Shown here piece by piece: positions 1 through 64,000 of a DNA stretch of 64,000 nt. The stretch is from Candidatus Bathyarchaeota archaeon (lineage in GTDB: Archaea; Thermoproteota; Bathyarchaeia; Bathyarchaeales; Bathycorpusculaceae). The stretch lies in contig CAWDYC010000007.1 in assembly GCA_963806535.1 (NCBI GenBank), positions 224,001 through 288,000 of the forward strand, in the 5' to 3' direction. Numbering within the stretch: the first letter of the stretch is position 1; the number at the start of each line of letters is the position of its first letter. The position numbers and the translations under genes are program-made. The notes under the pieces were generated by a model. That model did not search any database and was not told where the DNA came from. It was given only the letters and a program-made list of their open reading frames with translations.

Positions 1-897
1 TTTTTCGAGAAACTGCAGAGTTTTCTTGACTATTTCAGTGAAAACAATTGCTGTTGGCAGATTGGGGTTCTCTTCTATGAATGGTATTCCAGTGTCCGAG
101 TCATTACATACCTTTGGGTCTATTGGTATGTTTCCTAAGTAGGGCACTGCCAAATCTTCCGCTATTCTTTTGCCGCCTCCGGACCTGAAAATATCGATTT
201 TTTTTCCACAGTCAGGGCAAACGTATCCGCTTAAGTTTTCGATAATCCCGATTATTGGAACGCCGACTTGTTTAGCAAAAGTTACTGATTTCTTGACCAC
301 AGCTTCTGAAACCTCTGAAGGCATCGTCACTATGACTACACCGTCCATATCTGGTATTAATTGCATAACAGTTAATGGTTCATCTCCAGTTCCAGGGGGG
401 AGATCTACAAAGAGATAATCTAATTCGCCCCAAACCACATCTGATAGGAACTGTTGGATAAGCCTCATCTTTAAGGGACCGCGCCAAATCACTGGTGTCT
501 CGTCGTTTTTAAGTAAAAAGTCCATTGACGCCACCTTTACTCCTAGGCGACCCGTAACTGGCAAGAACCCTCCGTCAGGTATCCCTGTAAGTGTTTGTCC
601 TTTTAGACCCAGCATCTTTGGGATACATGGACCATGAATGTCTGCGTCAAGAACGCCGACTCTATTGCCTCGAGCCGCGAATGCCATTGCCAGATTTGCT
701 GTTACCGTGCTTTTGCCTACTCCGCCTTTTCCGCTGATTACAGCAATTTTATATTTAATTTTTTTCAGTTGCTGTTTTAATTTTTGCTGTTTTTGGTATT
801 CTTGTTTTTTGGCGTCGTTGCATTGATCTGATGTATTGCATGAATCACATTCTTCAGTGCATTCGTTTGCCTTTTTTTGTTTAATAATGCTTGCCAT
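1..897 (-). CDS. Mrp/NBP35 (ApbC) family Fe-S cluster carrier ATPase, runs off the left edge
   Basis: Manual translation from ATG at 897: N-terminal Cys cluster (CTEECDSC...C), deviant Walker A SGKGGVGKST, LDADIHGP, WRGP, DLPPGTGD, CPDC. Open to base 1; not in the ORF track because it is incomplete. Confidence 0.93.
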   Translation of the reverse strand, partial: MASIIKQKKANECTEECDSCNTSDQCNDAKKQEYQKQQKLKQQLKKIKYKIAVISGKGGVGKSTVTANLAMAFAARGNRVGVLDADIHGPCIPKMLGLKGQTLTGIPDGGFLPVTGRLGVKVASMDFLLKNDETPVIWRGPLKMRLIQQFLSDVVWGELDYLFVDLPPGTGDEPLTVMQLIPDMDGVVIVTMPSEVSEAVVKKSVTFAKQVGVPIIGIIENLSGYVCPDCGKKIDIFRSGGGKRIAEDLAVPYLGNIPIDPKVCNDSDTGIPFIEENPNLPTAIVFTEIVKKTLQFLEK

Positions 898-921
898 TCT
901 TCAAACACTTGAGTGAAAATA

Positions 922-967
922 GTTTAATAACTAAATAGTATTAATACATTTTGTTTATAAAATAAAC
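922..967. promoter_or_regulatory. Dual 15-bp inverted-repeat operator flanking a palindromic TATA-like box (copy 1)
   Basis: GTTTAATAACTAAAT-AG-TATTAATA-CATTTT-GTTTATAAAATAAAC; same spacing as copies at 2226, 4828 and 7418. Confidence 0.8.
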
Positions 968-1019
968 CATTTACCTGAATTAAACAGCATTAGCCCTCGA
1001 AAAAAGTGAGGGAACGGCC

Positions 1020-2198
1020 TTACAAATTGAATGCTTCCTTAAGCACTTGCACCTTATCAGTTCTTTCCCATGTGAATTCTGGTTCTTCTCGCCCAAAATG
1101 CCCAAACGCCGCTGTTTTTCTATAAATGGGCCTCAAAAGGTCTAGTTGCTTAATGATTGCCTTAGGTCGCATGTCAAAGGTTTTATTCACTAGTTCAAGA
1201 ATTTTTTCATTTGAGGTTTTGCCTGTACCAAATGTGTTTATCATCACAGAAACTGGTTGAGCAACACCGATGGCATAGCATATTTGGACTTCACATTGAT
1301 CCGCTAAACCTGCTGCAACAATGTTCTTGGCGATATACCTCGCCATATAGCAACCGCTCCTATCAACTTTCGACGGGTCCTTTCCGGAGAAGCATCCGCC
1401 ACCATGCCGTCCAACACCGCCATAGGTGTCAACGATTATTTTTCGACCCGTTAAACCTGAATCCGCTAAAGTGCCTCCAACAATAAATTGCCCTGTACCA
1501 TTAACGATGAATTTTGTTTCTTGGGTAAGCATGTTGGCAGGGATGACTTTTTTTATCACCTGGTTAATTATATCTTCACGCATTCTTTCTCTTTCAATAG
1601 CTGTTGTGTGCTGTGCAGCGATTACTACTGTCATAACTCTAGTGGGTTTCCCATTAACATATTCAACTGTAACTTGAGATTTACCGTCTGGTCGCAAATA
1701 GGGTAAAACTTTGCTTTTTCTGCATTCGGCCAAACGCTTAACAAGTTTGTGAGATAGCATTATGGGCAAGGGCATTAACTCCTCTGTTTCATTTGAAGCG
1801 TAACCAAACACCATGCCTTGATCACCAGCACCTTGTTCGTGATCGGTGGTTTCATTTACGCCTGCCGCGATATCCGGCGACTGTTCCGTGAAAGAGGTTA
1901 AAACACCGCATGTTTCACAATCCAGCCCGTCTTTAGCGTTGTCAAAACCAATTTCCTTTAGCGTTGCTCTGATTACTTGTGGGATGGATACATAGCAAGA
2001 TGTTGTGATTTGTCCAGTAACAATTATGTTCCCTTGCATCACTAACGTTTCGCAGTCGACCCTTGCGTTTGGGTCTTTACTTATTATGGCGTCTAGGACG
2101 CTGTCAGACACTTGGTCTGCTACTTTGTCAGGGTGTCCTTCTGCGACAGATTCTGATGAAAATAAATATCGTTCTGTTTCTTTGCTCGAAGTACTCAA
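1020..2198 (-). CDS. metK: S-adenosylmethionine synthetase, bacterial/eukaryotic type
   Basis: [31 protein letters not shown] and [16 protein letters not shown] signatures. Confidence 0.97.
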
Positions 2199-2225
2199 TT
2201 TCTTTCACCTTAATGCTAAACAAAA

Positions 2226-2271
2226 GTTTAATAGATAAACATCATTAATACTTTGTGTTTATAAAGTAAAC
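2226..2271. promoter_or_regulatory. Dual operator/TATA element (copy 2) between divergent metK and Lrp
   Basis: GTTTAATAGATAAAC-AT-CATTAATA-CTTTGT-GTTTATAAAGTAAAC; ends 1 nt before the Lrp GTG start. Confidence 0.8.
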
Positions 2272-2272
2272 A

Positions 2273-2851
2273 GTGATTGCTTTGGACGAAAAAGGCAAGA
2301 AAATAATCACCATGCTTCAAGAAGATGGCCGAACAACATTAAAAGAAATAGCTAAAAATATTGACTTAACGAGCATGGGCACCAAGAAACGACTTGAAAA
2401 GCTTCTGAAAAACGGAACAATAAAAGTGTCAGCTCTGATTAACTCAAACGCCCTTGAACTTCACCCAGCCATAGTCATGTTAGAAATGGATAGTGCTGAA
2501 GCAATGCAGCAACTCCTTGACCGGTTTGAAGAGTGCCCACGAATAATACAGATATTCAAAACCGTAGGAGGCTTCAACCTTATAGCCATAGTTATAGCAG
2601 AAAACCCCCAAACTCTTGAAAGCATATCTATGGAAAAATGCTCAATGAGAAGCGGTCCTGGAATACGCCGCTCCGAATTCTATTCAATAAGCGAAATGTT
2701 CTTTTCGCCTTTCCTTCAGATACGGGAAGACTTAGCACAACAAGAAAAGAAAGCAGCACCATGTAAAGTTGATTGTGACCCATGTAATCGGTATGAAAAC
2801 AAGAAATGTGTTGGATGCCCTACAACCACATGTTACCGGGGAACTCTATAG
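2273..2851 (+). CDS. Lrp/AsnC family regulator with C-terminal Cys-rich (DUF3795-like) tail, paralog 1
   Basis: N-terminal LDEKGKKIITMLQEDGR HTH, RAM-like domain, tail CKVDCDPCNRYENKKCVGCP. Confidence 0.9.
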   Translation: MIALDEKGKKIITMLQEDGRTTLKEIAKNIDLTSMGTKKRLEKLLKNGTIKVSALINSNALELHPAIVMLEMDSAEAMQQLLDRFEECPRIIQIFKTVGGFNLIAIVIAENPQTLESISMEKCSMRSGPGIRRSEFYSISEMFFSPFLQIREDLAQQEKKAAPCKVDCDPCNRYENKKCVGCPTTTCYRGTL

Positions 2852-2866
2852 CAAGAGAATGAACTT

Positions 2867-3015
2867 TTGGCTGACGAATCAGGAGAGTTGAAAGAGGTAT
2901 CGAAAATAGAAATTGTTTCTTTAATGATAATATAGCCAGATTTTCTCTCAAGGGATTGGAACCCACAACTGGAATATCTACTGCCTTGCCGAACATAACA
3001 TTTCAAATAATAATG
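2867..3015 (+). pseudogene. Degraded 5' remnant of an MBL-fold hydrolase (copy of 8059..9036)
   Basis: Reads ELKEVSKIEIVSLM..DFLS..AEHNIS with stops and frameshifts, versus [28 protein letters not shown] in the intact copy; same position downstream of an Lrp paralog. Confidence 0.7.
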
Positions 3016-3072
3016 TTAGTGAAAACTTTCCGGAGCGTTAAATAATAAATTAAATTCAGGTGTGGAATTGAT

Positions 3073-3486
3073 ATGGACAAAAAAAGACCTTTATACATTT
3101 TGCCTTGACGATGCACTTTCGCCTGTAACTTCAACTGTGTACATTGCCTGTCCGCAGAAAAACCTATAGCTCAAGACGAAATAAGCACTGAAGAAGCAAA
3201 AAGAATCGTTGACCAAGCGTATGAGTTTGGCTCAAGTCTCTTTGGGGTAACCGGTGGAGAAGCCTTATTGCGCAAAGACCTCTTCGAAGTAATAGCTTAT
3301 GCCCGTAAGGTTGGCATATGCACATGCATCAGTACTGATGGTCGTCTCCTCGACAATAAAGCGTATGAAAAGATAGCCCGAAATGAAGTAAAAGTGTACA
3401 TCAGTATAGATGGTTGCGAAACCACAAATGATTTAGTGTGAGGAAAGGGGACCTACACTGCAGCTATTTTTTACCATAGAACCTAA
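3073..3486 (+). pseudogene. Truncated radical SAM gene with two in-frame TGA stops
   Basis: MDKKRPLYILP*RCTFACNFNCVHC...GVTGGEALLRKD...ISIDG..TNDLV*GKG; TGA at 3106 and 3439; similar to the N-terminal half of 3556..4662. Confidence 0.85.
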
Positions 3487-3555
3487 ATCGCCGGCTTGTT
3501 CAGCTAAAACGTGCAAGAGCGGAAGATCAAAAATGAAAAGATGTAAAAAGAAGAT

Positions 3556-4662
3556 TTAGTTTATTTTCGCTAGCGGATTCTTGCGGAGTTCTTCAAACAT
3601 TTTGGGATCTTCGCGCAAAATTTTGGGTACATAGTTGCATGCTGGGTCTGATGCGAAGAGGTCACCGGTATAGAATTCAGCCCGTGTTCTGCATCCACCG
3701 CAGATTTCTCTGTACTCGCACACTCCGCATTTACCATTGAGGTTGCTTTTGTCACGCAGTTTAAGGTGGAACTCGCTCTTCTGCAATTGCTCCCATGCGG
3801 TGCGCAGCTTTGTATCCTTGACGTTGCCCACGCGGTAACCTTCGTTGAATCCACAACTACGATAATCTCCGTTTTCTGTAATGCCAATATAGTTGCCCCC
3901 GATTGTGCATCTACCCAAGTAACCTTCGTTGAACCAGTCCCAAAAGTCCACACTGTTCTTCTGTTTGACTATACGGGCGTAGAATGGTGCGTAGACGTTA
4001 ACTTTGACTTTTCCATAGAGTCTCCGTTGGATTTCATAGATTTCATCGAATGCAACCTCATATTGCTCTGGTGTTGGAGCAAGGTCGATCATGTTTGTTC
4101 CTGCTCTGCCCACAGGAACGAGGTTGTGGTAAACGGCTGAGCGAGCATGATATTGTTCAGCTAAGGCTGCGGTATGGGATAGTTCATGAATGTTATACCT
4201 GGTCATGGTCGTAACTAGGCAGTCCAGTAGTCCTACGCTACTAAGCTTCTGTATAGCGTGGAGGGCTTTGTCATAGCCGCCCTGCCGTCTAATCTTGTCG
4301 TTTGTGGCTTTAGTGCCGTCAATGCTGATAGCAGTCTTCACATTGTACTTTGTCAGTTTATTGAAGCGTTCTTCATCCCAAGCATAACCGCTGGTGATTA
4401 AACTTACGTTGAGCCCATGTTCTTTCTCCGCATACTCGATAATTTCCCATATGTCTGGCCGAATCAATGGCTCTCCGCCGCTGATTCCAAACCATTTGGA
4501 ACCGAAAGCAGCAATTTCATCAACCATATGTTTGGCTTGCGTAGTTGTGAGCTCTTGGTCTTTAGCGTATTCTTTTGTGTAACTGCAATATGTGCAAGTG
4601 CCAACACAGTTGCGGGTACAGCGCCAAACAACCATAAACAAGGGGACCGTGGTAGGATTCAT
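3556..4662 (-). CDS. Radical SAM/SPASM protein (NirJ/Ahb/PqqE-like family)
   Basis: CxxxCxxC (CVGTCTYC), SGGEP, SPASM motif C...GDYRSC...CGVCEYREICGGCR...DPAC. Confidence 0.9.
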   Translation of the reverse strand: MNPTTVPLFMVVWRCTRNCVGTCTYCSYTKEYAKDQELTTTQAKHMVDEIAAFGSKWFGISGGEPLIRPDIWEIIEYAEKEHGLNVSLITSGYAWDEERFNKLTKYNVKTAISIDGTKATNDKIRRQGGYDKALHAIQKLSSVGLLDCLVTTMTRYNIHELSHTAALAEQYHARSAVYHNLVPVGRAGTNMIDLAPTPEQYEVAFDEIYEIQRRLYGKVKVNVYAPFYARIVKQKNSVDFWDWFNEGYLGRCTIGGNYIGITENGDYRSCGFNEGYRVGNVKDTKLRTAWEQLQKSEFHLKLRDKSNLNGKCGVCEYREICGGCRTRAEFYTGDLFASDPACNYVPKILREDPKMFEELRKNPLAKIN

Positions 4663-4794
4663 TTAATTCAGGGTCCCATAAGGCTCTTCCCAAGAATCAG
4701 TAACAACCTTTCCTACTGATAATTCCAAGTTTTTTGCGTAACCAATACTATTGTTTAGGTCACCAATTTTTAAATGTAAATTTTTGCTTGTCAA
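4663..4794 (-). CDS. 43-aa small ORF; possible remnant of a CODH/ACS alpha (CdhA) N-terminus, or a peptide precursor
   Basis: TTG start with GAGGGG upstream; MTSKNLHLKIGDLNNSIGYAKNLELSVGKVVTDSWEEPYGTLN; its TAA directly abuts the radical SAM ATG. Confidence 0.55.
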   Translation of the reverse strand: MTSKNLHLKIGDLNNSIGYAKNLELSVGKVVTDSWEEPYGTLN

Positions 4795-4827
4795 CTTTTT
4801 CCCCTCGTAGTTGCACTTTGAAAAGCA

Positions 4828-4873
4828 GTTTAATAGCTAAACATTATTAATATATTGCGCTTATAAAATAAAC
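4828..4873. promoter_or_regulatory. Dual operator/TATA element (copy 3)
   Basis: GTTTAATAGCTAAAC-AT-TATTAATA-TATTGC-GCTTATAAAATAAAC. Confidence 0.8.
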
Positions 4874-5195
4874 TAACAACCATGATTCTATCGTGTCAGC
4901 CGGTTTGGGGTAAACGCCTAAATTGTGCGAGGTTATTCTTCGAAAGAGGGATTAGCGCTTCAGGGATAAATGAACTAATATACATGCCCATCCGAGTTGT
5001 TCGATCTCCTTTTTAGAAACCTGAAGGAGCGCCTACACAAGAGGCGGCGTCAAGGCGTACCAAGAGAACACAATGACAAATCAACCAAGCAGGCAAACGT
5101 CTCTGAGGAATGTATCTCTTATGTGCAAGCTTATAACCTAAAGGATATCAATATTTTTTGTTTGAACAATAAATTGAAAAGTATTCTCGTCTGTT

Positions 5196-7373
5196 TTAAA
5201 ATAGGCTATTAAGGTTTGCAATGGATTTCTTTCTCAAAGCTGTATAGATCAAGATTACTGACGCTATAATAATTACTGAAACAATTATTGCGAAGAACCA
5301 CCATTGACTCCACAAGCAAGGAGAGGATGAGTTCTTCGCAATATTGCTCATAGAGACCTCTGCCATGGCACCGCTAAATCCATGCCCGATATAAAGTTCG
5401 CTTCCTCGAATTATCGGCCCTGTAGGATTTTGCACGCCAGAAGTAACCACAATGCTTTGTTGTACTCCGTTGACATAGATGTGCATGCCTGTGTTGAGGC
5501 TGCGAGTGAAAGTTATGCGGATCCATTCGTTAAGAGGAATAGCAGAGGTAGTTGCTATTTCGTTAAACCCGCCTGTTTCAGTGGTTACATAACCTCTTAT
5601 GGCACCTACAGGCACCGCACTCCCATTTCCAGGCATTAATCCGTTTATGGATAAACCCAAGATTCGAGGAGGCAATTCGGAAGTATCACTAAGAGTACAC
5701 TTGACTATGATATTATTGTATGAATAGTTTTCAATTGCATTTACCTTTATCCACGCATCAATAGTCATTTCTCCGGTTGTATCTAAACTTGGGGAGACAT
5801 CCACGAACAAGTACTGGTTGTCCGTAAAGTTTAGCGCATAACCAAATTTGCCTTTAACAATTGCTAGAGTGTAGGATAAGTTGGTTTCATAGCCTACAAT
5901 AGCGGGGTTCTGGCCTGTAGAGTCTGATATTACTAGGTTTGGTTGGATTTTTCCAAAATTCCACTGGGCAATAAGATGATTTGACGATAACGGAGCAGGT
6001 AAAATTGCTGAAGGGGCTGCATCAAATGTCGATGCGTTGAAGGGCGACATGAGTGGATAGCCGTCGGTATTGTTGATGCCGACAATAAATGGCGTATCTC
6101 CTATTCCATCGCTTTCTGGCTGGTTCTGGTTTGGTCCTTTTTTCACGTCAGAGTCTGTATAATTACTCCAGTAGTTGCCTCCCGCTGGGTAGCCGTTGTC
6201 CCAAGATTGAATGTTATAGCCTGAACCAGTGAAGACGTTTTGGGAATTATTTATGAAATTGTTGTTATAGATTTTGTTGCTGCATGTAATGAAATTTGGC
6301 GCGATGTATATCCCTACAAGGTTATTCGCTATAGAATTAGCGATTATACTGTTACCAGAAGCTTGAATGTATATTCCGTTAACTCTATTTTCTGCTATAT
6401 TGTTTCGATAGATTACTGTGTTTGACGATCCAAGTTCTATTCCTCGCATGTTACCGGTAATATTATTATCAGATATTTGATCCAGATAACCGGTAAGTAC
6501 CACTCCAGCCCCATTTCTGTTGTTGCAAATTGTGTTATTGCATATTATTTTCGAAGAACCGCCGTACAGTGCGATACCGCCTTGAGTGTTAGCGGTTATA
6601 TTATTTTGTGAAATAGTTAGGTTAGATTTCCCGCCACCACAACAGACTACTCCCCAGGCAGTATTAACTATGTTATTTCCTATTATGGTGCAATTGTCCC
6701 CTCCTACGCTATTGCTTGGTATGGTTTCTTCACCTATTGTAATGCTGTTAAAGGTGCCCGCGCCTATGCTTATTCCATTGGCATAATAGGACGAGTTTGA
6801 GTAACTTTTACCTTCGATTGTGAGCCCTGAAATCTCAACGTCGTTAGCTCTAATTGTGAAAACGTTATCGCCAGGAGCACCGCCGCTTCCAACTACGAGG
6901 GTATTTTTGCTATCCTCACCGATAATCGATATTTGCTTATCAATTACTGGATTTTCATAGTAAATACCATCTTTGACATATATTGTGTCGCCTTGAGAAG
7001 CATTTCCAATTGCATCCAAAAGAGTTGGATAATCGTCTGGAACCAATATTGTGTTCCTTAAATGAGAAATCGCCCCGTTTTCATGAAATTTTGTTGTTTG
7101 TTGGTCAACAGGTGGCTGTTGAGCAATAGATTGACAAACATTTGCAGACAAGATTGAGTTAGAATTTCCAGTTGATCCATAACTCGCAAGTATTGAAAGA
7201 ATCAGTAAGACAACAATACAAACGCTAAAAACGACTTTATAATGTACATTTCCCCAACGCACGCTTTGAAAAGTCTTGTCCGAACTCTTTTTTCCCGTCA
7301 GGGAATTTGACTTTATTTTGGGTCGACTGTATTTCTTTACAGTTTTTTTAACATTTCGAATTTCTTTATTCAA
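5196..7373 (-). CDS. Membrane-anchored NosD/pectin-lyase-like beta-helix protein with LamG-like domain
   Basis: N-terminal hydrophobic helix, VPDDYPT..AI, Asn/Ile-rich PbH1 repeats, WDNGYPAGGNYWS, LamG-like jelly roll (TIDAWIK, HIYVNG), C-terminal TM helix plus basic tail. Confidence 0.85.
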   Translation of the reverse strand: MNKEIRNVKKTVKKYSRPKIKSNSLTGKKSSDKTFQSVRWGNVHYKVVFSVCIVVLLILSILASYGSTGNSNSILSANVCQSIAQQPPVDQQTTKFHENGAISHLRNTILVPDDYPTLLDAIGNASQGDTIYVKDGIYYENPVIDKQISIIGEDSKNTLVVGSGGAPGDNVFTIRANDVEISGLTIEGKSYSNSSYYANGISIGAGTFNSITIGEETIPSNSVGGDNCTIIGNNIVNTAWGVVCCGGGKSNLTISQNNITANTQGGIALYGGSSKIICNNTICNNRNGAGVVLTGYLDQISDNNITGNMRGIELGSSNTVIYRNNIAENRVNGIYIQASGNSIIANSIANNLVGIYIAPNFITCSNKIYNNNFINNSQNVFTGSGYNIQSWDNGYPAGGNYWSNYTDSDVKKGPNQNQPESDGIGDTPFIVGINNTDGYPLMSPFNASTFDAAPSAILPAPLSSNHLIAQWNFGKIQPNLVISDSTGQNPAIVGYETNLSYTLAIVKGKFGYALNFTDNQYLFVDVSPSLDTTGEMTIDAWIKVNAIENYSYNNIIVKCTLSDTSELPPRILGLSINGLMPGNGSAVPVGAIRGYVTTETGGFNEIATTSAIPLNEWIRITFTRSLNTGMHIYVNGVQQSIVVTSGVQNPTGPIIRGSELYIGHGFSGAMAEVSMSNIAKNSSSPCLWSQWWFFAIIVSVIIIASVILIYTALRKKSIANLNSLF

Positions 7374-7417
7374 CTAACAACCCTTGATTTGTTTGAGACT
7401 TGAGTTTTTAAGACAAA

Positions 7418-7463
7418 GTTTAACAGACAAACTTTATTAATACATATCGTTTATAAAATAAAC
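7418..7463. promoter_or_regulatory. Dual operator/TATA element (copy 4) between divergent beta-helix gene and Lrp
   Basis: GTTTAACAGACAAAC-TT-TATTAATA-CATATC-GTTTATAAAATAAAC. Confidence 0.8.
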
Positions 7464-7476
7464 TCGTGAATTTACT

Positions 7477-8046
7477 GTGGATGAAATTGATAAGAAAATA
7501 ATAGCGCAACTCCAAGCAGACGGGCGGATGACCTTACAGGAGCTTTCCAAATCCATCGGGTTCACAAGTATGGGAACCAAGAAAAGACTAGAGCGACTGC
7601 TGAAAAAAGGAACAATTAAAGTGTCAGCCCTCATAAATCCGAACGTGCTCCAACTTCACCTAGCAATCGTAATGCTTGAAATGGAGAGCGCAGAAGCAAT
7701 GCAGGAGCTCCTTAATCGATTTGAGCAGTGCCCCAGAATAGTTCAGATTTTTAAAACAGTGGGCGGTTACAACCTTATTGCGCTCGTGGTTGCAGAAACT
7801 TTAGAAACACTCGAAAGCATTTCTATGGAAAAATGCTCTCTCAGATGCAGCAAGGGTATACGCCGTTCAGAATTCTACCCCGTAAGCGAAACTTACTTTT
7901 CACCTTTCATTCAGATAAGAGAACAACTTGCAACAAAAGAAAACAAGGTTTCACCGTGCAAGGTTAATTGTGACCCTTGCAATCGATACGAGCTCCAAAA
8001 ATGTGTTGGTTGCCCAACCACAATAAATTACCGAGGAACTTTATAG
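7477..8046 (+). CDS. Lrp/AsnC family regulator with Cys-rich tail, paralog 2
   Basis: Close paralog of 2273..2851; identical TSMGTKKRLE helix; tail CKVNCDPCNRYELQKCVGCP. Confidence 0.9.
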   Translation: MDEIDKKIIAQLQADGRMTLQELSKSIGFTSMGTKKRLERLLKKGTIKVSALINPNVLQLHLAIVMLEMESAEAMQELLNRFEQCPRIVQIFKTVGGYNLIALVVAETLETLESISMEKCSLRCSKGIRRSEFYPVSETYFSPFIQIREQLATKENKVSPCKVNCDPCNRYELQKCVGCPTTINYRGTL

Positions 8047-8058
8047 TTGGGTTAGAAT

Positions 8059-9036
8059 TTGACAATAGAACCCGTAGACTTGAAAGAAGCATCAAAGCTA
8101 GAAATCATTTCCTTAATGGACAACAATGTAGATTTTCTTTCAAGCAATGTTAGAAAAGAAGCGCAATCGTTTCGGCACTGGACTAAAGACAAATTGGGAC
8201 CAGAGTGGGCTCACGTACATACAGAGTTGCCGTTTGCAGAGCACGGTTTTTCCATGCTAATTAGGGTTTTTCAAAATCAAGAAATGTGCACAATTCTTTT
8301 TGATACAGGCATTAGTTCTAACGGAGTCATTATTAATGCTGAGCGCATGGGCATTGATTTGAGTGAAGTTTCTTATGTTGTCCTTTCCCATGGTCATTAT
8401 GATCATTTTGGTGGATTGCAAGCAATAGTTAAAGTTGTTAACAAAATCGACTTGCCAATAATAGCTCACGATGACATGGTAAAACGTAGAGGAACCTCCA
8501 GTCTTAGTGGAGATTTAAGGGAGTATCCACTTTTTCCTAGTTTAGAACAGTTAACTCCAGCAAAAATCGTTAAAACAAAAAAGCCGTATTTAATTGCCAA
8601 TGATTTGGCGTGCATTACTGGAGAAATTCCAAGAAAAACAACTTTTGAAAAGGGGTTAACGCAAAATAAAACTTATAGTGAAAACTCTTGGAAGACCGAC
8701 CTATTCCTGGATGACCGTGCCTTAGTCATTAATATCAAAGACAGAGGCTTGGTTATCATTTCTGGGTGTGCTCACTCTGGGATTATAAACACCGTACGAT
8801 ATGCTCAACATATTACTGGATTAACAAAGGTTTACGCAATATTTGGCGGCTTTCATTTAGCTGGAAAAGAATTTGAGAAGAGAATTGAACCTACGATAGA
8901 AGGGCTAAAAGACATAAATCCTGAATTAATAGTACCCTCACATTGCACAGGATGGCGAGCATTAATTCGAATAGCTCAAGTGTTCCCAAATGCCTTTGTT
9001 TACAATAGCGTTGGAAATATTTACCAATTCGAATAA
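8059..9036 (+). CDS. MBL-fold metallo-hydrolase (MJ0301-like family, often annotated as a methanopterin-pathway synthase)
   Basis: [38 protein letters not shown]. Confidence 0.85.
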
Positions 9037-9101
9037 CAGCTTTTTCTAAAGATGGACTTGAGGATTATAAACGCAAAAAGACTCAATCGAAGACGAGCAA
9101 T

Positions 9102-11519
9102 ATGAGCCAAGAAAAAAACAAAAAAATCACCTTCAACATCGGCGGAATGAGTTGCATAAATTGCTCACTCTCCATAGAGAAAGCACTATCTAAACTAAAC
9201 GGTGTAACTCACGCCACCGTCAACTTCGCCGCTGAAAAAGCAATCATAGAATACAACCCAGAGATCGTCGACCAGAAAACCATAGAGAACACCATCGCTG
9301 AATCAGGATACCGGGTTATCCATGAGAAAATCGTGCTTCAGATAGGTGGCATGAGCTGCGTTAACTGCGCCCAAAGCATAGAAAAAGCATTAAACAGCAA
9401 AGAAGGCGTCTACAACGCAACCGTCAACTTTGCTACAGAAAAAGTCACCGTTGAATATAACCCAGAACAACTGAGCTTGGCTGGAATCAAAAAGACAATA
9501 CAAGAAGTTGGCTACCAAATAATTGAACACGAAAAAACCTTTCAGGATGCTGAAGGCAAAGAGCGCCAACGTCACATTCGACGCCTAAAAATCCTTTTGG
9601 CAGCAAGTGTTGCATTGACTGCCCCCATTATCATCTTGATGCTGTTCCCTGTTTTGCCTATGGAACAGAACAATATTTTGATGTTTATTTTGGCAACCCC
9701 GGTACAATTCATTGTCGGATGGACATTTTACGTTGGCGCATACAAGGGCTTGAGAAACAAAACCGCCAACATGGACACCTTAATTGCCATGGGAACATCT
9801 ACCGCTTGGCTCTACAGCACAGCAGTTACGTTTGCCCCAAGCATATTTCCAGGCGCCGGAGTTTTCTTCGATACAGCCACAATGATCATGAGCTTCATTT
9901 TGCTTGGAAAACTCTTAGATGCCATTGCAAAAGGCAGAACATCAGAAGCCATAAGAAAAATCATGGGTCTGCAAGCAAAAACTGCCAGAGTAATCAGAAA
10001 TAGCGAAGAACAAGAGATACCGATTGAAGATGTCCAAGTAGGAGACATTGTGATTGTTAGACCAGGAGAAAAAATCCCTGTTGACGGCATCGTTACCGAA
10101 GGCTACTCAGCAGTAGACGAGAAAGTCATCACAGGCGAAAGCATACCCGTTGAAAAGAAAAGCGGAGACCAAGTGGTTGGTGCCACCATGAACAAAACTG
10201 GGGTGCTTAAATTCAAAGCCACCAAAGTCGGCAAAGACACAGTTCTTGCCCAGATCATAAGCATGGTTGAAGATGCTTTAAGTTCAAAAGCACCTATTCA
10301 AAGACTAGCAGATATTGCGTCAGGCTATTTTGTTCCAACTATCATAATAACCGCCACGCTATCCGCCATGGCATGGTATTTCATAGCTGGCGCAACCTTC
10401 ATTTTTGCCCTTACAGTTTTCATCGCTGTGTTAATTGTTGCTTGTCCCTGCGCTCTTGGACTTGCTACCCCTACAGCCATCATGGTTGGAGTTGGGAAAG
10501 GAGCAGAAAACGGGATTTTAATCAAAAATGGCGAAACACTAGAAGCGGCTCATAAGCTTCAAACAGTTGTTTTTGATAAAACAGGCACACTAACCAAAGG
10601 CGAGCCTGAAGTCACAGATATCATCCCAACAGAAGCTTTTATTGAAGACCAACTTTTACAGCTAGCCAGCATTGCAGAGAAAAACTCTGAGCACCCTCTT
10701 GGAGAAGCGATAGTAAAGAAGGCAAAAGAGAAAGGCCTCCAGATTGATGAACCTGACGTCTTCAACGCCCTGCCGGGATATGGAGTGGAAGTAGAGCATA
10801 AAGGCGTCAAAATATTGTTGGGCAATCGCAGACTCATGGAAGCTAATAACCTGGACATTAGTGCATTTGACATTAAGATGAAGAGGCTTGAGGAAGAAGG
10901 AAAAACCGCAATGCTACTTGCAGTTGACACTCAGCTTGCAGGATTGATTGCTGTGGCTGACACCTTAAAGGAACATTCTGCCGACGCCGTAAAAACCCTT
11001 CAGCAAATGGGCTTAGAGGTCATCATGATTACAGGGGATAACCAAAGAACTGCCAACGCCATAGCAAAACAATTGGGCGTTAATGGCGTGTTCTCCGAAG
11101 TCCTTCCTAGCGAAAAAAGCACTGAAATAAAGCGGCTGCAATCCGAAGGCAAAGTTGTTGCTATGGTTGGAGACGGAATAAACGATGCTCCCGCTTTGGC
11201 GCAGGCAAACATTGGAATTGCTGTTGGCAGCGGAACGGATGTAGCTATTGAAACGGGGGATATAGTGTTAATTAAGAATGATTTGAGGGATGTAGTGGTA
11301 GCTATTCAGTTAAGCCGTGCTACGATGAAGAAAATCCGTCAGAATCTATTCTGGGCATTCTTCTACAACATCGTCCTCGTTCCCTTGGCGGCAGGCGCAT
11401 TCTACCCGATCTTGCATGTTCTATTTAACCCAGTGTACGCGGCAGCTGCCATGGCAAGCAGTTCAGTAACTGTAGTTACCAACGCTTCACTCCTCAGAAG
11501 GTTTAAACCAAAAGTCTAA
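9102..11519 (+). CDS. copA: Cu(I)-translocating P1B-type ATPase
   Basis: Two GMSCxNC HMA domains, [26 protein letters not shown] and MxxSS transmembrane ligands. Confidence 0.96.
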
Positions 11520-11555
11520 TCATAAAAATTAACCAATGTTGGAGGTGAGAAAAGT

Positions 11556-11744
11556 ATGGCTAAAGATTTGGTATGCAATATGGAAGTTGACGAGAAAACT
11601 GCAAAATACAAAACAATCTACCAAGGCAAATACTACTATTTCTGCGCACCAGGATGCAAAAAATCCTTCGAAGCAAACCCCCAAAAATACATCGGCGGTA
11701 ACTCGTCAAGTCAAAATTGCAGTTGCGGTCAGGACCACTGCTAA
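11556..11744 (+). CDS. YHS/TRASH domain metal-binding protein
   Basis: KDLVCNMEVD...YQGKYYYFCAPGCKKSF..NPQKY; GGAGGTG RBS upstream. Confidence 0.9.
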   Translation: MAKDLVCNMEVDEKTAKYKTIYQGKYYYFCAPGCKKSFEANPQKYIGGNSSSQNCSCGQDHC

Positions 11745-11770
11745 ACCGCTAAAGTTTAGCCTTAATAACT

Positions 11771-11830
11771 TTTTTTTGACTAAATTTGATTTTTCTCGAC
11801 TTATTTTGACTTTTTACGACTTTTTTTGAC
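11771..11830. repeat. Six degenerate 10-bp tandem units (consensus TTTTTTTGAC)
   Basis: TTTTTTTGAC TAAATTTGAT TTTTCTCGAC TTATTTTGAC TTTTTACGAC TTTTTTTGAC. Confidence 0.75.
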
Positions 11831-11970
11831 TCAACCTACAAAGAAAACAAAGCCTAAATCAAAAAAACAGCCTAATTCACAAAGAACAGAATCTTCGCAG
11901 AAATCCGTCAGCAAGAAAAAACAACAAAAAATAGTTCCCAAAAACATGAGTTCTTTGGCATTTCCTTTTT

Positions 11971-12020
11971 CTTACATTTTCTTACAAATTCTTACAGAAA
12001 TTTACAGATTCTTACAGATT
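11971..12020. repeat. Five 10-bp tandem units (consensus CTTACAGATT)
   Basis: CTTACATTTT CTTACAAATT CTTACAGAAA TTTACAGATT CTTACAGATT. Confidence 0.8.
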
Positions 12021-12181
12021 AAGACGCAATCTGCAAACGAATCAAATCCTAGACCAAAAAAGCAACCCAAAACACAAAGAACAAAAACTGCAAACTACTG
12101 TTGTTCTTTTAAAGACATTCGCCAGCAAAATATCGAAGTAAATAAACAAAGTAAAATATTCTTTAAAAAAAATAGAAAAAG

Positions 12182-13657
12182 CTACTGTGCCTTTGGAGTT
12201 GGCGCTGGAGGCTGCATAGACATTTCTGGCTGAATGATCTTGGCAAAATTCTTCTTTGCACGATTTTGTTTCAGCGTAGCCAGTTTAACGACCTCATCTT
12301 TGTTAATTTCAGCTGTTGTCAACTGTGTGTTTTCCAGAAGTGTTCTACCTATATCTGATCGAACGATTACGGTTGAATACCCTTCAGGGCTTCCAACTGA
12401 ACCTACAGATATGTCCGCGTATTTGTTGCTGAAGTCATCGCAGAAATTACAGCCGTGCTCTTGAGCTGCTGACAAATCTTTCACTGCAACAACATATTCC
12501 TTGCCTTCAACTGTAGCTGTGAATTTGCCCTTGTGAATCTGAGTCTTCTCGACCTTGTCCAAGTCGACTCCCATTTGATTCTGAACGGCAACCTTAAGCT
12601 TATCATAATCAAAAGCCTCAAAACAGAACAGCCCAACTATCGTAAGTTGCAAATTAGGATATTTTGTAAGCATTACCTGCTGGATTTTTCTTGCAGCACG
12701 AACTTCGCAGGGTGTACCGACAACGACGATTTTCCGCTTACCCTTCTCAATTAAATCGTCAAGTAACCAAAGCATTTTAACACGAAGGTACTTTGTGCTT
12801 TCAGCCTTAATGATGTCATCCACACTCTCGGTTACCACTGCTTCAGCTTGATAACCTTCTGTACGTTGCACAACGATGGCTGTATCAAATATGCCTTTCT
12901 GCATACCAGAGACAAGCAAGGATGTTGCAACTCCACCATCCTGCCCTCCGAAAGAACTCTTGGCTGCCAGAATTTGGCTATAGACCCCGAGGTTTTCATC
13001 ATATGTTCCTTTCAGGAATTGCTGATTGATTTTTTTGCCATCTTCGTCCGTCATAGCATACGTATAAGCTCTTCTTCGTTTGGAGTTCGTAGGGCAAACT
13101 TTGACGCAAGCACCACAACCAATACAATCGTTCGAGAATGTTTGGTAAGGTGTGGTAACTTCCCTTTCTACTCCACGTTTAGCAAAGTCTATGGCGTTTA
13201 CACCGACTAATTCGTCACAGACCCGAGTGCATAACCCGCACAGGATGCAGTCCTCGTCTTCATCTTCTACCCAGAAACTTTGTTTTTCAATACCGTATTC
13301 AAGCGCCAAATCCTTGATTTTTTGAACCTTAGGAGTACGCGCCAAAAGCAATTCTAGCAATAGTTTACGTACCTTGATGGTTTTTTCAGATTTAGTGTAA
13401 ACTACCAAGCCTTCTTCAACTGGGTAGTTGCAGGAGGTAACAATGCGACTTCTTCCCCGCTTATCTATAATTTCTACTGAACAGATGCGACATGACCCAA
13501 ATGGAGAAAGCGCTTTATGGTAACAGAGAGTTGGAATGTCTATGCCCATGCTTTTTGCTGCATCAAGGAGGGTTGCGCCTTCTTTTGCCCTTACTTCTCG
13601 ACCATCTATTTTTAATGTAATTTCTTGCTGGCTTGGTTCCGTCGGTTTTACCTCCAT
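12182..13657 (-). CDS. Fusion of a HydA/NuoG-type N-terminal Fe-S module with an FrhB/FdhB F420-binding domain (BfuA-like)
   Basis: [2Fe-2S] CYH..GSCRIC..SC and two CxxCxxCxxxC motifs, then FrhB motifs GQDGGVAT, VGTPC, GLFCFEAF, CNFCDDF..ADISVGSVGSPEGYS. Confidence 0.88.
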   Translation of the reverse strand: MEVKPTEPSQQEITLKIDGREVRAKEGATLLDAAKSMGIDIPTLCYHKALSPFGSCRICSVEIIDKRGRSRIVTSCNYPVEEGLVVYTKSEKTIKVRKLLLELLLARTPKVQKIKDLALEYGIEKQSFWVEDEDEDCILCGLCTRVCDELVGVNAIDFAKRGVEREVTTPYQTFSNDCIGCGACVKVCPTNSKRRRAYTYAMTDEDGKKINQQFLKGTYDENLGVYSQILAAKSSFGGQDGGVATSLLVSGMQKGIFDTAIVVQRTEGYQAEAVVTESVDDIIKAESTKYLRVKMLWLLDDLIEKGKRKIVVVGTPCEVRAARKIQQVMLTKYPNLQLTIVGLFCFEAFDYDKLKVAVQNQMGVDLDKVEKTQIHKGKFTATVEGKEYVVAVKDLSAAQEHGCNFCDDFSNKYADISVGSVGSPEGYSTVIVRSDIGRTLLENTQLTTAEINKDEVVKLATLKQNRAKKNFAKIIQPEMSMQPPAPTPKAQ

Positions 13658-13658
13658 T

Positions 13659-15596
13659 TTAGTTCGCCTTCTTAACTGGTTTTTTCAGTCTCTGTTCCTC
13701 AGGGATTGGCGGTGGAACAGGTTTTCCAGAAATCTTCATAACCGCCTTGAACTTGCAGGCTTCGAAGCAGCTGCCGCATTTAATGCACTTTGATTGATCA
13801 ACTATGTGAATCTTACCTACCGCTCCATCGATGGCTTGGACAGGGCAATTTCGTGAGCATAATGTACACGCGTTGCATTTGGCTGGGTCTATGTAGAAAT
13901 TTATGAGCGGCTTGCAAGCTAATGCGGGACACCTTTTTTCTTTGATATGTGCTTCATATTCATCTGCAAAGTATCGAAGTGTTGTAAGCGTTGGGTTTGC
14001 AGAAGTCTGGCCTAAAGCACAGAGTGCCGAAGAATTTGAAGCCTCAGCAATTTGCCCAAGTTTCTTGATGTCGCCTTCTTCACCCTTACCTGAAACTATA
14101 TCGTTTAGGATTTTTCTTGCTTGTTTTAGTCCTTCTCGGCAGGGCACACATTTACCGCATGACTCATCGCAAAGAAAGTTGACAAAGTATCTTGCTACGT
14201 CTACCATACAGGTGTCTTCGTCCATAACGATTAATCCACCTGAGCCCATGATTGCACCAAGTTTTTTGAGCTCATCAAAATCTACGGGTGTATCGAGGTA
14301 TTGTTCGGGAATTATGCCGCCTGAAGGCCCCCCAGCTTGAACTGCCTTAAATTTCTTTCCGTTTCGTATGCCGCCGCCTATTTTGAAAATAATGTCTCTA
14401 AGAGTCATACCCATTGCGACTTCAACTAGACCAGTGTTGTTGACTTTGCCTGCTAGCGCGAAGATTTTGGTGCCTTTGCTGCCTGTCGTGCCAATTTTTG
14501 TAAACCAATCGGCGCCGTTGTTTATAATTACTGGAACGTTTGCGTAAGTTTCAACGTTGTTTAATACGCTTGGCTTGTCCCAAAGGCCCTTCTCAGCGGT
14601 ATGGACATATTTTGGTCGGGGCTCTCCGACTCGACCTTCAATCGCAGTCATTAGCGCACTTGATTCGCCCGAAACAAAGGCTCCAGCTCCTTTGTGGATT
14701 TTGACTTTGAAGTTGAATCCTGAACCCAGAATGTTATCGCCAAGCAATCCATAAGCAGTAGCTCGATCTATGGCCTTCTGCATGTTCTCCACTGCAAGTG
14801 GATATTCTTGGCGAACATAAATGAAGCCTTCATGAGAACCAATCGCATAAGCAGCAATTATTAGACCCTCCAGAATACTATGCGGGTTACCCTCCATCAA
14901 AGCGCGATTCATGAAAGCGCCCGGGTCGCCTTCGTCACAGTTAACTATAACGTATTTTGGTTCGCCTTTTGCTTTGCGGGTGGAATCCCATTTTTGAAAA
15001 GTTGGAAAACCTCCCCCTCCACGACCTCGCAGTTGTGACTGCTTAATTTCGTCCATTACTTGGTCGGGAGTCATTTGGAACAGTACTTTGGAGAGGGCTT
15101 TGTACCCATCTAAAGCAATGTAATCTTTTATTTTTTTTGGGTCTATTGCGGCATTGTTATCCATGAGAAGTCTGTACTGATACTTATAGAAAGGCACGTC
15201 AACAAGACGCTTGACCTTCTCGCCCGTGTTAGGATCAGCATAAAGTAAGCGTTCAACAATTTCTTTGTTCATAACAGTTTTTGAAACGATTTCTGGTACG
15301 TCAGAAGGCTGCACTTTGAAATAAGCTATGTTTTCAGGGTAAATAACGACACGTGGACCTTTTTCACAAAAACCCAAGCAACCTGTTTGCTTAATGTCTA
15401 CTTTGCCGTCTAAACCTTGTTTTTTGAATTCATCTTGGAAGGCTTGAAGGACAGCTTTTGCGCCAAGAGCTTCGCAACCTGTACTTATGCATAGTGTGAC
15501 AGCGGGTTTTTTAAAGTCTGTTTTGCCGATGAGTTCGCTTCGGAGTTTTTCTAAGTCAGCTGGAGAGTTCAAACGAACCATGTTTGGATTCCTCAT
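13659..15596 (-). CDS. NuoF/HydB-type NAD(P)/FMN-binding subunit (BfuB-like)
   Basis: N-terminal thioredoxin-like Fe-S domain, LRGRGGGGFP, NCDEGDPGAFM, GGPSGG, ESCGKCVPCREG..LC, H..C..C site, C-terminal 2x[4Fe-4S]. Confidence 0.93.
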   Translation of the reverse strand: MRNPNMVRLNSPADLEKLRSELIGKTDFKKPAVTLCISTGCEALGAKAVLQAFQDEFKKQGLDGKVDIKQTGCLGFCEKGPRVVIYPENIAYFKVQPSDVPEIVSKTVMNKEIVERLLYADPNTGEKVKRLVDVPFYKYQYRLLMDNNAAIDPKKIKDYIALDGYKALSKVLFQMTPDQVMDEIKQSQLRGRGGGGFPTFQKWDSTRKAKGEPKYVIVNCDEGDPGAFMNRALMEGNPHSILEGLIIAAYAIGSHEGFIYVRQEYPLAVENMQKAIDRATAYGLLGDNILGSGFNFKVKIHKGAGAFVSGESSALMTAIEGRVGEPRPKYVHTAEKGLWDKPSVLNNVETYANVPVIINNGADWFTKIGTTGSKGTKIFALAGKVNNTGLVEVAMGMTLRDIIFKIGGGIRNGKKFKAVQAGGPSGGIIPEQYLDTPVDFDELKKLGAIMGSGGLIVMDEDTCMVDVARYFVNFLCDESCGKCVPCREGLKQARKILNDIVSGKGEEGDIKKLGQIAEASNSSALCALGQTSANPTLTTLRYFADEYEAHIKEKRCPALACKPLINFYIDPAKCNACTLCSRNCPVQAIDGAVGKIHIVDQSKCIKCGSCFEACKFKAVMKISGKPVPPPIPEEQRLKKPVKKAN

Positions 15597-16060
15597 TTAT
15601 AGTTGGAAAGGAGTTTTCCTATGGTTGTTACGGAGAGTTTGCCGTGGTATTGGCCGTCAATTTCAATCACGGGTCCAAGGGCGCAGCAGCCTAGGCAGTT
15701 AACGGTTTCTAGTGAAAAATTTTTGTCAGAGGTTGTTTCGCCTGCCTTAATGTTTAAGGTTCGTTCTATGGAATCTAAAATTCTTGGTCCTCCGCGGACA
15801 TAACAGGCGGTTCCAGCACATACACGAACAAGGTGACGCCCACGTGGTTTGAGGCTTAATGCTGTATAGAAGCTGGCAACTCGGTAAATTTCGCTTACTG
15901 GAATCTTGAGCCGTTTGTTTATCCTCATAATGGCTTCTTTAGGTATCCAGTTGAGCTCATGCTGAATATCTAAAAGTAACTGAATCAAAACTCCTTCGCC
16001 GTCAACATATTTATCGATGATTTTATCGATTTGTTCAATTGACATTTGTGGGGTCTCCAC
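15593..16060 (-). CDS. NuoE/HydC-type [2Fe-2S] subunit (BfuC-like)
   Basis: VASFY, VCAGTAC, NCLGCCALGP; 4-nt overlap with the next gene. Confidence 0.93.
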   Translation of the reverse strand: METPQMSIEQIDKIIDKYVDGEGVLIQLLLDIQHELNWIPKEAIMRINKRLKIPVSEIYRVASFYTALSLKPRGRHLVRVCAGTACYVRGGPRILDSIERTLNIKAGETTSDKNFSLETVNCLGCCALGPVIEIDGQYHGKLSVTTIGKLLSNYK

Positions 16061-16189
16061 TACGATTAGAATCTTAAACTACATCTTTCAATTAAATAAG
16101 GGTTTGTCGCTATTTTTATAATGTTCTTTGTTTAATACGGCGATTTGAACACAACCCTTGTAATCGTTTTTATTGACTTTTAGTAAACG

Positions 16190-16840
16190 TCAGTCACTAT
16201 GTTTTCTGCTGAAGCCGATCTGCTCTAAAAATCGTTTAGAAATAGTAGTGTTTTGAATTTTAAATAATTTTTTCAGATCTTCGGCAGAATCAATATCCGC
16301 TGCAAGCTTACTTGAAAAGTGTATCCTAACACCTATGTTGTTTAAAAAAGCTTGTCGGATGTGTTTTAGGAAGCTTTCAGGTCCATAACAAGCGGGTATA
16401 AGCTTAGGAGGATGCTGGTAAAGTGCATTGGTTCCCCAATCATGTGAAGGAGATAAAACAATCGCTGAGCTGACATCATCAGCAAGTTGGATGATTCGAT
16501 TAATTTCTTCGGAGTCAATGAGTGGGACATCTGCTGGCAAAACAAGAACCGAACGCGCACCTTTTTGAATGCAATAGGATGTGGTTTCGTCAATAGTTGA
16601 ATTCAAAGACGCCCCTTTAGCAAACCGATAAAAAGCTCCAAACTCTTCCGCCGTCTTCCGAACTATGAAATCATCAGCCACCACAACAACTTTGTCTACA
16701 ACAGAAGTTTGAAGCGCCTTTAAGACATCTTGCAGCATAGTTAACGTAAGCATTTCACGTTGCTGCGGTGTGAAAACTGTTGAAAGCCTCTTTTTTGAAT
16801 CGGCAAGCTTTTTTACTGGGATAATTGCGTAGATAGCCAC
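16190..16840 (-). CDS. cofC: 2-phospho-L-lactate/phosphoenolpyruvate guanylyltransferase (F420 biosynthesis)
   Basis: AIIPVKKL..SKKRLS, LPADVPL, GTNAL, YGPESF..H, DIDSAEDL; probable GTG start at 16840. Confidence 0.9.
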   Translation of the reverse strand: MAIYAIIPVKKLADSKKRLSTVFTPQQREMLTLTMLQDVLKALQTSVVDKVVVVADDFIVRKTAEEFGAFYRFAKGASLNSTIDETTSYCIQKGARSVLVLPADVPLIDSEEINRIIQLADDVSSAIVLSPSHDWGTNALYQHPPKLIPACYGPESFLKHIRQAFLNNIGVRIHFSSKLAADIDSAEDLKKLFKIQNTTISKRFLEQIGFSRKHSD

Positions 16841-16958
16841 TTTTTGAAAACCGCCAACAAGTACCAAACGAGCAACAGGATTCAATATTGCTAATTGAGA
16901 ATTGAACGTTGCCTAAAAATATTTAGATAGGCGCGCGATTAAACGCGCTTTCTAAAAT

Positions 16959-17957
16959 TTAGCTTTTAAAGTGGGGAATAATTTTGCTACCGATCAAGTC
17001 GATAGAGTTTTTAACGTTGGTGCCGATCGGGGAGCCGACTACGAATTGGCTAATGCCGATTTTTTGAAGACCTGCTATTTTTTCAATGCATACATCTGGT
17101 GTGCCGCAAATTGAGAATGCATCAATCATTTCTGGTGTTACTGCTGCTAAGGCTTTTGGAAAATCGCCTGCTTTAAGTGCTGCGCGTAATTCGTCTGCTT
17201 TAGCTACATCTATTTTGTGTTTTTCAAGAACTGGCGGTGGACTACCTGCGACTATGAAGGCTACGACTGGTGTTGCGGCTTTCGTGGCTTTTTTGGGATC
17301 CTCGTTAACTGAGAATGATGTGTAAGCTGTTATATCAACATCGCTGGGTGATTTGCCTGCTTGTTTCATTCCTTCATTTGCCATTTTCACCGCGAATTCT
17401 ATGTCGCTTGGATGACTGGCGTTAATTAGAACTCCATCACCGATTTTTCCAGCCATCTCCAGCATTTTTGGACCCTGAGCGCCAACGTAAACTGGAATCT
17501 TGTTAGCTGGTTTAAAGTTGAATTTTGCGCCTGCAGCTTTGAAAACTTCACCTTGAAAAGCAACTTTTTCGCCGGCGGTTAATTTTCGGAACATTTCAAT
17601 TGATTCTCTTACGGCTGCTAATGGTTTGCCCATGTCTATGCCGACAGCTTCAAGAGTGGTTTTGTCGCCTGCACCCATTCCAAGCACAACTCTTCCCGGC
17701 GCTAGCTCGTTCAGTGTTGCGATGGCTTGTGCGGTTATAACTGGGTTAACCATCCACGGATTGGTTACTCCCGTTCCGAAAGTGATTTTGTTTGTAAACA
17801 AAGCTGCAGCGGCCAAAGTAACATAAACATTACGGTTGCCAAAGTGATCAGTTACCCATAGGTTGTCAAACCCGCTGTTTTCAGCCTGGATAGCGTAAGC
17901 TGCTAATTTCCAGTATGGTTCTTTTGGAACAAATTCAATTCCGAATTTTAGTGCCAA
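16959..17957 (-). CDS. mer: F420-dependent methylene-tetrahydromethanopterin reductase
   Basis: KFGIEFVP, WVTDHFGNRNVY, GTGVTNP, GAQGPKML, GVLINASHP, VVGSPIG. Confidence 0.92.
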   Translation of the reverse strand: MALKFGIEFVPKEPYWKLAAYAIQAENSGFDNLWVTDHFGNRNVYVTLAAAALFTNKITFGTGVTNPWMVNPVITAQAIATLNELAPGRVVLGMGAGDKTTLEAVGIDMGKPLAAVRESIEMFRKLTAGEKVAFQGEVFKAAGAKFNFKPANKIPVYVGAQGPKMLEMAGKIGDGVLINASHPSDIEFAVKMANEGMKQAGKSPSDVDITAYTSFSVNEDPKKATKAATPVVAFIVAGSPPPVLEKHKIDVAKADELRAALKAGDFPKALAAVTPEMIDAFSICGTPDVCIEKIAGLQKIGISQFVVGSPIGTNVKNSIDLIGSKIIPHFKS

Positions 17958-17958
17958 A

Positions 17959-18243
17959 TTACATGCCTCCTTTCTTTATTTCTTCAGCCAATTGTGTCAT
18001 TTGCATTTCATTTAATGCAGCCATGGTTTTTTCTGGTTCAAGTAGCAATGCTACTTCGAGAAGAATTGAAACGCCGGTTTTGTTTTTTATGATTCCTTGC
18101 TGCATAGCGGAGAGCATACAGTTAGCGAGTTTAGTTGGCATTTTTCCTTCATTCTTAGTTGTTAAAACGAAATTAAGCAGTTGATCGGATAATGGTCCCA
18201 ACTTTTCAGCAGGAACCAAATCAGCTAATTTAGGATAATCCAT
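17959..18243 (-). CDS. Hypothetical protein, first gene of the mer transcript
   Basis: 94-aa helical ORF with GGAG upstream, ending 1 nt before the mer start. Confidence 0.7.
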   Translation of the reverse strand: MDYPKLADLVPAEKLGPLSDQLLNFVLTTKNEGKMPTKLANCMLSAMQQGIIKNKTGVSILLEVALLLEPEKTMAALNEMQMTQLAEEIKKGGM

Positions 18244-18300
18244 ACAAGGTTAACTCCTATAGCGAAAAGTAATTACAAGATGTATTTAAAAAGCTGTCGT

Positions 18301-20967
18301 TCATGAAATAACCAAGGATAAGCGAAGGGTTTCATCGTCATCAATTTCAGTTTTGAATCCTAATCTGTTACACAGGTTTAGCATTTTGTCGTTATTGACC
18401 ATGACAAAACCATATATTTTCTGCAGGTCCTTATCCTTCGCTATTCTAATTAGAGAATCCATCAATTTGAAGCCTACCCCATAGCCTTGCCATTGATCCC
18501 CCACTAAGACAGCAAATTCGCCGCTTTTTCCGTAAGGGTCCGTAATTAGTCTGGAAACACCAATTATTTGTTTACTGCTTGGATTTTCTGCCACCATAGC
18601 AATTTCTCTATCATAGTCCAAGTTACAGTATCGTGTTAATGTTTCGTGAGAAAGTTCTTTTATTATTTCAAAGAATCGAAAACGCATTGTTTGAGGAGAA
18701 AGCGATTTGAAAAGCTCGTTGAATTTGGCTTCGTCTTCAGGTTTTATAGCTCGCAAATGAACAAGGGAGCCATTTTTGTCATTCCAGTTGGAACTATATT
18801 TGCTTGGGTAGGGGGCGATTACAAGGTGTTCATGAAACCCGATGTCTTGGATGATGTTATTTGGGTCCAGAACAATTCGTGCATCAACTGCAAAAGCACT
18901 GTTCTTATCTAAAATCAAAGGGTTTACGTCAATTTCTTTGATTTCAGGAAAGTCTATAACGAGTTGAGAAAACTTGACCAAGATTTCTTCAAGAACTTTA
19001 ATATTTAATGGAAATTCCGATAAATGTGAGTAACGATAGATCATTGTGTCCTCTATTAGCCGTCTTGCAAGCACCTGATTTAGAGGAGGGAAACCAATGC
19101 TTACGTCTTTGATTAACTCAGCTTCCGTGCCGCCTCTCCCAAAAATCACCACTGAACCGAACTGAGAATCTTTTTTGCTACCAATTAGTAATTCATAGTT
19201 TTTTTTGAATATCATTGGCTGAATTGCGACACCTTGAAATTCTGCGTTTCCACTTAGTTTTTGCACTTTTTTGGCTAGTTCATCGAAGCAAGCTTGAACT
19301 TCTAAGGTTGAGCATACGTTGAGGATTACGCCTGCGATTTGGGATTTATGTGTGACCTGCGGAGACAAAGCTTTCATAACTACTGGAAAACCAATTTTGG
19401 AAGCTAAAACTTCGGCTTCTTCTGGTGTTGTGGCAACTAAAGTCTTAACTGTGGGTATTTTATAGGCCCCTAAAAAGCGAAGAGAATCACACAAACCAAG
19501 AACTTGTTGCCCTTGGCTGTGCGCTTGTTTTAAAATGGATTTGAGTGCAGCTGAGTTTGCTGGCTCTTCAGAGAGTTCTTCTGGTGTCTGGTAAAGTAGT
19601 TCTAAATCTTGAGTATATCGGTACATGTACATGAATGTTGAAACAGCTTGTTCGGGTGTCGGAAAAGTTGGAATGCCATTTCTTAGAAGAGACCTACGGG
19701 CTTCACCGCATCTGGAATCTTCACCCATCAAGCAGGTAAGTATGGGCTTCTTTGTTTGCTGCGATAACTCCAGAACTGCTTTTGCGACGGCAGACGGATC
19801 AGATGCTGCTTGAGGCGCATAGATTAGTAGAAAACCATTGCTGTTCTCGTCTTTCAAGCATAGTTCCATAACATCTTTGAATCTCGCTGGCGTTGCTTCT
19901 TCGAGAATGTCGATTGGATTTGCCGTACAGCAATAGGGCGGCAAAATATTCCTTATTTCCTTCATTGTTTCCTGACTTAACGGTGACAGTTTTCCGCCTT
20001 TGGCGATAAGTTGGTCCGCAGCCATGATACCTGGACCCCCAGCATTTGTGATAATTGTCAAATTAGATCCTGTAGGGTTTGGCTGCATCGCCAAAGCTTC
20101 TGCACAGTTAAACAGATCAATCATTGTTTCTACTCTGACAACCCCAGCACGCCTAAAAGCCGAGTCATAAACCGCATCTTCTCCACCCAAAAAACCGCTG
20201 TGAGAAGTAGCTGGAATAGCAGTTTCTTTGAAACGTCCAGCTTTAACAACTACTATAGGCTTGGTTCTCGCAAAGCCTCGTGCAGCACTCATGAATTTCC
20301 GCGCATTCTTAATAAACTCAACATATAAAACGATACTTTTGGTTTGAGAATCAGCTCCAAAATAATCAATTAAGTCACCAAAATCCACATCAAGCATTGA
20401 CCCCGTAGACACGACGGCGCTGAATCCAACTTGAGCCTCTGAAGCCCAATCTAATGCAGAAGCGCATAAAGCGGCACTTTGAGAAATAAAGGCGATTTTC
20501 CCAGGACTAGCTTTTTCATCCGCGAAAGTTGCATACAGATTTGCTTTGGGTCTAATGATTCCAAAACTTTTGGGACCTATAATTCTCATTTCATACTTCT
20601 TTTGGAGTTCAAGAATTTTCTTTTCAATAAGAACGCCTTCTTCACCAACCTCTCTAAAACCTGCAGAACAAATTATTATTCCGGAAACTCCGGCTTCACC
20701 GCATTCCTCAACAATCTGTGGCACAGTGTGCGCTGGAACAGCAATTATAGCTAAATCTATCATTCGAGGAATTTTACTAATGCTCGGATAAGCAGTAATC
20801 CCATGCACTGTATCCCTAAAGGCGTTTACAGGAAAAACTTCACCTTTGAAACCGACCCCAATCAGATTCCCCAAAATTTTGGCGCCTATAGACCCTTCTC
20901 TGTCACTTGCACCTACCACAGCTATACGTTTAGGGCTGAACAGATTGTTAAGTTTCTCGACACCCAT
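18301..20967 (-). CDS. NDP-forming acyl-CoA synthetase alpha/beta plus C-terminal GNAT fusion (Pat/YfiQ-type protein acetyltransferase)
   Basis: IAVVGAS, ISQSAAL, SHSG, TNAGGPG, NPIDI, ATP-grasp (THKS..GV, IDVNP), GNAT QGYGVG; probable start MGVEKL at 20967. Confidence 0.88.
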   Translation of the reverse strand: MGVEKLNNLFSPKRIAVVGASDREGSIGAKILGNLIGVGFKGEVFPVNAFRDTVHGITAYPSISKIPRMIDLAIIAVPAHTVPQIVEECGEAGVSGIIICSAGFREVGEEGVLIEKKILELQKKYEMRIIGPKSFGIIRPKANLYATFADEKASPGKIAFISQSAALCASALDWASEAQVGFSAVVSTGSMLDVDFGDLIDYFGADSQTKSIVLYVEFIKNARKFMSAARGFARTKPIVVVKAGRFKETAIPATSHSGFLGGEDAVYDSAFRRAGVVRVETMIDLFNCAEALAMQPNPTGSNLTIITNAGGPGIMAADQLIAKGGKLSPLSQETMKEIRNILPPYCCTANPIDILEEATPARFKDVMELCLKDENSNGFLLIYAPQAASDPSAVAKAVLELSQQTKKPILTCLMGEDSRCGEARRSLLRNGIPTFPTPEQAVSTFMYMYRYTQDLELLYQTPEELSEEPANSAALKSILKQAHSQGQQVLGLCDSLRFLGAYKIPTVKTLVATTPEEAEVLASKIGFPVVMKALSPQVTHKSQIAGVILNVCSTLEVQACFDELAKKVQKLSGNAEFQGVAIQPMIFKKNYELLIGSKKDSQFGSVVIFGRGGTEAELIKDVSIGFPPLNQVLARRLIEDTMIYRYSHLSEFPLNIKVLEEILVKFSQLVIDFPEIKEIDVNPLILDKNSAFAVDARIVLDPNNIIQDIGFHEHLVIAPYPSKYSSNWNDKNGSLVHLRAIKPEDEAKFNELFKSLSPQTMRFRFFEIIKELSHETLTRYCNLDYDREIAMVAENPSSKQIIGVSRLITDPYGKSGEFAVLVGDQWQGYGVGFKLMDSLIRIAKDKDLQKIYGFVMVNNDKMLNLCNRLGFKTEIDDDETLRLSLVIS

Positions 20968-21137
20968 TTTTTTGAACACTCGAAATGAGAAATAGCCTGT
21001 ATTAATTATATACCAATAAGTGGTTTTAAAACTTACCAATTTTCACCCAATTTTGGAGTCTATAATTAAAAAGCGGAACAGATAAGCTTTAAAGCAATTT
21101 TCCCGTAGCCATCTTTAATTCAGAAGGAAACACAGAA

Positions 21138-21896
21138 ATGGACGCCATAAAGATAATTGCAGTTGAAAATCTACCGCTAATAAATCCTGGAGATAACATA
21201 GCAAAACTCATTTCTGAAGCCGCAAAAAAACAAGGCACACCTCTGCAAGAAAATGATGTAATAGTAGTTACTCATGTAGTGGTTTCAAAAGCTGAAGGAA
21301 ACATCATCAACCTTGATGAAGTGACTCCTTCTGGGAAAGCAAAAGAAATCGCACAGCAAACAAACAAGGACCCAGCATTAGTTGAGGTTATTCTCAGAGA
21401 AACAAAAGAAATAGTTCGCATAGGACAAAATAGCATAATAACAGAAACCAAAAGTGGAATAGTCTGTGCGAATGCGGGAATAGATAGGTCTAATGTTTCT
21501 GGCGATCAAAACGTTGTTCCGTTGCCAAAAAACCCAAACGCTTCTGCACAAAAAATTAGACAAGAAATAAAAGCATTAGCAGGAGTTAACGTTGCAGTTA
21601 TCGTTTCTGACACTCATGGCAGACCGCTTCGCCTTGGAGAAATAAATGTGGCAGTTGGCGTAGCAGGAATTAAACCGATAAGAGATAGACGTGGTGAAAA
21701 AGACCTTTTCGGATATGTGCTTCGAATAAAACAAACCGCCATAGCAGATGAATTATCTTCAGCCGCGGAACTTGTTATCGGCCAAGCCAATGAAGGAATC
21801 CCAGCCGCAATCATTCGAGGATACACTTACCAAACAACCGAGGGCGCCTCAACAACGGAACTCATTAGAGCCAAAGAAAAAGACCTCTTCAGGTAA
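21138..21896 (+). CDS. cofE: Coenzyme F420:L-glutamate ligase
   Basis: LPLINPGD, VVSKAEG, CANAGIDRSN, VSDTHGRPLRLG, AIADEL, PAAIIRG. Confidence 0.93.
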   Translation: MDAIKIIAVENLPLINPGDNIAKLISEAAKKQGTPLQENDVIVVTHVVVSKAEGNIINLDEVTPSGKAKEIAQQTNKDPALVEVILRETKEIVRIGQNSIITETKSGIVCANAGIDRSNVSGDQNVVPLPKNPNASAQKIRQEIKALAGVNVAVIVSDTHGRPLRLGEINVAVGVAGIKPIRDRRGEKDLFGYVLRIKQTAIADELSSAAELVIGQANEGIPAAIIRGYTYQTTEGASTTELIRAKEKDLFR

Positions 21897-21947
21897 CTTC
21901 AACAAAGTTCAATAACCCAATAGCATAAGATACGTGAAAAACACGAG

Positions 21948-22289
21948 ATGAAAATGATGGATGTAAAGTCTCCTGAAGAATTTTTCTTGGAAAAGCTTCC
22001 TGAAAGATTCAAGCCAGAAAAAGCTGCAGGCATCGAAGCTGTAATTCAATTAAGTTTAAGCGGCGGTCCAAAGGAACAAGATTGGGTATTTATTATAAAA
22101 GACCGGAAGCTGCAAGTTACTCAAGGAACTAATCCTTCAGCCACGCTATCGCTTAGAATTTCCGAAAGCGACTTCATGGATATTATAAATGGAAAATTAA
22201 GCGCTGAAAAAGCTTTCTTTACTGGAAGAATTCGTTTTCAAGGTAACATTAGTTTAGCTTTGAAATTAAGAGATGCCGGTTTACTTTAA
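21948..22289 (+). CDS. SCP2 sterol-carrier domain protein
   Basis: SCP2 pattern: IQLSLSG..W..I..G, AFFTGRIRFQGNISLALKL. Confidence 0.85.
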   Translation: MKMMDVKSPEEFFLEKLPERFKPEKAAGIEAVIQLSLSGGPKEQDWVFIIKDRKLQVTQGTNPSATLSLRISESDFMDIINGKLSAEKAFFTGRIRFQGNISLALKLRDAGLL

Positions 22290-22838
22290 ACCAAGCTTTT
22301 TAACAACCTGCGGGGGCAAGTCATCTTCGCCAACTTTGAATGTTTGAGGCTCATCAATTTGTACAATCGCCCGCAACTCATCAGGCTCTAATTGACAGAT
22401 AAGTTCAGTCAGCTCTTTTTTTGCAACTTCTAAATGGTTTTTGAAAGCAGTTTTGTCTTTAAAAAGAACCCCTGCGTAAGCGCAGAGCTCTGATTTTTTG
22501 AGGAACCACTCAATCTTTTTAGTCGAAAAGTTTATGTCAAACGTTATCGGTCCCGAAACGCATGTTTCAGGCTTAACAGGATGTACCGAGCATTTGCCCG
22601 TTTTCTTATTAAAAAGCCCACAGTAAATAAGCTCATCAACGCTTGGAAAAGAATAATTTTCTTTTGAGAACGGTTTTTGGATATTAAGTCTTTGTTCTTC
22701 TAAATATTTTTTTATGATTTTTTTCCGGTTTTCAGTTAACGGTGGTTTTGCATCTTGGCAGCATATACTTTTGCATTGGCTGCAAACATCAAACGAGTAG
22801 GTTGTTCCTTTGTTATCGGTCGCCATTCTGGGACACAT
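22281..22838 (-). CDS. YkgJ family cysteine-cluster protein
   Basis: CSQCKSICC...C.LF...KCSVHPVKPETC..GP. Confidence 0.8.
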   Translation of the reverse strand: MCPRMATDNKGTTYSFDVCSQCKSICCQDAKPPLTENRKKIIKKYLEEQRLNIQKPFSKENYSFPSVDELIYCGLFNKKTGKCSVHPVKPETCVSGPITFDINFSTKKIEWFLKKSELCAYAGVLFKDKTAFKNHLEVAKKELTELICQLEPDELRAIVQIDEPQTFKVGEDDLPPQVVKKLGLK

Positions 22839-22841
22839 CTT

Positions 22842-24029
22842 TTAGAAGTAGGGTTCATTATCGGAAAGGCTCTTAATAAGCGTTGAATACACGTTGATTA
22901 CCGCCTCATGGAAATCTGTTTTCTCTGCTCGATTCAAAACACATTTCCGAATAATTTCAGACAAGTTGCCGTTTTCTATTCTCTTCTTGATAATCCAGAG
23001 ATATCGTTTTTCGTCTTCTTCCGCATGATCAAAAGCCAAGTTAAGGTAGTGTTGACATACTTGCCTAGCTGTTTTGCCATGAGGACTTGACACCTTGGCG
23101 TTTAACCCTTCCTTAACTATTCTGTTAAAATCACTAACTAGCAGATTGTGTGGCAAAAGCTCAGTTTTCAAAGCAATCAAGCCTCTAATGGCAGCACGTA
23201 TAAAACAGCTCAAAGCTACATCAGATTTAACGCATTCCTGCTCATCCATAACACGAACTTCAAGAGCACACCGATCGAAACGGAAAATTACACCTCTTGA
23301 ATTTACCCATTCCCGATGCAAAAGTGTTTTGCTTGCGCCAGCTTTAGCCAAGTCCTGTGAGTATCGTTCGACAACATCTTGATTGTACTGACTAAATGAG
23401 GTAACATAATCGGGAATAACTTCACCAGTAACACTAGGAATTTCCTTTTGATTTATCTTGTAAAATTGCAATCGGTTATCATTGTCTGGACCTATTTTTC
23501 CCTCATAAATTGGTGAGGAAGCAGCAATTGCTGGAAGGTAAGTCGATAAATTTGCGAGCTGATTGTGAATTTGGACACCGTCCTCTTCTGATCGGTATGG
23601 AAGGTTTAGGTGGAAGCTCTGTATATTTAGCCATCCATGCTGGTTTAAGTTGAAAATCTTGCCGAATTCTTGATAGATTTTTTTGTGGTAGTGAGGCCAA
23701 ATACCTGTGTCTTTTAGCTGCAGCAAGGGATGCATTCCTGTTCCTAGAAGGTTAGCCCCATGTTTCTGCACGATTTGATTTAGCGTTGAAACGGCGTTTT
23801 GCATAGTCTCCTCAAATTGGACTGGAGATTTGAATGGAGAATTGGCTTTTACTTCCATCACATGCAACTGCAACTCTTTACCAAAAGTGAAAGATGGCAG
23901 TTCTACGAAGTTGATGATTTTTCCGCAATAATCTTTTATGATTTTATCGGCGATGGGCATTACCTTCAATTCAGGCGTCACTAGTGAAAGTTCATGCTCT
24001 GGCCCAAGGACCTCAAGGGGTTTAAACGT
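22842..24029 (-). CDS. Glutamate-cysteine ligase family 2 (GCS2) carboxylate-amine ligase
   Basis: GPEHE, KELQLHVMEVK, GMHP, HGWLNIQSFHLNLPY, AASSPIYEG, NSRGVIFRFDR, LEVRVMDEQEC. The frame extends 5' of the track start (23981) to an ACG at 24029. Confidence 0.88.
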   Translation of the reverse strand, partial: TFKPLEVLGPEHELSLVTPELKVMPIADKIIKDYCGKIINFVELPSFTFGKELQLHVMEVKANSPFKSPVQFEETMQNAVSTLNQIVQKHGANLLGTGMHPLLQLKDTGIWPHYHKKIYQEFGKIFNLNQHGWLNIQSFHLNLPYRSEEDGVQIHNQLANLSTYLPAIAASSPIYEGKIGPDNDNRLQFYKINQKEIPSVTGEVIPDYVTSFSQYNQDVVERYSQDLAKAGASKTLLHREWVNSRGVIFRFDRCALEVRVMDEQECVKSDVALSCFIRAAIRGLIALKTELLPHNLLVSDFNRIVKEGLNAKVSSPHGKTARQVCQHYLNLAFDHAEEDEKRYLWIIKKRIENGNLSEIIRKCVLNRAEKTDFHEAVINVYSTLIKSLSDNEPYF

Positions 24030-24135
24030 TGATTTTACCTCGTTTTATTTAGCGCTTGATTTGTGATGGCAATATGATAATAGTTAATCTTAAATACATC
24101 TCCACTAATATCGCATTTCAGTTACCTGGTGTCTC

Positions 24136-24837
24136 ATGACCGTGTTGGTCGTCTCAAATATCGACCTAACCTATAACATACAAGTAATGAAGCCCGCAAC
24201 GTTTTTAGATTCCACAATCAAAGAACCCACCCTCAATCTTAACAACGAATACAGATACATGAAAACGGGCTACTATGTTTCAATGCATGCTGAAATTTTA
24301 GGAAGCAACGTTATCCCATCATGCGAAAACATTATTGATTCCAGCAGAACCCCGATTCTGCTTCTGAGGGCAACTAGAGCTGGAGTACCAACCTTACCCT
24401 TTCTTGTTACAGATTCGGTGAAAAAAATAGCAACTGAAATCGGCTACCCAGCAATTGTTTTTGCCGTAAACCCATTCATTTATGATGGCTACAAAATCGC
24501 TACCAACAAAAGCTCACTGTACCGAGCTATGAAAAGTTTAGGTATGAACTACAAATTCGCTGTTTGCGCGCAACCGCTAAAAGGTGAACTTCTTACTACC
24601 AAATCATTCTTTGGCAAAACTACAGATCAAGATCCGAGGACACAAGAAATTGCCCAGAGAGTATATGAAATCTTTAAAATTCCACTTTGCAATTTGCACA
24701 TTCAAAAAGCGCAAGATAAAGCTTATTTGTGTGGACTGCAACCCCTAAGCAAAGAGGAGCTTACGGAACAAGACTTGCAACAGATCTCCAAAGAGGTCTC
24801 GCTCATTTCTGAGCAGGGTGAACACTTCGGTGTCTAA
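24136..24837 (+). CDS. RimK-like ATP-grasp N-terminal (RLAN) domain protein
   Basis: NLNNEYRYMKTGYYVSMHAEILG..VIPS motif. Confidence 0.8.
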   Translation: MTVLVVSNIDLTYNIQVMKPATFLDSTIKEPTLNLNNEYRYMKTGYYVSMHAEILGSNVIPSCENIIDSSRTPILLLRATRAGVPTLPFLVTDSVKKIATEIGYPAIVFAVNPFIYDGYKIATNKSSLYRAMKSLGMNYKFAVCAQPLKGELLTTKSFFGKTTDQDPRTQEIAQRVYEIFKIPLCNLHIQKAQDKAYLCGLQPLSKEELTEQDLQQISKEVSLISEQGEHFGV

Positions 24838-25708
24838 GATCGCATGCTTTGTTGAGAAATATAATTTTACCGACCCCCGCGAGCAAGGCGCGCTCCAAAA
24901 CTTCAAGATAGCAGCAGAAAAACAAGGAAGCGAATTCAATTTCCTTTTCCGCGAAGACATTTCTAATGTGCCAAAATATGATGCTGTTTTCATTAGGGCA
25001 ACAACAGACCCATTGAATACCGCTTACGTTGTTTCCAAAACAGCATGGGAACTCGGCATGAAAGTCATCGATGATCCCGAATCCATTACTATATGCGGCA
25101 ACAAAATCCACCAATACGCTTTATTTGAAAAGTTTAACGTCCCACACATACCCACCGTTTTCCTAAGCAAAGATGAGCTACATCACAAAAAAATCAGCGA
25201 CATATTCGATGAACTCGGAAAACCAGTTGTTATAAAGGCACCCTACACAAGCTTTTCACGTTATGTAGAGAAAGCTGCATGCGAAACAAGCTTCAGAGAT
25301 GTCGCTAAACGGTTCTTTAAGAAATCGGATGTTTTAGCAATTCAAAAGTTTACTCCCACAGCTTTTGACTGGAGAGTCGGCGTCTTAAACAACGACATAC
25401 TCTACGTATGCAAATACATGATTCCCAAAGGCAAATGGAAGCATGGTGCCAAGTTACGCGGCAAGCCGACGGTGATTTGGGGCAGAACAGTAAGCATGAA
25501 AAAACGAGAGCTGCCGACTAGGCTTAGGGAAGTAGCTTTGAAGGCATGCAGTGTTGTCGGTAAAGGGCTCTATGGCGTTGACATAAAAGAAGTAGATGGC
25601 GACTACGTTGTGGTAGAAGTTAACGATAACCCAAGCATTTACGCTGGCTACGAAGACTCAATGGACCACGACATTTATCAACGAATTATCAACTACCTAT
25701 CCGAGTAG
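24818..25708 (+). CDS. RimK family ATP-grasp peptide ligase
   Basis: DAVFIRATT, VIDDPESI..CGNK, PVVIKAP..SFSR, FDWRVGVL, LYGVDIK, EVNDNPSI. The true start may be slightly downstream. Confidence 0.9.
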   Translation: MNTSVSKIACFVEKYNFTDPREQGALQNFKIAAEKQGSEFNFLFREDISNVPKYDAVFIRATTDPLNTAYVVSKTAWELGMKVIDDPESITICGNKIHQYALFEKFNVPHIPTVFLSKDELHHKKISDIFDELGKPVVIKAPYTSFSRYVEKAACETSFRDVAKRFFKKSDVLAIQKFTPTAFDWRVGVLNNDILYVCKYMIPKGKWKHGAKLRGKPTVIWGRTVSMKKRELPTRLREVALKACSVVGKGLYGVDIKEVDGDYVVVEVNDNPSIYAGYEDSMDHDIYQRIINYLSE

Positions 25709-25776
25709 TCTCCTGATTCTTTTCGACACGTATTTATCTTAACGTTTCTTAACAAACTGCATCGAGTGACTCGAAT

Positions 25777-26760
25777 ATGACTCATAAAGAAACTGAAGCA
25801 CATAAGGTTCCTGTTGAAGATTACCAATTTACAGAAAAAATGTCCGTTGATGAACTTGTGCAGCAAATGGATAAGGCGTGGGGTTTTACCGCGGGTAAGA
25901 TTTCCACTGGCGTAGGCATTATGGAATCCATGATAAATGCCAAAGGGTGTGTAAAGTTTCTTTCATTTACCGCTGACATCGTAGCCACAGGCACTCGAGG
26001 CGTAATCAGAGAGCTTGTTAAACGTAAACTCGTTGACGTGCTTATTACAACATGTGGAACCTTGGACCATGATGTAGCTCGTTGCTGGAAAGACTATTAC
26101 AAAGGCAGCTTCATAATGAACGATTCTAAACTGCACCAGGAAGGGTTAAACCGCCTTGGAAACGTGCTTGTCCCAAACGACAGCTATGGCATAATTATAG
26201 AAAAGAAAATCCTTGGGCTCCTCGAAGAGCTTTACAAAGAGGGCAAACGCGATCTTTCAACCTCCCAACTTTGCCGGGAAATTGGATTACGATGCTGTAA
26301 TGAAACCTCGATTCTTTATTGGGCAGCGAGAAACAACATTCCCGTCTTTGTACCAGGCATAACCGATGGTTCAGTGGGTTACCAGCTCTGGTTCTTCAGC
26401 CAAGACCACCACGACTTCAGAATTAACTTACTCAAAGATGAAGGTGACCTCAACAACATCGTTTTCGACGCCAAAAAAAGTGGTGCGTTAATTGTTGGGG
26501 GAGGAATCTCAAAACACCACACCATTTGGTGGAACCAATTCAAAGACGGCTTAGACTACGTCGTCTACATTACCACAGCAGACGAATGGGATGGCAGCCT
26601 CAGCGGCGCAAGACCCCGAGAAGCAGTTTCATGGGGAAAAATCAACGAAAAAGCCAAACGTATAATGATTGAAGGCGACGCCACAGTAATAATGCCTATA
26701 ATGACAAGCGCTCTTATCGACAGGTTAAGCAAAAAGAAAACTGCCAAAAAAAGCAGTTGA
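25777..26760 (+). CDS. dys: Deoxyhypusine synthase (canonical archaeal type)
   Basis: FLSFTA, RLGNVLVP, PGITDGSVG, GGGISKHH, DGSLSGARPREAVSWGK. Confidence 0.92.
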   Translation: MTHKETEAHKVPVEDYQFTEKMSVDELVQQMDKAWGFTAGKISTGVGIMESMINAKGCVKFLSFTADIVATGTRGVIRELVKRKLVDVLITTCGTLDHDVARCWKDYYKGSFIMNDSKLHQEGLNRLGNVLVPNDSYGIIIEKKILGLLEELYKEGKRDLSTSQLCREIGLRCCNETSILYWAARNNIPVFVPGITDGSVGYQLWFFSQDHHDFRINLLKDEGDLNNIVFDAKKSGALIVGGGISKHHTIWWNQFKDGLDYVVYITTADEWDGSLSGARPREAVSWGKINEKAKRIMIEGDATVIMPIMTSALIDRLSKKKTAKKSS

Positions 26761-26791
26761 CACCGAGCCGATAGCATAACAAAAGAATATG

Positions 26792-27532
26792 CTAATTTTG
26801 GTTTCCTTTGGCCACATTTCTTTTCTGGGTTATGACAACAGCGATGGCAACACTTATGGCAACAGCTAACATCAGTATTAAGGGACTTAATTCGGGGACG
26901 GTCGGCGTAGGGTTTGTTGAACCGAAAATGTTTGTTGCTATGACGCTGTATGAGAACATTGATGTTACAGTTTGTGGTTGAAGTTGAGTAACGGTCGTAG
27001 ATGATGCTTCCAAAAGCATCCCTGAAAGCTTATCATACACATAGTTTTGTGTCGTGTCGTAGCCGGGCGTAGAAATTGTAACGTTGAGGATGTTAACGCT
27101 ACGCGTTGTGCCGAGGTATGTTCGATCTGCCGTTTGGTTAACTGAATAAGTGTTTGCAGGCGGTATTTCATCTCCCTGGTTTAGGTTAGCAGCGATTATA
27201 TATCCTTGAGGCGTTGGCACCCCTTTTTTTGTTCCTAACGACAAGTCCCAAATATCTGATGTGCCGCTGCCGGGTAGTGCAGTTCCATTTTTGTACTCCC
27301 CAGTAGAAAGCAAGGTAACCAAGCTGCCTGATACGCTCACTACCTGCAAGTTTAGAAAGCCGTAGTTGTTGAAGGGTTCGTAGCCAATGCCAATGCCAAC
27401 AAAATTCCCGTATCTCACATATTGGCCCACGGTAACTCCAGGGTTGTATTGAACGCAAAGAACTGGTGCAGCTAAAGCTACTAAAATGACGGCTGCCAAT
27501 GAGAATGATAAAATTAATTTTGAATTTAACAA
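26792..27532 (-). CDS. Secreted protein with PEF-CTERM-like sorting signal
   Basis: Signal peptide, YDKLSGMLLE, C-terminal PTPTVPEL followed by TM helix and basic tail. Confidence 0.75.
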   Translation of the reverse strand: MLNSKLILSFSLAAVILVALAAPVLCVQYNPGVTVGQYVRYGNFVGIGIGYEPFNNYGFLNLQVVSVSGSLVTLLSTGEYKNGTALPGSGTSDIWDLSLGTKKGVPTPQGYIIAANLNQGDEIPPANTYSVNQTADRTYLGTTRSVNILNVTISTPGYDTTQNYVYDKLSGMLLEASSTTVTQLQPQTVTSMFSYSVIATNIFGSTNPTPTVPELSPLILMLAVAISVAIAVVITQKRNVAKGNQN

Positions 27533-27576
27533 ATTAAAACTTCCGTACTATTTCTTATCGAGGTCCTTCTAAAAAA

Positions 27577-27723
27577 CTAGGCTATTCGTCTTGCTCCACA
27601 ATGAGGACAGAAAGAGGCAGTTTCAACAAACAAGGTTCCGCAGTACTTGCAAGGCACCATTTTAACCTCTTTGATCGATTTCCTCTCCTCTTCGTCGCCA
27701 CCACAGCAACCACATGGACACAT
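27577..27723 (-). CDS. 48-aa Cys-rich peptide with zinc ribbon
   Basis: AGGAGG RBS; MCPCGCCGGDEEERKSIKEVKMVPCKYCGTLFVETASFCPHCGARRIA; below the ORF-track cutoff. Confidence 0.8.
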   Translation of the reverse strand: MCPCGCCGGDEEERKSIKEVKMVPCKYCGTLFVETASFCPHCGARRIA

Positions 27724-27740
27724 TTAGTTTTGTTCCTCCT

Positions 27741-28079
27741 TTACGATGAGTAAGTTTTTGCAATGTCTTGTTTTTGGTTGAGTTGATCTATGAGCACTTC
27801 TCTCATTGTGTCGCATGCTTGGCTGATTTTGGGGCTTGCAACTCGATAATAGATGTTTGAGCCTTCTTTTCGGGTCTTCACTATCTGCCTTTGCCTCATT
27901 AACGCTAGATGCTGTGAAATGTTGGATTGGCTTGCGCCTAACGTGTTTGTTAAGTCGTTGACGGTTTTTTCTCCATCCTTTAAGTAGTGAATAATTGCTA
28001 ATCTTAGAGGATGCGAAAGCGTTTTTGCTATCTCTGCTTGCAATTCGTAAATTGTCATGTCGAAGTTTGGTTTCACCAT
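27741..28079 (-). CDS. ArsR/SmtB family transcriptional repressor
   Basis: KTLSHPLRLAII, SQSNISQHLALMR, RKEGSNIYY. Confidence 0.92.
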   Translation of the reverse strand: MVKPNFDMTIYELQAEIAKTLSHPLRLAIIHYLKDGEKTVNDLTNTLGASQSNISQHLALMRQRQIVKTRKEGSNIYYRVASPKISQACDTMREVLIDQLNQKQDIAKTYSS

Positions 28080-28178
28080 AACGGATTCCTGAAGTATTCA
28101 TATATTCTAACATAGCTTCGCCCTATTATGTTTTTTATTTTTCCAAAAAATGGAAAAAGAGGTTGAATGTTAATCGCC

Positions 28179-29012
28179 TTAGCTGACTTGCAGTTCTTGT
28201 ATGAAGGTTCCATGCCAGGTGTGAACCCAGACTTGGCCACTGTAGCCGTTTATGCTTAACATGCCGAATGTAGTGGTTCCGTTGAGGACTTCAATAGTAT
28301 AGTATCCATAGAATGTTGTGACATCGCCAGTTGTGGTTCCCGACAGGTAAGTGTTGAGGTATTGCTGAGCATTAGTTGTTGCTTGAGCTGTAGTGACCGG
28401 CATTACTGTTGTAGGTGTTCCGAAGATTCCGTCTAAGATGCCGCTTCTCATCATGCCATACTTAGTATTCCACATCATGTTGGGTCCCATCTCCGGGTAA
28501 ATGCTCCCAGTGTACTTGTCGATCAGTAGCTCGAATGCTCCGTTGCCTGTGCTTTTCTCGTTAACTTGGACGTAAAAGTTCGCTGAGTACTCTTCAATTT
28601 GCTTTACGACCAAGTCAGGGTTGCCAATTGAAGTTATGTAGTTTTGGGCTATCGTTGCTGCGTTGTTAATGCTTAGTGGAGATCCGTTGTAAGTGTAGGG
28701 TGCTGTATATCCGTAGCCGCTCATCATTCCTCCAAAGCCGTAGCCATTGCCCAGTCGACCCATCATTCCGCCTCCGAACATGAAGGGGTAAACAGGTTGA
28801 TAGTACTGGGTTGATGGTGCGGGGGCGTTAGTTGTGCCTGTTGTGTAAGGTGGATTGCTATATCCATAGCCGGATCCGTAACCTCCGCCCATCATTCCGC
28901 CATAGCCACCGTAACGTCCTCCCATCATGCCTAGGGCGAACACACTTGTGGTTAGCAGGGCAGCCATTACTACTGCGATGCTGACCAATGTTATTATTTT
29001 TGAAGTTTTCAT
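28179..29012 (-). CDS. Secreted Gly/Met/Tyr-rich protein with two PepSY-like C-terminal modules
   Basis: Signal peptide, repeated GMMG(G), ELLIDKYTG..PEMGPNMMWNTKYGMM, LSINGYSGQVWVHTWHG. Confidence 0.8.
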   Translation of the reverse strand: MKTSKIITLVSIAVVMAALLTTSVFALGMMGGRYGGYGGMMGGGYGSGYGYSNPPYTTGTTNAPAPSTQYYQPVYPFMFGGGMMGRLGNGYGFGGMMSGYGYTAPYTYNGSPLSINNAATIAQNYITSIGNPDLVVKQIEEYSANFYVQVNEKSTGNGAFELLIDKYTGSIYPEMGPNMMWNTKYGMMRSGILDGIFGTPTTVMPVTTAQATTNAQQYLNTYLSGTTTGDVTTFYGYYTIEVLNGTTTFGMLSINGYSGQVWVHTWHGTFIQELQVS

Positions 29013-29063
29013 TTTATTTCACCTTTACATATATTATGGTATTCGAATGATATGATAGTTGGC

Positions 29064-29096
29064 TGAAACAGTTGTGAAACAGTTTTGAAACGGTCT
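29064..29096. repeat. Three 11-bp direct repeats upstream of the GMMG-rich gene
   Basis: TGAAACAGTTG TGAAACAGTTT TGAAACGGTCT. Confidence 0.7.
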
Positions 29097-29328
29097 GTTT
29101 TGACCGCGAGATGGCCAACTTGGGTGTTTCTTCCGTTAACCACATCATTCAAACGCATATTCTAATATACTAATATCTTGCTTTTAGGCTTTCCTATGAA
29201 TAACCCAAATTTCTCCATCAAGAAACATGGAAAAGGTTTCCGACCCCCAAGTATCCAGCCTTTACATAAAATAATATTAAATTCGTTAATAACAAAAAAT
29301 ATCTAAAAAAGAAAATGAAAGTGGGGTG

Positions 29329-30393
29329 TTATTGAACGCCTTCGAATAGCCAGCTCATGTCTGGCCCTTTGCGTTTTTCTGGAACACGTTCACATAGTGC
29401 GTGGGCTATCAGTGGCAACGCGATTGTTGCGTCACAGTAACATACAGCCCGTGTGCCTTCTTTGCTGTTTATTTTGCCCCAGCTGATGGCTTCTTCCAAC
29501 GTGCAGCCGCTTAAGCCGCCCCATTGGGGTGAATCAGTGGTTAATTGTATAGCGTATTTGTGGGGGTAGTAGTATTCTTGTAGACCTTTGCGCAAGCCGC
29601 CCTTCCTTCCTTTTACCCCTTGGTCGCATGTTAGTGGTGAGACGGATATGGCAATGAGTTGGGTTAGGTCTTTGGGAACTCCACCGCCGATATAGACTAC
29701 GCCGACCTCTTTGGTTTTTGTTCCTATACTGACAAATTGGTCAAATTCTTTAACAGAATCAATGACGACGTTATGTCCTTGGTTTTTAGCCATCAAAAAG
29801 GTTTCTCCGTAGGCGCTATCAACCATGGCTGGGCTGAAAATTGGGACACCGTTGGCTGCTGCAATTGCAGAGATTGCGGGGATTTTTTTCTTACCCAGAT
29901 ATTTTCCAAGCAGGTAGAGGAATTCGGCTGATGTATAGTTGTAATCGGTTTTACAGGTCATGACGAAGTCTGTGACAAGCGTTTCCATTTCTCGGTAGTC
30001 GGTTTCTTTGCCATAGACATCATAGTAACGGTTGACATCATCATGGAGCAACTGCTCGTCATTCACCATGTGGCTGCCTTGATAGTAACCTAAACCCATG
30101 GCGTCTACAATGTCTTCTGAAACGTTTGCACCAGTGGAAACCAGCACGTCGATGAAACGGTTTTCCATAAGCCAATTGATTATTGTCCATTGACCGGCTG
30201 TGCTCATTGATCCTGCAAAGCCCATTGCAATTGTGAGGTCTTTTTCTTTAAGCATGTTTTCCCAAACATCAACAGCTTCACCAAGTTTGCGTCCTTGGTA
30301 AGCGGTTTTGCTCATTTCCGTTAAAAGTTGTGAAATGCTTTTTTGTTTAACTTTGATTGGTTCGAGTTTCTTTTTGAAATATGGATCGCTCAT
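29329..30393 (-). CDS. Second deoxyhypusine synthase-like protein (DHS/homospermidine-synthase-like clade)
   Basis: YQGRKLGEA, VSTGAN, SPAMVDS, GGGVPKD, WGGLSGCTLEEAISWGK, CDATIALP. Confidence 0.88.
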   Translation of the reverse strand: MSDPYFKKKLEPIKVKQKSISQLLTEMSKTAYQGRKLGEAVDVWENMLKEKDLTIAMGFAGSMSTAGQWTIINWLMENRFIDVLVSTGANVSEDIVDAMGLGYYQGSHMVNDEQLLHDDVNRYYDVYGKETDYREMETLVTDFVMTCKTDYNYTSAEFLYLLGKYLGKKKIPAISAIAAANGVPIFSPAMVDSAYGETFLMAKNQGHNVVIDSVKEFDQFVSIGTKTKEVGVVYIGGGVPKDLTQLIAISVSPLTCDQGVKGRKGGLRKGLQEYYYPHKYAIQLTTDSPQWGGLSGCTLEEAISWGKINSKEGTRAVCYCDATIALPLIAHALCERVPEKRKGPDMSWLFEGVQ

Positions 30394-30827
30394 TAGTGTG
30401 CACCTCGTTTTACATTATTAGGCTTGTATATGAAATTTGCCATTGCAAAAATTAGCCACTTATGCCTCTGATGACGTTATCTCAACCAGAATTCAGTCAC
30501 CATGTGCGTACACTATAAAGGTTTGTTTGAAGTGTTATTTATTTTATATTAACCCCGCTAATAGCAATATCCGCAAATGATTTTTAAGGAATCTTGAAAA
30601 CTGAAAAAATCCAGCCAAGTCCTGCCGGAGCGCTTACACAATATCATCGAGGATCCAGTGAACAGCATAAAGAATTGCACTGCAAAATCTTGCAGGTAAA
30701 AAACCTTATCTCCTTTAAGGTAACGTATATACAAATGTACTGACAAAACGTATATATTTCTAGCTACCGGAAGGTAGCGAAAAAAAAAATTTAAAACCAA
30801 AACTTGAAATTCAATTAGTTTTGAAAG

Positions 30828-32777
30828 CTACATTTTTTCTGGCGCCACGACACCGATCAGAGTTAATGCGTTATGCATTACGATTTGTATTGATTGAGTT
30901 AATGTTAAGCGTGCATCGCTAAGATCTTGTGAGTCAGCTTTTATGACAGACAAAGCATTGTAAAATGTGTTGAATTTGTCCGCTAAAGCGTTTACGTAGT
31001 CAGCAATCAAATTCGGCTTAAGGTACTCTGTGGCTTCGATAAAGGTGTCTGGGAAACTTGCAAGATTCAAGATAAGTTCGTACTCAAGTTTCTCCTTGAG
31101 CAATTCGTAAGCTGGTTCTGCTGGTTCTCTTGCTGCCTTCCGCAAAATGCTACACGCCCTTGCATGAGTATATTGCACGTATGGTGCGCTGTTGGTTTCG
31201 AAGTTTAGAACCCGTTCCCAAGTGAATATAACTGGTTTTGATGTGTCAACATCAACAAGAGCATAACGCACAGCGCCTAATCCGACGAAGTTAGCGATTT
31301 TACGTTTTTCCTCTTCCGAAAGCTGCGGGGAACGCTTCGAAACTTCTTCGTAAGCACGTTGAACTGCTTCGTCGAGAACTTGGTCAAAAGTGATGTAGTG
31401 CCCTCTGCGGCTACTCATCTTGTACCCTGGCAAAGTAACCAAGTTGTAAGCGAAATGAACCAAATTCTCAGCGTATTCGCTGTAGCCTAAAGCAAAAAGA
31501 GCAATTTTTAGTTGCAGCTGCGCCAGCGACTGCTCCACTCCAATAACATTGACAACTTTTTGCGCGTGCTTGAATTTCCACAGAGTGTAAGCTAAATCTC
31601 GAGTGGTGTACAATGTTGTGCCGTCTGCCCGCCCAAGCGTCAAAGGTGGAACTTCATTATTCTCGCTCAACCCCAACTTGGGCTTCAACTTTAGGGTCTC
31701 GACAACTTTTTCGGCGTCAAATTCTACCACGCCTTCTTCGCTATAGACGAAGGGTGAAGTCTTAAGCTTCTGCAAAACCTCATTAACTTGCCCACTCCAA
31801 ACGAAGTCGCTTTCCCAATCCCATGAGTCATATGTAACTTCAACTCGCTTCATGGTTTCTCGAAAGCCCTCAAGGCATAGGTCGCTTACTTCTCTAATGA
31901 GTTTTTTAGCTTTGGGTTCTCCGTCTTCATAAGCACGATTTAAACGGTTTATTTCTTCCTCAGGATTTTCATCTTCTCCGATTTTAATCATTAACAAATC
32001 AAAAAGCACAGGATATTTCTCTTTGAGTTCGGCGGCGATTGACATCCACTCGTCAATTTCCTTGTTTGCCTTAACCAAATCGTCTGTTGACTGGACGACG
32101 ATAGCGAGGTCACGAGCTTTTTTTAACCGATTAATTTCAACAAGGCAGCTTGTTACTGTGTAGATTTTGCCTACATAAAGGTCTGGTTTTTCCGTTGGCT
32201 TTGGTCTACCAAGTTTTTCGTAGCCGTAAGCCACTACAGATGATTGTCTACCAACATCGTCAATGTAATAGTGAGTTGAAACTTCATGTCCTCTGCACTC
32301 TAAGATGCGTGCTAAAGCATCACCCAACATTGGGTTTCTAGCTTGTCCAATATGAATTGGATGAAGAGGATTAACGCTTGTGTGCTCCACAATAAATTTG
32401 GTCGGGTTAGCCGCTTTAACAAAGCCATACTCAAATTTTAATTCCTTAATCGACTTGAGGGTTAAAGCTGAAAATTTGGCGAAGTTTACATGAAAATTTA
32501 TGTATCCTGCACCCGCGCAGGAAACTTTTTCAATAAGATTAAAGCCGGACTTGTCGATTGCCTCAACCAAAAGCTGGGCAACACTTAGCGGCTTCTGGTT
32601 CAGTTTTTTTGCGAGTTCAAAACAGAGCGACGAAGCTAATTGACCATACTCTATGTTTGGTGTTTTACTCAGCGTTATCGCGGGCATTTTTATTTCCGGC
32701 AAAGTTTTCTTCAACGCGTTCCCTAATGCGGTTTGACATTCTTGGCGGAATTGATCGAATGGATTTTCTGAAATCAT
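30828..32777 (-). CDS. argS: Arginyl-tRNA synthetase
   Basis: EHTSVNPLHPIHIGQARN (HIGH-like), KMSSRRG, APYVQYTHARACSIL, C-terminal PEKM. Confidence 0.97.
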   Translation of the reverse strand: MISENPFDQFRQECQTALGNALKKTLPEIKMPAITLSKTPNIEYGQLASSLCFELAKKLNQKPLSVAQLLVEAIDKSGFNLIEKVSCAGAGYINFHVNFAKFSALTLKSIKELKFEYGFVKAANPTKFIVEHTSVNPLHPIHIGQARNPMLGDALARILECRGHEVSTHYYIDDVGRQSSVVAYGYEKLGRPKPTEKPDLYVGKIYTVTSCLVEINRLKKARDLAIVVQSTDDLVKANKEIDEWMSIAAELKEKYPVLFDLLMIKIGEDENPEEEINRLNRAYEDGEPKAKKLIREVSDLCLEGFRETMKRVEVTYDSWDWESDFVWSGQVNEVLQKLKTSPFVYSEEGVVEFDAEKVVETLKLKPKLGLSENNEVPPLTLGRADGTTLYTTRDLAYTLWKFKHAQKVVNVIGVEQSLAQLQLKIALFALGYSEYAENLVHFAYNLVTLPGYKMSSRRGHYITFDQVLDEAVQRAYEEVSKRSPQLSEEEKRKIANFVGLGAVRYALVDVDTSKPVIFTWERVLNFETNSAPYVQYTHARACSILRKAAREPAEPAYELLKEKLEYELILNLASFPDTFIEATEYLKPNLIADYVNALADKFNTFYNALSVIKADSQDLSDARLTLTQSIQIVMHNALTLIGVVAPEKM

Positions 32778-32873
32778 ATGATGTTTACCTTTTCCTTGTT
32801 GACACTAAGTTTGTTTGGGTTATGTTTTTTAAATGTGTAAGCATATTTATCTGTCTAATGGATGCAGTTTGCG

Positions 32874-33722
32874 ATGAAAACAAAGATAGTCTATTCAGAA
32901 AAATGTTTAGGCTATGGCACTTGGCACATTGAAGGACCACAAAGAGTTAAAACCGCACACGAAATTTTGAAGGCAAAGGGCTACGAATTTGTGCTTCCAA
33001 CGCCTGCAAGTGAAGATGACTTGTTTACTGTTCATGATCCAGAATACATTTGGAAAGTTAAAAAAGGCTTAGTGGAAGATTCAGACACTCCAGCTTATGA
33101 CAACATCTACGAGTTCGCAAGACTTTCCGCAGGCGGCGCAATTTTATCAAGCAAAATCAATGGATTTTCCCTTATGCGTCCACCAGGACATCATGTGGGC
33201 AAATATGGAGCTGCGTTGGGCGTTTATACCCGTGGGTTCTGTTACTTCAATAATATTTCAGTAGCAGTTAAGCAATTATGCAAAAAGACTTTGATTTTAG
33301 ATATTGATGGTCATCATGGAAATGGAACTCAAGAGGTTTTTCAAGGTGACGAAAAAGTAACTTATCTTTCCGTGCATCAATCACCAAACTACCCAGGAAC
33401 TGGCGCTTTTACAGAGGGAAATTGCATCAATTTAGCTTTGCCGCCAGACTGCGGAGGAAAACGGTATTTGGAAACGCTTGACAAAGCACTCAGCATGATT
33501 GATTTAAGTAAGATTGAGCAAGTTGCAGTTTCTTGTGGTTTTGACACTCACCATGGAGATTTAGCATCTTTAGGCCTAGTCGATAAAGATTACCTTGAAA
33601 TTGGCAAAAGAATTGGATGCTTCAAAAAATCGACATTTTTTGTTTTGGAAGGTGGCTACGTGGGCGAAAATGTTGGTTTTGACATTGATAATTTATTGAA
33701 AGGTTACGAAGAAAATAGATGA
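32874..33722 (+). CDS. Histone-deacetylase family (AcuC/AphA-like) amidohydrolase
   Basis: RPPGHH, GFCYFNN, DIDGHHGNGTQ, GFDTH..D, LEGGY. Confidence 0.92.
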   Translation: MKTKIVYSEKCLGYGTWHIEGPQRVKTAHEILKAKGYEFVLPTPASEDDLFTVHDPEYIWKVKKGLVEDSDTPAYDNIYEFARLSAGGAILSSKINGFSLMRPPGHHVGKYGAALGVYTRGFCYFNNISVAVKQLCKKTLILDIDGHHGNGTQEVFQGDEKVTYLSVHQSPNYPGTGAFTEGNCINLALPPDCGGKRYLETLDKALSMIDLSKIEQVAVSCGFDTHHGDLASLGLVDKDYLEIGKRIGCFKKSTFFVLEGGYVGENVGFDIDNLLKGYEENR

Positions 33723-34358
33723 TTTAGAAAAAGAAGTTATTTTTGTTCTTTGTGAAAGTGCCTTCTTGTTTAACGCTTGCAGTTTTTCTGTGACTTTTTC
33801 AGATCTTTTCTCAGCTTTTGCCAACAGTGGTTTCCAATCTTTATTTTTGACTATAGTGGTTAATACCTCAGTTTGCGCAGGCAACTTTTCTAGTGCATCA
33901 TTAAAGCGTTTATCTGCTGCTTCATCAGATTCAACTATTTCTAAAGCTTCCTCTGGACATGCGTCAACACATTTTGGTTCGCCTTCGCAGAGGTCACAAG
34001 CAATTGCTTTTCCAGTATCAGCATGTATGGTTATTCCGCCGTGATCGCAAGCTTGAACGCACCAATCGCATCCTTTACATTTTGTTTGATCAATAATTAG
34101 CAAACTTGTATTCTCTGACTGTGAAATTGCTCGTTCAGGACATGCTTTGACACATTTAGCGTCTTTACATGCTCGGCATGACAACGCAAAATTGAAAACA
34201 GGCGCCATTCGCACTACTCGGATTCTAGATCTGATTGGATTCCAGACGCCTTCGCCCTTTTCTACTGTGCAAGCATACTCGCAGATCCCGCAGCCAATGC
34301 ATTTTCCAGGATCTACGGAAACGAATTTTCTTTTCTGTTCGGTTTTAGCAGATTGCAT
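33693..34358 (-). CDS. 4Fe-4S dicluster (CooF/HycB-like) electron-transfer protein with helical C-terminal extension
   Basis: CIGCGICEYAC, CRAC..AKCVKACP, CKGCDWCVQAC, CDLC..PKCVDACP. Confidence 0.9.
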   Translation of the reverse strand: MQSAKTEQKRKFVSVDPGKCIGCGICEYACTVEKGEGVWNPIRSRIRVVRMAPVFNFALSCRACKDAKCVKACPERAISQSENTSLLIIDQTKCKGCDWCVQACDHGGITIHADTGKAIACDLCEGEPKCVDACPEEALEIVESDEAADKRFNDALEKLPAQTEVLTTIVKNKDWKPLLAKAEKRSEKVTEKLQALNKKALSQRTKITSFSKSSIFFVTFQ

Positions 34359-34509
34359 TTTTAACCAAACCTTTGGGTTTTAGATATTGTGTACATAATA
34401 GGCTTTTAACCATTACTTAAGATAAACGGTTTTTTGATGGAAATCCACTGGATCAAACAGGGTAATAAAACTGCCTATAACATCCTTAGTTCTGCATTGA
34501 TCCTCTGTT

Positions 34510-34975
34510 TCAAGAGGGGTCATCACTATTTTGTTCATCTGCCATCGCTTTTGCCAATAGCTTCCAGGCAGCCGCATCTTCTTTGCATAATCGATGGGCA
34601 AGTAGCTTATCATCTTCTTTTTCGTCATACTCTATGTGAGCAGCGGAAGTTTAATGCCGAGGCATCTTTGCCCTGAGGAATAATCTTGTAAAGAAATTGG
34701 GAGTATTTGTTTGGACCTGTTAAATGTGTAGAAGTCCACGAAAGTTCCTTAGGATAAACTTGTACAAGCTTTTGCTTCTCTGAAGTTTCTCCTCTTAAAT
34801 GGAAAGTATCTTTAAGGATGAATGTGCCTGATGTGATTTGGATAATTTTTCGCTCAGCATTCTCAACGCCCATCAATACATGATCTTTCGGGTCAAAGTC
34901 AATGCACCAATCGAACGCCTTCTGGGCAGAGACAGCAAAACGCTGACTAAAATGATACCCAACATTCAAAGCCAT
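34510..34975 (-). pseudogene. Frameshifted hypothetical (SRPBCC-like) gene
   Basis: ORF 34625..34975 continues after a frameshift near 34645 as AHIEYDEKEDDKLLAHRLCKEDAAAWKLLAKAMADEQ to a TGA at 34510. Could be a sequencing error. Confidence 0.55.
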
Positions 34976-35047
34976 TTGTATCGCTAGTTATCTGTGTAAA
35001 AATAGTTTATATTAAATTTTTGCTGTCGTAAATCTCTAATATTAATT

Positions 35048-35135
35048 TGGTGCGGAGGGTGGGATTTGAACCCACGAACCCCTGCGGGATAGGAGCCTCA
35101 GTCCTACGCCTTTGGCCATGCTGGGCGACCTCCGC
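35048..35135 (-). tRNA. tRNA-Leu(GAG), CCA encoded, no intron
   Basis: Acceptor GCGGAGG/CCTCCGC-ACCA, anticodon arm TAGGA-CTGAGGC-TCCTA, long variable arm, GGTTCAAATCC T-loop. Confidence 0.96.
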
Positions 35136-35294
35136 ATGATGTTTTTTGTTTTTTGAGGTTGGTGCGAAATATAGAATTAGTCTTGGCATTTAAAGGCTTT
35201 ACTTTAAGTTGGCGTGCGGTGGGTTGTTAGATTTGTTTATTACTTTGATTTTGATGATTGTTTTTTGGGGATAGTAAAGTTTATTTCCTCAAGT

Positions 35295-35313
35295 ATTATA
35301 ACAGTGTTATAAT
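35295..35313. promoter_or_regulatory. Palindromic candidate operator upstream of cysK
   Basis: ATTATAAC-AGT-GTTATAAT perfect inverted repeat, 12 nt before the ATG at 35326. Confidence 0.5.
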
Positions 35314-35325
35314 TGGTGATTGAAC

Positions 35326-36276
35326 ATGACAAAAATCTACTCCAACGTTCTCGAAACCATAGGAAAAACACCACTCGTAAAACTAAACAAATTAACCCAA
35401 GACACAAACGCCATTGTATTAGTAAAACTTGAGGCGCGCAACCCCGGAGGAAGTGTCAAAGACCGCATCTGCTTAAGCATGGTAGCGGAAGCAGAAAAAC
35501 AAGGCATAATCAAACCCGGCGCAACCCTCATCGAACCCACAAGCGGCAACACAGGCATCGGCTTAGCAATGGTTGCGGCAGTCAAAGGATATAAACTTAC
35601 ACTCACCATGCCAGAAACCATGAGTATAGAACGCAGAAACCTACTCAAAGCATATGGTGCACAACTCGTCCTCACCCCCGGACCAGACGGCATGGGCGGT
35701 GCCATCAAAAAAGCCGAAGAACTCGTGACGAACACACCCAACAGCTTCATGCCACAGCAATTCAAAAACTTAGCAAACCCGAAAGTTCACAGAGAAACTA
35801 CAGGCCCTGAAATCTGGGAAGACACAGATGGAAAAGTAGACATTGTGGTTGCAGGAGTTGGAACAGGCGGGACAATAACGGGCATTGCTCAGTACATTAA
35901 GCCGCTGAAACCAGGGTTCAAAGCAGTGGCTGTTGAACCGGCAGCTTCGCCAGTCTTAAGCGGTGGACAAAAAGGACCGCACAAAATTCAGGGAATAGGT
36001 GCAGGCTTCAAACCAGACGTGCTTAAACTAGATTTAGTGGATGAAATCTTTAAGGTAAAAGATGACGATGCCCTTCAGACTGCTAGGCAACTCGCTCAAA
36101 TAGAAGGGTTGCTCGTAGGCATATCGTCAGGTGCAGCAGCTTACGCAGCCATAGAAATAGCGAAAAGACCAGAAAACAATGGCAAACTTGTAGTTGCAAT
36201 CTTACCGGATACAGGCGAACGCTATCTCAGTACAGTACTATTCCAAGAACCGCCAAATACAAATTCAAACATCTGA
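35326..36276 (+). CDS. cysK: Cysteine synthase A (O-acetylserine sulfhydrylase)
   Basis: NPGGSVKDR (PLP lysine), [36 protein letters not shown]. Confidence 0.96.
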
Positions 36277-36344
36277 GCCCGTTTTTTTAAGACGCTTCTC
36301 TTATATCCTTCTTTTTTACAATAATGTGAGGAAGGAAAGCTAAA

Positions 36345-37406
36345 ATGTCAGCAAAAGCTAGCCAGCCTCGACCAAAAAACTGCGAAGAATGTGCAGAGCA
36401 GAATCGGGATATTGATTGCTGGAACCCAGATCGCATGCTAGATGCACTTATGCGTAACCATGATAAAGTGGAGAAAGACTGGGTCGAAAAAGGTTTGCCG
36501 AAATTAGTTGACGAGATGATGGCTAACTATGAAGCTTTCGGCGGCATGGATCATCTCGAAGGAAAAGATTTACCGTCAAAAAAAGTGGTTATTGAAGTTT
36601 TAGAGGATTTATTTACTGTATTATTTCCTGGGTATCTCGGAAAGGAAGAGATGACGAAAGCTAACATAAAATATCGGTTAGGCTCCACGTTAACTTCAGT
36701 TTATACCCGCCTCACAGGCGAAATCGAGAAAAGTCTAAAATATATTTGCAGAAAAATAAGTGATTGCCCGCAAGATGTTTGTCAAAAACGAGCTCACGTA
36801 GTGGTCAAAGAACTTTTAGAGAGGCTTCCGCAAATAAGGGCGACATTAAGCGGTGACATCCAAGCAGCTTACGCAGGTGACCCAGCAGCAGTAAGTACAG
36901 ACGAAGTTATCCTGAGCTATCCATGTGTACTTGCCATTACAACCTACAGGATAGCACATGAACTTTATCTTGAGGGCATCCCGTTGATTCCGCGAATAAT
37001 GAGTGAACATGTCCACTCTTTGACTGGAATCGATATTCATCCAGGCGCAAGAATCGGAAAGAACTTCTTCATAGATCATGGCACTGGCGTTGTTATAGGA
37101 GAGACGGCAGAAATAGGCGATAACGTGAAACTTTATCAAGGAGTAACATTGGGTGCTCTTAGCTTTCCAAAAGATGAGAAGGGAAATATCATTAAAGGCA
37201 GAAAACGTCATCCCACAGTTGGAAATAACGTGGTTATCTATTCAGGTGCAACTTTGCTTGGAGCGGAAGCAGTAATAGGAGACAATGTAGTGATTGGCGG
37301 AAATGTCTGGGTAACCTCATCGGTTGCTTCAGGAACAAAAATAACTATTTCTGCCCCAGAACTAAGATACAAAAAAGAAAACCATACTCCTAAACCTGAA
37401 ACTTAG
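36345..37406 (+). CDS. cysE: Serine O-acetyltransferase (EpsC-type long form)
   Basis: [38 protein letters not shown]. Confidence 0.93.
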
Positions 37407-37485
37407 CTTACCTGCAACTAATGTTTTGAATAGCACCGTCTAAGAAAGCAAAGCTTACTCGCTTACGAGGGCAATTGAATGTAGT

Positions 37486-37929
37486 TTACAACAGGCGGAA
37501 ATTTTCCTTAACTGTTGTCAAAACCACATGTGTATTTGTCCGTTCGATATAGGGCAAAGATAACAGTTTCTTGGTAAACGCGCCTAGGTCTTCTCGACTC
37601 TTAAATTTAGCAACAATAATTGCATCAGTTAAGCCTGTTACGTCGTAAACACTGCACACATTGGATATTTTGGCTATTTCATTTTCAGTTTCTACAAGTC
37701 TCCCCTTTGAAACAGTAATTTCAGTCACAACCGTCAATTGGAAACCAAGTTTCTCATGATCCAAAAGAACTGAATAACCTTTAATGAGACCTTCTTCTTC
37801 CATCCTTTTTATTCTAGACAGAACGGTTCCAACTGATACACCCACGTTCTTCGCGATTTGCCTGCTTGAAAACCTCGCATCTTCTAAAAGGGCTTTGAGA
37901 ATTTTTAAGTCTGTTTCGTTTAGATCCAT
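37486..37929 (-). CDS. Lrp/AsnC family transcriptional regulator
   Basis: MDLNETDLKILKALLEDARFS HTH, VYDVTGLTD, RTNTHVVL; probable start at 37929. Confidence 0.92.
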   Translation of the reverse strand: MDLNETDLKILKALLEDARFSSRQIAKNVGVSVGTVLSRIKRMEEEGLIKGYSVLLDHEKLGFQLTVVTEITVSKGRLVETENEIAKISNVCSVYDVTGLTDAIIVAKFKSREDLGAFTKKLLSLPYIERTNTHVVLTTVKENFRLL

Positions 37930-38154
37930 AACACAACTTCCTAAACATTCTTTCAATTAAACTGGCTTTTTTGAAACATTAGTTTTAACTATCATAGGAT
38001 TATGTTAATAAAAGTTTAGCTTTTACCTCTAGCCAATAAATGTGAAAGCAATGCAAAAAAACATTTCTTCCATTTAAAGATAGCTTTGACTTTAACAAGA
38101 AATAGAGAGCAATCTTAAATTACTAGCTCAAACCCCAATAAATGGTGCCTGAAA

Positions 38155-39705
38155 ATGCAAGTAAAATATGACACGATATTGGTTCTTGACTTTGGGGGAC
38201 AATACTGCCATCTTATAGGCAGAAGAATTAGAGAAAACGGCGTCTACTCAGAAATTGTGCCACACGACATATCACCTGAAGAAGTCAAAGCACTAAACGA
38301 AAAATTCAATATTAAAGGCTTAATTTTCTCCGGCGGACCCTCGAGCGTGTATGAACCAAACGCGCCTAAACTTAACCCATGCATTTTAGAAGTTAATCTG
38401 CCCATCTTAGGCTTATGCTATGGCCACCAGCTGTTAGCACAATTGACCAATGGCAAAGTTAAGCCGGCAGCCTGCAAAGAATATGGAATCGCGCAGGTAG
38501 AAGTCGACAAGCCTGTGGGTGTGCTTGAAGGTTTGAGCAAAGAAGAAAAAGTTTGGATGAGCCATGGCGATACAGTTTACGCATTGCCACAAGACTTTGA
38601 AGTTTTAGCGCACACAGATAACTGTCCAGTTGCCGCATTCAGACACAAACAAAAACCGATCTATGGGCTACAATGGCACCCTGAAGTAATCCATACCGAA
38701 AAAGGAGCCCGCATGCTTTACAATTTCATTTTTGAGGTCTGCAAATGCAAAGCCAACTGGAAAGTAGAAGATATAATTGAAAAAATGGTCAAAGAAATAA
38801 AAACTGACGTCGGTTCAGCCACAGCAATAATCGGTTTAAGCGGAGGCATAGACTCAAGCGTTGCCACTGCATTAGCAGCAAAAGCTTTAGGCGACAAACT
38901 TACGGCAGTCTTCGTTGACCACGGATTTATGCGGGAAGGCGAACCCGAAGCCATCAAAGCCACATTCGAGAAATATCCAATAAATTTTGTAGTAGCAAAT
39001 GTTCAAGACCGCTTCATGGAAAAACTCAAGGGAGTGGTTGACCCTGAGAAAAAACGTAAAGTGATCGGGGAAGAGTTCATTAGAGTGTTTGAGGAATTCG
39101 CTAAAAAATCGGGTGCCCAATACCTGCTTCAAGGGACAATTTACCCAGATCGAATTGAGTCGGGTATCCGAAAAAATTCAGATGTGATAAAATCTCATCA
39201 TAACGTTGCAGGATTACCAAAAAATATAGCTTTCAAGAAAATTGTTGAGCCACTCAGGGATCTCTACAAAGATGAAGTGCGTAAAGTTGCAACTATGCTC
39301 AATTTACCCAAAGAACTTGTTAATCGACAGCCTTTTCCAGGACCAGGTTTGGCAGTCCGTATAATAGGCGAGTTAACCCCAGAGAAAGTGAACGTTGCCA
39401 AAAAAGCTGACGCTATTGTTCGCCAAGAAATCGAGAGAAACCACTTAGAAGAAAAACTATGGCAATATTTTGCTGTATTAACCGATACAAAAGCTACAGG
39501 AGTTAAAGGTGACTCAAGGGCTTATGGATATGTAGTAGCTGTTCGCGCGGCAGAAAGCCGAGAAGCCATGACCGCCAACTTTGCGCAAATTCCTTATCCT
39601 GTGCTTGAAAAAATCTCCACAAGAATCACAAATGAAGTTCCACAAGTCACCCGTGTAGTTTATGACATAACTCATAAGCCGCCCGCAACAATTGAGTGGG
39701 AGTAA
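38155..39705 (+). CDS. guaA: GMP synthase, single-chain (GATase + ATPPase)
   Basis: LDFGGQY, GLCYGHQ, QWHPEV, LSGGIDS, IKSHHNV, PFPGPGL, KPPATIEWE. Confidence 0.97.
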   Translation: MQVKYDTILVLDFGGQYCHLIGRRIRENGVYSEIVPHDISPEEVKALNEKFNIKGLIFSGGPSSVYEPNAPKLNPCILEVNLPILGLCYGHQLLAQLTNGKVKPAACKEYGIAQVEVDKPVGVLEGLSKEEKVWMSHGDTVYALPQDFEVLAHTDNCPVAAFRHKQKPIYGLQWHPEVIHTEKGARMLYNFIFEVCKCKANWKVEDIIEKMVKEIKTDVGSATAIIGLSGGIDSSVATALAAKALGDKLTAVFVDHGFMREGEPEAIKATFEKYPINFVVANVQDRFMEKLKGVVDPEKKRKVIGEEFIRVFEEFAKKSGAQYLLQGTIYPDRIESGIRKNSDVIKSHHNVAGLPKNIAFKKIVEPLRDLYKDEVRKVATMLNLPKELVNRQPFPGPGLAVRIIGELTPEKVNVAKKADAIVRQEIERNHLEEKLWQYFAVLTDTKATGVKGDSRAYGYVVAVRAAESREAMTANFAQIPYPVLEKISTRITNEVPQVTRVVYDITHKPPATIEWE

Positions 39706-39759
39706 ATATTCCATAATTCTTTAAATAAAAAGAGCGTCAATACACTACCTTACTGTAAG

Positions 39760-40851
39760 GTGACATCTCTGAAAGCGGTTATCTTAGCTGGCGGCTTCGC
39801 AACAAGACTCAGGCCACTTAGTTGCGCTAGACCTAAAACGCTTTTTCCAATAGTTAACAAACCCTTGCTTGAATGGATTTTTGAAGGATTGGCTGAAAAT
39901 GGTGTTAGCGAAGCAATTTTGGCAGTAAACGCTTTAACGCAATTTCATATAAAACAGCAGAGACCGCGCAAACATGGTTTGAAAATAAGGTTTTCAATTG
40001 ATCCGCATAAAACACCACTAGGAACTGCAGGACCCGTAAAAAAAGCCGAAAAACTGATTGGCCATGATGAACCATTCATTGTTTTGAATGGCGATATTTT
40101 TGCACATTTAAGTTACAAAGAATTGGTTGACACCCATTTAAAATCTAATGCGTTGGCAACTATTGCACTCTGTAAAGTTGATGACCCATCCAGATATGGC
40201 GTGGCCGAAATGGGAAATGACAACCATATCAAGAGATTTATTGAAAAACCACACAGAGACAAAGCTCCTAGCAGCCTCATCAATGCAGGCGTTTACGTTT
40301 TAAGTCCTAAGGTCTTCGATTATGTTCCAGCTGGAAGATCAGTCTCTATGGAGCGAGAAATCTTCCCGAAACTAGCGGAGGAAGGAAAACTTTGTGGTCA
40401 CTTTGTTAATGGATTTTGGATGGATATAGGCAGACCAGAAGAGTATTTGGAAGCAAACAGAATAATTCTTGATTCCATTAGCAAAAAAACTAAACAGAAA
40501 AAAGCAAAAAACTTTGAATTAAGAAATCCTGTAGCCTTTGATAAAGGCGTTTCTATCGGTGAAAACTCACTTATTGGACCGTACGCAATTTTGGGAAAAA
40601 ATGTGATTGTCGGCAAAAATGTACGAATCAACAACTCAGTAATTTTTGCAGACGTAATAATAGGCGATTGCGCCTCAATCGATGGAGCAATAATTGGCGA
40701 AGCAGCAAAAATTGGAAAAAATGTCAAAATTTGCAATGAATGCATAATCGCCGACCATGCAAAGGTAAGAGATAATCTTGAACTCTCAGGGAAAGTATGC
40801 CCAGGTAAAGAAGTGGCTGAAAACGTTTTAAAACCCAAGGTTCATTGTTAG
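39760..40851 (+). CDS. NDP-sugar pyrophosphorylase (mannose-1-phosphate guanylyltransferase-like) with hexapeptide repeats
   Basis: AVILAGGFATRLRPL..PK, LNGD, FIEKP, WMDIG, C-terminal left-handed beta-helix. Confidence 0.9.
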   Translation: MTSLKAVILAGGFATRLRPLSCARPKTLFPIVNKPLLEWIFEGLAENGVSEAILAVNALTQFHIKQQRPRKHGLKIRFSIDPHKTPLGTAGPVKKAEKLIGHDEPFIVLNGDIFAHLSYKELVDTHLKSNALATIALCKVDDPSRYGVAEMGNDNHIKRFIEKPHRDKAPSSLINAGVYVLSPKVFDYVPAGRSVSMEREIFPKLAEEGKLCGHFVNGFWMDIGRPEEYLEANRIILDSISKKTKQKKAKNFELRNPVAFDKGVSIGENSLIGPYAILGKNVIVGKNVRINNSVIFADVIIGDCASIDGAIIGEAAKIGKNVKICNECIIADHAKVRDNLELSGKVCPGKEVAENVLKPKVHC

Positions 40852-40873
40852 ATAACCAAGAGATGCAAAATTT

Positions 40874-42241
40874 ATGAACGAAAGAAAACTTTTCGGAACA
40901 AACGGGATTCGAGGACTAGTTAACATAGAATTAACACCTGAAATGGCAATAAAAGTTGGCTGTGCAATTGGAACTTTTTTTGGAAGAAAAAATTTGCTCT
41001 TAGGATATGATGCAAGAACCAGCGGAACCATGCTTGCAGAAGCTGTTATTTCAGGTTTAACATCTACAGGCTGCAATGTTTTCTTTTCAGGAATGGCACC
41101 CACGCCATCTTTACAATTTGCTGTTAAAAATCACAAATTGGATGGCGGTGTAATAATCACTGCTTCTCATAATCCGCCTGAATATAATGGCATTAAAGTA
41201 ATTTGGAGCGACGGAATTGAAACCTCGCATGAACAAGAAGTTGAAATAGAGAATATTTATTTTGATAATAAAATAGTCTTTGCAGATTGGAATAAACTTG
41301 GAGTCAAACGCGAACTTTCAGGAATCAACGATGAATACGTTCAAGCCATAAAAAAACATGTTAACTCCAAAAAAATAGCTGAAAAACACTTTCATGTCGT
41401 CGTAGATGCAGCAAACAGCGTTGGCGGACTCACAGCGCCACCTTTGCTAAGGGAACTTGGCTGCAAAATAACCACCATCAACGCAAACATTGATGGCACT
41501 TTCCCAGGAAGATTACCTGAACCTAGGCCGGAAAGCCTAACAGATTTATCTTCAACTGTGAAAGCAATCGGCGCAGATATGGGAGTGGCCTTTGACGGTG
41601 ACGCAGACCGTTCAATCTTCACCGATGAAAACGGCACCATCTATTGGGGAGATAAAACCTTTGCAGTTGTCATTAAACAGTTTCTTATCAAAAACCCAGG
41701 CTCAAAAATAGTAACGCCTGTAAGCTCTTCAACGCTTATAAAAGACACTGTTCAAGCCTACAAAGGCGATTTGATTTGGACTAAAGTTGGAAGCGTCACG
41801 GTCTCACAAAAAATGAAAGAGGTAAACGCCAAGTTGGGCGGTGAAGAAAACGGTGGTATCTTCTATGGGCCGCATCAAGCCGTTCGTGATGGCGCAATGA
41901 CAACTGCTCTGCTGCTTAACATAATGGCTGAAACTGGGCAAAAGCTTTCAAAACTTGTTGCTGAACAGCCTCAATACTTTATTGAAAAAGGAAAAATTGA
42001 ATGCCCAGACGAGAAAAAGGAACCACTACTTAAGAAACTCTTAGAACAAGTCAAGGGCGAAAACATTAACACGCTTGATGGAGTAAAAATTTGGTTCAGC
42101 GATAATAGCGCCATTTTGATTAGACCTAGCGGGACGGAAAAAGTGTTCAGGCTCTACGCCGAGGCAAAAAACCAAGCCAAAGCATTAAAGCTAGTCAAAG
42201 ACTATAGTTCGAAACTTGAAAAGATCCTTGAAACCCTTTAA
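40874..42241 (+). CDS. glmM: Phosphoglucosamine mutase / phosphohexomutase
   Basis: FGTNGIRG, TASHNP, DGDADR, GGEENGG, RPSGTE. Confidence 0.9.
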   Translation: MNERKLFGTNGIRGLVNIELTPEMAIKVGCAIGTFFGRKNLLLGYDARTSGTMLAEAVISGLTSTGCNVFFSGMAPTPSLQFAVKNHKLDGGVIITASHNPPEYNGIKVIWSDGIETSHEQEVEIENIYFDNKIVFADWNKLGVKRELSGINDEYVQAIKKHVNSKKIAEKHFHVVVDAANSVGGLTAPPLLRELGCKITTINANIDGTFPGRLPEPRPESLTDLSSTVKAIGADMGVAFDGDADRSIFTDENGTIYWGDKTFAVVIKQFLIKNPGSKIVTPVSSSTLIKDTVQAYKGDLIWTKVGSVTVSQKMKEVNAKLGGEENGGIFYGPHQAVRDGAMTTALLLNIMAETGQKLSKLVAEQPQYFIEKGKIECPDEKKEPLLKKLLEQVKGENINTLDGVKIWFSDNSAILIRPSGTEKVFRLYAEAKNQAKALKLVKDYSSKLEKILETL

Positions 42242-42268
42242 CAAGCCAGCAATTCGGAGAATCATCTA

Positions 42269-43600
42269 ATGCCCGCAGTTCTAAACTTAAAACCCGAAGA
42301 CATTGACACCGTAGAAAAACGCCACAAATATTCTGTAAGCGTAGTAGGATGTGGGCAGAATGGAATCCTCCTCGCCACCGCCTTTGCAGATGCAGGATTC
42401 AAAGTAATTTGCACAGATACCAACCTAAGCATTATAAAAAAAGTCACAAGAGGAAAAACCACCTTTGTTGGACCTGAAATTGAAGGAAAACTAAGAGGCT
42501 TAATCAATTCTGGGCAACTGAACGTTACCAGTGAATTAACAAAAGCAGTGACACAAAGCGATATCATAATCATTACAGTGGCAGCAAAAGTGGATGATAA
42601 GAAGAAAATTGATTATTCAGATGCCTTAGCAATATGTAAGCAAGTTGCCGCAGCAATCCATGCAGGCAGTCTGGTTATTTACTGCAATATAGCTGCTTTC
42701 GGTTTCAATGAAGGAATAATGAAGGAAACATTTGAGAATACTTCAGGTCTCAAAGTGGGTCACGATTTTGGTTTGGCATACATTCCGCTGCAGACCTCAG
42801 ACGCCAAATATACGATTCAGCTATCCAATTTGGAGTTGAAAGTTGCAGTAACTGGAAAAACAAATTTAGATTCAGTGACTAACATTCTGAAGAAAATAAC
42901 TAAAAACGTCAAGCAAATAAATGACATAAAAAAGGCTGAGATAGCAACTCTTTTCACAGTTGCAAAGAAAGATGCAAGTGCGGCTTTAGCAAACGAGTTG
43001 GCTGTTTTCTGTGAAAGTGCAAACATAGACTTCTTTGAAGTTTTGAAATTGTTAGATGTCAATGATCCAAGTTTTTGGCCTACAACAGTTGAAGAAGAAA
43101 ATAAGAACGAAGCATATCTTTTGCTCGAAAGTGCAGAAAACATCAATGCAAAGCTTAGGCTTCCAGTATTGTCTAGGCAAATAAACGAAGATATGGTCAA
43201 ACACGCGGTTAATTTAACGCAAGATGCCTTACGAGCTTGCAATAAAACGCTAAGGCGAGCACGAGTTGCGGTTTTAGGGACCGTGAACCAACCAACAGGC
43301 ATTTTTGTCAAAATGCTGGAATTAAAAGGTGCAAAAGTAAGTCTCTATGATCCACTAGCGAAGAGAGAGTCAATAGATTTGGGAGTGGTTAAGAGCAGCA
43401 GCTTAAATGAGAGCGTTGAAGGGACAGATTGCATAGTATTTCTCACAGGCGAAGACCAGTTTAAAAATTTAAACTTCAAGAAACTGAAGGCGTTAACCAA
43501 AACACCTGCTGTAATTGTAGATTTAGCGGGTGCCTTTGAACCTAAAAAAGTAGAAACAGAAGGTTTCATATACCGAGGGTTAGGTAGAGGTACTGAATAA
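42269..43600 (+). CDS. UDP-glucose/GDP-mannose dehydrogenase family homologue, catalytically degenerate
   Basis: Overall architecture retained (DFGLAY, ALANEL, YDP, YRGLGR), but the catalytic Lys and GGHC Cys are missing. Confidence 0.8.
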   Translation: MPAVLNLKPEDIDTVEKRHKYSVSVVGCGQNGILLATAFADAGFKVICTDTNLSIIKKVTRGKTTFVGPEIEGKLRGLINSGQLNVTSELTKAVTQSDIIIITVAAKVDDKKKIDYSDALAICKQVAAAIHAGSLVIYCNIAAFGFNEGIMKETFENTSGLKVGHDFGLAYIPLQTSDAKYTIQLSNLELKVAVTGKTNLDSVTNILKKITKNVKQINDIKKAEIATLFTVAKKDASAALANELAVFCESANIDFFEVLKLLDVNDPSFWPTTVEEENKNEAYLLLESAENINAKLRLPVLSRQINEDMVKHAVNLTQDALRACNKTLRRARVAVLGTVNQPTGIFVKMLELKGAKVSLYDPLAKRESIDLGVVKSSSLNESVEGTDCIVFLTGEDQFKNLNFKKLKALTKTPAVIVDLAGAFEPKKVETEGFIYRGLGRGTE

Positions 43601-43603
43601 ATT

Positions 43604-44554
43604 ATGAAAAAACTTGGAGTAGCAGTAATCGGAACGGGTTTTTGGGGAAAAAACCACGCAAGAGTCTACAAAGAATTAGCCTCAACAGAATTAATCGCTA
43701 TTTGCGATGTTAATCCTGAAAGAGCTAAAGCTATTGCTGACCAATTCGGCGTGAAAGCATACACTAATAGCGCACGAATGCTGAAAAACAAAGAAATAGA
43801 AGCCATAAGCGTGTGCACATGGTCAACAGTTCTTGCAAAAGAAGCACTCAAAGGACTCAAAGCAGGAAAACATGTTCTCGTTGAGAAACCCATGGCCACC
43901 AACACAAAACAAGCACAAAAATTATGTCAAACCGCACAAGAAAACGGCCTTCATTTAACTGTGGGCTTTCTGATGAGATTTATTCCTGGATTACAAAGTA
44001 TCCGCGATGCAGTTGAAACCAAGAAAATTGGTCAACTAGTATGTGTTAACGCAAAACGCGTTTCTCAATGGCCTGAAAGAATAGGCGACGTTGGAGTAGT
44101 AAAAGACACGGCGATACATGACATAGATGTCATGCGTTTCATATCCAAGCAAGATCCAGTTACTGTTTATGCAAAAATGGGAAGCATGAAATACCGAAAA
44201 TTTGAAGATTACGCTCATATAATGCTCACTTACAAAAGTGGAGAAAGCGCTTTCATAGAATCTAACTGGCTAACACCCTATAAAACTCGAACTTTAACTG
44301 TAACTGGCTCCGATGCCATTATGAGATTAGATTACATAACTCAAGACTTATGGATTGAAAAGCAGAAAGAAAGTGTGCAGCCGAGATATCCGTTTCAAGA
44401 ACCGCTAAAAGCTGAGCTTGAACACTTTGCCGAATGTATACTTGAAAAGAAGAAGCCAGTGATAACCGGTGAAGACGGCGTTAAAGCATTAGGGATTGCT
44501 CAAGCTGCAATGAAATCTTCAGCTAAAAACAGAGCAATAAAGTTAGAAATATAA
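43604..44554 (+). CDS. Gfo/Idh/MocA oxidoreductase (UDP-GlcNAc 3-dehydrogenase-like)
   Basis: GTGFWG, HVLVEKP, DVGVVKDTAIHDID, SNWLTPYK. Confidence 0.9.
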   Translation: MKKLGVAVIGTGFWGKNHARVYKELASTELIAICDVNPERAKAIADQFGVKAYTNSARMLKNKEIEAISVCTWSTVLAKEALKGLKAGKHVLVEKPMATNTKQAQKLCQTAQENGLHLTVGFLMRFIPGLQSIRDAVETKKIGQLVCVNAKRVSQWPERIGDVGVVKDTAIHDIDVMRFISKQDPVTVYAKMGSMKYRKFEDYAHIMLTYKSGESAFIESNWLTPYKTRTLTVTGSDAIMRLDYITQDLWIEKQKESVQPRYPFQEPLKAELEHFAECILEKKKPVITGEDGVKALGIAQAAMKSSAKNRAIKLEI

Positions 44555-44558
44555 AATA

Positions 44559-44828
44559 TTATGTTAGGTTGAAGGGTTTTCCTTCAGCCACAATTTTTTC
44601 TGGAATCTTGGCCTTCCATTTCTTAAAAAACGGCAAGTCATCAGCTGACTTTCGTAGCTCATCAGGTAACATTTCTGGAATTTCATCTCTTATAGGATAC
44701 CAGCGTAAACATTTTGGGCAAACGATTAAGCCTTCAACGATTTCATCTTTTTCTTCAAAAACATGCAGTTCCAGAGGATGATATTTGTCGATGGGGCAAG
44801 CTAAAATTTCCATCAGTTTACGCTTCAT
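44559..44828 (-). CDS. Trm112 family methyltransferase activator
   Basis: LMEILACPIDK..PL, EGLIVCPKC.RWYPIRDEIPEML. Confidence 0.9.
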   Translation of the reverse strand: MKRKLMEILACPIDKYHPLELHVFEEKDEIVEGLIVCPKCLRWYPIRDEIPEMLPDELRKSADDLPFFKKWKAKIPEKIVAEGKPFNLT

Positions 44829-44861
44829 TGTTCATCACGAATTAAATAGTTAACGACCTAG

Positions 44862-45737
44862 CTATAAAAACTTGCTTGGCAACGAAACAACATGTACGTC
44901 TAGAACCGTCTGGTACCAGTTGGGACCAGTGCGTCGAACTTCACGGGAAAAGTTAAAAGTACAGTTTATGCCGAGGCTATCAAGTTTTTCAGCTACCTTC
45001 AATCTGGTTTTTTCAGCTGGATTTTCTTTTCCAACTGCATGCTGGAAATCGTAGTAATGAATCCAACCGCCTTGTTTCTTAAGCGAGCAAAGCGCATGAG
45101 GTAAGTATTCGAGGGCTTTTTCAGGTAGAGGCATCAGAACTCTATCTGCCTTGCCATGCAGGTCTGCTTTGATTATCTCCTTTGAATCACCTAGCAAAGG
45201 TACTACTTTGCCAAAAACTCTGTTAAGTCTAATATTCTCCGTCATATACTGAACCGCCACAGGATTAACATCGATAGAAAAAACCTTCGATTGACCGACT
45301 GTTTTGGCAATTATTATGCTAAAACAGCCAACACCCGCAAACATGTTAACAACAGTTTCATCAGGCTTAACCAAAGATGCAATCCGTGATCGCTCGTGCA
45401 AAAGTCGAGGAGAAAAATAGCAGTTCTCGACATCAACCGAAAACACGCATCCAGATTCCCTATATCTGGTAATTGTTTTGTTCTCTCCCGCTACCAACTT
45501 TAACGTTCTAACCCTAAAATCACCAAAAATGGGACCATTTTGGACAAAAACTGATTTCACACCTTTATGGATGGACATTATTTTGTTTGCGACTGCTTCA
45601 GCGTTAACGTCGTTGTCTTTACGGATTTTAATAATTACAATATCGCCTATTACGTCAAATGAATTGTAAATTTGATCCAAGTCTTGCAACGAGAGATCAT
45701 TTGAAAGTTTTGCTCGGAGCCGTTTCCTCACCTTCAT
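44862..45737 (-). CDS. Trm5/Taw2 (Met-10+) family tRNA methyltransferase
   Basis: FDVIGDI, GDFRVR, YFSPRL..ER, NMFAGVG, DRVLMPLP. Confidence 0.9.
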   Translation of the reverse strand: MKVRKRLRAKLSNDLSLQDLDQIYNSFDVIGDIVIIKIRKDNDVNAEAVANKIMSIHKGVKSVFVQNGPIFGDFRVRTLKLVAGENKTITRYRESGCVFSVDVENCYFSPRLLHERSRIASLVKPDETVVNMFAGVGCFSIIIAKTVGQSKVFSIDVNPVAVQYMTENIRLNRVFGKVVPLLGDSKEIIKADLHGKADRVLMPLPEKALEYLPHALCSLKKQGGWIHYYDFQHAVGKENPAEKTRLKVAEKLDSLGINCTFNFSREVRRTGPNWYQTVLDVHVVSLPSKFL

Positions 45738-45810
45738 ATCGCCATTACTCTCGTGCTATTGGAAATGTTTAAAAGCAAAATACTTTTCTTTGTAGGAAGA
45801 GGCGTTTCTA

Positions 45811-45972
45811 ATGGAAAAGTCAGGAATTGTATATGAATGCATGAGATGTGGGGCGAGAGTGCCGTCTGAAGAGCTTGAACTACGCGGCGGAGAAACAAAG
45901 TGCATCATTTGCGGCTACAGAATTCTGAAGAAGGTTAAACCGCCAGTAGTAAAACGTGTTCAATCAAAATAG
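45811..45972 (+). CDS. rpoP: DNA-directed RNA polymerase subunit P (Rpo12)
   Basis: MEKSGIVYECMRCG...KCIICGYRILKKVKPPVVKRV; below the ORF-track cutoff. Confidence 0.92.
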   Translation: MEKSGIVYECMRCGARVPSEELELRGGETKCIICGYRILKKVKPPVVKRVQSK

Positions 45973-46024
45973 GAAGGGAATACTCGTTTTTTTACGAGTA
46001 GTTTAATTTTTTCAAATAAAATAT

Positions 46025-46336
46025 TTAATAGATTTCCTTGTCTCCAAGTTTGCGTAACGCTTTTCCTTTGAGTCTTATTGAGTCGGTTAAGAAGCCATCT
46101 TCAAAGTCTTTTTCAACGGTTTTGCGTTTGACCATTTCACCGCAAACTCCTCCCGGCAGCAAGCGTCTTTTCATGCACATTGAATATGTGCAGTTTGCTA
46201 TGTCGCACTTTTCTTCTGTCAATCTACATCCAACGGAGTCTCGGCGGAAGAAGACGTTATTTTGTGCGCACTTAAAAGAGTTGCATGTTGGAGAACAAGT
46301 CTTTGATTGAGCCAATAGATACACCTCAATTGTCAA
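46025..46336 (-). CDS. Cys-rich hypothetical protein
   Basis: Eight Cys in the N-terminal two thirds; convergent with rpoP across a TACTCGT/ACGAGTA hairpin. Confidence 0.65.
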   Translation of the reverse strand: MTIEVYLLAQSKTCSPTCNSFKCAQNNVFFRRDSVGCRLTEEKCDIANCTYSMCMKRRLLPGGVCGEMVKRKTVEKDFEDGFLTDSIRLKGKALRKLGDKEIY

Positions 46337-46426
46337 ATCAAAATTTTAGTTTGTTTGTCTTTGTATTTGCTTATGTTCATTGGAGGCAATATAAACTTTT
46401 TTCCAAATAAGGGGATAATTACTCAT

Positions 46427-48553
46427 TTAGGGGGTTTGGGTATGTTTGACTCTTTTTCGTCGATAGATTTCCACAATTGCCAACAAGACTACGGCTATTA
46501 ATATTACAATTAGCGCGATCAATGAACTTACAGGAATCAATAGTGACCCGAGTGCAACATACCTTTCAATTTTTACCTGAATGGAAGTAGGTTGATTAAC
46601 GCTGACAGCCATAGCCTGATAATCATTTTGTGCTCCGGAAGCAAAAGTTATTACCTGCATATCGCCTCCAACGACGTTGTCGAAAATTGCAGTTCCATCA
46701 CCTTTAGTCACAGCTGAAAAACGTTCAGTTGCTGGACCATTCAAAGTGACATTAGCATTTGAGATTGGGCTGCCGAAAAAGTCAACAACCTTTACTGATA
46801 CTTGGATGCCATAGAGAGTACATTGTATTTGTTTTTGAGTAGCACCAAAAATCTCGAGGCTTGTTTGATTTATGAGTATATTATCTTTGTAGAATCTTGC
46901 TCGGTACAATCCAAAGCTAACCTGAGTTGTGACTGACCCTGAATTATCAGTTGTTGCCGCATAGAATATTCCTGTTGTTTGTTCAACGAGCTCTAGTCGC
47001 GTGTTTGGAATTGCTGCGTGGTTATTGCCAACAATATTAATGGTTAATGTTTCGCTTGGGCAAATAATAACTAAGTTTGTCATGGCTTGCGCCGGGATGT
47101 TATTAAAAGTACTATTGCCGGAATTGAAAACTGTGTTGTATAATGAAGCTTCCACAGTATAACTTATCCCGGTTAGGGTGGAGTTCAGCTTGAAAGTTCC
47201 TGAGTAATCTGTTTGACCAGTAACATTTCCTGTTTTGATAGAACCGCCGCTCGCCGGTTGATATTGATAAGTAATGGATAAATTAACATATGGCAAAGAG
47301 ACACCATTTTGGTTTTGAACCACAATTTTAAGATCTGTTAATTGACATGCAAAGTTGAAAGCCCCGTTACCAACAACGGTTATGTCTGTTGAGCCAACAT
47401 TAACGCCATTCAAAAGCCCTGTCAAAGTATAGGTTCCAGCTTCAAGATTCAGATACAGTAGCCCATCGGATCCACTTATGTTACTGTATTGATTATTGGT
47501 TACTTTATCTGTAGCTTGAACTGTTATTTGAGGAACAATCTCACTAGCTAAGTTTAGAGTTTTAATCTGAACAGAATACCCATTTATCGAAAATGTCTGC
47601 GAATCTTGAATTGCTTTTGCGGCGCCTGAAGGAGTTATTGTCACCTTATAGACCCCAATTGCGGCATTTGACGGAACTGTCCACGTTTTTGTCATAATAC
47701 CGTCGGCTGACGCCGTAATTGGCACAGAATCCAGAGAGGTACCACTTGAATTGTCAACAACACTTAATGTACCAGCCTGATTAGGTTGATAACCAACTGC
47801 GCGTATTGAAACTGGTTGACTTCTATGATAAGTGGTTGAATCAAGAATATCAACTGAAAAATCAGTTTTTGCCAAACTGTCAGTCTTATTAAAATAGGCT
47901 GTATAGGAACCAGAGTAATCTGTGAGTGAACCACTCGGCTGGAAACTGCTATCAGGATAAGTAATTTGTACACTTGCAGTTCCTTTTTGATTGGCGGTTC
48001 CAAGTGTAACTATTTTTGAGTATTCTGTGCTGAGTGGGCTTGGAAGTACTACAGAAACATCAGCTATGTAGGAAGCGCCTACATTTCCTCCTGTTACCGC
48101 CACATTAAGCACTTCAGTGCTGCCTTCTTGGATTTGAGAGGAACCCGCGGATATGGTATAATTAGTTTGAACTTGGAAAGTGTTTTCAGTTGAATTAATA
48201 TTAGCACTATAATCTCTAAGTCTTAAAGCATAAGAGCCACTTGCAACTTCAGGTATAGAAAAATTTGCATTCACATAATATCCTTGAGATTGACCACTTG
48301 CAACGACTTGGCTAGCAAATATTACTTGGTAGCTACCGTTGCTCGTATAAATCGTTCCTTGAAGATTCAAGGCGTCACCAACCGATCCGGACGTCGTGCT
48401 TTGTCCCTGTGAAACCGTTGATCCTGCCGGAGCAACCTGAAGAATACTTACGCCTAGATTTTGGTTCTGACCCAGAACTAGCCCGAGGGGGGCTACTGCA
48501 ACAGCAATGCACATTAAAACTAATAGGTTAACTGCAACAATTTTTTTATTCAA
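46427..48553 (-). CDS. Membrane-anchored surface protein with carboxypeptidase-regulatory/Ig-like repeats
   Basis: Signal peptide, S/T/N-rich beta-sandwich repeats (TD..G motifs), C-terminal TM helix plus RRKR. Confidence 0.82.
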   Translation of the reverse strand: MNKKIVAVNLLVLMCIAVAVAPLGLVLGQNQNLGVSILQVAPAGSTVSQGQSTTSGSVGDALNLQGTIYTSNGSYQVIFASQVVASGQSQGYYVNANFSIPEVASGSYALRLRDYSANINSTENTFQVQTNYTISAGSSQIQEGSTEVLNVAVTGGNVGASYIADVSVVLPSPLSTEYSKIVTLGTANQKGTASVQITYPDSSFQPSGSLTDYSGSYTAYFNKTDSLAKTDFSVDILDSTTYHRSQPVSIRAVGYQPNQAGTLSVVDNSSGTSLDSVPITASADGIMTKTWTVPSNAAIGVYKVTITPSGAAKAIQDSQTFSINGYSVQIKTLNLASEIVPQITVQATDKVTNNQYSNISGSDGLLYLNLEAGTYTLTGLLNGVNVGSTDITVVGNGAFNFACQLTDLKIVVQNQNGVSLPYVNLSITYQYQPASGGSIKTGNVTGQTDYSGTFKLNSTLTGISYTVEASLYNTVFNSGNSTFNNIPAQAMTNLVIICPSETLTINIVGNNHAAIPNTRLELVEQTTGIFYAATTDNSGSVTTQVSFGLYRARFYKDNILINQTSLEIFGATQKQIQCTLYGIQVSVKVVDFFGSPISNANVTLNGPATERFSAVTKGDGTAIFDNVVGGDMQVITFASGAQNDYQAMAVSVNQPTSIQVKIERYVALGSLLIPVSSLIALIVILIAVVLLAIVEIYRRKRVKHTQTP

Positions 48554-48765
48554 ACCACTCTGCTCTCCCGATTAACAGCTGTCTATTTTTGTAATGACTC
48601 ATGATTTAACTAAAGATGATTTTAAACTTTGCCGTTTAAATGCTTCATACGAGGCTTGAACATATTAACACAAATTGGAATTAATCAGATTGATAGGAAA
48701 AATTCATTTTAACAGCGGGATTTTAATAGACTGAGTTCCTTAGGTTAAACAAATTCGGTGAAAAT

Positions 48766-49725
48766 TTGGAGAAAAACCCGGCTGCCACTCTTTCTGGAGC
48801 TCTAAAAAAACAAAAATATCACTTAGTTGGCAACCATTCGGCCGTTAAGAGGTGCAAATGGCTCTATGAGTCTATTGTAAATGATAGACCTTGTTATAAA
48901 CAGAGGTTTTACGGGATAAAATCGCACAGATGCATCCAGATGTCGCCTTCTCTCTACTATTGCACTCAAGAATGTTTGTTTTGCTGGAGAGCTCAAAGTG
49001 GAGATTTGCACACAACTTGGGATGAGATGAAAATTCCAAAAGTAGATTCACCCGAAGAAATAGTTGAAGGTTGCTTCAAAGCTCAAGAAAAAATATTAAC
49101 AGGATACAAAGGAAACCCGAAGACGAACTGGCGCAAATTCCAAGAAGCTCTAATGCCAAAGCAGGTTGCCATAAGTTTAACGGGCGAACCAACACTTTAT
49201 GACCTTTTAGGAGATTTAATCCAAACATTTTCCCGAAAAGGCTTAACAACCTTTCTTGTTTCAAACGGCACTTTACCGGCTAAACTCTCCAAGCTAAACA
49301 AAGAACCCACCCAACTCTATATTTCCGTATGCGCGCCCAACGAACAGGTGTACAAACAAATTTGCCGTCCCCAATTTCCAAACGCTTGGGCTAAATTAAA
49401 TGAAACCCTCGGTTTATTACAGAGTTTCAGCTGCCCAACAGTTGTTCGAACAACTCTTGTTAAAGAGCACAATATGAACCATGTGGATCAATATGCTAAA
49501 CTTGTTGAGGCAGCCAATCCCACATATGTTGAAGCTAAGGCATACATGCACATTGGTTTTTCAAACCTCCGATTAAGTTTTGAACGCATGCCTACGCATA
49601 AAGAAGTAAGAGATTTTGCTTGCCAATTATCAGATAAAACGGGGTATAAGATTATTGATGAAGCTCCAGAAAGCAGAGTAGTCTTGTTAAGTAGGTTGGA
49701 AAAGCCAATACAGATTAGAAACTAA
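48766..49725 (+). CDS. taw1: 4-demethylwyosine synthase (radical SAM)
   Basis: HSAVKRCKW, CYKQRFYGIKSHRCIQMSP, CTQECLFCWR, ISLTGEPT, EAKAYM. Confidence 0.95.
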   Translation: MEKNPAATLSGALKKQKYHLVGNHSAVKRCKWLYESIVNDRPCYKQRFYGIKSHRCIQMSPSLYYCTQECLFCWRAQSGDLHTTWDEMKIPKVDSPEEIVEGCFKAQEKILTGYKGNPKTNWRKFQEALMPKQVAISLTGEPTLYDLLGDLIQTFSRKGLTTFLVSNGTLPAKLSKLNKEPTQLYISVCAPNEQVYKQICRPQFPNAWAKLNETLGLLQSFSCPTVVRTTLVKEHNMNHVDQYAKLVEAANPTYVEAKAYMHIGFSNLRLSFERMPTHKEVRDFACQLSDKTGYKIIDEAPESRVVLLSRLEKPIQIRN

Positions 49726-49811
49726 ACCGAATTTTAGCCGCTCGGATTGCAGAAAGATTTTTGGGAAATTGAAATAAGCAACTTTGGCTTCTTTTTGTTT
49801 AAGGTGCTACT

Positions 49812-50468
49812 TTGTCGGCTTTAGAAGCTGTTTTACAAAAAATAAAAAATGATCTTATGCAGAAAAACGAAGTTCGTGAACAAGCGCATGAAAGCATGCG
49901 AAAAACAACAAGTCAATCAAAGCAAGCAATACTTCTGATTCACCAAAAAAAATATGATGATGCTCAAAAACTTATTGAAAGCGCCAAAGAAAAAATTAGA
50001 AACCTTCAAGATTTAGCTAAACAGTACCCCGAAATTGTTTATGGTGGGATGTTTAGTGCAGCTCTTCAGGAATATTCCGAAGCACGCATATTTTTAACAC
50101 TTATTCAAGAATCACGTTTTATAACGCCGGCTGAAGTAAACGTGCCATCGGTTGACTATGTTTTGGGTTTAGCAGATGTCATAGGAGAGTATAGGCGATT
50201 AGCCCTTGACAACTTGCGTGAAGGAGAAGTAAAAAAGGGCGAAGAATGTTTAGAAATCATGGATCAAGTGTTTATTCAACTTTTAGCTCTTGATGAGGCT
50301 TACATGCTTGTTCCAGGACTGCGGCATAAATCTGATGCAGCAAGAAGAATAATTGAAGCCACACGTGGAGACGTTACTTTGGAAATTCGCCGAAAATCAC
50401 TTGAGAATTACATGAAAAAGTTTGAACCCACTAAACGTAGGTCTAAACGCGTAATGAAGAAAGATTAA
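49812..50468 (+). CDS. Translin/TRAX (C3PO)-like protein
   Basis: ALQEYSEA, DYVLGLADVIGEYRR, GLRHKSD.AR..IE.T. Confidence 0.85.
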   Translation: MSALEAVLQKIKNDLMQKNEVREQAHESMRKTTSQSKQAILLIHQKKYDDAQKLIESAKEKIRNLQDLAKQYPEIVYGGMFSAALQEYSEARIFLTLIQESRFITPAEVNVPSVDYVLGLADVIGEYRRLALDNLREGEVKKGEECLEIMDQVFIQLLALDEAYMLVPGLRHKSDAARRIIEATRGDVTLEIRRKSLENYMKKFEPTKRRSKRVMKKD

Positions 50469-50472
50469 CTTT

Positions 50473-51144
50473 TTGAGCAGACATATCAATGTAATGAAGA
50501 ATTTTTCTTTAAAGAGAGCACGCAAAATCCAGTTATGTTTATCGAAGAAAATTATTTTAGAAGACAAGTTGACGCCAAAAATTAGAACAGTTGCAGGTGT
50601 TGATGTATCATATGTTGGGCAATTGGGCATCGGCGCGGTGGCGGTCTTAGATTATGAGACCTTGGAAGTTTTGGAAACCAAAGTTGCAAGCTGCCAAGTT
50701 AAGATTCCATATATTCCAACTTTGCTTTCCTTCAGGGAAATTCTTCCTGCCGTTGCTGCAATCAGACAGCTGAAAATTCGACCTGACGTCTTCCTCGTTG
50801 ATGCACAGGGTTTCGCTCATCCACTTAGATGTGGATTTGCCAGCCATTTGGGGCTCATCTTAAACATGCCGACCATTGGAGCGGCAAAAAGCAGGTTAAT
50901 TGGCACGCCAACGGAAGCACATGGCGAAACTTTTTTAGTTGATAAAGACGAAATCGTTGGCGCTATAGTAACTACAAAACGAAAAAGTAAGCCTGTTTTT
51001 GTGAGTGTAGGGCATATGGTGTCTCTTGGAACTGCCATTAGAATTGTTAAGCACTGTGCCAAAACCCGAATTCCAGAGCCGCTACTCCAAGCACACAAGT
51101 TAGCGACTAAAGAAAGAATCAGACTTGAACAGGAAGCAAAGTAA
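50473..51144 (+). CDS. nfi: Endonuclease V
   Basis: VAGVDVSY, PYIPTLLSFRE, VDAQG.AHP..CGFASHLG, IGAAKS, PVFVSVGH, RIPEP. Confidence 0.95.
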   Translation: MSRHINVMKNFSLKRARKIQLCLSKKIILEDKLTPKIRTVAGVDVSYVGQLGIGAVAVLDYETLEVLETKVASCQVKIPYIPTLLSFREILPAVAAIRQLKIRPDVFLVDAQGFAHPLRCGFASHLGLILNMPTIGAAKSRLIGTPTEAHGETFLVDKDEIVGAIVTTKRKSKPVFVSVGHMVSLGTAIRIVKHCAKTRIPEPLLQAHKLATKERIRLEQEAK

Positions 51145-51175
51145 ATATCACTGAAAACTAAACTATCGATAGAGT

Positions 51176-51517
51176 GTGAATCCTTTGGCTGAAGAAATAT
51201 CGTTTGATGAGTTCCAAAAACTAGATTTACGAATTGGAAAAATAATCGAAGCAACTCAGATACCAGATTCAAAGAAATTAATCAAAATTATCGTTGATTT
51301 TGGCTCGGAAAAAAGGCAAGCTGTTGCAGGTCTACTCAAATATTATCAGCCTGAAATGTTGGTTGGAAAAAAATGCGTTTTTTTGTTGAACCTTCAAAGG
51401 CGCTTGTTGGCGGGCGTGGAATCACAATGTATGATTTTGGCTGCTGAAGATGCTGAAGGAAACGTTTCCGTGCTCATGCCTGAGAAGGACATCGCTGAGG
51501 GAAGCAAAATCGGCTAA
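51176..51517 (+). CDS. Stand-alone tRNA-binding OB-fold protein (Trbp111/MetRS C-terminal/CsaA family)
   Basis: ISFDEFQKLDLRIGKI, GVESQCMILAA. Confidence 0.88.
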   Translation: MNPLAEEISFDEFQKLDLRIGKIIEATQIPDSKKLIKIIVDFGSEKRQAVAGLLKYYQPEMLVGKKCVFLLNLQRRLLAGVESQCMILAAEDAEGNVSVLMPEKDIAEGSKIG

Positions 51518-51624
51518 TTAAGCACACTCATGATTCTGCAGAACTAAAGTTAATTTGCTAGGGAAAAGTTAAATTATTAATTTAAACCACTTTACTGTAT
51601 TATTTATTGTGAAAGGTTATCTCT

Positions 51625-52623
51625 ATGGCAATTAATGAAGAAGCACTCATGTGGGTCGAGAAATACCGACCAAAAAACTTAGACGAAGTTGTAGACTTAC
51701 GTGATATAGTTACAAGCCTAAAGGCTTTCATGAAAAACCCAAAAATAATGCCTCACTTGATGTTCGCTGGCATACCTGGTACTGGAAAAACCACTCTTGC
51801 ATTATGCATCGCGCATGAACTTTTTGGTCCAAACTGGAAGAACTTCACGCTTGAGCTAAACGCTTCAGACGAACGAGGAATCGATACTGTTCGTGAGAGA
51901 GTTAAAGATTTTTCGCGTTATAGTCGATCAGGCTTTGGCAACGTACCTTTTGCGCTCATTATCCTTGATGAATGCGACCAGATGACAGGTCCTGCCCAAA
52001 CAGCTTTGAGAAGAATAATGGAAACCAGTTCCCGCACATCCAGGTTTATTCTCATATGTAACCAATCAAGCAAGATTATCGAACCAATACAAAGCCGCTG
52101 CGCAATATTCCGATTTTCAAGATTGGATAAGCAAGCGATGAAAGAGCAACTGCAGTGCATAGCCAAAAAAGAAAACGTCAAACTGGTACCTGAAGCGGCT
52201 GAAAGAATAGTAGATTTTTCTGAAGGTGACCTCAGGCATGCTATAAACGCTTTGCAGACAGCTTCAGCGTACAAGCAAGGAGAAGTAGATGAAAAAACCG
52301 TTTCATTGGTCATCGGGGAGGCTAGCCCAATGCAAGTCCAAAAAATGATTAGAAAAGCATTATTCGGCGACTTCATTGAAGCCAGGAAAACAATGTACGA
52401 AATAATGGGGTCTTACGGATTTTCAGGGACGGAAATAATACGCCAGGTCCAACGGGAAATCTTTAAAATGTCTGATCTGACGCCTGAACAAAAAGCAGAG
52501 TTATCAAGCACAATCGGTGAATATGATTTTCGTTTAACTCAAGGCGCTAACAGCGACATTCAGCTAAGCGCATTGCTTGCCCAATTTGGAAAATTCGGTA
52601 AAGTCATAGGGGAAACCTATTGA
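51625..52623 (+). CDS. rfcS: Replication factor C small subunit
   Basis: WVEKYRP, GIPGTGKT, ELNASDERGID, LDECD, IQSRC. Confidence 0.96.
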   Translation: MAINEEALMWVEKYRPKNLDEVVDLRDIVTSLKAFMKNPKIMPHLMFAGIPGTGKTTLALCIAHELFGPNWKNFTLELNASDERGIDTVRERVKDFSRYSRSGFGNVPFALIILDECDQMTGPAQTALRRIMETSSRTSRFILICNQSSKIIEPIQSRCAIFRFSRLDKQAMKEQLQCIAKKENVKLVPEAAERIVDFSEGDLRHAINALQTASAYKQGEVDEKTVSLVIGEASPMQVQKMIRKALFGDFIEARKTMYEIMGSYGFSGTEIIRQVQREIFKMSDLTPEQKAELSSTIGEYDFRLTQGANSDIQLSALLAQFGKFGKVIGETY

Positions 52624-53849
52624 AAAATGATCTTTTGTGGGTTGAAAAGTACCGCCCAAAAAAGATAGAAGATATAATCGGCAATGAAGAAGCGAAAGCT
52701 ACTTTTATCGAATGGCTAAAGAGCAAACGCAAAAACAAGAAAGCCGTCTTGCTTTATGGTCCGCCCGGCGTAGGTAAAACTGCGCTAGTTAATGCTGCCT
52801 CAAAAGAATTTGGCTATACAATCATCGAAATGAATGCGAGTGACACCAGATCAGAAAAAGCCGTCAACGAAATTGCTAAACCGGCCACATCATATCTTGC
52901 CTTGGACACTTTCACAGCCGAAAGCAAAGGTAACCTGCTTTTTCTCGACGAAGTCGACGGCATTGCAGGCAACGAGGACAGAGGCGGAGTTAGTGCAATA
53001 ATAGAAATCGTTGAAAAAGCTCGAGTGCCAGTTATAATGGCTGCAAACGATCCAACAATTGACAAGTTAAGGCCTCTGAAGAAAGTTTGTTTGCTGATTC
53101 GTTTTCACCAAATTCGATTGCCGCTTATCATTTCTTTGTTGCAAAAGATTTGTTTGCTAGAACATGTAAAAGCGGATTTTGAGGCGCTGGAGCACATTGC
53201 CCAAAACAGCAAAGGCGATGTTCGTTCAGCTATAAATGACCTTCAAAGTGTCGGTGAAGAAAACCATGTTTTAACACTTCAAGACACAATGGCACTTACC
53301 TCCAGAAACAAAGACATCAGTATGGATGAAACGCTCAGAGGCTATTTCTCGGCAAAATCAGTTGAGGAGGCATCGTCCTTGCTTTTCCGATCAAGTGTTG
53401 ACTATGACGAATTTATAATGTCAGTAAGTGATAATCTCCCCAGACGATACACAAACCCGGGCGAGCTTGCTGCTGCATACGATTTTGTTTCCAAAGCGGA
53501 CCTCTTTCGAGGAAGAATTGGGACAGAACATTGGCACCTTTTGAAGTATTTCTTTAATGCATTGTCCGAAGCAGCGGCAGTTGGACCGGAATCATATAAG
53601 CCCTTTGAATTTATTTCGCCTCCCATTAGAATTATCACTTTGTTTTGGACTAAGGGCAAAAGAACCATGCTTGACAATATCTGCGGAAAAATTGGAGCTC
53701 AATGCCACGTTTCTCATTCAATTGCTAAGCATAATTTCATTCCATACCTTAAGATCATACTGGAAAAACAAAAAACAAGCCCATTGATTTCCTCTCTTGA
53801 ACTTACACCAGAAGAGGTCGATTTTCTAATCAAAATGAATAGGTATTGA
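52620..53849 (+). CDS. rfcL: Replication factor C large subunit
   Basis: WVEKYRP, GPPGVGKT, EMNASD, LDEVDG, GDVRSAINDLQ. Confidence 0.93.
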   Translation: MKNDLLWVEKYRPKKIEDIIGNEEAKATFIEWLKSKRKNKKAVLLYGPPGVGKTALVNAASKEFGYTIIEMNASDTRSEKAVNEIAKPATSYLALDTFTAESKGNLLFLDEVDGIAGNEDRGGVSAIIEIVEKARVPVIMAANDPTIDKLRPLKKVCLLIRFHQIRLPLIISLLQKICLLEHVKADFEALEHIAQNSKGDVRSAINDLQSVGEENHVLTLQDTMALTSRNKDISMDETLRGYFSAKSVEEASSLLFRSSVDYDEFIMSVSDNLPRRYTNPGELAAAYDFVSKADLFRGRIGTEHWHLLKYFFNALSEAAAVGPESYKPFEFISPPIRIITLFWTKGKRTMLDNICGKIGAQCHVSHSIAKHNFIPYLKIILEKQKTSPLISSLELTPEEVDFLIKMNRY

Positions 53850-53859
53850 GGGAAAGGAA

Positions 53860-54198
53860 TTGGTGGTTGTTTTAAATCCGAAGGGATTCAAGCTTCCGAG
53901 GGTTGAAAAAGAAAAATTTGTTCTTTTGATACGTTTGGGCTTGGACTATAATCGGGAGCAATGCTTGTATTCAATCAAGAATTATAATAACATCGAAAAA
54001 CTTTTAGAAACAATTAGCGCTATCCTAAACACTGAAGTTATTTTCCTCCAAACTTGTACCCGCTGTGGAAAAGATTTTCCATGCTCTGATTGCAGTTACA
54101 ACGAGTTATGCACAACAAAAGACCTTCCGTTTAGTTGTGTTTGCACTCACTGTTTGAGAGATAGAAAACACTTCGAACAGTATCTAGAGAAATTCTAG
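53860..54198 (+). CDS. Hypothetical protein with C-terminal Cys cluster
   Basis: CTRC...CSDC...C...CVCTHC; directly downstream of rfcL. Confidence 0.7.
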   Translation: MVVVLNPKGFKLPRVEKEKFVLLIRLGLDYNREQCLYSIKNYNNIEKLLETISAILNTEVIFLQTCTRCGKDFPCSDCSYNELCTTKDLPFSCVCTHCLRDRKHFEQYLEKF

Positions 54199-54413
54199 TC
54201 GGTTTTTCATACACTTCCACCTAAGGCCTGCTTATATCTCAATTTTGTTAAGGAAATTTACCTGCTAAATAGCCTGCTTCTCCCTCCTTACCTTTGAGAC
54301 GAAATCTCTCGTTTTTTATTTTTAGTAACTTAATGTGAGCTCTTTCCGTGCTTACTAACTGTGAACTGACTATTTATTGAAATTCATTGGTTTACCTCAA
54401 AGAAGTGAATCAA

Positions 54414-55154
54414 ATGAAAAACAAAATAATTGAGGCTGAAAACCTCACCAAGATATATAAAAAATCAGTCAAAGCTGTAGACGACATTTCATTTCTCTGT
54501 GGATGAAGGAGAACTGTTCGGATTTCTTGGCCCTAACGGCGCTGGAAAAACGACAACCATAAAAATGCTAACCACCATAGCAGCCATATCTTCAGGAAGA
54601 GCAACCGTTGCAAGCAATGAAGTTGGCAAAAACCCAGCAGCGGTACGTAAAGTCATAGGTGTAGTCCCTCAGGAACTCACAGCAGACGACGAGCTAAAAG
54701 GAATAGAAAACCTACTTCTTGCAGCTAAGCTTCACCATGTCCCAAACAATTCAGCTCGCAAGAAAGCGAATGACTTACTGAAACTCTTGGAGCTTGAAAG
54801 TGCTGCCCAAAGACAAGTTAAAACATACTCGGGAGGCATGCGCAGGCGACTGCAATTAGCGATAGGACTTATTCATAACCCGAAAATCCTGTTTTTAGAT
54901 GAGCCAACCTTGGGATTGGATGTTCAAACGAGGCAGAACATGTGGTCCACAAAATCAAGCTTGCAAGGACTGAAACAGCTTTACCCACAATAATTGAAAC
55001 ATTAACTAAGAAAGGCCTCAAAATCAACGACATCGCTTTAGTTAAACCGACGCTCGACCAGGTCTTTTTGCAAGTCACAGGCAACGCGATGCGTGACAGA
55101 GCAGCAAACGGCGATTCCTATGGTCAAAGGGTTTTGATTGAGAGGATGAAGTAA
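54414..55154 (+). pseudogene. DrrA-type ABC ATPase, frameshifted and internally deleted
   Basis: MKNKIIEAENLTK..AVDDISF, frameshift at ~54495 into GELFGFLGPNGAGKTT, YSGGMRRR, LDEPT; at ~54945 it jumps to the C-terminal KPTLDQVFL in another frame, with the H-loop absent. Confidence 0.8.
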
Positions 55155-55155
55155 A

Positions 55156-56016
55156 ATGTTCGGCGACACAATAGCATTAACTGGACGTTCCCTCAAAAAG
55201 TGGATACGAAACCCAGCCGCCATAATGCCTGGCTTGTTTATGGCAGTCTTTTGGCTGGCACTTTTCGGCAGCTCATTTAACCCAGTCAACCTTGTCCCCA
55301 CACAAATCGGAGGCACACCTTTGTCTCCGGTTCTAATTGCGCAGATTAAAGATGCGATGACTTCAGTATTCGGCGGTGCAGCAAACTACATAACGTTCCT
55401 TACGGCAGGCGTAATCGCCTTTATCGTCATAGTAAACATGGCCTATGGCGGCATCGACATAATCCTTGATAGACAACTAGGCTATCTTAACTCGTTGCTG
55501 AGCGCACCAATATCGAGAGCATCAATATTCTTCGCTGGAACACTGCAGAACTTTGTGAAAGCTATGTTTATAGCTTTATTAACATTCATAGTCGCGGTCG
55601 TTCTTCCAAACGGGTTACAAGTTGGAGCAGGCTTTGGCGTGCTTAACTTCCTTGGCATCTTCGTTGCTTTTGGGCTTGTAACATTCGGGTTCGGTTGTCT
55701 CTTTACGGCAGTTGCCTTCTCTGTGAAACAAGTTGATTCATTGGTTGCAATCATCAATTTTTTGGCTTTTCCCTTAGTGTTCATGAGTAGCGCGATGTTT
55801 CCGCTTGGAACATTTCCGTCATGGCTCAAAAATATAGCAGAGGTTAACCCAATCACGAAAACTGTGGAGACCGCCAGACTGCTTATAGTAAACGGCAATC
55901 TCTCTGCAGGGCAACTGCCAACGTTAGCTGGAAACATACTGTATCTAATCGTCTTCGCTGTGGTGCTTGCAGTTATTGGATACTTGATTGCACGTAAAGC
56001 GTTGAAGGCTGAATAA
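55156..56016 (+). CDS. ABC-2 type exporter permease
   Basis: Six hydrophobic segments, DRQLGYL..LL.API.R, PLVFMSSAMFP..FPSWL...NP. Confidence 0.9.
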   Translation: MFGDTIALTGRSLKKWIRNPAAIMPGLFMAVFWLALFGSSFNPVNLVPTQIGGTPLSPVLIAQIKDAMTSVFGGAANYITFLTAGVIAFIVIVNMAYGGIDIILDRQLGYLNSLLSAPISRASIFFAGTLQNFVKAMFIALLTFIVAVVLPNGLQVGAGFGVLNFLGIFVAFGLVTFGFGCLFTAVAFSVKQVDSLVAIINFLAFPLVFMSSAMFPLGTFPSWLKNIAEVNPITKTVETARLLIVNGNLSAGQLPTLAGNILYLIVFAVVLAVIGYLIARKALKAE

Positions 56017-56091
56017 AATGAGGAAACACAGAATGAACGTAGTAACACAAAGTGAATTACCCTTAAAAGCGCAGGAGGTAAACTAGAAACC

Positions 56092-57399
56092 ATGTCAGAT
56101 TTACGTATTCCACGCGGACAAACCGTTGCACTCGACGTAGTAGATGGCGACCTCAAAGTTGGCAACAACGTAACAATCCAAGCCACAAATGGCAAAAAAG
56201 TCACCGTTACCAAAGGCGTCTATCTTGAAGGCAAAGCATACGTTAATTGTGACCTTGAATGTGAGTCAATAGGATCCGAGGTTTTTCTCTCCAAATTACG
56301 AGAAATCCGTTCGAGTTCTAACAGAGCAAGGCTAGAATTAACCGGTCGATATGTCGTAAAACTGGAAGTAAATGGCAACTTGATAGTTCATAATCAACTT
56401 AACGTAAGCCACTCTGTGCTTGTCAAGGGTTTAATTAACGCAGCAAACATTGATGTCGGCGGAAAAATTCAAGCAGACTCTATCAAATGCGACCAAATGC
56501 GGGTTGGGGGACGCGTGGACATCCAAAACACTTTCGAAGCATTAGGAGTTGACATAGGCGGTAAAGTGCTTGCTCTCGGTACAGTAAAAATAGGAGACCT
56601 GCACGTAGGGGGCGAAGCCGAAGTAGGGGGAGGAACTATAACAGGTAACATTCGAGTTGGTGGAAAATTCATCAGCAAATCACCTCTTGAGTTTGGCGAA
56701 CTATTGGTTTACGGCAGAGGAATGCTTCCTGCAGGCTGCAAAGGCCACAAAATTTCAACTTTCGGCAAACTTTCTATTGATGGAAACATCACCTGCGATT
56801 TCTTTGAAGTCGGCGGTTTCATCGAAATCAACGGCGATTGCCATGCTAAACAGGTAGAAATAGGTGGAAAACTTCAGGTGACAGGTTCCCTGTTTGTTTC
56901 AGATAAAATCGAAGGCTATGGAGCAACAGAGATCGCAGGTAACTTCGAGAGCACACAACTTCGAGTCAGTGGCAAATTCACAGCAAACAGGATATTTGTA
57001 AAAGAACAAGCCGATATCAGCGGTAAAGTTGAAACTAAAGAAGGGCTGAAAACCAAGCTTTTGATTGTTCGCAGTGGCAGTCGATGTATAGGTGTTTTAA
57101 TTGGTGAACGAGTGGAAGTTGGAAAAAGCTCGGATTTAAGCTATGGAGGCTGGGGAATTAACTGGGCAACTAAATGGGGAGTGGCTGGAGCGATGGCTAG
57201 AGCTGACGATATTTATGCGAACGAAGTTGTAATCGGACCAATGTGCAGAATAGGACGCATATTTGCCGATACAGTAAAGTTAGAACAGGGTTCAACTGCC
57301 GAGCAAGTAACGTACACTATTGAGCTTAAGACAGATTTCGGCGCGGTCATAAGCCAGCAACCTCAAAAAGTAACCTCTCTACCAAAGAAACCATTCTAG
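56092..57399 (+). CDS. Polymer-forming cytoskeletal (bactofilin-like) beta-helix repeat protein
   Basis: Many repeated V/IGG, VSG and GNI hydrophobic-glycine motifs over about 430 aa. Confidence 0.65.
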   Translation: MSDLRIPRGQTVALDVVDGDLKVGNNVTIQATNGKKVTVTKGVYLEGKAYVNCDLECESIGSEVFLSKLREIRSSSNRARLELTGRYVVKLEVNGNLIVHNQLNVSHSVLVKGLINAANIDVGGKIQADSIKCDQMRVGGRVDIQNTFEALGVDIGGKVLALGTVKIGDLHVGGEAEVGGGTITGNIRVGGKFISKSPLEFGELLVYGRGMLPAGCKGHKISTFGKLSIDGNITCDFFEVGGFIEINGDCHAKQVEIGGKLQVTGSLFVSDKIEGYGATEIAGNFESTQLRVSGKFTANRIFVKEQADISGKVETKEGLKTKLLIVRSGSRCIGVLIGERVEVGKSSDLSYGGWGINWATKWGVAGAMARADDIYANEVVIGPMCRIGRIFADTVKLEQGSTAEQVTYTIELKTDFGAVISQQPQKVTSLPKKPF

Positions 57400-57403
57400 G
57401 CAA

Positions 57404-57745
57404 TTGCGAGATGCATATAAAATGAGGGATCATGAAACAAAGCGTTCCAAAACTGACTTGTACGCCCAAGTCCTCGAAGTTCTTATACGTTATCCTGAGG
57501 GTGGAAAAATCACCCGCATCTCTTATGGTGTAGGAGTCCCCGTTGATCGCCTCAGAAATATTATAGAAACACTAAGCAATTATGGGCTAACAAGAAAATT
57601 CACCACAGAATCACAAAACCTTTACTTTGCCACGCCCCGCGGCTTAGAATTTTTGGACACTTACTGGAAAATGAAAGGTTTCTTAGAAATCTTCAATAAC
57701 ACTCAATCATTAAATAGCCAAAAAAAGAAAACAAATATTTCATAA
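57404..57745 (+). CDS. Archaeal winged-helix regulator
   Basis: KRSKTDLYAQVLE, ITRISYG, TPRGLEFL. Confidence 0.75.
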   Translation: MRDAYKMRDHETKRSKTDLYAQVLEVLIRYPEGGKITRISYGVGVPVDRLRNIIETLSNYGLTRKFTTESQNLYFATPRGLEFLDTYWKMKGFLEIFNNTQSLNSQKKKTNIS

Positions 57746-57763
57746 CCAATTGAACTCTCTTTT

Positions 57764-58605
57764 TTATTTTGATAGATCGCAAACAAACATAGATTCAGAT
57801 AGTTGAAACATTTTTAAAGACGAGGAATATGCTCGAATCTTTCGTTTTCTGATAAGAAGAGCTAAAGAGGCTACTACCATTGCAACGGCTGCCCCAAGCC
57901 CTATTCCATATACAAATTCGACTGGAGAGACTTCGCTCTTAGATTTTGATTCTTGCTGCACCGCTGCTTTTTGGGTGGGCTGAGTGGGTTGAGTGATATT
58001 TGTCGGGGTTGTCGTTGGCTCGGTTATTGTCTCGTTTTTCAAAGAAGTATTCTGTGCTTGAACGGGAGGGCGGAGATTGCCAACTTGAGATGTTGGGCAC
58101 GTTCCAATTCGTTTCCCGAAGATGTTTGAACTGAGGACTCACTCATTGTTATTGAAGTAATCAGTGATATCCACATGTTGCCGTTATATCCAGGCATTAC
58201 CAAACGTAATGTCTCAGGTAAAGATGCACCATTTAATTGATAAGCGATTATTGTACTTGACCCCAAGGCATCATCCAACGAAAGACTCACTTTGTATCCA
58301 TCTGAAGCGACAAAATCGATGGAACTAATGGTTTGGTCCAAACCTGATTGCTCAAGCAAATAGCTAAGGCTAACTCCACTCCAATCGCCATTGGCAACCG
58401 GAGCGCCGTAACAAGCAAGATTAGCGTTTTCAGTAGTTACAGGCATTGCCAAGAGCTGGTCCAAACTATAGTTAAGAGAGGTGTTTGGACTATTTACTTG
58501 TAAGTTCCAATCTGTGCTAGCTGAGACTTTGCTTAAAGGCATTATTGAAAGCAGTCCGAATATTGTTAGGAAAAGGCAAGTTTGAAGAAGTTTCTTTTTA
58601 TTCAT
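57764..58605 (-). pseudogene. Secreted molybdopterin-oxidoreductase-domain (sulfite oxidase fold) protein, split by a frameshift from its T/P/Q linker and TM anchor
   Basis: LACYG..WSGVSL..LL, ASDGY, IAYQLNG, LRLVMPG..GNMW in 58039..58638; linker, TM helix and RKRK in another frame (57764..58042). Confidence 0.6.
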
Positions 58606-58790
58606 GTTTTTCACCCGTGTTATTACAACATATGACAATCGTCATATTTTAAACATTCTTAATTTTAGGAGAAATTGAATCAGACGTCCATTCCCTGTAT
58701 ACAAAAGCATCAACCAAACACACAAAAACCCAGCGAAGGCAAATCTTATCTAGTTATTCCTAATTAACTTTCAATGCAGAAGGCTTGTTT

Positions 58791-60041
58791 ATGGCAGAAG
58801 AACATACACCATTAACCGTTGCACTTTCCCAACTTAAACTTGCTTGCAAAAAACTCCAGTTAGATACTGGAATGCATAAGATGCTAAGTTCGCCCAAACG
58901 CTCAATCAGTGTAAGCATCGATATTCGAATGGATAATGGTGCTGTCGGTGTTTTCAACGGTGTCCGAGTTCAACATTGGGATGCGCGAGGACCATTCAAA
59001 GGCGGAATCCGCTTTAGCCCAAATGTTACCCAAGACGATGTTACAGCTTTGGCAATGTTGATGACTTGGAAATGCGCTATTGCAGACATTCCATTTGGAG
59101 GAGCAAAAGGCGGAGTATGCGTTGATTCTAAAAAAATGAGCAAACATGAACTTGAACGCTTAACTCGCAGATACGTTAGCTTAATTTTTGAGTATTTAGG
59201 TCCACACCGCGACATTCCTGCACCAGACATGTACACTGACGCCCAAACCATGGCTTGGATCATGGATACTTACAGCCAACTTAAAGGCTACAGCATCCCT
59301 GAAAGCGCCACAGGCAAACCAGTAGAAATCGGAGGTTCATGGGGACGAACGGAAGCCACAGGCAGGGGCGTAATTCACTGCGTAAAACAAGCTGCTGAAA
59401 ACAATGGACTCAAACTCAAAAACTCAGCCATAGTCATTCAGGGCTTTGGTAATGTTGGCTACAACGCTGCGGTTGCTGCACAAGAAATCGGCGCGAAAGT
59501 AATAGCGGTTAGCGATTCCACAGGCGGAATCTACTGCCAAGAGGGCTTAAACATACCAGACGTTTTAGCTCATAAAGAAGAAACCAGTTCAGTTCAGAAT
59601 TATAAAAGCTGTAAAAACATAACTAACGAGGAACTGCTTGAATTGCCCTGTGACGTACTGATTCCTGCAGCGCTTGAAAACCAAATCACTTGCCAAAACG
59701 TGGATAAAATCAAAGCCAAGATGGTTGCTGAAGCGGCAAACGGACCCACAAATCCTGATGCCGATAAGGTATTGTATGAAAAAGGAATCTGTCTAATACC
59801 AGACATTCTTGCTAACTGCGGCGGAGTAACCGTTAGCTACTTTGAATGGGTACAAAACCTCACCCGCGAGCAGTGGCCGCTGGAGAAAGTTAACAGAAAA
59901 CTAGAAGAAAAAATGACTAAAGCATTCAATGATGTGGTCGCAATTTCGGAGAAGGAGGAAAGTGACATGCGTACAGGCGCGCTTATGCTTGGCGTGGGAA
60001 GAGTAGCCAATGCAATAAAAACATTGGGACTTTGGCCATAA
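58791..60041 (+). CDS. gdhA: Glu/Leu/Phe/Val dehydrogenase, probably glutamate dehydrogenase
   Basis: RGPFKGGIR, MTWKCA, PFGGAKGG, DIPAPD, GFGNVG, EAANGP, SYFEWVQN. Confidence 0.93.
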   Translation: MAEEHTPLTVALSQLKLACKKLQLDTGMHKMLSSPKRSISVSIDIRMDNGAVGVFNGVRVQHWDARGPFKGGIRFSPNVTQDDVTALAMLMTWKCAIADIPFGGAKGGVCVDSKKMSKHELERLTRRYVSLIFEYLGPHRDIPAPDMYTDAQTMAWIMDTYSQLKGYSIPESATGKPVEIGGSWGRTEATGRGVIHCVKQAAENNGLKLKNSAIVIQGFGNVGYNAAVAAQEIGAKVIAVSDSTGGIYCQEGLNIPDVLAHKEETSSVQNYKSCKNITNEELLELPCDVLIPAALENQITCQNVDKIKAKMVAEAANGPTNPDADKVLYEKGICLIPDILANCGGVTVSYFEWVQNLTREQWPLEKVNRKLEEKMTKAFNDVVAISEKEESDMRTGALMLGVGRVANAIKTLGLWP

Positions 60042-60174
60042 ACACGTAAAAATCAACAAATTTGCATAATACCTTTTGCATTTTTCCCTAGTGCAAACGC
60101 TTAAAACCTCTCTCGTCATATCCTTTGAACCCCACAAAAAGAAAAACAATGGGACTTGAGAGGGAAAAAGGAAG

Positions 60175-60726
60175 TTGGCAGCCAAAATTTGTACCTTAGA
60201 CTTCAGTTATGAGAACTCACTGGTCAAGATTGTTGCTAACAGAAATTGTCCTGAAATTAAGCTTGCAGGATTAACAGTCGGTCCTTTTGATGAAGGAAAT
60301 GAGTATGAAGTTTATTTTTGGGTTGCAAAAGAGTTAGCCAGTTCGGGAATGGTTCATTTCCGGGAAGACGACGTTTTAGACGCAACAAAATTGTTTAAGG
60401 TGCAATGGAAAGAGGGCGTGCAAATTCCAGGGCAAATTTCAGAGTTGCCAGACGATTTTTATCCTAAACTTCGCAGGTTCATTTCCGACTTGAAAGATCA
60501 AGCCTCAAGACCCGAAAAATATCAAGAACACTTCAAAGCAAAACAATTAGCTCGAGACATTGTGAATTCTCGCTTAAAGAAAATTGTTGCATTATCTTCT
60601 GCTCCTTCACAGACTGAGCAGGTTCTAAAAAAACTCTCAAGTGAAGAAAAAATCCTTTTTGAACAACTTGTCAAAATAATCTCACGATGGAAAGCAGAAA
60701 TTTTAGAGACTGAAGGAGAAAAGTAA
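60175..60726 (+). CDS. GINS complex subunit (Gins23-like)
   Basis: Immediately upstream of mcm; W.A..L, LPDDFY, RLKKI, LS.EEK. Confidence 0.8.
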   Translation: MAAKICTLDFSYENSLVKIVANRNCPEIKLAGLTVGPFDEGNEYEVYFWVAKELASSGMVHFREDDVLDATKLFKVQWKEGVQIPGQISELPDDFYPKLRRFISDLKDQASRPEKYQEHFKAKQLARDIVNSRLKKIVALSSAPSQTEQVLKKLSSEEKILFEQLVKIISRWKAEILETEGEK

Positions 60727-60727
60727 G

Positions 60728-62764
60728 ATGGCTAACACTCAATTAACTGTAGATCCACAGCAGCTTTTTCAAGAGTTCTTTAAAAAAGAAAAGTATCGAC
60801 AACGAATCGCTCAACTAGCCATCACTGGAAGAAACTCGGTAATAATTGATTTTGAAGAGCTCTACGCGTTTGATCAATCGCTCGCTGAGCAATTACTCAA
60901 TAGGCCAGAAGAGTACTTGCAGCATGCTGGAAAAGGAGCTTATGAGCAACTCCGTATTGAAGATTCTGAGTACGCTGAGAAAATTGAAAAAATAATCATA
61001 AGAGTTGTAGAACTTCTTGGCAAGGAACAGCTTAGAAAGCTTGGCTCAAGACAAATGGCGAAGCTAATCATGGTTGAGGGAATAGTGGTTAGAGCCACCC
61101 CAGTCCGTCCAATGGTGTTGCAAGGAGCTTTCAAATGCAAACGCTGCGGAACAATGAATCAAGTTGAACAAACTGGACAGTTCTTAAAAGCACCAGCAAT
61201 ATGCCAAGCACCAGACTGCGGCAGAGATGGACCTTTCGAATTTACCCAAGAAGAATCCACTTTTATAGATTCCCAAGACCTTCGATTGCAGGAAAAACCT
61301 GAAGATCTACCGCCCGGCCAGTTGCCGCGTACATTAGCAGTGAAACTGGTAGGCGACGACATAGTTGACGTTGCAAGGCCAGGAGACCATGTTGGAGTTG
61401 TTGGAATTGTCCGTGCTTTTGCGCCTTCACTTATGGGAATGGGAAAACTCAGAACATTCATTTTACAACTTGACGCTAACTCAATCGGCGTACTTGGCAA
61501 AGAACCAGAAACATCACCGCCAACACCTGAAGAAGAAGAAAAAATCCGTACACTCTCTCAAGACCCTAATGTTCATAAAAAAATTATGCAGTCAATAGCG
61601 CCGTCCATTTTCGGTTACGAGCACATTAAAGAAGCAATAATGTACCTGCTTTTCGGCGGAGTGTCAAAAAGTCTTCCAGACGTAAACATAAGAGGGGAAA
61701 TGAACGCACTTTTAATCGGTGACCCTGGTACCGCAAAGTCACAGTTACTCCAATATGTTGCACGAATAGCTCCGAGGGGACTCTATACTTCGGGTAGGGG
61801 AACAACCGCGGCAGGCTTAACCGCCGCTGTAGTTAGGGAAAAAGGTGGTAGCATGAGTCTTGAAGCAGGCGCACTTGTTTTAGCCGATAAAGGCATTGCA
61901 TGCATTGACGAAATGGATAAAATGCGCCCTGAAGACAGAGTTGCCATCCACGAAGCTATGGAGCAGCATACGGTTTCAGTTGCAAAAGGTGGAATTGTTG
62001 CAACCTTAAACGCTAGAACAGCAGTGCTTGCAGCCGCTAACCCATCCTTGGGCAGATATGAACCAAACAGAACGGTCGCCGAAAACGTACCGCTACCAGT
62101 AACTATCCTTTCTCGTTTCGATTTAATTTTCGTTTTGCGAGATGTACCTAATAAAGAATCAGATAGTAAAATGTCGCAGCATATTTTGGAAATTCATCGC
62201 AGAGGAGTCAGCCCTGTAGAAGCTCAAGTGGATGCAGAATTGCTTCGAAAATACGTAAGCTTCGCGAAAGGAATAAAACCAGCACTTAGTGTGGAAGCGG
62301 CAAAGCAGCTTAGCGATTTCTATTTAGCTATGCGTGCGGCAAGCGAAACGGAAGGTTCACCTGTAGCAATTACGGCAAGGCAGTTAGAGTCTCTTGTTCG
62401 AATTTCTGAAGCCCGTGCTCGTGTAGCTTTGCGTAAAGAAGTAACTTCTGAAGATGCAGCAGCTGCTATAACTCTAATGAAGAGATCACTTGAGGAAGTG
62501 GGAATCGACTTGTCCTCATACAAAGTCGATATTGACTTGATCATGACTGGCAGACCAAAAAGCATGCGAGATAGATTACACATCATCCTGTCAACACTAA
62601 TGGACATGGAGAAAATAACAGGCATAGTTGAGAAAGACGCACTTGTCACCGAATTGGAAACAAAACATAAGATACCCAGAGGAGAAATTGAACGCATGAT
62701 AAGCCAGATGCTGCGCGAAGGCACAATCTATGAACCACGCGAAGGATGCCTAAAGAAAACCTAA
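60728..62764 (+). CDS. mcm: MCM replicative helicase, no intein
   Basis: Zinc finger CKRC..C...C, LQEKPE, GDPGTAKSQ, IDEMDKM, SRFDL, ITARQLE. Confidence 0.98.
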   Translation: MANTQLTVDPQQLFQEFFKKEKYRQRIAQLAITGRNSVIIDFEELYAFDQSLAEQLLNRPEEYLQHAGKGAYEQLRIEDSEYAEKIEKIIIRVVELLGKEQLRKLGSRQMAKLIMVEGIVVRATPVRPMVLQGAFKCKRCGTMNQVEQTGQFLKAPAICQAPDCGRDGPFEFTQEESTFIDSQDLRLQEKPEDLPPGQLPRTLAVKLVGDDIVDVARPGDHVGVVGIVRAFAPSLMGMGKLRTFILQLDANSIGVLGKEPETSPPTPEEEEKIRTLSQDPNVHKKIMQSIAPSIFGYEHIKEAIMYLLFGGVSKSLPDVNIRGEMNALLIGDPGTAKSQLLQYVARIAPRGLYTSGRGTTAAGLTAAVVREKGGSMSLEAGALVLADKGIACIDEMDKMRPEDRVAIHEAMEQHTVSVAKGGIVATLNARTAVLAAANPSLGRYEPNRTVAENVPLPVTILSRFDLIFVLRDVPNKESDSKMSQHILEIHRRGVSPVEAQVDAELLRKYVSFAKGIKPALSVEAAKQLSDFYLAMRAASETEGSPVAITARQLESLVRISEARARVALRKEVTSEDAAAAITLMKRSLEEVGIDLSSYKVDIDLIMTGRPKSMRDRLHIILSTLMDMEKITGIVEKDALVTELETKHKIPRGEIERMISQMLREGTIYEPREGCLKKT

Positions 62765-62834
62765 GACAGATAAAAAGTGAGAATCCGCAGCAACACAAAA
62801 AAACATTTGATATAATAAAGAAAAACTTTACCAC

Positions 62835-63608
62835 TTAAGAGATGTAAGTGGTTTTTTTATCTTCTTCTTTACGGGTTTCTTCAGCTTGCAAAGCCCGTTT
62901 TTCCTCGATTTGTTGCAGACGAGTCACCATAGTCTCTGCCCGTGTAATTTCTTCATTTAATCCTGTCAAATCTAGCTCAAAGTTGAAAGTAGATTTTAAA
63001 ACTTCCAAAATGCTTTTGGCTGCAAGCGGATCTGGCAAATAGCCACGTGTTTCACCAAGTAGGCAAAGCGCACTTATTTTTTTGAATTTGGCTAATCCAA
63101 GAATTAAGCCTGCCGTTCCGACAATAGGGCTACCTGAAGTGCTTAAGATTGCACCTGCTTGAAGGGCTTTGTCCAAGATTTCCTGTGAAGTTGCGGCTAT
63201 GAATACTTTGGGTTTTTCTTTTGGTTCCATTCTGTAGCCGCCGATTGTTGCAATAGTTTTTACGCCGTGTTTCTCTGAGAAATTAAGGATTTGATCAGCG
63301 ATTTCATATTGCCCTTCTATTGTTTGTGATTGGCTGTCGCCAGTGAATAAAACTAGGTCATTTTGGCCGTTTGGATTTTTGTAGTAGTAAAATGCGCCTC
63401 TTAAAAGGCGAACATTGCCTTTTTTGTTAACTAAGACAAAATATGGGAAATGTGGAGAGTATAGATAGGCGACTTTTTTGGCTTTTAGCTGTTTAATTAA
63501 GTAACGAAGAGCGATTTTGCCGACAAGTCCCAACCCTGGGAGACCTTCGATTAGAATAGGATTGTTTGGTTCAATTTCCGTAAATTCTTTAATGTAGGTT
63601 TCTTTCAT
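62835..63608 (-). CDS. Proteasome assembly chaperone (PAC2) family protein
   Basis: EGLPGLGLVGK, GDSQ, IGGY, IVGTAGL, LLGET.GY..DP.AA. Confidence 0.92.
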   Translation of the reverse strand: MKETYIKEFTEIEPNNPILIEGLPGLGLVGKIALRYLIKQLKAKKVAYLYSPHFPYFVLVNKKGNVRLLRGAFYYYKNPNGQNDLVLFTGDSQSQTIEGQYEIADQILNFSEKHGVKTIATIGGYRMEPKEKPKVFIAATSQEILDKALQAGAILSTSGSPIVGTAGLILGLAKFKKISALCLLGETRGYLPDPLAAKSILEVLKSTFNFELDLTGLNEEITRAETMVTRLQQIEEKRALQAEETRKEEDKKTTYIS

Positions 63609-63772
63609 TTAGTACAGCTCCTTTTCATTTCCATCCGATACTTTAAGTATTTATCGTCAGGCGAAAACTTAGGCGGATGCGGAATCCTAACAGGGCCACC
63701 ACAGTAAGGGCACTTATCCTTTTGCAGAGTATATTTTTCACAGTTCACACATTTGCGAAGTTGCCAGACCAA
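63605..63772 (-). CDS. nop10: H/ACA RNP protein Nop10
   Basis: MVWQLRKCVNCEKYTLQKDKCPYCGG...PHPPKFSPDDKY.KYR; TTG start; ATGA overlap with PAC2. Confidence 0.93.
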   Translation of the reverse strand: MVWQLRKCVNCEKYTLQKDKCPYCGGPVRIPHPPKFSPDDKYLKYRMEMKRSCTK

Positions 63773-63877
63773 TTATTTTTCCCTTCCAAAAGGGTAAGCT
63801 TCAAAATCTGTAAGAGTTTTTATGGAAGCAATTACTAAGTCGCCAGTTTCTGGCCACTCGGGCTTACGCTCAGCCAT
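63773..63877 (-). pseudogene. 34-codon internally deleted remnant of translation initiation factor aIF2 alpha
   Basis: MAERKPEWPETGDLVIASIKTLTDFEAYPFGREK resembles the aIF2alpha S1-domain start joined to a C-terminal-like F.REK; it fills the canonical slot between S27e and Nop10. Confidence 0.8.
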
Positions 63878-63892
63878 TAATTACTTCATCCC

Positions 63893-64000
63893 TTATTCAA
63901 GAACCGCTTGTACGTCGCCCTTGATTTTTGCTCTTCCGCCAGAGGGTTCTGCTAATGTTTCTCCACATACGTTGCAGGTTATTTTGTTAACTGCGTTGCT
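63893..64000 (-). CDS. rps27e: 30S ribosomal protein S27e, 3' part (5' end beyond the window)
   Basis: SNAVNKITCNVCGETLAEPSGGRAKIKGDVQAVLE*. Confidence 0.93.
   Translation of the reverse strand, partial: SNAVNKITCNVCGETLAEPSGGRAKIKGDVQAVLE

Follow-up and report, generated by a model that had tools for sequence, protein, structure and literature searches.

Our results indicate the presence, in the 64,000-nucleotide stretch of DNA from an uncultured Candidatus Bathyarchaeota archaeon analysed here (hereafter the window), of a three-gene operon, bfuCBA, whose sequence points to a soluble BfuABC-type 'F420-Bfu' complex, a Type 1 member of the Bfu family as classified by Schut et al. 2022; we give this reading a probability of roughly 70%. 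The enzyme type is already on record as a prediction of those authors (Front Microbiol 13:946711, PMC9304861), who proposed a coupling of NADH, ferredoxin and F420, and the copy in the window is a further member, not a new kind. Their paper lists two F420-Bfu sequences and places the type in the genomes of some Methanosaetaceae. Within the literature searched, the name 'F420-Bfu' was found only in Schut et al. 2022, and NuoF, FrhB and F420 were found together only in Chadwick et al. 2022 (PLoS Biol, PMC9012536). This agrees with a preliminary description of the same DNA, according to which F420-linked members of the family had been predicted and none characterised; the enzyme type that it proposed, a Bfu/HydABC-like BC core joined to an F420-reductase module, fits every sequence test that was run.

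Organisation of the locus

The three genes lie on the minus strand in the order C-B-A. The first, bfuC (15593..16060), encodes a NuoE/HydC-like subunit with a thioredoxin-like [2Fe-2S] domain (PF01257, E 1.7e-47; NF005722, 143.6 against a cut-off of 141). It overlaps by 4 nt with bfuB (13659..15596), which encodes a NuoF/HydB-like subunit of 645 amino acids recognised by its Pfam domains and full-length PDB matches, and a single base separates bfuB from bfuA-frhB (12182..13657), which encodes the A subunit of 491 amino acids, recognised by Pfam domains and PDB matches. Alignments with homologues begin at residue 6 in B as well as in C, so that the true starts are probably the ATGs at 16045 (bfuC) and 15581 (bfuB).

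Upstream on the same strand are cofC (16190..16885), for the 2-phospho-L-lactate guanylyltransferase of F420 biosynthesis (TIGR03552, 151.8 against a cut-off of 105), and mer (16959..17957), for the F420-dependent methylene-H4MPT reductase (TIGR03555, 443.7 bits against 348.7; NF002619, 448.7 against 276). The F420-0:L-glutamate ligase gene cofE lies nearby on the plus strand (21138..21896; TIGR01916, 302 against 180.65), and the Mer, CofC and CofE profiles thus all score above curated equivalog cut-offs. One base upstream of mer there is a conserved 94-residue open reading frame (17959..18243, minus strand) with no family match, which occupies the same position in locus L004 with 93% identity. 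The preliminary description had reported a tightly packed operon of NuoE-like, NuoF-like and A-subunit genes, with mer and cofC upstream on the same strand and cofE close by, and this arrangement was recovered in full.

Three transcription units, for mer, for cofC and for CBA, are suggested by gaps of 73 nt between mer and cofC and of 129 nt between cofC and bfuC, in which TATA-like boxes can be read. The box in the cofC-bfuC gap (tataaaaata, 16111..16120, minus strand), which resembles a TATA element at the consensus level only, is possibly the operon's own promoter, and on the same strand transcription probably stops at a T-rich tract (12165..12180) immediately 3' of the bfuA stop codon.

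The A subunit

The A subunit comprises, by Pfam, a Fer2_4 domain (residues 11-90), a 2x[4Fe-4S] domain (132-191), FrhB_N (235-299) and FrhB_C (308-444). Its N-terminal part provides the ligands of a [2Fe-2S] cluster, A1 (C45/56/59/76), and of two [4Fe-4S] clusters, A2 (C137/140/143/147) and A4 (C178/181/184/188); a linker follows, and then the FrhB-type domain, which contains GQDGG and a [4Fe-4S] site of its own (C317/345/403/406). Each of these cluster cysteines is kept in 54-55 of 55 homologues. Pfam searches of A gave no match to PF10588 (the His-ligated cluster, A3), to the H-cluster families or to the molybdopterin families, whereas PF10588 does match HoxU of the same genome. This is the composition expected of the A subunit of F420-Bfu, in which only A1, A2 and A4 accompany an F420-dehydrogenase-type FAD domain. 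The Pfam results agree with the preliminary description, which saw HydA-type N-terminal clusters and an FrhB-type domain in place of a His-ligated cluster, H-cluster or molybdopterin domain, and profile searches recovered all the domains that it had named in A, B and C.

Among solved structures, the N-terminal part is matched almost without gaps by WorA (9mqx_A, E 9e-43 over residues 13-191), and the C-terminal domain by Fsr (7np8, 2.6e-41), FrhB (9r51_B, 2.5e-36) and the ACDS zeta subunit (8riu_B, 3e-32). Its scores stay under the equivalog cut-offs both for frhB (TIGR03289, 161.1 against 331.5) and for FpoF (NF040616, 148 against 475), and by these profiles the C-terminal part belongs to the FrhB family without being a true FrhB or FpoF. 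Since the FrhB Pfam family also matches control genomes that lack F420 (Synechococcus, Bacteroides), the binding of F420 by A is a prediction. [quoted passage not shown] Ethanoperedens, have been shown to reduce F420 (Lemaire et al. 2024, PMC11493965). The window domain is related by sequence to these and to the other FrhB-type modules (ACDS zeta 8RIU, FwdI 8RJA, Fsr 7NP8, FrhB 3ZFS/6QGR/9R51; E 1e-30 to 3e-41), and shares with them a [4Fe-4S] cluster and a flavin fed through a 2x[4Fe-4S] ferredoxin domain (PMC11493965). The known modules are connected to CODH, to Fwd, to sulfite reductase or to a [NiFe] hydrogenase, whereas the one in the window is joined to a NuoEF-type core of the bifurcating kind.

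The B and C subunits

The B subunit has, by Pfam, an N-terminal thioredoxin-like 2Fe-2S domain (residues 30-106), Complex1_51K (184-355), SLBB, NADH_4Fe-4S (466-550) and two Fer4 motifs (567-620). Cluster ligands are present for an N-terminal [2Fe-2S] (C36/41/73/77), a [4Fe-4S] (C480/483/486/526) and the C-terminal 2x[4Fe-4S] pair (C574-584 and C604-614). Four further residues, C463, H550, C556 and C561, are invariant in 55/55 homologues and are candidate ligands of a Zn or [2Fe-2S] site. Domains, alignment and ligands are those expected for the FMN/NADH site and the five metal sites of a BfuB, and the single cluster of a BfuC is represented by C81/86/122/126 of bfuC, kept in 49/49 homologues.

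Full-length matches of B were obtained with the solved chains of bifurcating enzymes: 7t2r_B (781 bits, covering residues 32-622, the best PDB match overall), WorB 9mqx_B (740), HydB 8a6t_B (726), 7q4v_B (720) and 7p5h_B (661). The chains of NuoF, Nqo1 and FdsB reach at most 355 bits, over the central part only. B is slightly nearer to the NiFe-HydB chain than to WorB; in Schut et al. 2022, F420-Bfu and Wor-Bfu both fall in BfuB clade 45 and NiFe-Bfu (A. mobile NiFe-ABCSL) in clade 49, and our own BfuB tree was built without characterised reference sequences. Losey et al. 2020 described as signatures of a bifurcating beta subunit A/E and M near the NADH site, F near the FMN, and GGPSG. B displays all three, in GDPGAFM (residues 223-229), GAGAF and GGPSG, and the same motifs occur in three aligned bifurcating chains. 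The bifurcating-HydB features that the preliminary description had noticed in B are therefore borne out by full-length HydB and WorB matches, by the motifs and by the conservation of all the ligands.

Modules of the NuoEF type also have a simpler role, as the NAD(H) diaphorases of Hox hydrogenases and of formate dehydrogenases linked to NAD, and the genome itself has a HoxEFU set. The complex could accordingly be a plain NADH:F420 or NADPH:F420 oxidoreductase, in which the additional clusters of B would be vestigial or regulatory; the F420 and NAD couples differ by only 40-80 mV (Table 1 of Schut et al. 2022), a gap that may not call for bifurcation on energetic grounds. We consider this reading unlikely. 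According to Schut et al. 2022, the non-bifurcating homologues do not have the extra B clusters, whereas the B subunit of the window keeps every ligand of these clusters, as do 52-55 of 55 homologues. The three residue signatures, and a score for bifurcating chains about twice that for NuoF or FdsB, also argue against a diaphorase, as does the presence in the genome of Fno, which already provides a direct link between nicotinamide and F420.

A soluble FpoF has been reported as a ferredoxin:F420 oxidoreductase (cited in Chadwick et al. 2022), and the nucleotide specificity of B is not readable from these sequence searches. It could then be supposed that the complex is a ferredoxin:F420 oxidoreductase whose NAD(H) site is idle, or one that binds NADP(H) with a different three-way coupling. 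This seems very improbable given that the complete FMN/NADH-binding domain is conserved, and that the WorABCSL structure (PNAS 2025, PMC12318220) shows NAD in the corresponding site of WorB.

Relation to known bifurcating systems

The closest described system is F420-Bfu itself, which in Schut et al. 2022 has the same BfuBC core, and a BfuA with A1/A2/A4 and an F420-dehydrogenase-type FAD domain. That source describes it from Methanosaetaceae, whereas the operon of the window belongs to Bathyarchaeia and lies beside mer, cofC and cofE. Methanothrix loci have the same C-B-A operon, with 47-50% identity in A and 61-64% in B. The 'FrhB8' of ANME, grouped with a divergent NuoF and a thioredoxin in Chadwick et al. 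2022, represents the same trio, and ANME-1 loci show the C-B-A order of the window with 55-56% identity in A.

Among characterised enzymes, the WorABCSL of Acetomicrobium mobile (9MQX) is a bifurcating Bfu enzyme whose WorA, according to PMC12318220, lacks A3 like the A subunit of the window, and is the best solved match to its N-terminal domain. It differs in its third substrate, an aldehyde that is oxidised on a separate WorSL unit; the same source has WorSL recruited by a zinc finger and a helix adaptor at the end of WorA, where the window protein carries the fused FrhB-type domain. The NiFe-HydABCSL (7T2R/7T30) and FeFe-HydABC (8A6T, 7Q4V, 7P5H) enzymes, the latter described as bifurcating hydrogenases in Schut et al. 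2022, have the same BC core, but the operon of the window lacks their H-cluster, A3, A5 and hydrogenase subunits. Nfn-Bfu (NfnABC/StnABC; 9N5U) likewise belongs to Type 1, and its BfuA has a flavin domain that reacts with a hydride carrier whose potential is intermediate; the carrier is NADP(H), however, and the domain is NfnB-like, not FrhB-like. The archaeal Nfn-Bfu of Thermococcus sibiricus was shown to bifurcate (Schut et al. 2022).

Distribution and the CODH/ACS-embedded paralogues

The operon type was found in 13 of 301 sampled Bathyarchaeia genomes, and also in ANME-1, Methanothrix and Methanolliviera. The FrhB part is present in 53 of the 80 loci kept, all of them archaeal, and 26 of the 27 loci with the short N-domain only are bacterial. 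The C-B-A order was seen in 48 of the 79 BfuB rows analysed (Bathyarchaeia, ANME-1, Methanothrix, Methanolliviera). The neighbours vary, although genes related to F420 recur beside the operon in separate lineages: cofC and mer flank the operon in the window and in loci L004/L018, L019 and L020, Fno homologues in L006, L019, L062, L063 and L090, and mtrEDC follows it in L061; in ANME-1, Methanothrix and Methanolliviera the neighbours are other than mer and cofC. The restriction of the FrhB part to archaea and the Fno, cofC and mer neighbours, together with the homology to proven F420 reductases, lend indirect support to F420 as the predicted substrate.

Relatives have a derived paralogue inside the cdh (CODH/ACS) operon, between cdhA and cdhC, in which BfuB is fused to CdhB; nothing on such a fusion was found in the literature searched. 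In the tree these paralogues form one clade, nested beside the subclade of the window, and in L004/L018 and L020 the C-B-A operon itself lies directly upstream of cooC-cooC-cdhA-cdhB. In Ca. Ethanoperedens, both CODH and Fwd carry docked FrhB-like modules (PMC11493965), and the FrhB-type domain might by analogy serve as an adaptor through which the Bfu core docks on another enzyme, such as CODH/ACS, and exchanges electrons with it, instead of acting on free F420. We judge this a little less probable than the diaphorase. The cdh-embedded paralogues have lost GQDGG, and 3/3 fail the FrhB_N Pfam model, whereas both features are kept in 13/13 C-B-A-type sequences (alignment A1); in most loci the C-B-A operon is far from cdh, and in this genome about 33 kb away. 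The docked modules of Ca. Ethanoperedens, moreover, still reduce F420 (PMC11493965).

More tentatively, and with the balance of probability against it, the F420-Bfu-type complex could join the F420 pool of Mer to the ferredoxin of CODH/ACS and be ancestral to the cdh-inserted machine with its fusion of BfuB to the CODH epsilon subunit. If this is true, the inserted Bfu module would wire CO/CO2 conversion straight to NAD/ferredoxin bifurcation.

Proposed mechanism and relation to Mer

In the F420-Bfu reading, for which the three subunits are predicted to assemble with F420 as third substrate, hydride transfer from F420H2 would reduce the flavin in the C-terminal, FrhB-type domain of A, and single electrons would pass from the [4Fe-4S] of that domain through A4, A2 and A1 to the BC core. 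There, at the FMN and the neighbouring clusters, bifurcation would direct one pair of electrons, as a hydride, to NAD+, while the other would reach ferredoxin by way of the mobile [2Fe-2S] of C and the C-terminal 2x[4Fe-4S] pair of B. The predicted stoichiometry is 2 F420H2 + NAD+ + 2 Fd(ox) <-> 2 F420 + NADH + 2 Fd(red) + H+. With the potentials of Table 1 of Schut et al. 2022, the reaction would be near equilibrium; by our own arithmetic it would be downhill toward F420H2 by about 30 mV, or about 12 kJ per 4 electrons. The complex would connect the cell's F420 with its NADH and ferredoxin, feeding Mer during CO2 reduction; in reverse, electrons derived from Mer may be upgraded to ferredoxin for CODH/ACS.

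The preliminary description went further and proposed a dedicated recycler of F420 for Mer, independent of H2. This now appears doubtful, given that the adjacency of mer is local and that the genome encodes Fno and two [NiFe] hydrogenases. Mer scores above cut-off in 65 of the 301 sampled Bathyarchaeia genomes overall, and is near the operon only in the window and three related genomes. The co-occurrence of the two, which that description had named as a check, was seen in five of the 11 sampled Bathyarchaeia genomes with a C-B-A operon, Mer being not found in the other six (the genomes are related, not independent), and Mer was rejected as an obligate partner on these grounds. The idea that the genome has no other link to F420 was also rejected, since its Fno-type NADPH:F420 oxidoreductase scores above cut-off.

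The genome has Mer, CofC, CofD and CofE; F420-dependent Mtd was not found in it, nor was cofG (the assembly is 92% complete). It also has [NiFe] hydrogenases of the Hox-like and Vhu/Mvh-like kinds, as well as a complex-I-like cluster of 11 subunits, and with these H2 may be the ultimate donor. A hydrogenase of FrhA grade was not found in the genome (TIGR03295, 165.5 and 74.4 against 392.5), and an Frh hydrogenase as partner was rejected, neither of the two FrhB-family genes of the genome lying beside a hydrogenase.

Significance

Bathyarchaeia are among the most abundant archaea of anoxic sediments, and in the acetogenesis or methyl oxidation proposed for them F420H2 is consumed or yielded by Mer. 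For such Bathyarchaeia, Loh et al. 2021 considered it unclear where the F420H2 used by Mer comes from, and other work on the group has paired a 'lone FrhB' with Hdr. Similarly, a 2025 analysis of Methanothrix harundinacea 6Ac paired its sole frhB with Hdr and described this gene as highly expressed when electrons are transferred directly between species; this gene, too, may be a fused A subunit. What is gained here is a wider distribution and a context for a predicted enzyme class, not a new principle. In part of the Bathyarchaeia, the 'lone FrhB' would be the A subunit of a Bfu-type complex, which offers a concrete route between NADH, ferredoxin and F420.

Results

The mer, cofC and three-subunit genes of the preliminary description are all present on the minus strand with curated-model support: mer (16959-17957, 332 aa; TIGR03555, 443.7 bits against a cut-off of 348.7), cofC (16190-16885, 231 aa; TIGR03552, 151.8 against 105), the NuoE-like C subunit (bfuC, 15593-16060, 155 aa; PF01257, E 1.7e-47) and, by domain and PDB matches, the NuoF-like B subunit (bfuB, 13659-15596, 645 aa) and the A subunit (bfuA-frhB, 12182-13657, 491 aa). 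The nearby cofE is found at 21138-21896 on the plus strand. bfuC and bfuB overlap by 4 nt, and bfuB and bfuA are one base apart. Alignments of B and C homologues begin at residue 6 of each, and the true starts are probably the ATG at 16045 for C and that at 15581 for B. A T-rich tract lies 3' of the bfuA stop codon, and TATA-like boxes occur in the 73-nt and 129-nt intervals that set mer, cofC and the CBA genes apart; we infer neighbouring transcription units rather than a single operon. One base upstream of mer is a 94-aa open frame without a family match (17959-18243, minus), which has a 93% identical counterpart at the same position in a relative (locus L004). Beyond it, a Pat-like protein of 912 aa that joins ADP-forming acyl-CoA synthetase domains to a GNAT domain at its C-terminus (18301-21039, minus) is kept upstream of mer in L004/L018. 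Two deoxyhypusine-synthase-family paralogues (25777-26760, plus; 29329-30393, minus), with about 2.6 kb between them, each pass a different equivalog model. The remaining genes of the window are archaeal housekeeping genes (RFC, MCM, GINS, tRNA synthetases). Judging by the labels on close homologues, the organism belongs to Bathyarchaeia.

The features of bifurcating HydB claimed for B are borne out. Profile searches found an N-terminal thioredoxin-like [2Fe-2S] domain, an FMN/NADH domain, SLBB, the NuoF [4Fe-4S] region and, at the C-terminus, a 2x[4Fe-4S] domain. Across 55 distinct aligned homologues taken from the fetched loci, candidate ligands C36/41/73/77 are kept in 52-54, and C480/483/486/526, C463, H550, C556, C561, C574/577/580/584 and C604/607/610/614 in all 55; the four Cys of C are kept in 49 of 49. 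B also carries GDPGAFM, GAGAF and GGPSG, in agreement with the three residue signatures that Losey et al. 2020 give for bifurcating beta subunits. Essentially its whole length is matched by NiFe-HydB of A. mobile (7t2r_B, 781 bits), WorB (9mqx_B, 740), HydB of T. kivui (8a6t_B, 726), A. woodii (7q4v_B, 720) and T. maritima (7p5h_B, 661), and NfnB (9n5u_B, 653), chains of enzymes described as bifurcating or bifurcating-type in passages of Schut et al. 2022 (PMC9304861) and PNAS 2025 (PMC12318220). Complex-I NuoF, Nqo1 and FdsB chains, in contrast, score no higher than 355 bits, with coverage confined to residues ~130-557. Schut et al. 2022 (PMC9304861) define the BfuABC/HydABC-type (Bfu) family by its conserved BC core, and describe the additional B clusters as absent from non-bifurcating homologues. 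Set beside the conserved additional clusters, a non-bifurcating NAD(P)H:F420 enzyme seems unlikely to us.

In the A subunit, residues 11-191 have one [2Fe-2S] and two [4Fe-4S] sites and align nearly gap-free with the WorA subunit of WorABCSL, a bifurcating enzyme (9mqx_A, E 9e-43); WorA is described as having no A3 cluster (PNAS 2025, PMC12318220). The profile search of A gave no match to the His-ligated cluster PF10588, H-cluster or molybdopterin families, in agreement with the preliminary description, whereas PF10588 does match HoxU of the same genome. Residues 223-475 form the FrhB-type module that had been claimed (PF04422 and PF04432), with PDB matches to Fsr (7np8, 2.6e-41), FrhB (9r51_B, 2.5e-36) and the ACDS zeta subunit of Ca. 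Ethanoperedens (8riu_B, 3e-32); the latter, with FwdI, was shown experimentally to reduce F420 (Lemaire et al. 2024, PMC11493965). Of 55 homologues, 54-55 retain the module's four [4Fe-4S] Cys. The domain scores under the FrhB and FpoF equivalog cut-offs and, by these profiles, belongs to the family without being FrhB itself.

Of 8000 candidates scored in a protein search, 2839 were relatives; at least 120 of them are 64-87% identical over at least 92% of the length, and the rows covered of these matches carry both the Fer2_4 and the FrhB domains. Some match occurs in 264 of 301 sampled Bathyarchaeia genomes. The whole fused protein is spanned by 14 matches only, in 13 genomes, all of families f1 and f5 of the window's own order; the gene order is C-B-A in 11 of these genomes and A-C-B in three loci. 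A scan with one genome per species confirmed 589 stretches; among the 80 best, 53 have the FrhB part, and all 53 are archaeal: 27 are labelled Bathyarchaeia or Bathyarchaeota, and 26 come from Methanophagales/ANME-1, Methanothrix/Methanotrichaceae, Ca. Methanolliviera and further Methanobacteriota or Halobacteriota. The 27 loci among those 80 with the short N domain only comprise 26 bacterial ones and one truncated archaeal contig. A quick maximum-likelihood BfuB tree of 79 rows was built from sequences other than the characterised references. Its bathyarchaeal rows group as a starred set (97, 40 rows), and those of Methanothrix, Methanolliviera and ANME-1 as a second (99, 18 rows); an unresolved polytomy joins both to Dehalococcoidia rows, whose A subunits are short. 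At the syntenic cofC/cofE site of a genome of the same genus (L017:4537-11327, G283:C1) are bfuC, bfuB and a short 208-aa BfuA without FrhB, and 2.5 kb downstream lies a separate 360-aa gene with FrhB_N and FrhB_C Pfam matches; here the same enzyme may occur in split form.

A specific role beside Mer fared less well than the enzyme type. mer lies in the operon's locus only in the window and its closest relatives (L004/L018, L019, L020; A at least 70% identical). Mer is over its cut-off in 65 of 301 sampled genomes and in 5 of the 11 C-B-A genomes; it was not found in the other six, which are 92-98% complete. Most bathyarchaeal loci have unrelated neighbours, e.g. lysine biosynthesis genes or an M50 peptidase. 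F420-themed neighbours recur in separate lineages, and in an ANME-1 locus (L061) mtrEDC follows the operon. Homologues of the window genome's Fno (F420:NADP oxidoreductase) stand directly beside bfuCBA in Bathyarchaeia (L006:11978-12712, L019:7512-8249) and in three Methanothrix loci (L062:7505-8212, L063:7536-8243, L090:7554-8264), suggesting one network that links NADPH, F420 and NADH/Fd. L019 and L020 also have a second Fno-like paralogue, placed between cofC and bfuC (L019:1705-2376, L020:2683-3360). In two genomes of another genus of the same family (G082:C1:16748-19067, G190:C29:3997-6320), mer is head-to-head with a 347-374-aa frame that matches the Fer4-FrhB part of BfuA and is FpoF-like by length and coverage, a further mer-FrhB pairing. 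Mer also matches 647-675-aa frames of about twice the normal length (G063:C16:135244-136215, G107:C4:24531-25502, G263:C11:12557-13528), which may encode Mer fusions.

In L004/L018 and L020 the operon lies between mer-cofC and cooC-cooC-cdhA-cdhB. The co-oriented order (L004:634-16787, G038:C29; L020:147-12271) is (ACD-GNAT, orf94,) mer, cofC, bfuCBA, cooC, cooC, cdhA, cdhB, cdhC, cdhD, a Wood-Ljungdahl supercluster that is broken up in the window, where the cdh part is ~33 kb off and copA and regulators follow bfuA.

The A-C-B paralogues sit inside the CODH/ACS operon of related Bathyarchaeia. One such operon (L015:1150-13627, G166:C27) reads two cooC, cdhA, a BfuA-FrhB-like gene, bfuC, a BfuB-CdhB fusion, cdhC, cdhD and a second CdhD-family gene with an FeS domain; CdhB (epsilon; PF02552, residues 636-805) is fused C-terminally to BfuB. 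ORF sizes and BLAST indicate the same layout in nine more loci (L010, L016, L033, L035, L038, L039, L040, L042, L043), L039 and L043 being cut by contig ends. A limited literature search found nothing on a cdh-embedded Bfu or a BfuB-CdhB fusion. Such an arrangement suggests that CODH and Bfu are physically coupled in one complex. The embedded B subunits group as a single clade (support 100), next to the subclade of the window (support 89, not starred). Neither the GQDGG motif nor the FrhB_N Pfam signal is left in the embedded BfuA in 3 of 3 sequences, but the [4Fe-4S] Cys are kept. The module in the window might likewise dock to another enzyme such as CODH. We regard such docking as slightly less probable still than a non-bifurcating enzyme.

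Discussion

The architecture found here is that of 'F420-Bfu', predicted by Schut et al. 2022 (PMC9304861), and the preliminary statement that F420-linked members had been predicted bioinformatically was correct. Their account places the predicted enzyme in Type 1, BfuB clade 45, with a BfuA of A1, A2, A4 and an F420-reducing FAD domain, and counts two sequences, in some Methanosaetaceae, with none found in bacteria and none characterised. Our literature search found the name in that paper only, and NuoF, FrhB and F420 together only in Chadwick et al. 2022 (PMC9012536), where 'FrhB8', clustered with divergent NuoF and thioredoxin genes, is 'almost exclusively' from ANME; the passage on these clusters proposes no function. 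In the Bathyarchaeia studies covered, frhB is taken to encode a lone subunit: Loh et al. 2021 called the F420H2 source for Mer unclear, Yu et al. 2023 paired FrhB with HdrABC, and Qi et al. 2021 assigned frhB to the inferred gene set of the Bathyarchaeia ancestor.

The genome of the window (2.95 Mb, 12 contigs, 92% complete) encodes CofC, CofD and CofE, Fno over its cut-off, CdhC, an MtdA/B-type Mpt_N protein, a Vhu/Mvh-like hydrogenase beside HdrB/C-like ORFs, and a complex-I-like cluster of 11 subunits without NuoEFG or FpoF. At this completeness F420-dependent Mtd was not found, so Mer is the sole F420-dependent methyl-branch step found; cofG (FO synthase) was not found either, reflecting FO salvage or a gene missing from the assembly. 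A Hox-like cluster outside the window (L002; G000:C5:176201-181009) has HoxE-, HoxU- and NuoF-like genes and [NiFe] small and large subunits; matches to its hoxF are split over two reading frames, by a frameshift, pseudogenization or an assembly error. H2 may well be the ultimate donor, and F420 can also connect to NADP through Fno. The second of two FrhB-family genes (G000:C7:66888-69044, minus; L001:7888-10044) encodes a 718-aa protein in which an RnfD/NqrB-like membrane domain, a 2x[4Fe-4S] segment of RnfC type and an FrhB domain are fused; this FrhB domain and that of BfuA share 50% identity. The RnfA/E family had no match in this genome. In f1/f5 relatives RnfD-FrhB is fused (7 genomes) or occurs as RnfD-Fer4 with a separate small FrhB.

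We propose, with a probability of about 0.7, a reversible enzyme in which electrons of F420H2 would pass to the flavin of the FrhB domain and its [4Fe-4S], then through A4, A2 and A1 to the BC core, where NAD+ and ferredoxin would be reduced together. With the potentials given by Schut et al. 2022 (PMC9304861; F420 -360 mV, NAD about -280 mV, Fd about -500 mV), the reaction is near equilibrium and, by arithmetic, slightly favours F420 reduction. Other couplings seem to us very improbable. Taken together, the BC core and the FrhB-fused A match the published prediction and favour the enzyme type first put forward for this locus, and the operon would be a new member, with detailed gene context, of a predicted kind of enzyme.

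Follow-up and report, generated by a model that had tools for sequence, protein, structure and literature searches.

Does the archaeon whose DNA is presented here initiate translation without the alpha subunit of its initiation factor aIF2, and what is the short open reading frame (ORF) that occupies the place of the gene? The available part of Berthon et al. (2008, PMC2643942) describes the LSIN cluster of archaea as L44E-S27E-aIF-2 alpha-Nop10, with a further gene after Nop10 in euryarchaea. The same gene order on one strand is seen at the end of the window, by which we mean the whole analyzed stretch of 64,000 nt, with a PAC2-family gene after nop10. In contrast to the cluster as described in that part of the paper, however, only a relic is left at the aIF-2 alpha position, and the working copy lies elsewhere beside unrelated genes. 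L44e, S27e and Nop10 were assigned by Pfam, and all genes of the segment are located on the reverse strand. The 3' part of the S27e gene covers positions 63893..64000 (Ribosomal_S27e, 73.2 bits; ORF listing); the gene extends beyond the window end and is complete with 70 aa at contig locus L002 1994-2206, and L44e is seen upstream of it on the contig beyond the window (Ribosomal_L44, 87 bits). According to the sequence and the spacing table, 15 nt (63878..63892) lie between the S27e stop and the ATG of the relic (63773..63877), while the S27e-to-aIF2-alpha spacer of full-length loci measures 12-26 nt. Downstream follows nop10 (63605..63772; 55 aa, TTG start; Nop10p, 84.5 bits), whose stop is overlapped by the PAC2-family gene (62835..63608; 257 aa; PAC2, 155.6 bits); this overlap amounts to 4 nt in 57 of 81 loci of the genus. 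The original prediction had stated that only about 120 bp separate S27e and Nop10 and that the stop touches the Nop10 TTG, and the measured values agree: 120 nt between the stop of S27e and the start of Nop10, and 0 nt between the TAA of the relic and the TTG at 63772. Convergent with the PAC2 gene we also observed a 678-aa ORF (60728-62764, forward strand) that by eye resembles an MCM helicase, which would suit the link of LSIN to replication genes published in the available part of PMC2643942.

The short ORF starts with ATG, comprises 34 codons and encodes MAERKPEWPETGDLVIASIKTLTDFEAYPFGREK. By BLASTP, residues 1-28 share 18 of 28 positions with the genome's own full-length aIF2-alpha (E 1e-12). 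The resemblance is greater to the N-termini of operon aIF2-alpha proteins of relatives (median 21/28 identities) and lower to those encoded at a second locus described below (median 17/28). The tail ...FGREK corresponds to the usual aIF2-alpha C-terminus ...TFRREK. Retained in the relic are thus residues 1-28 and the final 6 codons, and some 228 codons between them have been lost in frame; an internal deletion sparing start and stop had been proposed, and both the 28 N-terminal residues and the C-terminal tail are indeed recognizable. A working aIF2-alpha has about 260 aa and both domains of the family; the product here has 34 aa and matches no Pfam family at E 0.01 or better, including S1/OB (PF00575) and EIF_2_alpha (PF07541). 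Judged by the alignments, this likeness is not a matter of chance, and the ORF is best described as a descendant of aIF2-alpha, not as a functional aIF2-alpha; its identity and its history we regard as nearly certain. Compared with the nearest species, 13 of 34 residues of the relic differ, whereas Nop10 is 95% and the second-locus aIF2-alpha 98% identical in the same comparison, as expected from the drift of the interior that had been suspected to follow the loss.

A full-length gene could in principle have been collapsed in this slot during assembly or binning, and the genome is indeed metagenome-assembled (91.75% complete, 3.41% contamination). Yet a spacer of 120-121 nt recurs in nine other congeneric species, and 43 of 81 species show the slot collapsed in some form. 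Contigs from independent public runs cross it gap-free at ~90-92% identity (record 7 of X3 covers L002 1400-2044 and record 15 of X5 covers L002 1402-2198), and the relic is diverged from every full-length copy. One contig of X6 carries a slot variant longer by 60 nt, which is consistent with relics of 53-54 codons. Assembly error is ruled out by the 43 independent species assemblies together with the gap-free metagenome contigs, so that the probability of an artefact is practically nil, and the earlier preference for a real event over mis-assembly was well founded.

For the missing factor itself we turned to the whole assembly, where a single match exceeded the cut-off of a PF07541 profile search; it lies on contig 3, in an open frame of 264 aa. 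The aIF2-alpha encoded there (L160 3039-3830, 263 aa) carries S1 and EIF_2_alpha domains (PF00575, 42.2 bits with a cut-off of 22; PF07541, 89.5-90.9 bits with a cut-off of 22.8). It matches the solved structure 1yz6_A over residues 6-261 (E 6.4e-58) and 3aev_A with E 7.4e-58. Set beside the solved aIF2-alpha structures (1yz6, 3aev, 2aho), the contig-3 protein is alike over residues 6-261 and has the same domains, while the relic matches just with its first 28 and last 6 residues and with no domain model. The pN/pS of the contig-3 gene against its nearest orthologs is 0.02-0.07, which by this measure places it under strong purifying selection. It is the sole full-length aIF2-alpha found in this genome, and aIF2 beta (124 bits) and aIF2 gamma (107 bits) gave one match each in the search for the three subunits that the original prediction had advised. 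The suggestion that this lineage initiates translation without aIF2-alpha is contradicted by the intact, constrained copy on contig 3 and by the presence of beta and gamma; loss from the lineage is ruled out by the contig-3 copy together with the genus-wide search reported below.

Several neighbors of the contig-3 gene were recorded as well. A 112-aa ORF (L160 2692-3030, reverse strand) lies 8 nt downstream on the same strand and has no Pfam family above cut-off; a homolog is found directly 3' of aIF2-alpha in 44 of 62 second-locus loci, and this ORF may encode a partner of the paralog or be expressed along with it. Just 5' of the gene, again on the same strand, we found a lysine-rich ORF of 100 aa (L160 3877-4179, reverse strand) that has no Pfam match and is present in 18 of 62 second-locus loci. 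FeoB appears on contig 3 as two overlapping forward-strand ORFs, L160 271-1776 and 1724-2332, one with FeoB_N, FeoB_Cyto and Gate domains and the other with FeoB_C and Gate; the split could be a frameshift, a sequencing error or real.

We measured the S27e-nop10 slot in all 81 sampled Bathyarchaeia genomes of the genus, the present genome (G000) included, and Nop10 was detected in every one of them (81/81). This comparison of the operon in sister genomes, which the original prediction had recommended, yielded three states. In 37 of 81 genomes the LSIN cluster is complete, with full-length aIF2-alpha genes of 262 aa and a spacer of ~795-812 nt; in one genome (G069) the slot is full-length (~801 nt) but broken in frame; and in 43 genomes the slot is collapsed to a spacer of 59-300 nt with an ORF of 14-103 codons. 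The 34-codon form occurs in ten species at no fewer than three separate places of the tree. Relics in the window's own clade have 34, 34, 34, 41, 53, 54 and 54 codons, and the longer ones show more of both gene ends, which suggests a stepwise trimming of the operon copy. The operon copy of G069 (L084) has several frame changes: its first ORF terminates 654 nt before nop10, and the last ~135 codons are open to nop10. Either the gene has become a pseudogene very recently, or indel errors of long reads have broken it in what is a single-contig assembly.

Combining the slot states with a genus-wide search using the contig-3 protein, we found the operon copy only in 16 genomes, both copies in 21 genomes, and a second-locus copy together with a collapsed or broken slot in 41 genomes (40 of the 43 collapsed ones and G069). 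The three genomes with a collapsed slot for which no full copy was found have a completeness of 52%, 58% and 65%. All 48 genomes with a completeness of at least 90% and a contamination of at most 5% contain an aIF2-alpha match, and the genus-wide search revealed no alpha-less genome at 90% completeness or above. Second-locus copies of G085, G086 and G088, which are cut by a contig end or contain 1-2 stops, were counted as present and excluded from the tree. Two of these genomes, G086 (L159) and G088 (L158), have a collapsed slot and a second-locus aIF2-alpha that also shows 1-2 stops or frame breaks; assembly error is the more likely cause, and if the breaks are real these genomes would be without an intact copy. 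In G060 two second-locus copies, 83-84% identical to the query, were observed on two contigs (L139, L142); the contamination of this genome is 6% and the doubling may reflect a mixed bin. Two genomes of other genera carry a second-locus-type copy on another contig as well. The slot of one (G125) holds a 42-codon relic, and that of the other (G226) is a 37-nt spacer without a mini-ORF, followed by a nop10 with GTG start.

How the two loci are related was analyzed in a quick LG+G4 tree search with 104 aIF2-alpha proteins (37 operon, 60 second-locus and 7 order-level outgroup proteins), excluding the broken copy of G069 and three partial second-locus copies. The copies of the genus form one group (SH-aLRT 100) that divides into an operon clade (SH-aLRT 92) and a second-locus clade (SH-aLRT 99), with stem lengths of 0.09 and 0.25, respectively. 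As the two kinds of copy are sister clades, the duplication is old and the contig-3 gene is a paralog, not a moved copy. The proposal of a relocated gene was therefore right in that an intact copy exists elsewhere, but this copy belongs to a separate clade and coexists with the operon copy in 21 of 81 genomes, and simple relocation was rejected on the two-clade tree in favor of paralog replacement. An older duplicate replaced the original operon copy, which then decayed. Two full-length aIF2-alpha matches per genome were also found in three other genera among the 151 sampled genomes of the family, and any age of the duplication beyond the genus is read solely from these two-copy genomes. A quick search with 81 DNA rows of the three flanking genes gave a tree on which at least six changes of the slot between full and collapsed are required; since it is implausible that an 800-nt gene was regained at the same place, the changes represent repeated losses. 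In this history an old duplication set a second aIF2-alpha at another locus, the operon copy became dispensable in many lineages of the genus, and internal deletions cut it down to between 103 and 14 codons. As a separate observation, both copies of two-paralog species often lie on long end branches (G015_op 0.22, G014_sec 0.28, G058_sec 0.24; median 0.054), which hints at relaxed constraint or at divergence under redundancy.

A parallel case is known for another subunit: the available part of Schramm et al. (2021, PMC8576121) reports the paralogs aIF2 beta-1 and beta-2 in haloarchaea and methanogens and, for Haloferax volcanii, a mutant without the aIF2 alpha subunit that is viable and grows poorly. 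As described there, the beta paralogs likewise stem from an ancient duplication of a universal factor subunit whose copies are interchangeable. In that case both copies are kept, whereas here it is the alpha subunit that is duplicated, and one copy was repeatedly lost, leaving a relic. No description of aIF2-alpha paralogs was found in the open-access literature searched.

The repeated loss raises the question of why an open frame persists at all. If it were kept for its product, the ORF would have to encode a functional small protein of 34 residues, such as an S1/OB-fold fragment that binds RNA or the ribosome. The ORF is intact, homologous ORFs are open in 43 species, and the termini recur, with MAERKP at the beginning and FRREK at the end. 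The substitution patterns, however, speak against a selected peptide. For pairs of 34-codon relics we calculated a pN/pS of 0.27-2.6 (1.05-2.6 for the relic of the window against its two nearest species) and for longer relics 0.22-0.67, whereas Nop10, S27e and PAC2 gave 0.00-0.13 in the same pairs as the 34-codon relics. The flanking genes remained at or below 0.26 in all compared pairs, with the exception of Nop10 in three pairs with G023, where nop10 reads frame-shifted. The products vary from 14 to 103 residues with no common conserved core in the interior, 28 residues are too few for an S1 domain, no Pfam match was obtained, and the conservation of synonymous sites at both ends points to a constraint at the nucleotide level rather than at the peptide level. 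By these measures the peptide of the relics is not conserved, and a small-protein function is very improbable.

The frame of the relics behaves differently from their peptide. Over 1698 codons in the 43 relics we observed no in-frame stop, whereas the two alternative frames contain 92 and 181 stops. Within groups of equal-length relics at least 194 substitutions have occurred, and ~4-5% of possible changes create stops; 8.6 nonsense changes are expected and none was seen (Poisson P 1.8e-4, a value that overstates independence because the species are related). All 43 relics were examined and every relic ORF ends -28 to +13 nt from the nop10 start, so the equal-length grouping cannot conceal truncated relics. 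Among the full-length loci, the distance between the aIF2-alpha stop and the start of nop10 is -1 to +2 nt without exception (37/37). The expectation that the stop would still adjoin nop10 after the deletion was borne out, with a distance of 0 nt in the window and a stop at -1 to +2 nt, in the original terminal frame, in 34 of 43 species, although kinship makes this per-species count overstate independence. Of 28 length/clade classes, which are our own grouping, 21 retain the terminal frame (binomial P 8e-6 for a chance of one third). In nine of the 43 relics the 3' end is no longer in the original frame. Six of them stop at a TAG that lies within a conserved element described below, 12-13 nt ahead of nop10, and the other three read 28 nt into nop10. 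Several of the nine are single species beside in-frame sisters and may represent recent changes or sequencing errors. In the nine out-of-frame species we saw neither a stronger Shine-Dalgarno sequence nor an ATG start of nop10 that would compensate.

What is conserved in the relics beside the frame are the two ends, ATGGCTGAGCGTAAGCC at the start and TTTTAGAAGGGAAAAATAA at the end, with ~70-99% column identity, synonymous positions included. The 5' element comprises the start codon and first codons (first 17 nt; 63861..63877, reverse strand), and its column identity of 80-99%, again including synonymous positions, is found in full-length and collapsed loci alike. The 3' element, in the window TTTTGGAAGGGAAAAATAA, consists of the final codons and the TAA (63773..63791, reverse strand). 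Its identity of ~70-99%, mostly 80% or more, in 44 loci (43 relics and G069) is equal to or above that of the 37 full-length loci. Working copies, including those at the second locus, have a conserved C-terminus that is likewise encoded by the 3' element; some of the conservation of this element could be a legacy and not the result of new selection. Little more than the two ends is left of the shortest relics (14-18 codons), which show a pS of 0, compared with 0.28-0.66 in the flanks. A 4-bp hairpin (GGCU...AGCC) in the 5' element was considered and rejected, as the variants show breaks and no compensating changes.

These observations bear on the possibility that the relic is an untranslated, decaying pseudogene whose ends are kept as signals for the neighboring genes, the 3' end for transcript processing or ribosome binding at nop10 and the 5' end for something tied to S27e, with the open frame a mere leftover of coding ancestry. 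A pN/pS near 1, the wide spread of lengths, the nine relics out of frame and the slot of G226 without any ORF all fit this explanation, and the nucleotide conservation of the very short relics would suit RNA or DNA signals. It does not account for the absence of premature stops or for the frame kept in most length/clade classes, nor for the start and first codons, which are still conserved although the protein is not needed. Moreover, the sequence upstream of nop10 pairs with the 16S tail no better than background, and the 3' element was accordingly rejected as an ordinary Shine-Dalgarno sequence. We consider the untranslated pseudogene unlikely, if not negligibly so.

The pairing was calculated for the 20 nt upstream of nop10 against the genome's own 16S tail. 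The anti-Shine-Dalgarno duplex reaches -6.6 kcal/mol in the window and has a genus median of -4.1; for random 20-mers of the window the median is -3.6 and the 5th percentile -8.2 kcal/mol. The start codon of nop10 is TTG in 61 of 81 loci, GTG in 13 and ATG in 6; one locus was mis-anchored. The start signals of nop10 thus appear weak, and the duplex energy by itself does not prove dependence on upstream translation. The geometry is that of a coupled pair (same strand, stop and start overlapping or few nt apart), with 0 nt here, and the touching aIF2-alpha and nop10 genes, together with the 4-nt overlap of nop10 and PAC2, mark the operon as arranged for ribosome hand-over.

Huber et al. are said to have described in 2019 translational coupling by termination-reinitiation in archaea and bacteria. 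According to the available part of a later study (Huber et al. 2023, PMC10666635), gaps of ~20 nt nearly abolish termination-reinitiation in H. volcanii and Escherichia coli, and in E. coli it requires no more than the final 15 nt of the upstream gene. The gene pairs described there are co-directional with stop and start touching, as here, and a short 3' piece of the upstream gene was enough in the assays; the shortest relic in our data has 14 codons (G053). The present case differs from that part of the study. The product of the upstream gene is needed there and often belongs to the same complex as that of the downstream gene, whereas the upstream ORF here is apparently without a function of its product. 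The commonest spacing there is an overlap of -4 or -1, while it is mostly 0 for the putative coupling here.

From these data we infer, with a probability of roughly 60%, that the relic is a vestigial ORF retained for termination-reinitiation coupling to nop10. Ribosomes leaving S27e would start at the conserved ATG of the relic, which would be translated only as a relay; they would terminate at the stop touching the nop10 start and reinitiate at its weak TTG, which has no real Shine-Dalgarno sequence. Selection would then purge nonsense changes and most frameshifts from the relic and disregard its amino-acid sequence. Once the paralog had made the operon copy dispensable, in-frame deletions would be tolerated, whereas nonsense changes and most frameshifts would strand nop10. 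Under such a relay, ORFs should shrink and vary freely in the interior while their ends stay fixed and premature stops are absent, as we observed. The nine relics out of frame imply that exact abutment of stop and start is not obligatory, and the slot of G226 that the relay can be lost; G069, whose first ORF terminates far ahead of nop10, counts against it. Each component is of a known kind, and the case combines gene duplication and differential loss with translational coupling. On a vestigial ORF kept for coupling, nothing on point was found in the literature searched, subscription journals being outside its scope.

An extension of the vestigial relay would make the mini-ORF a regulatory upstream ORF, going beyond passive hand-over, in which reinitiation at nop10 depends on the reacquisition of initiator tRNA from aIF2. 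We think this rather improbable. eIF2-dependent control of reinitiation exists in eukaryotes, and the regulatory reading would be its archaeal echo. If it is true, the output of Nop10 and PAC2, and with it ribosome and proteasome biogenesis, would track the initiation capacity of the cell, and the conservation of synonymous sites in the first 17 and last 19 nt would belong to the device.

For the organism the finding means that this archaeon has a normal aIF2 and that the alarm of a missing factor was false. For annotation it follows that such short ORFs should be labelled as relics and that an empty canonical aIF2-alpha slot should not be taken as absence of the gene. A universal initiation-factor subunit exists as an old paralog pair in a large Bathyarchaeia group from soil and peat, and the conserved LSIN cluster has been broken repeatedly in this group. 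Across the 43 species a single upstream gene has been shortened by nature to different lengths between 103 and 14 codons, with the frame preserved and the peptide not. This natural deletion series amounts to evolutionary evidence that nop10 depends on ribosomes arriving from the upstream ORF, and it offers ready-made constructs for tests of termination-reinitiation in archaea.
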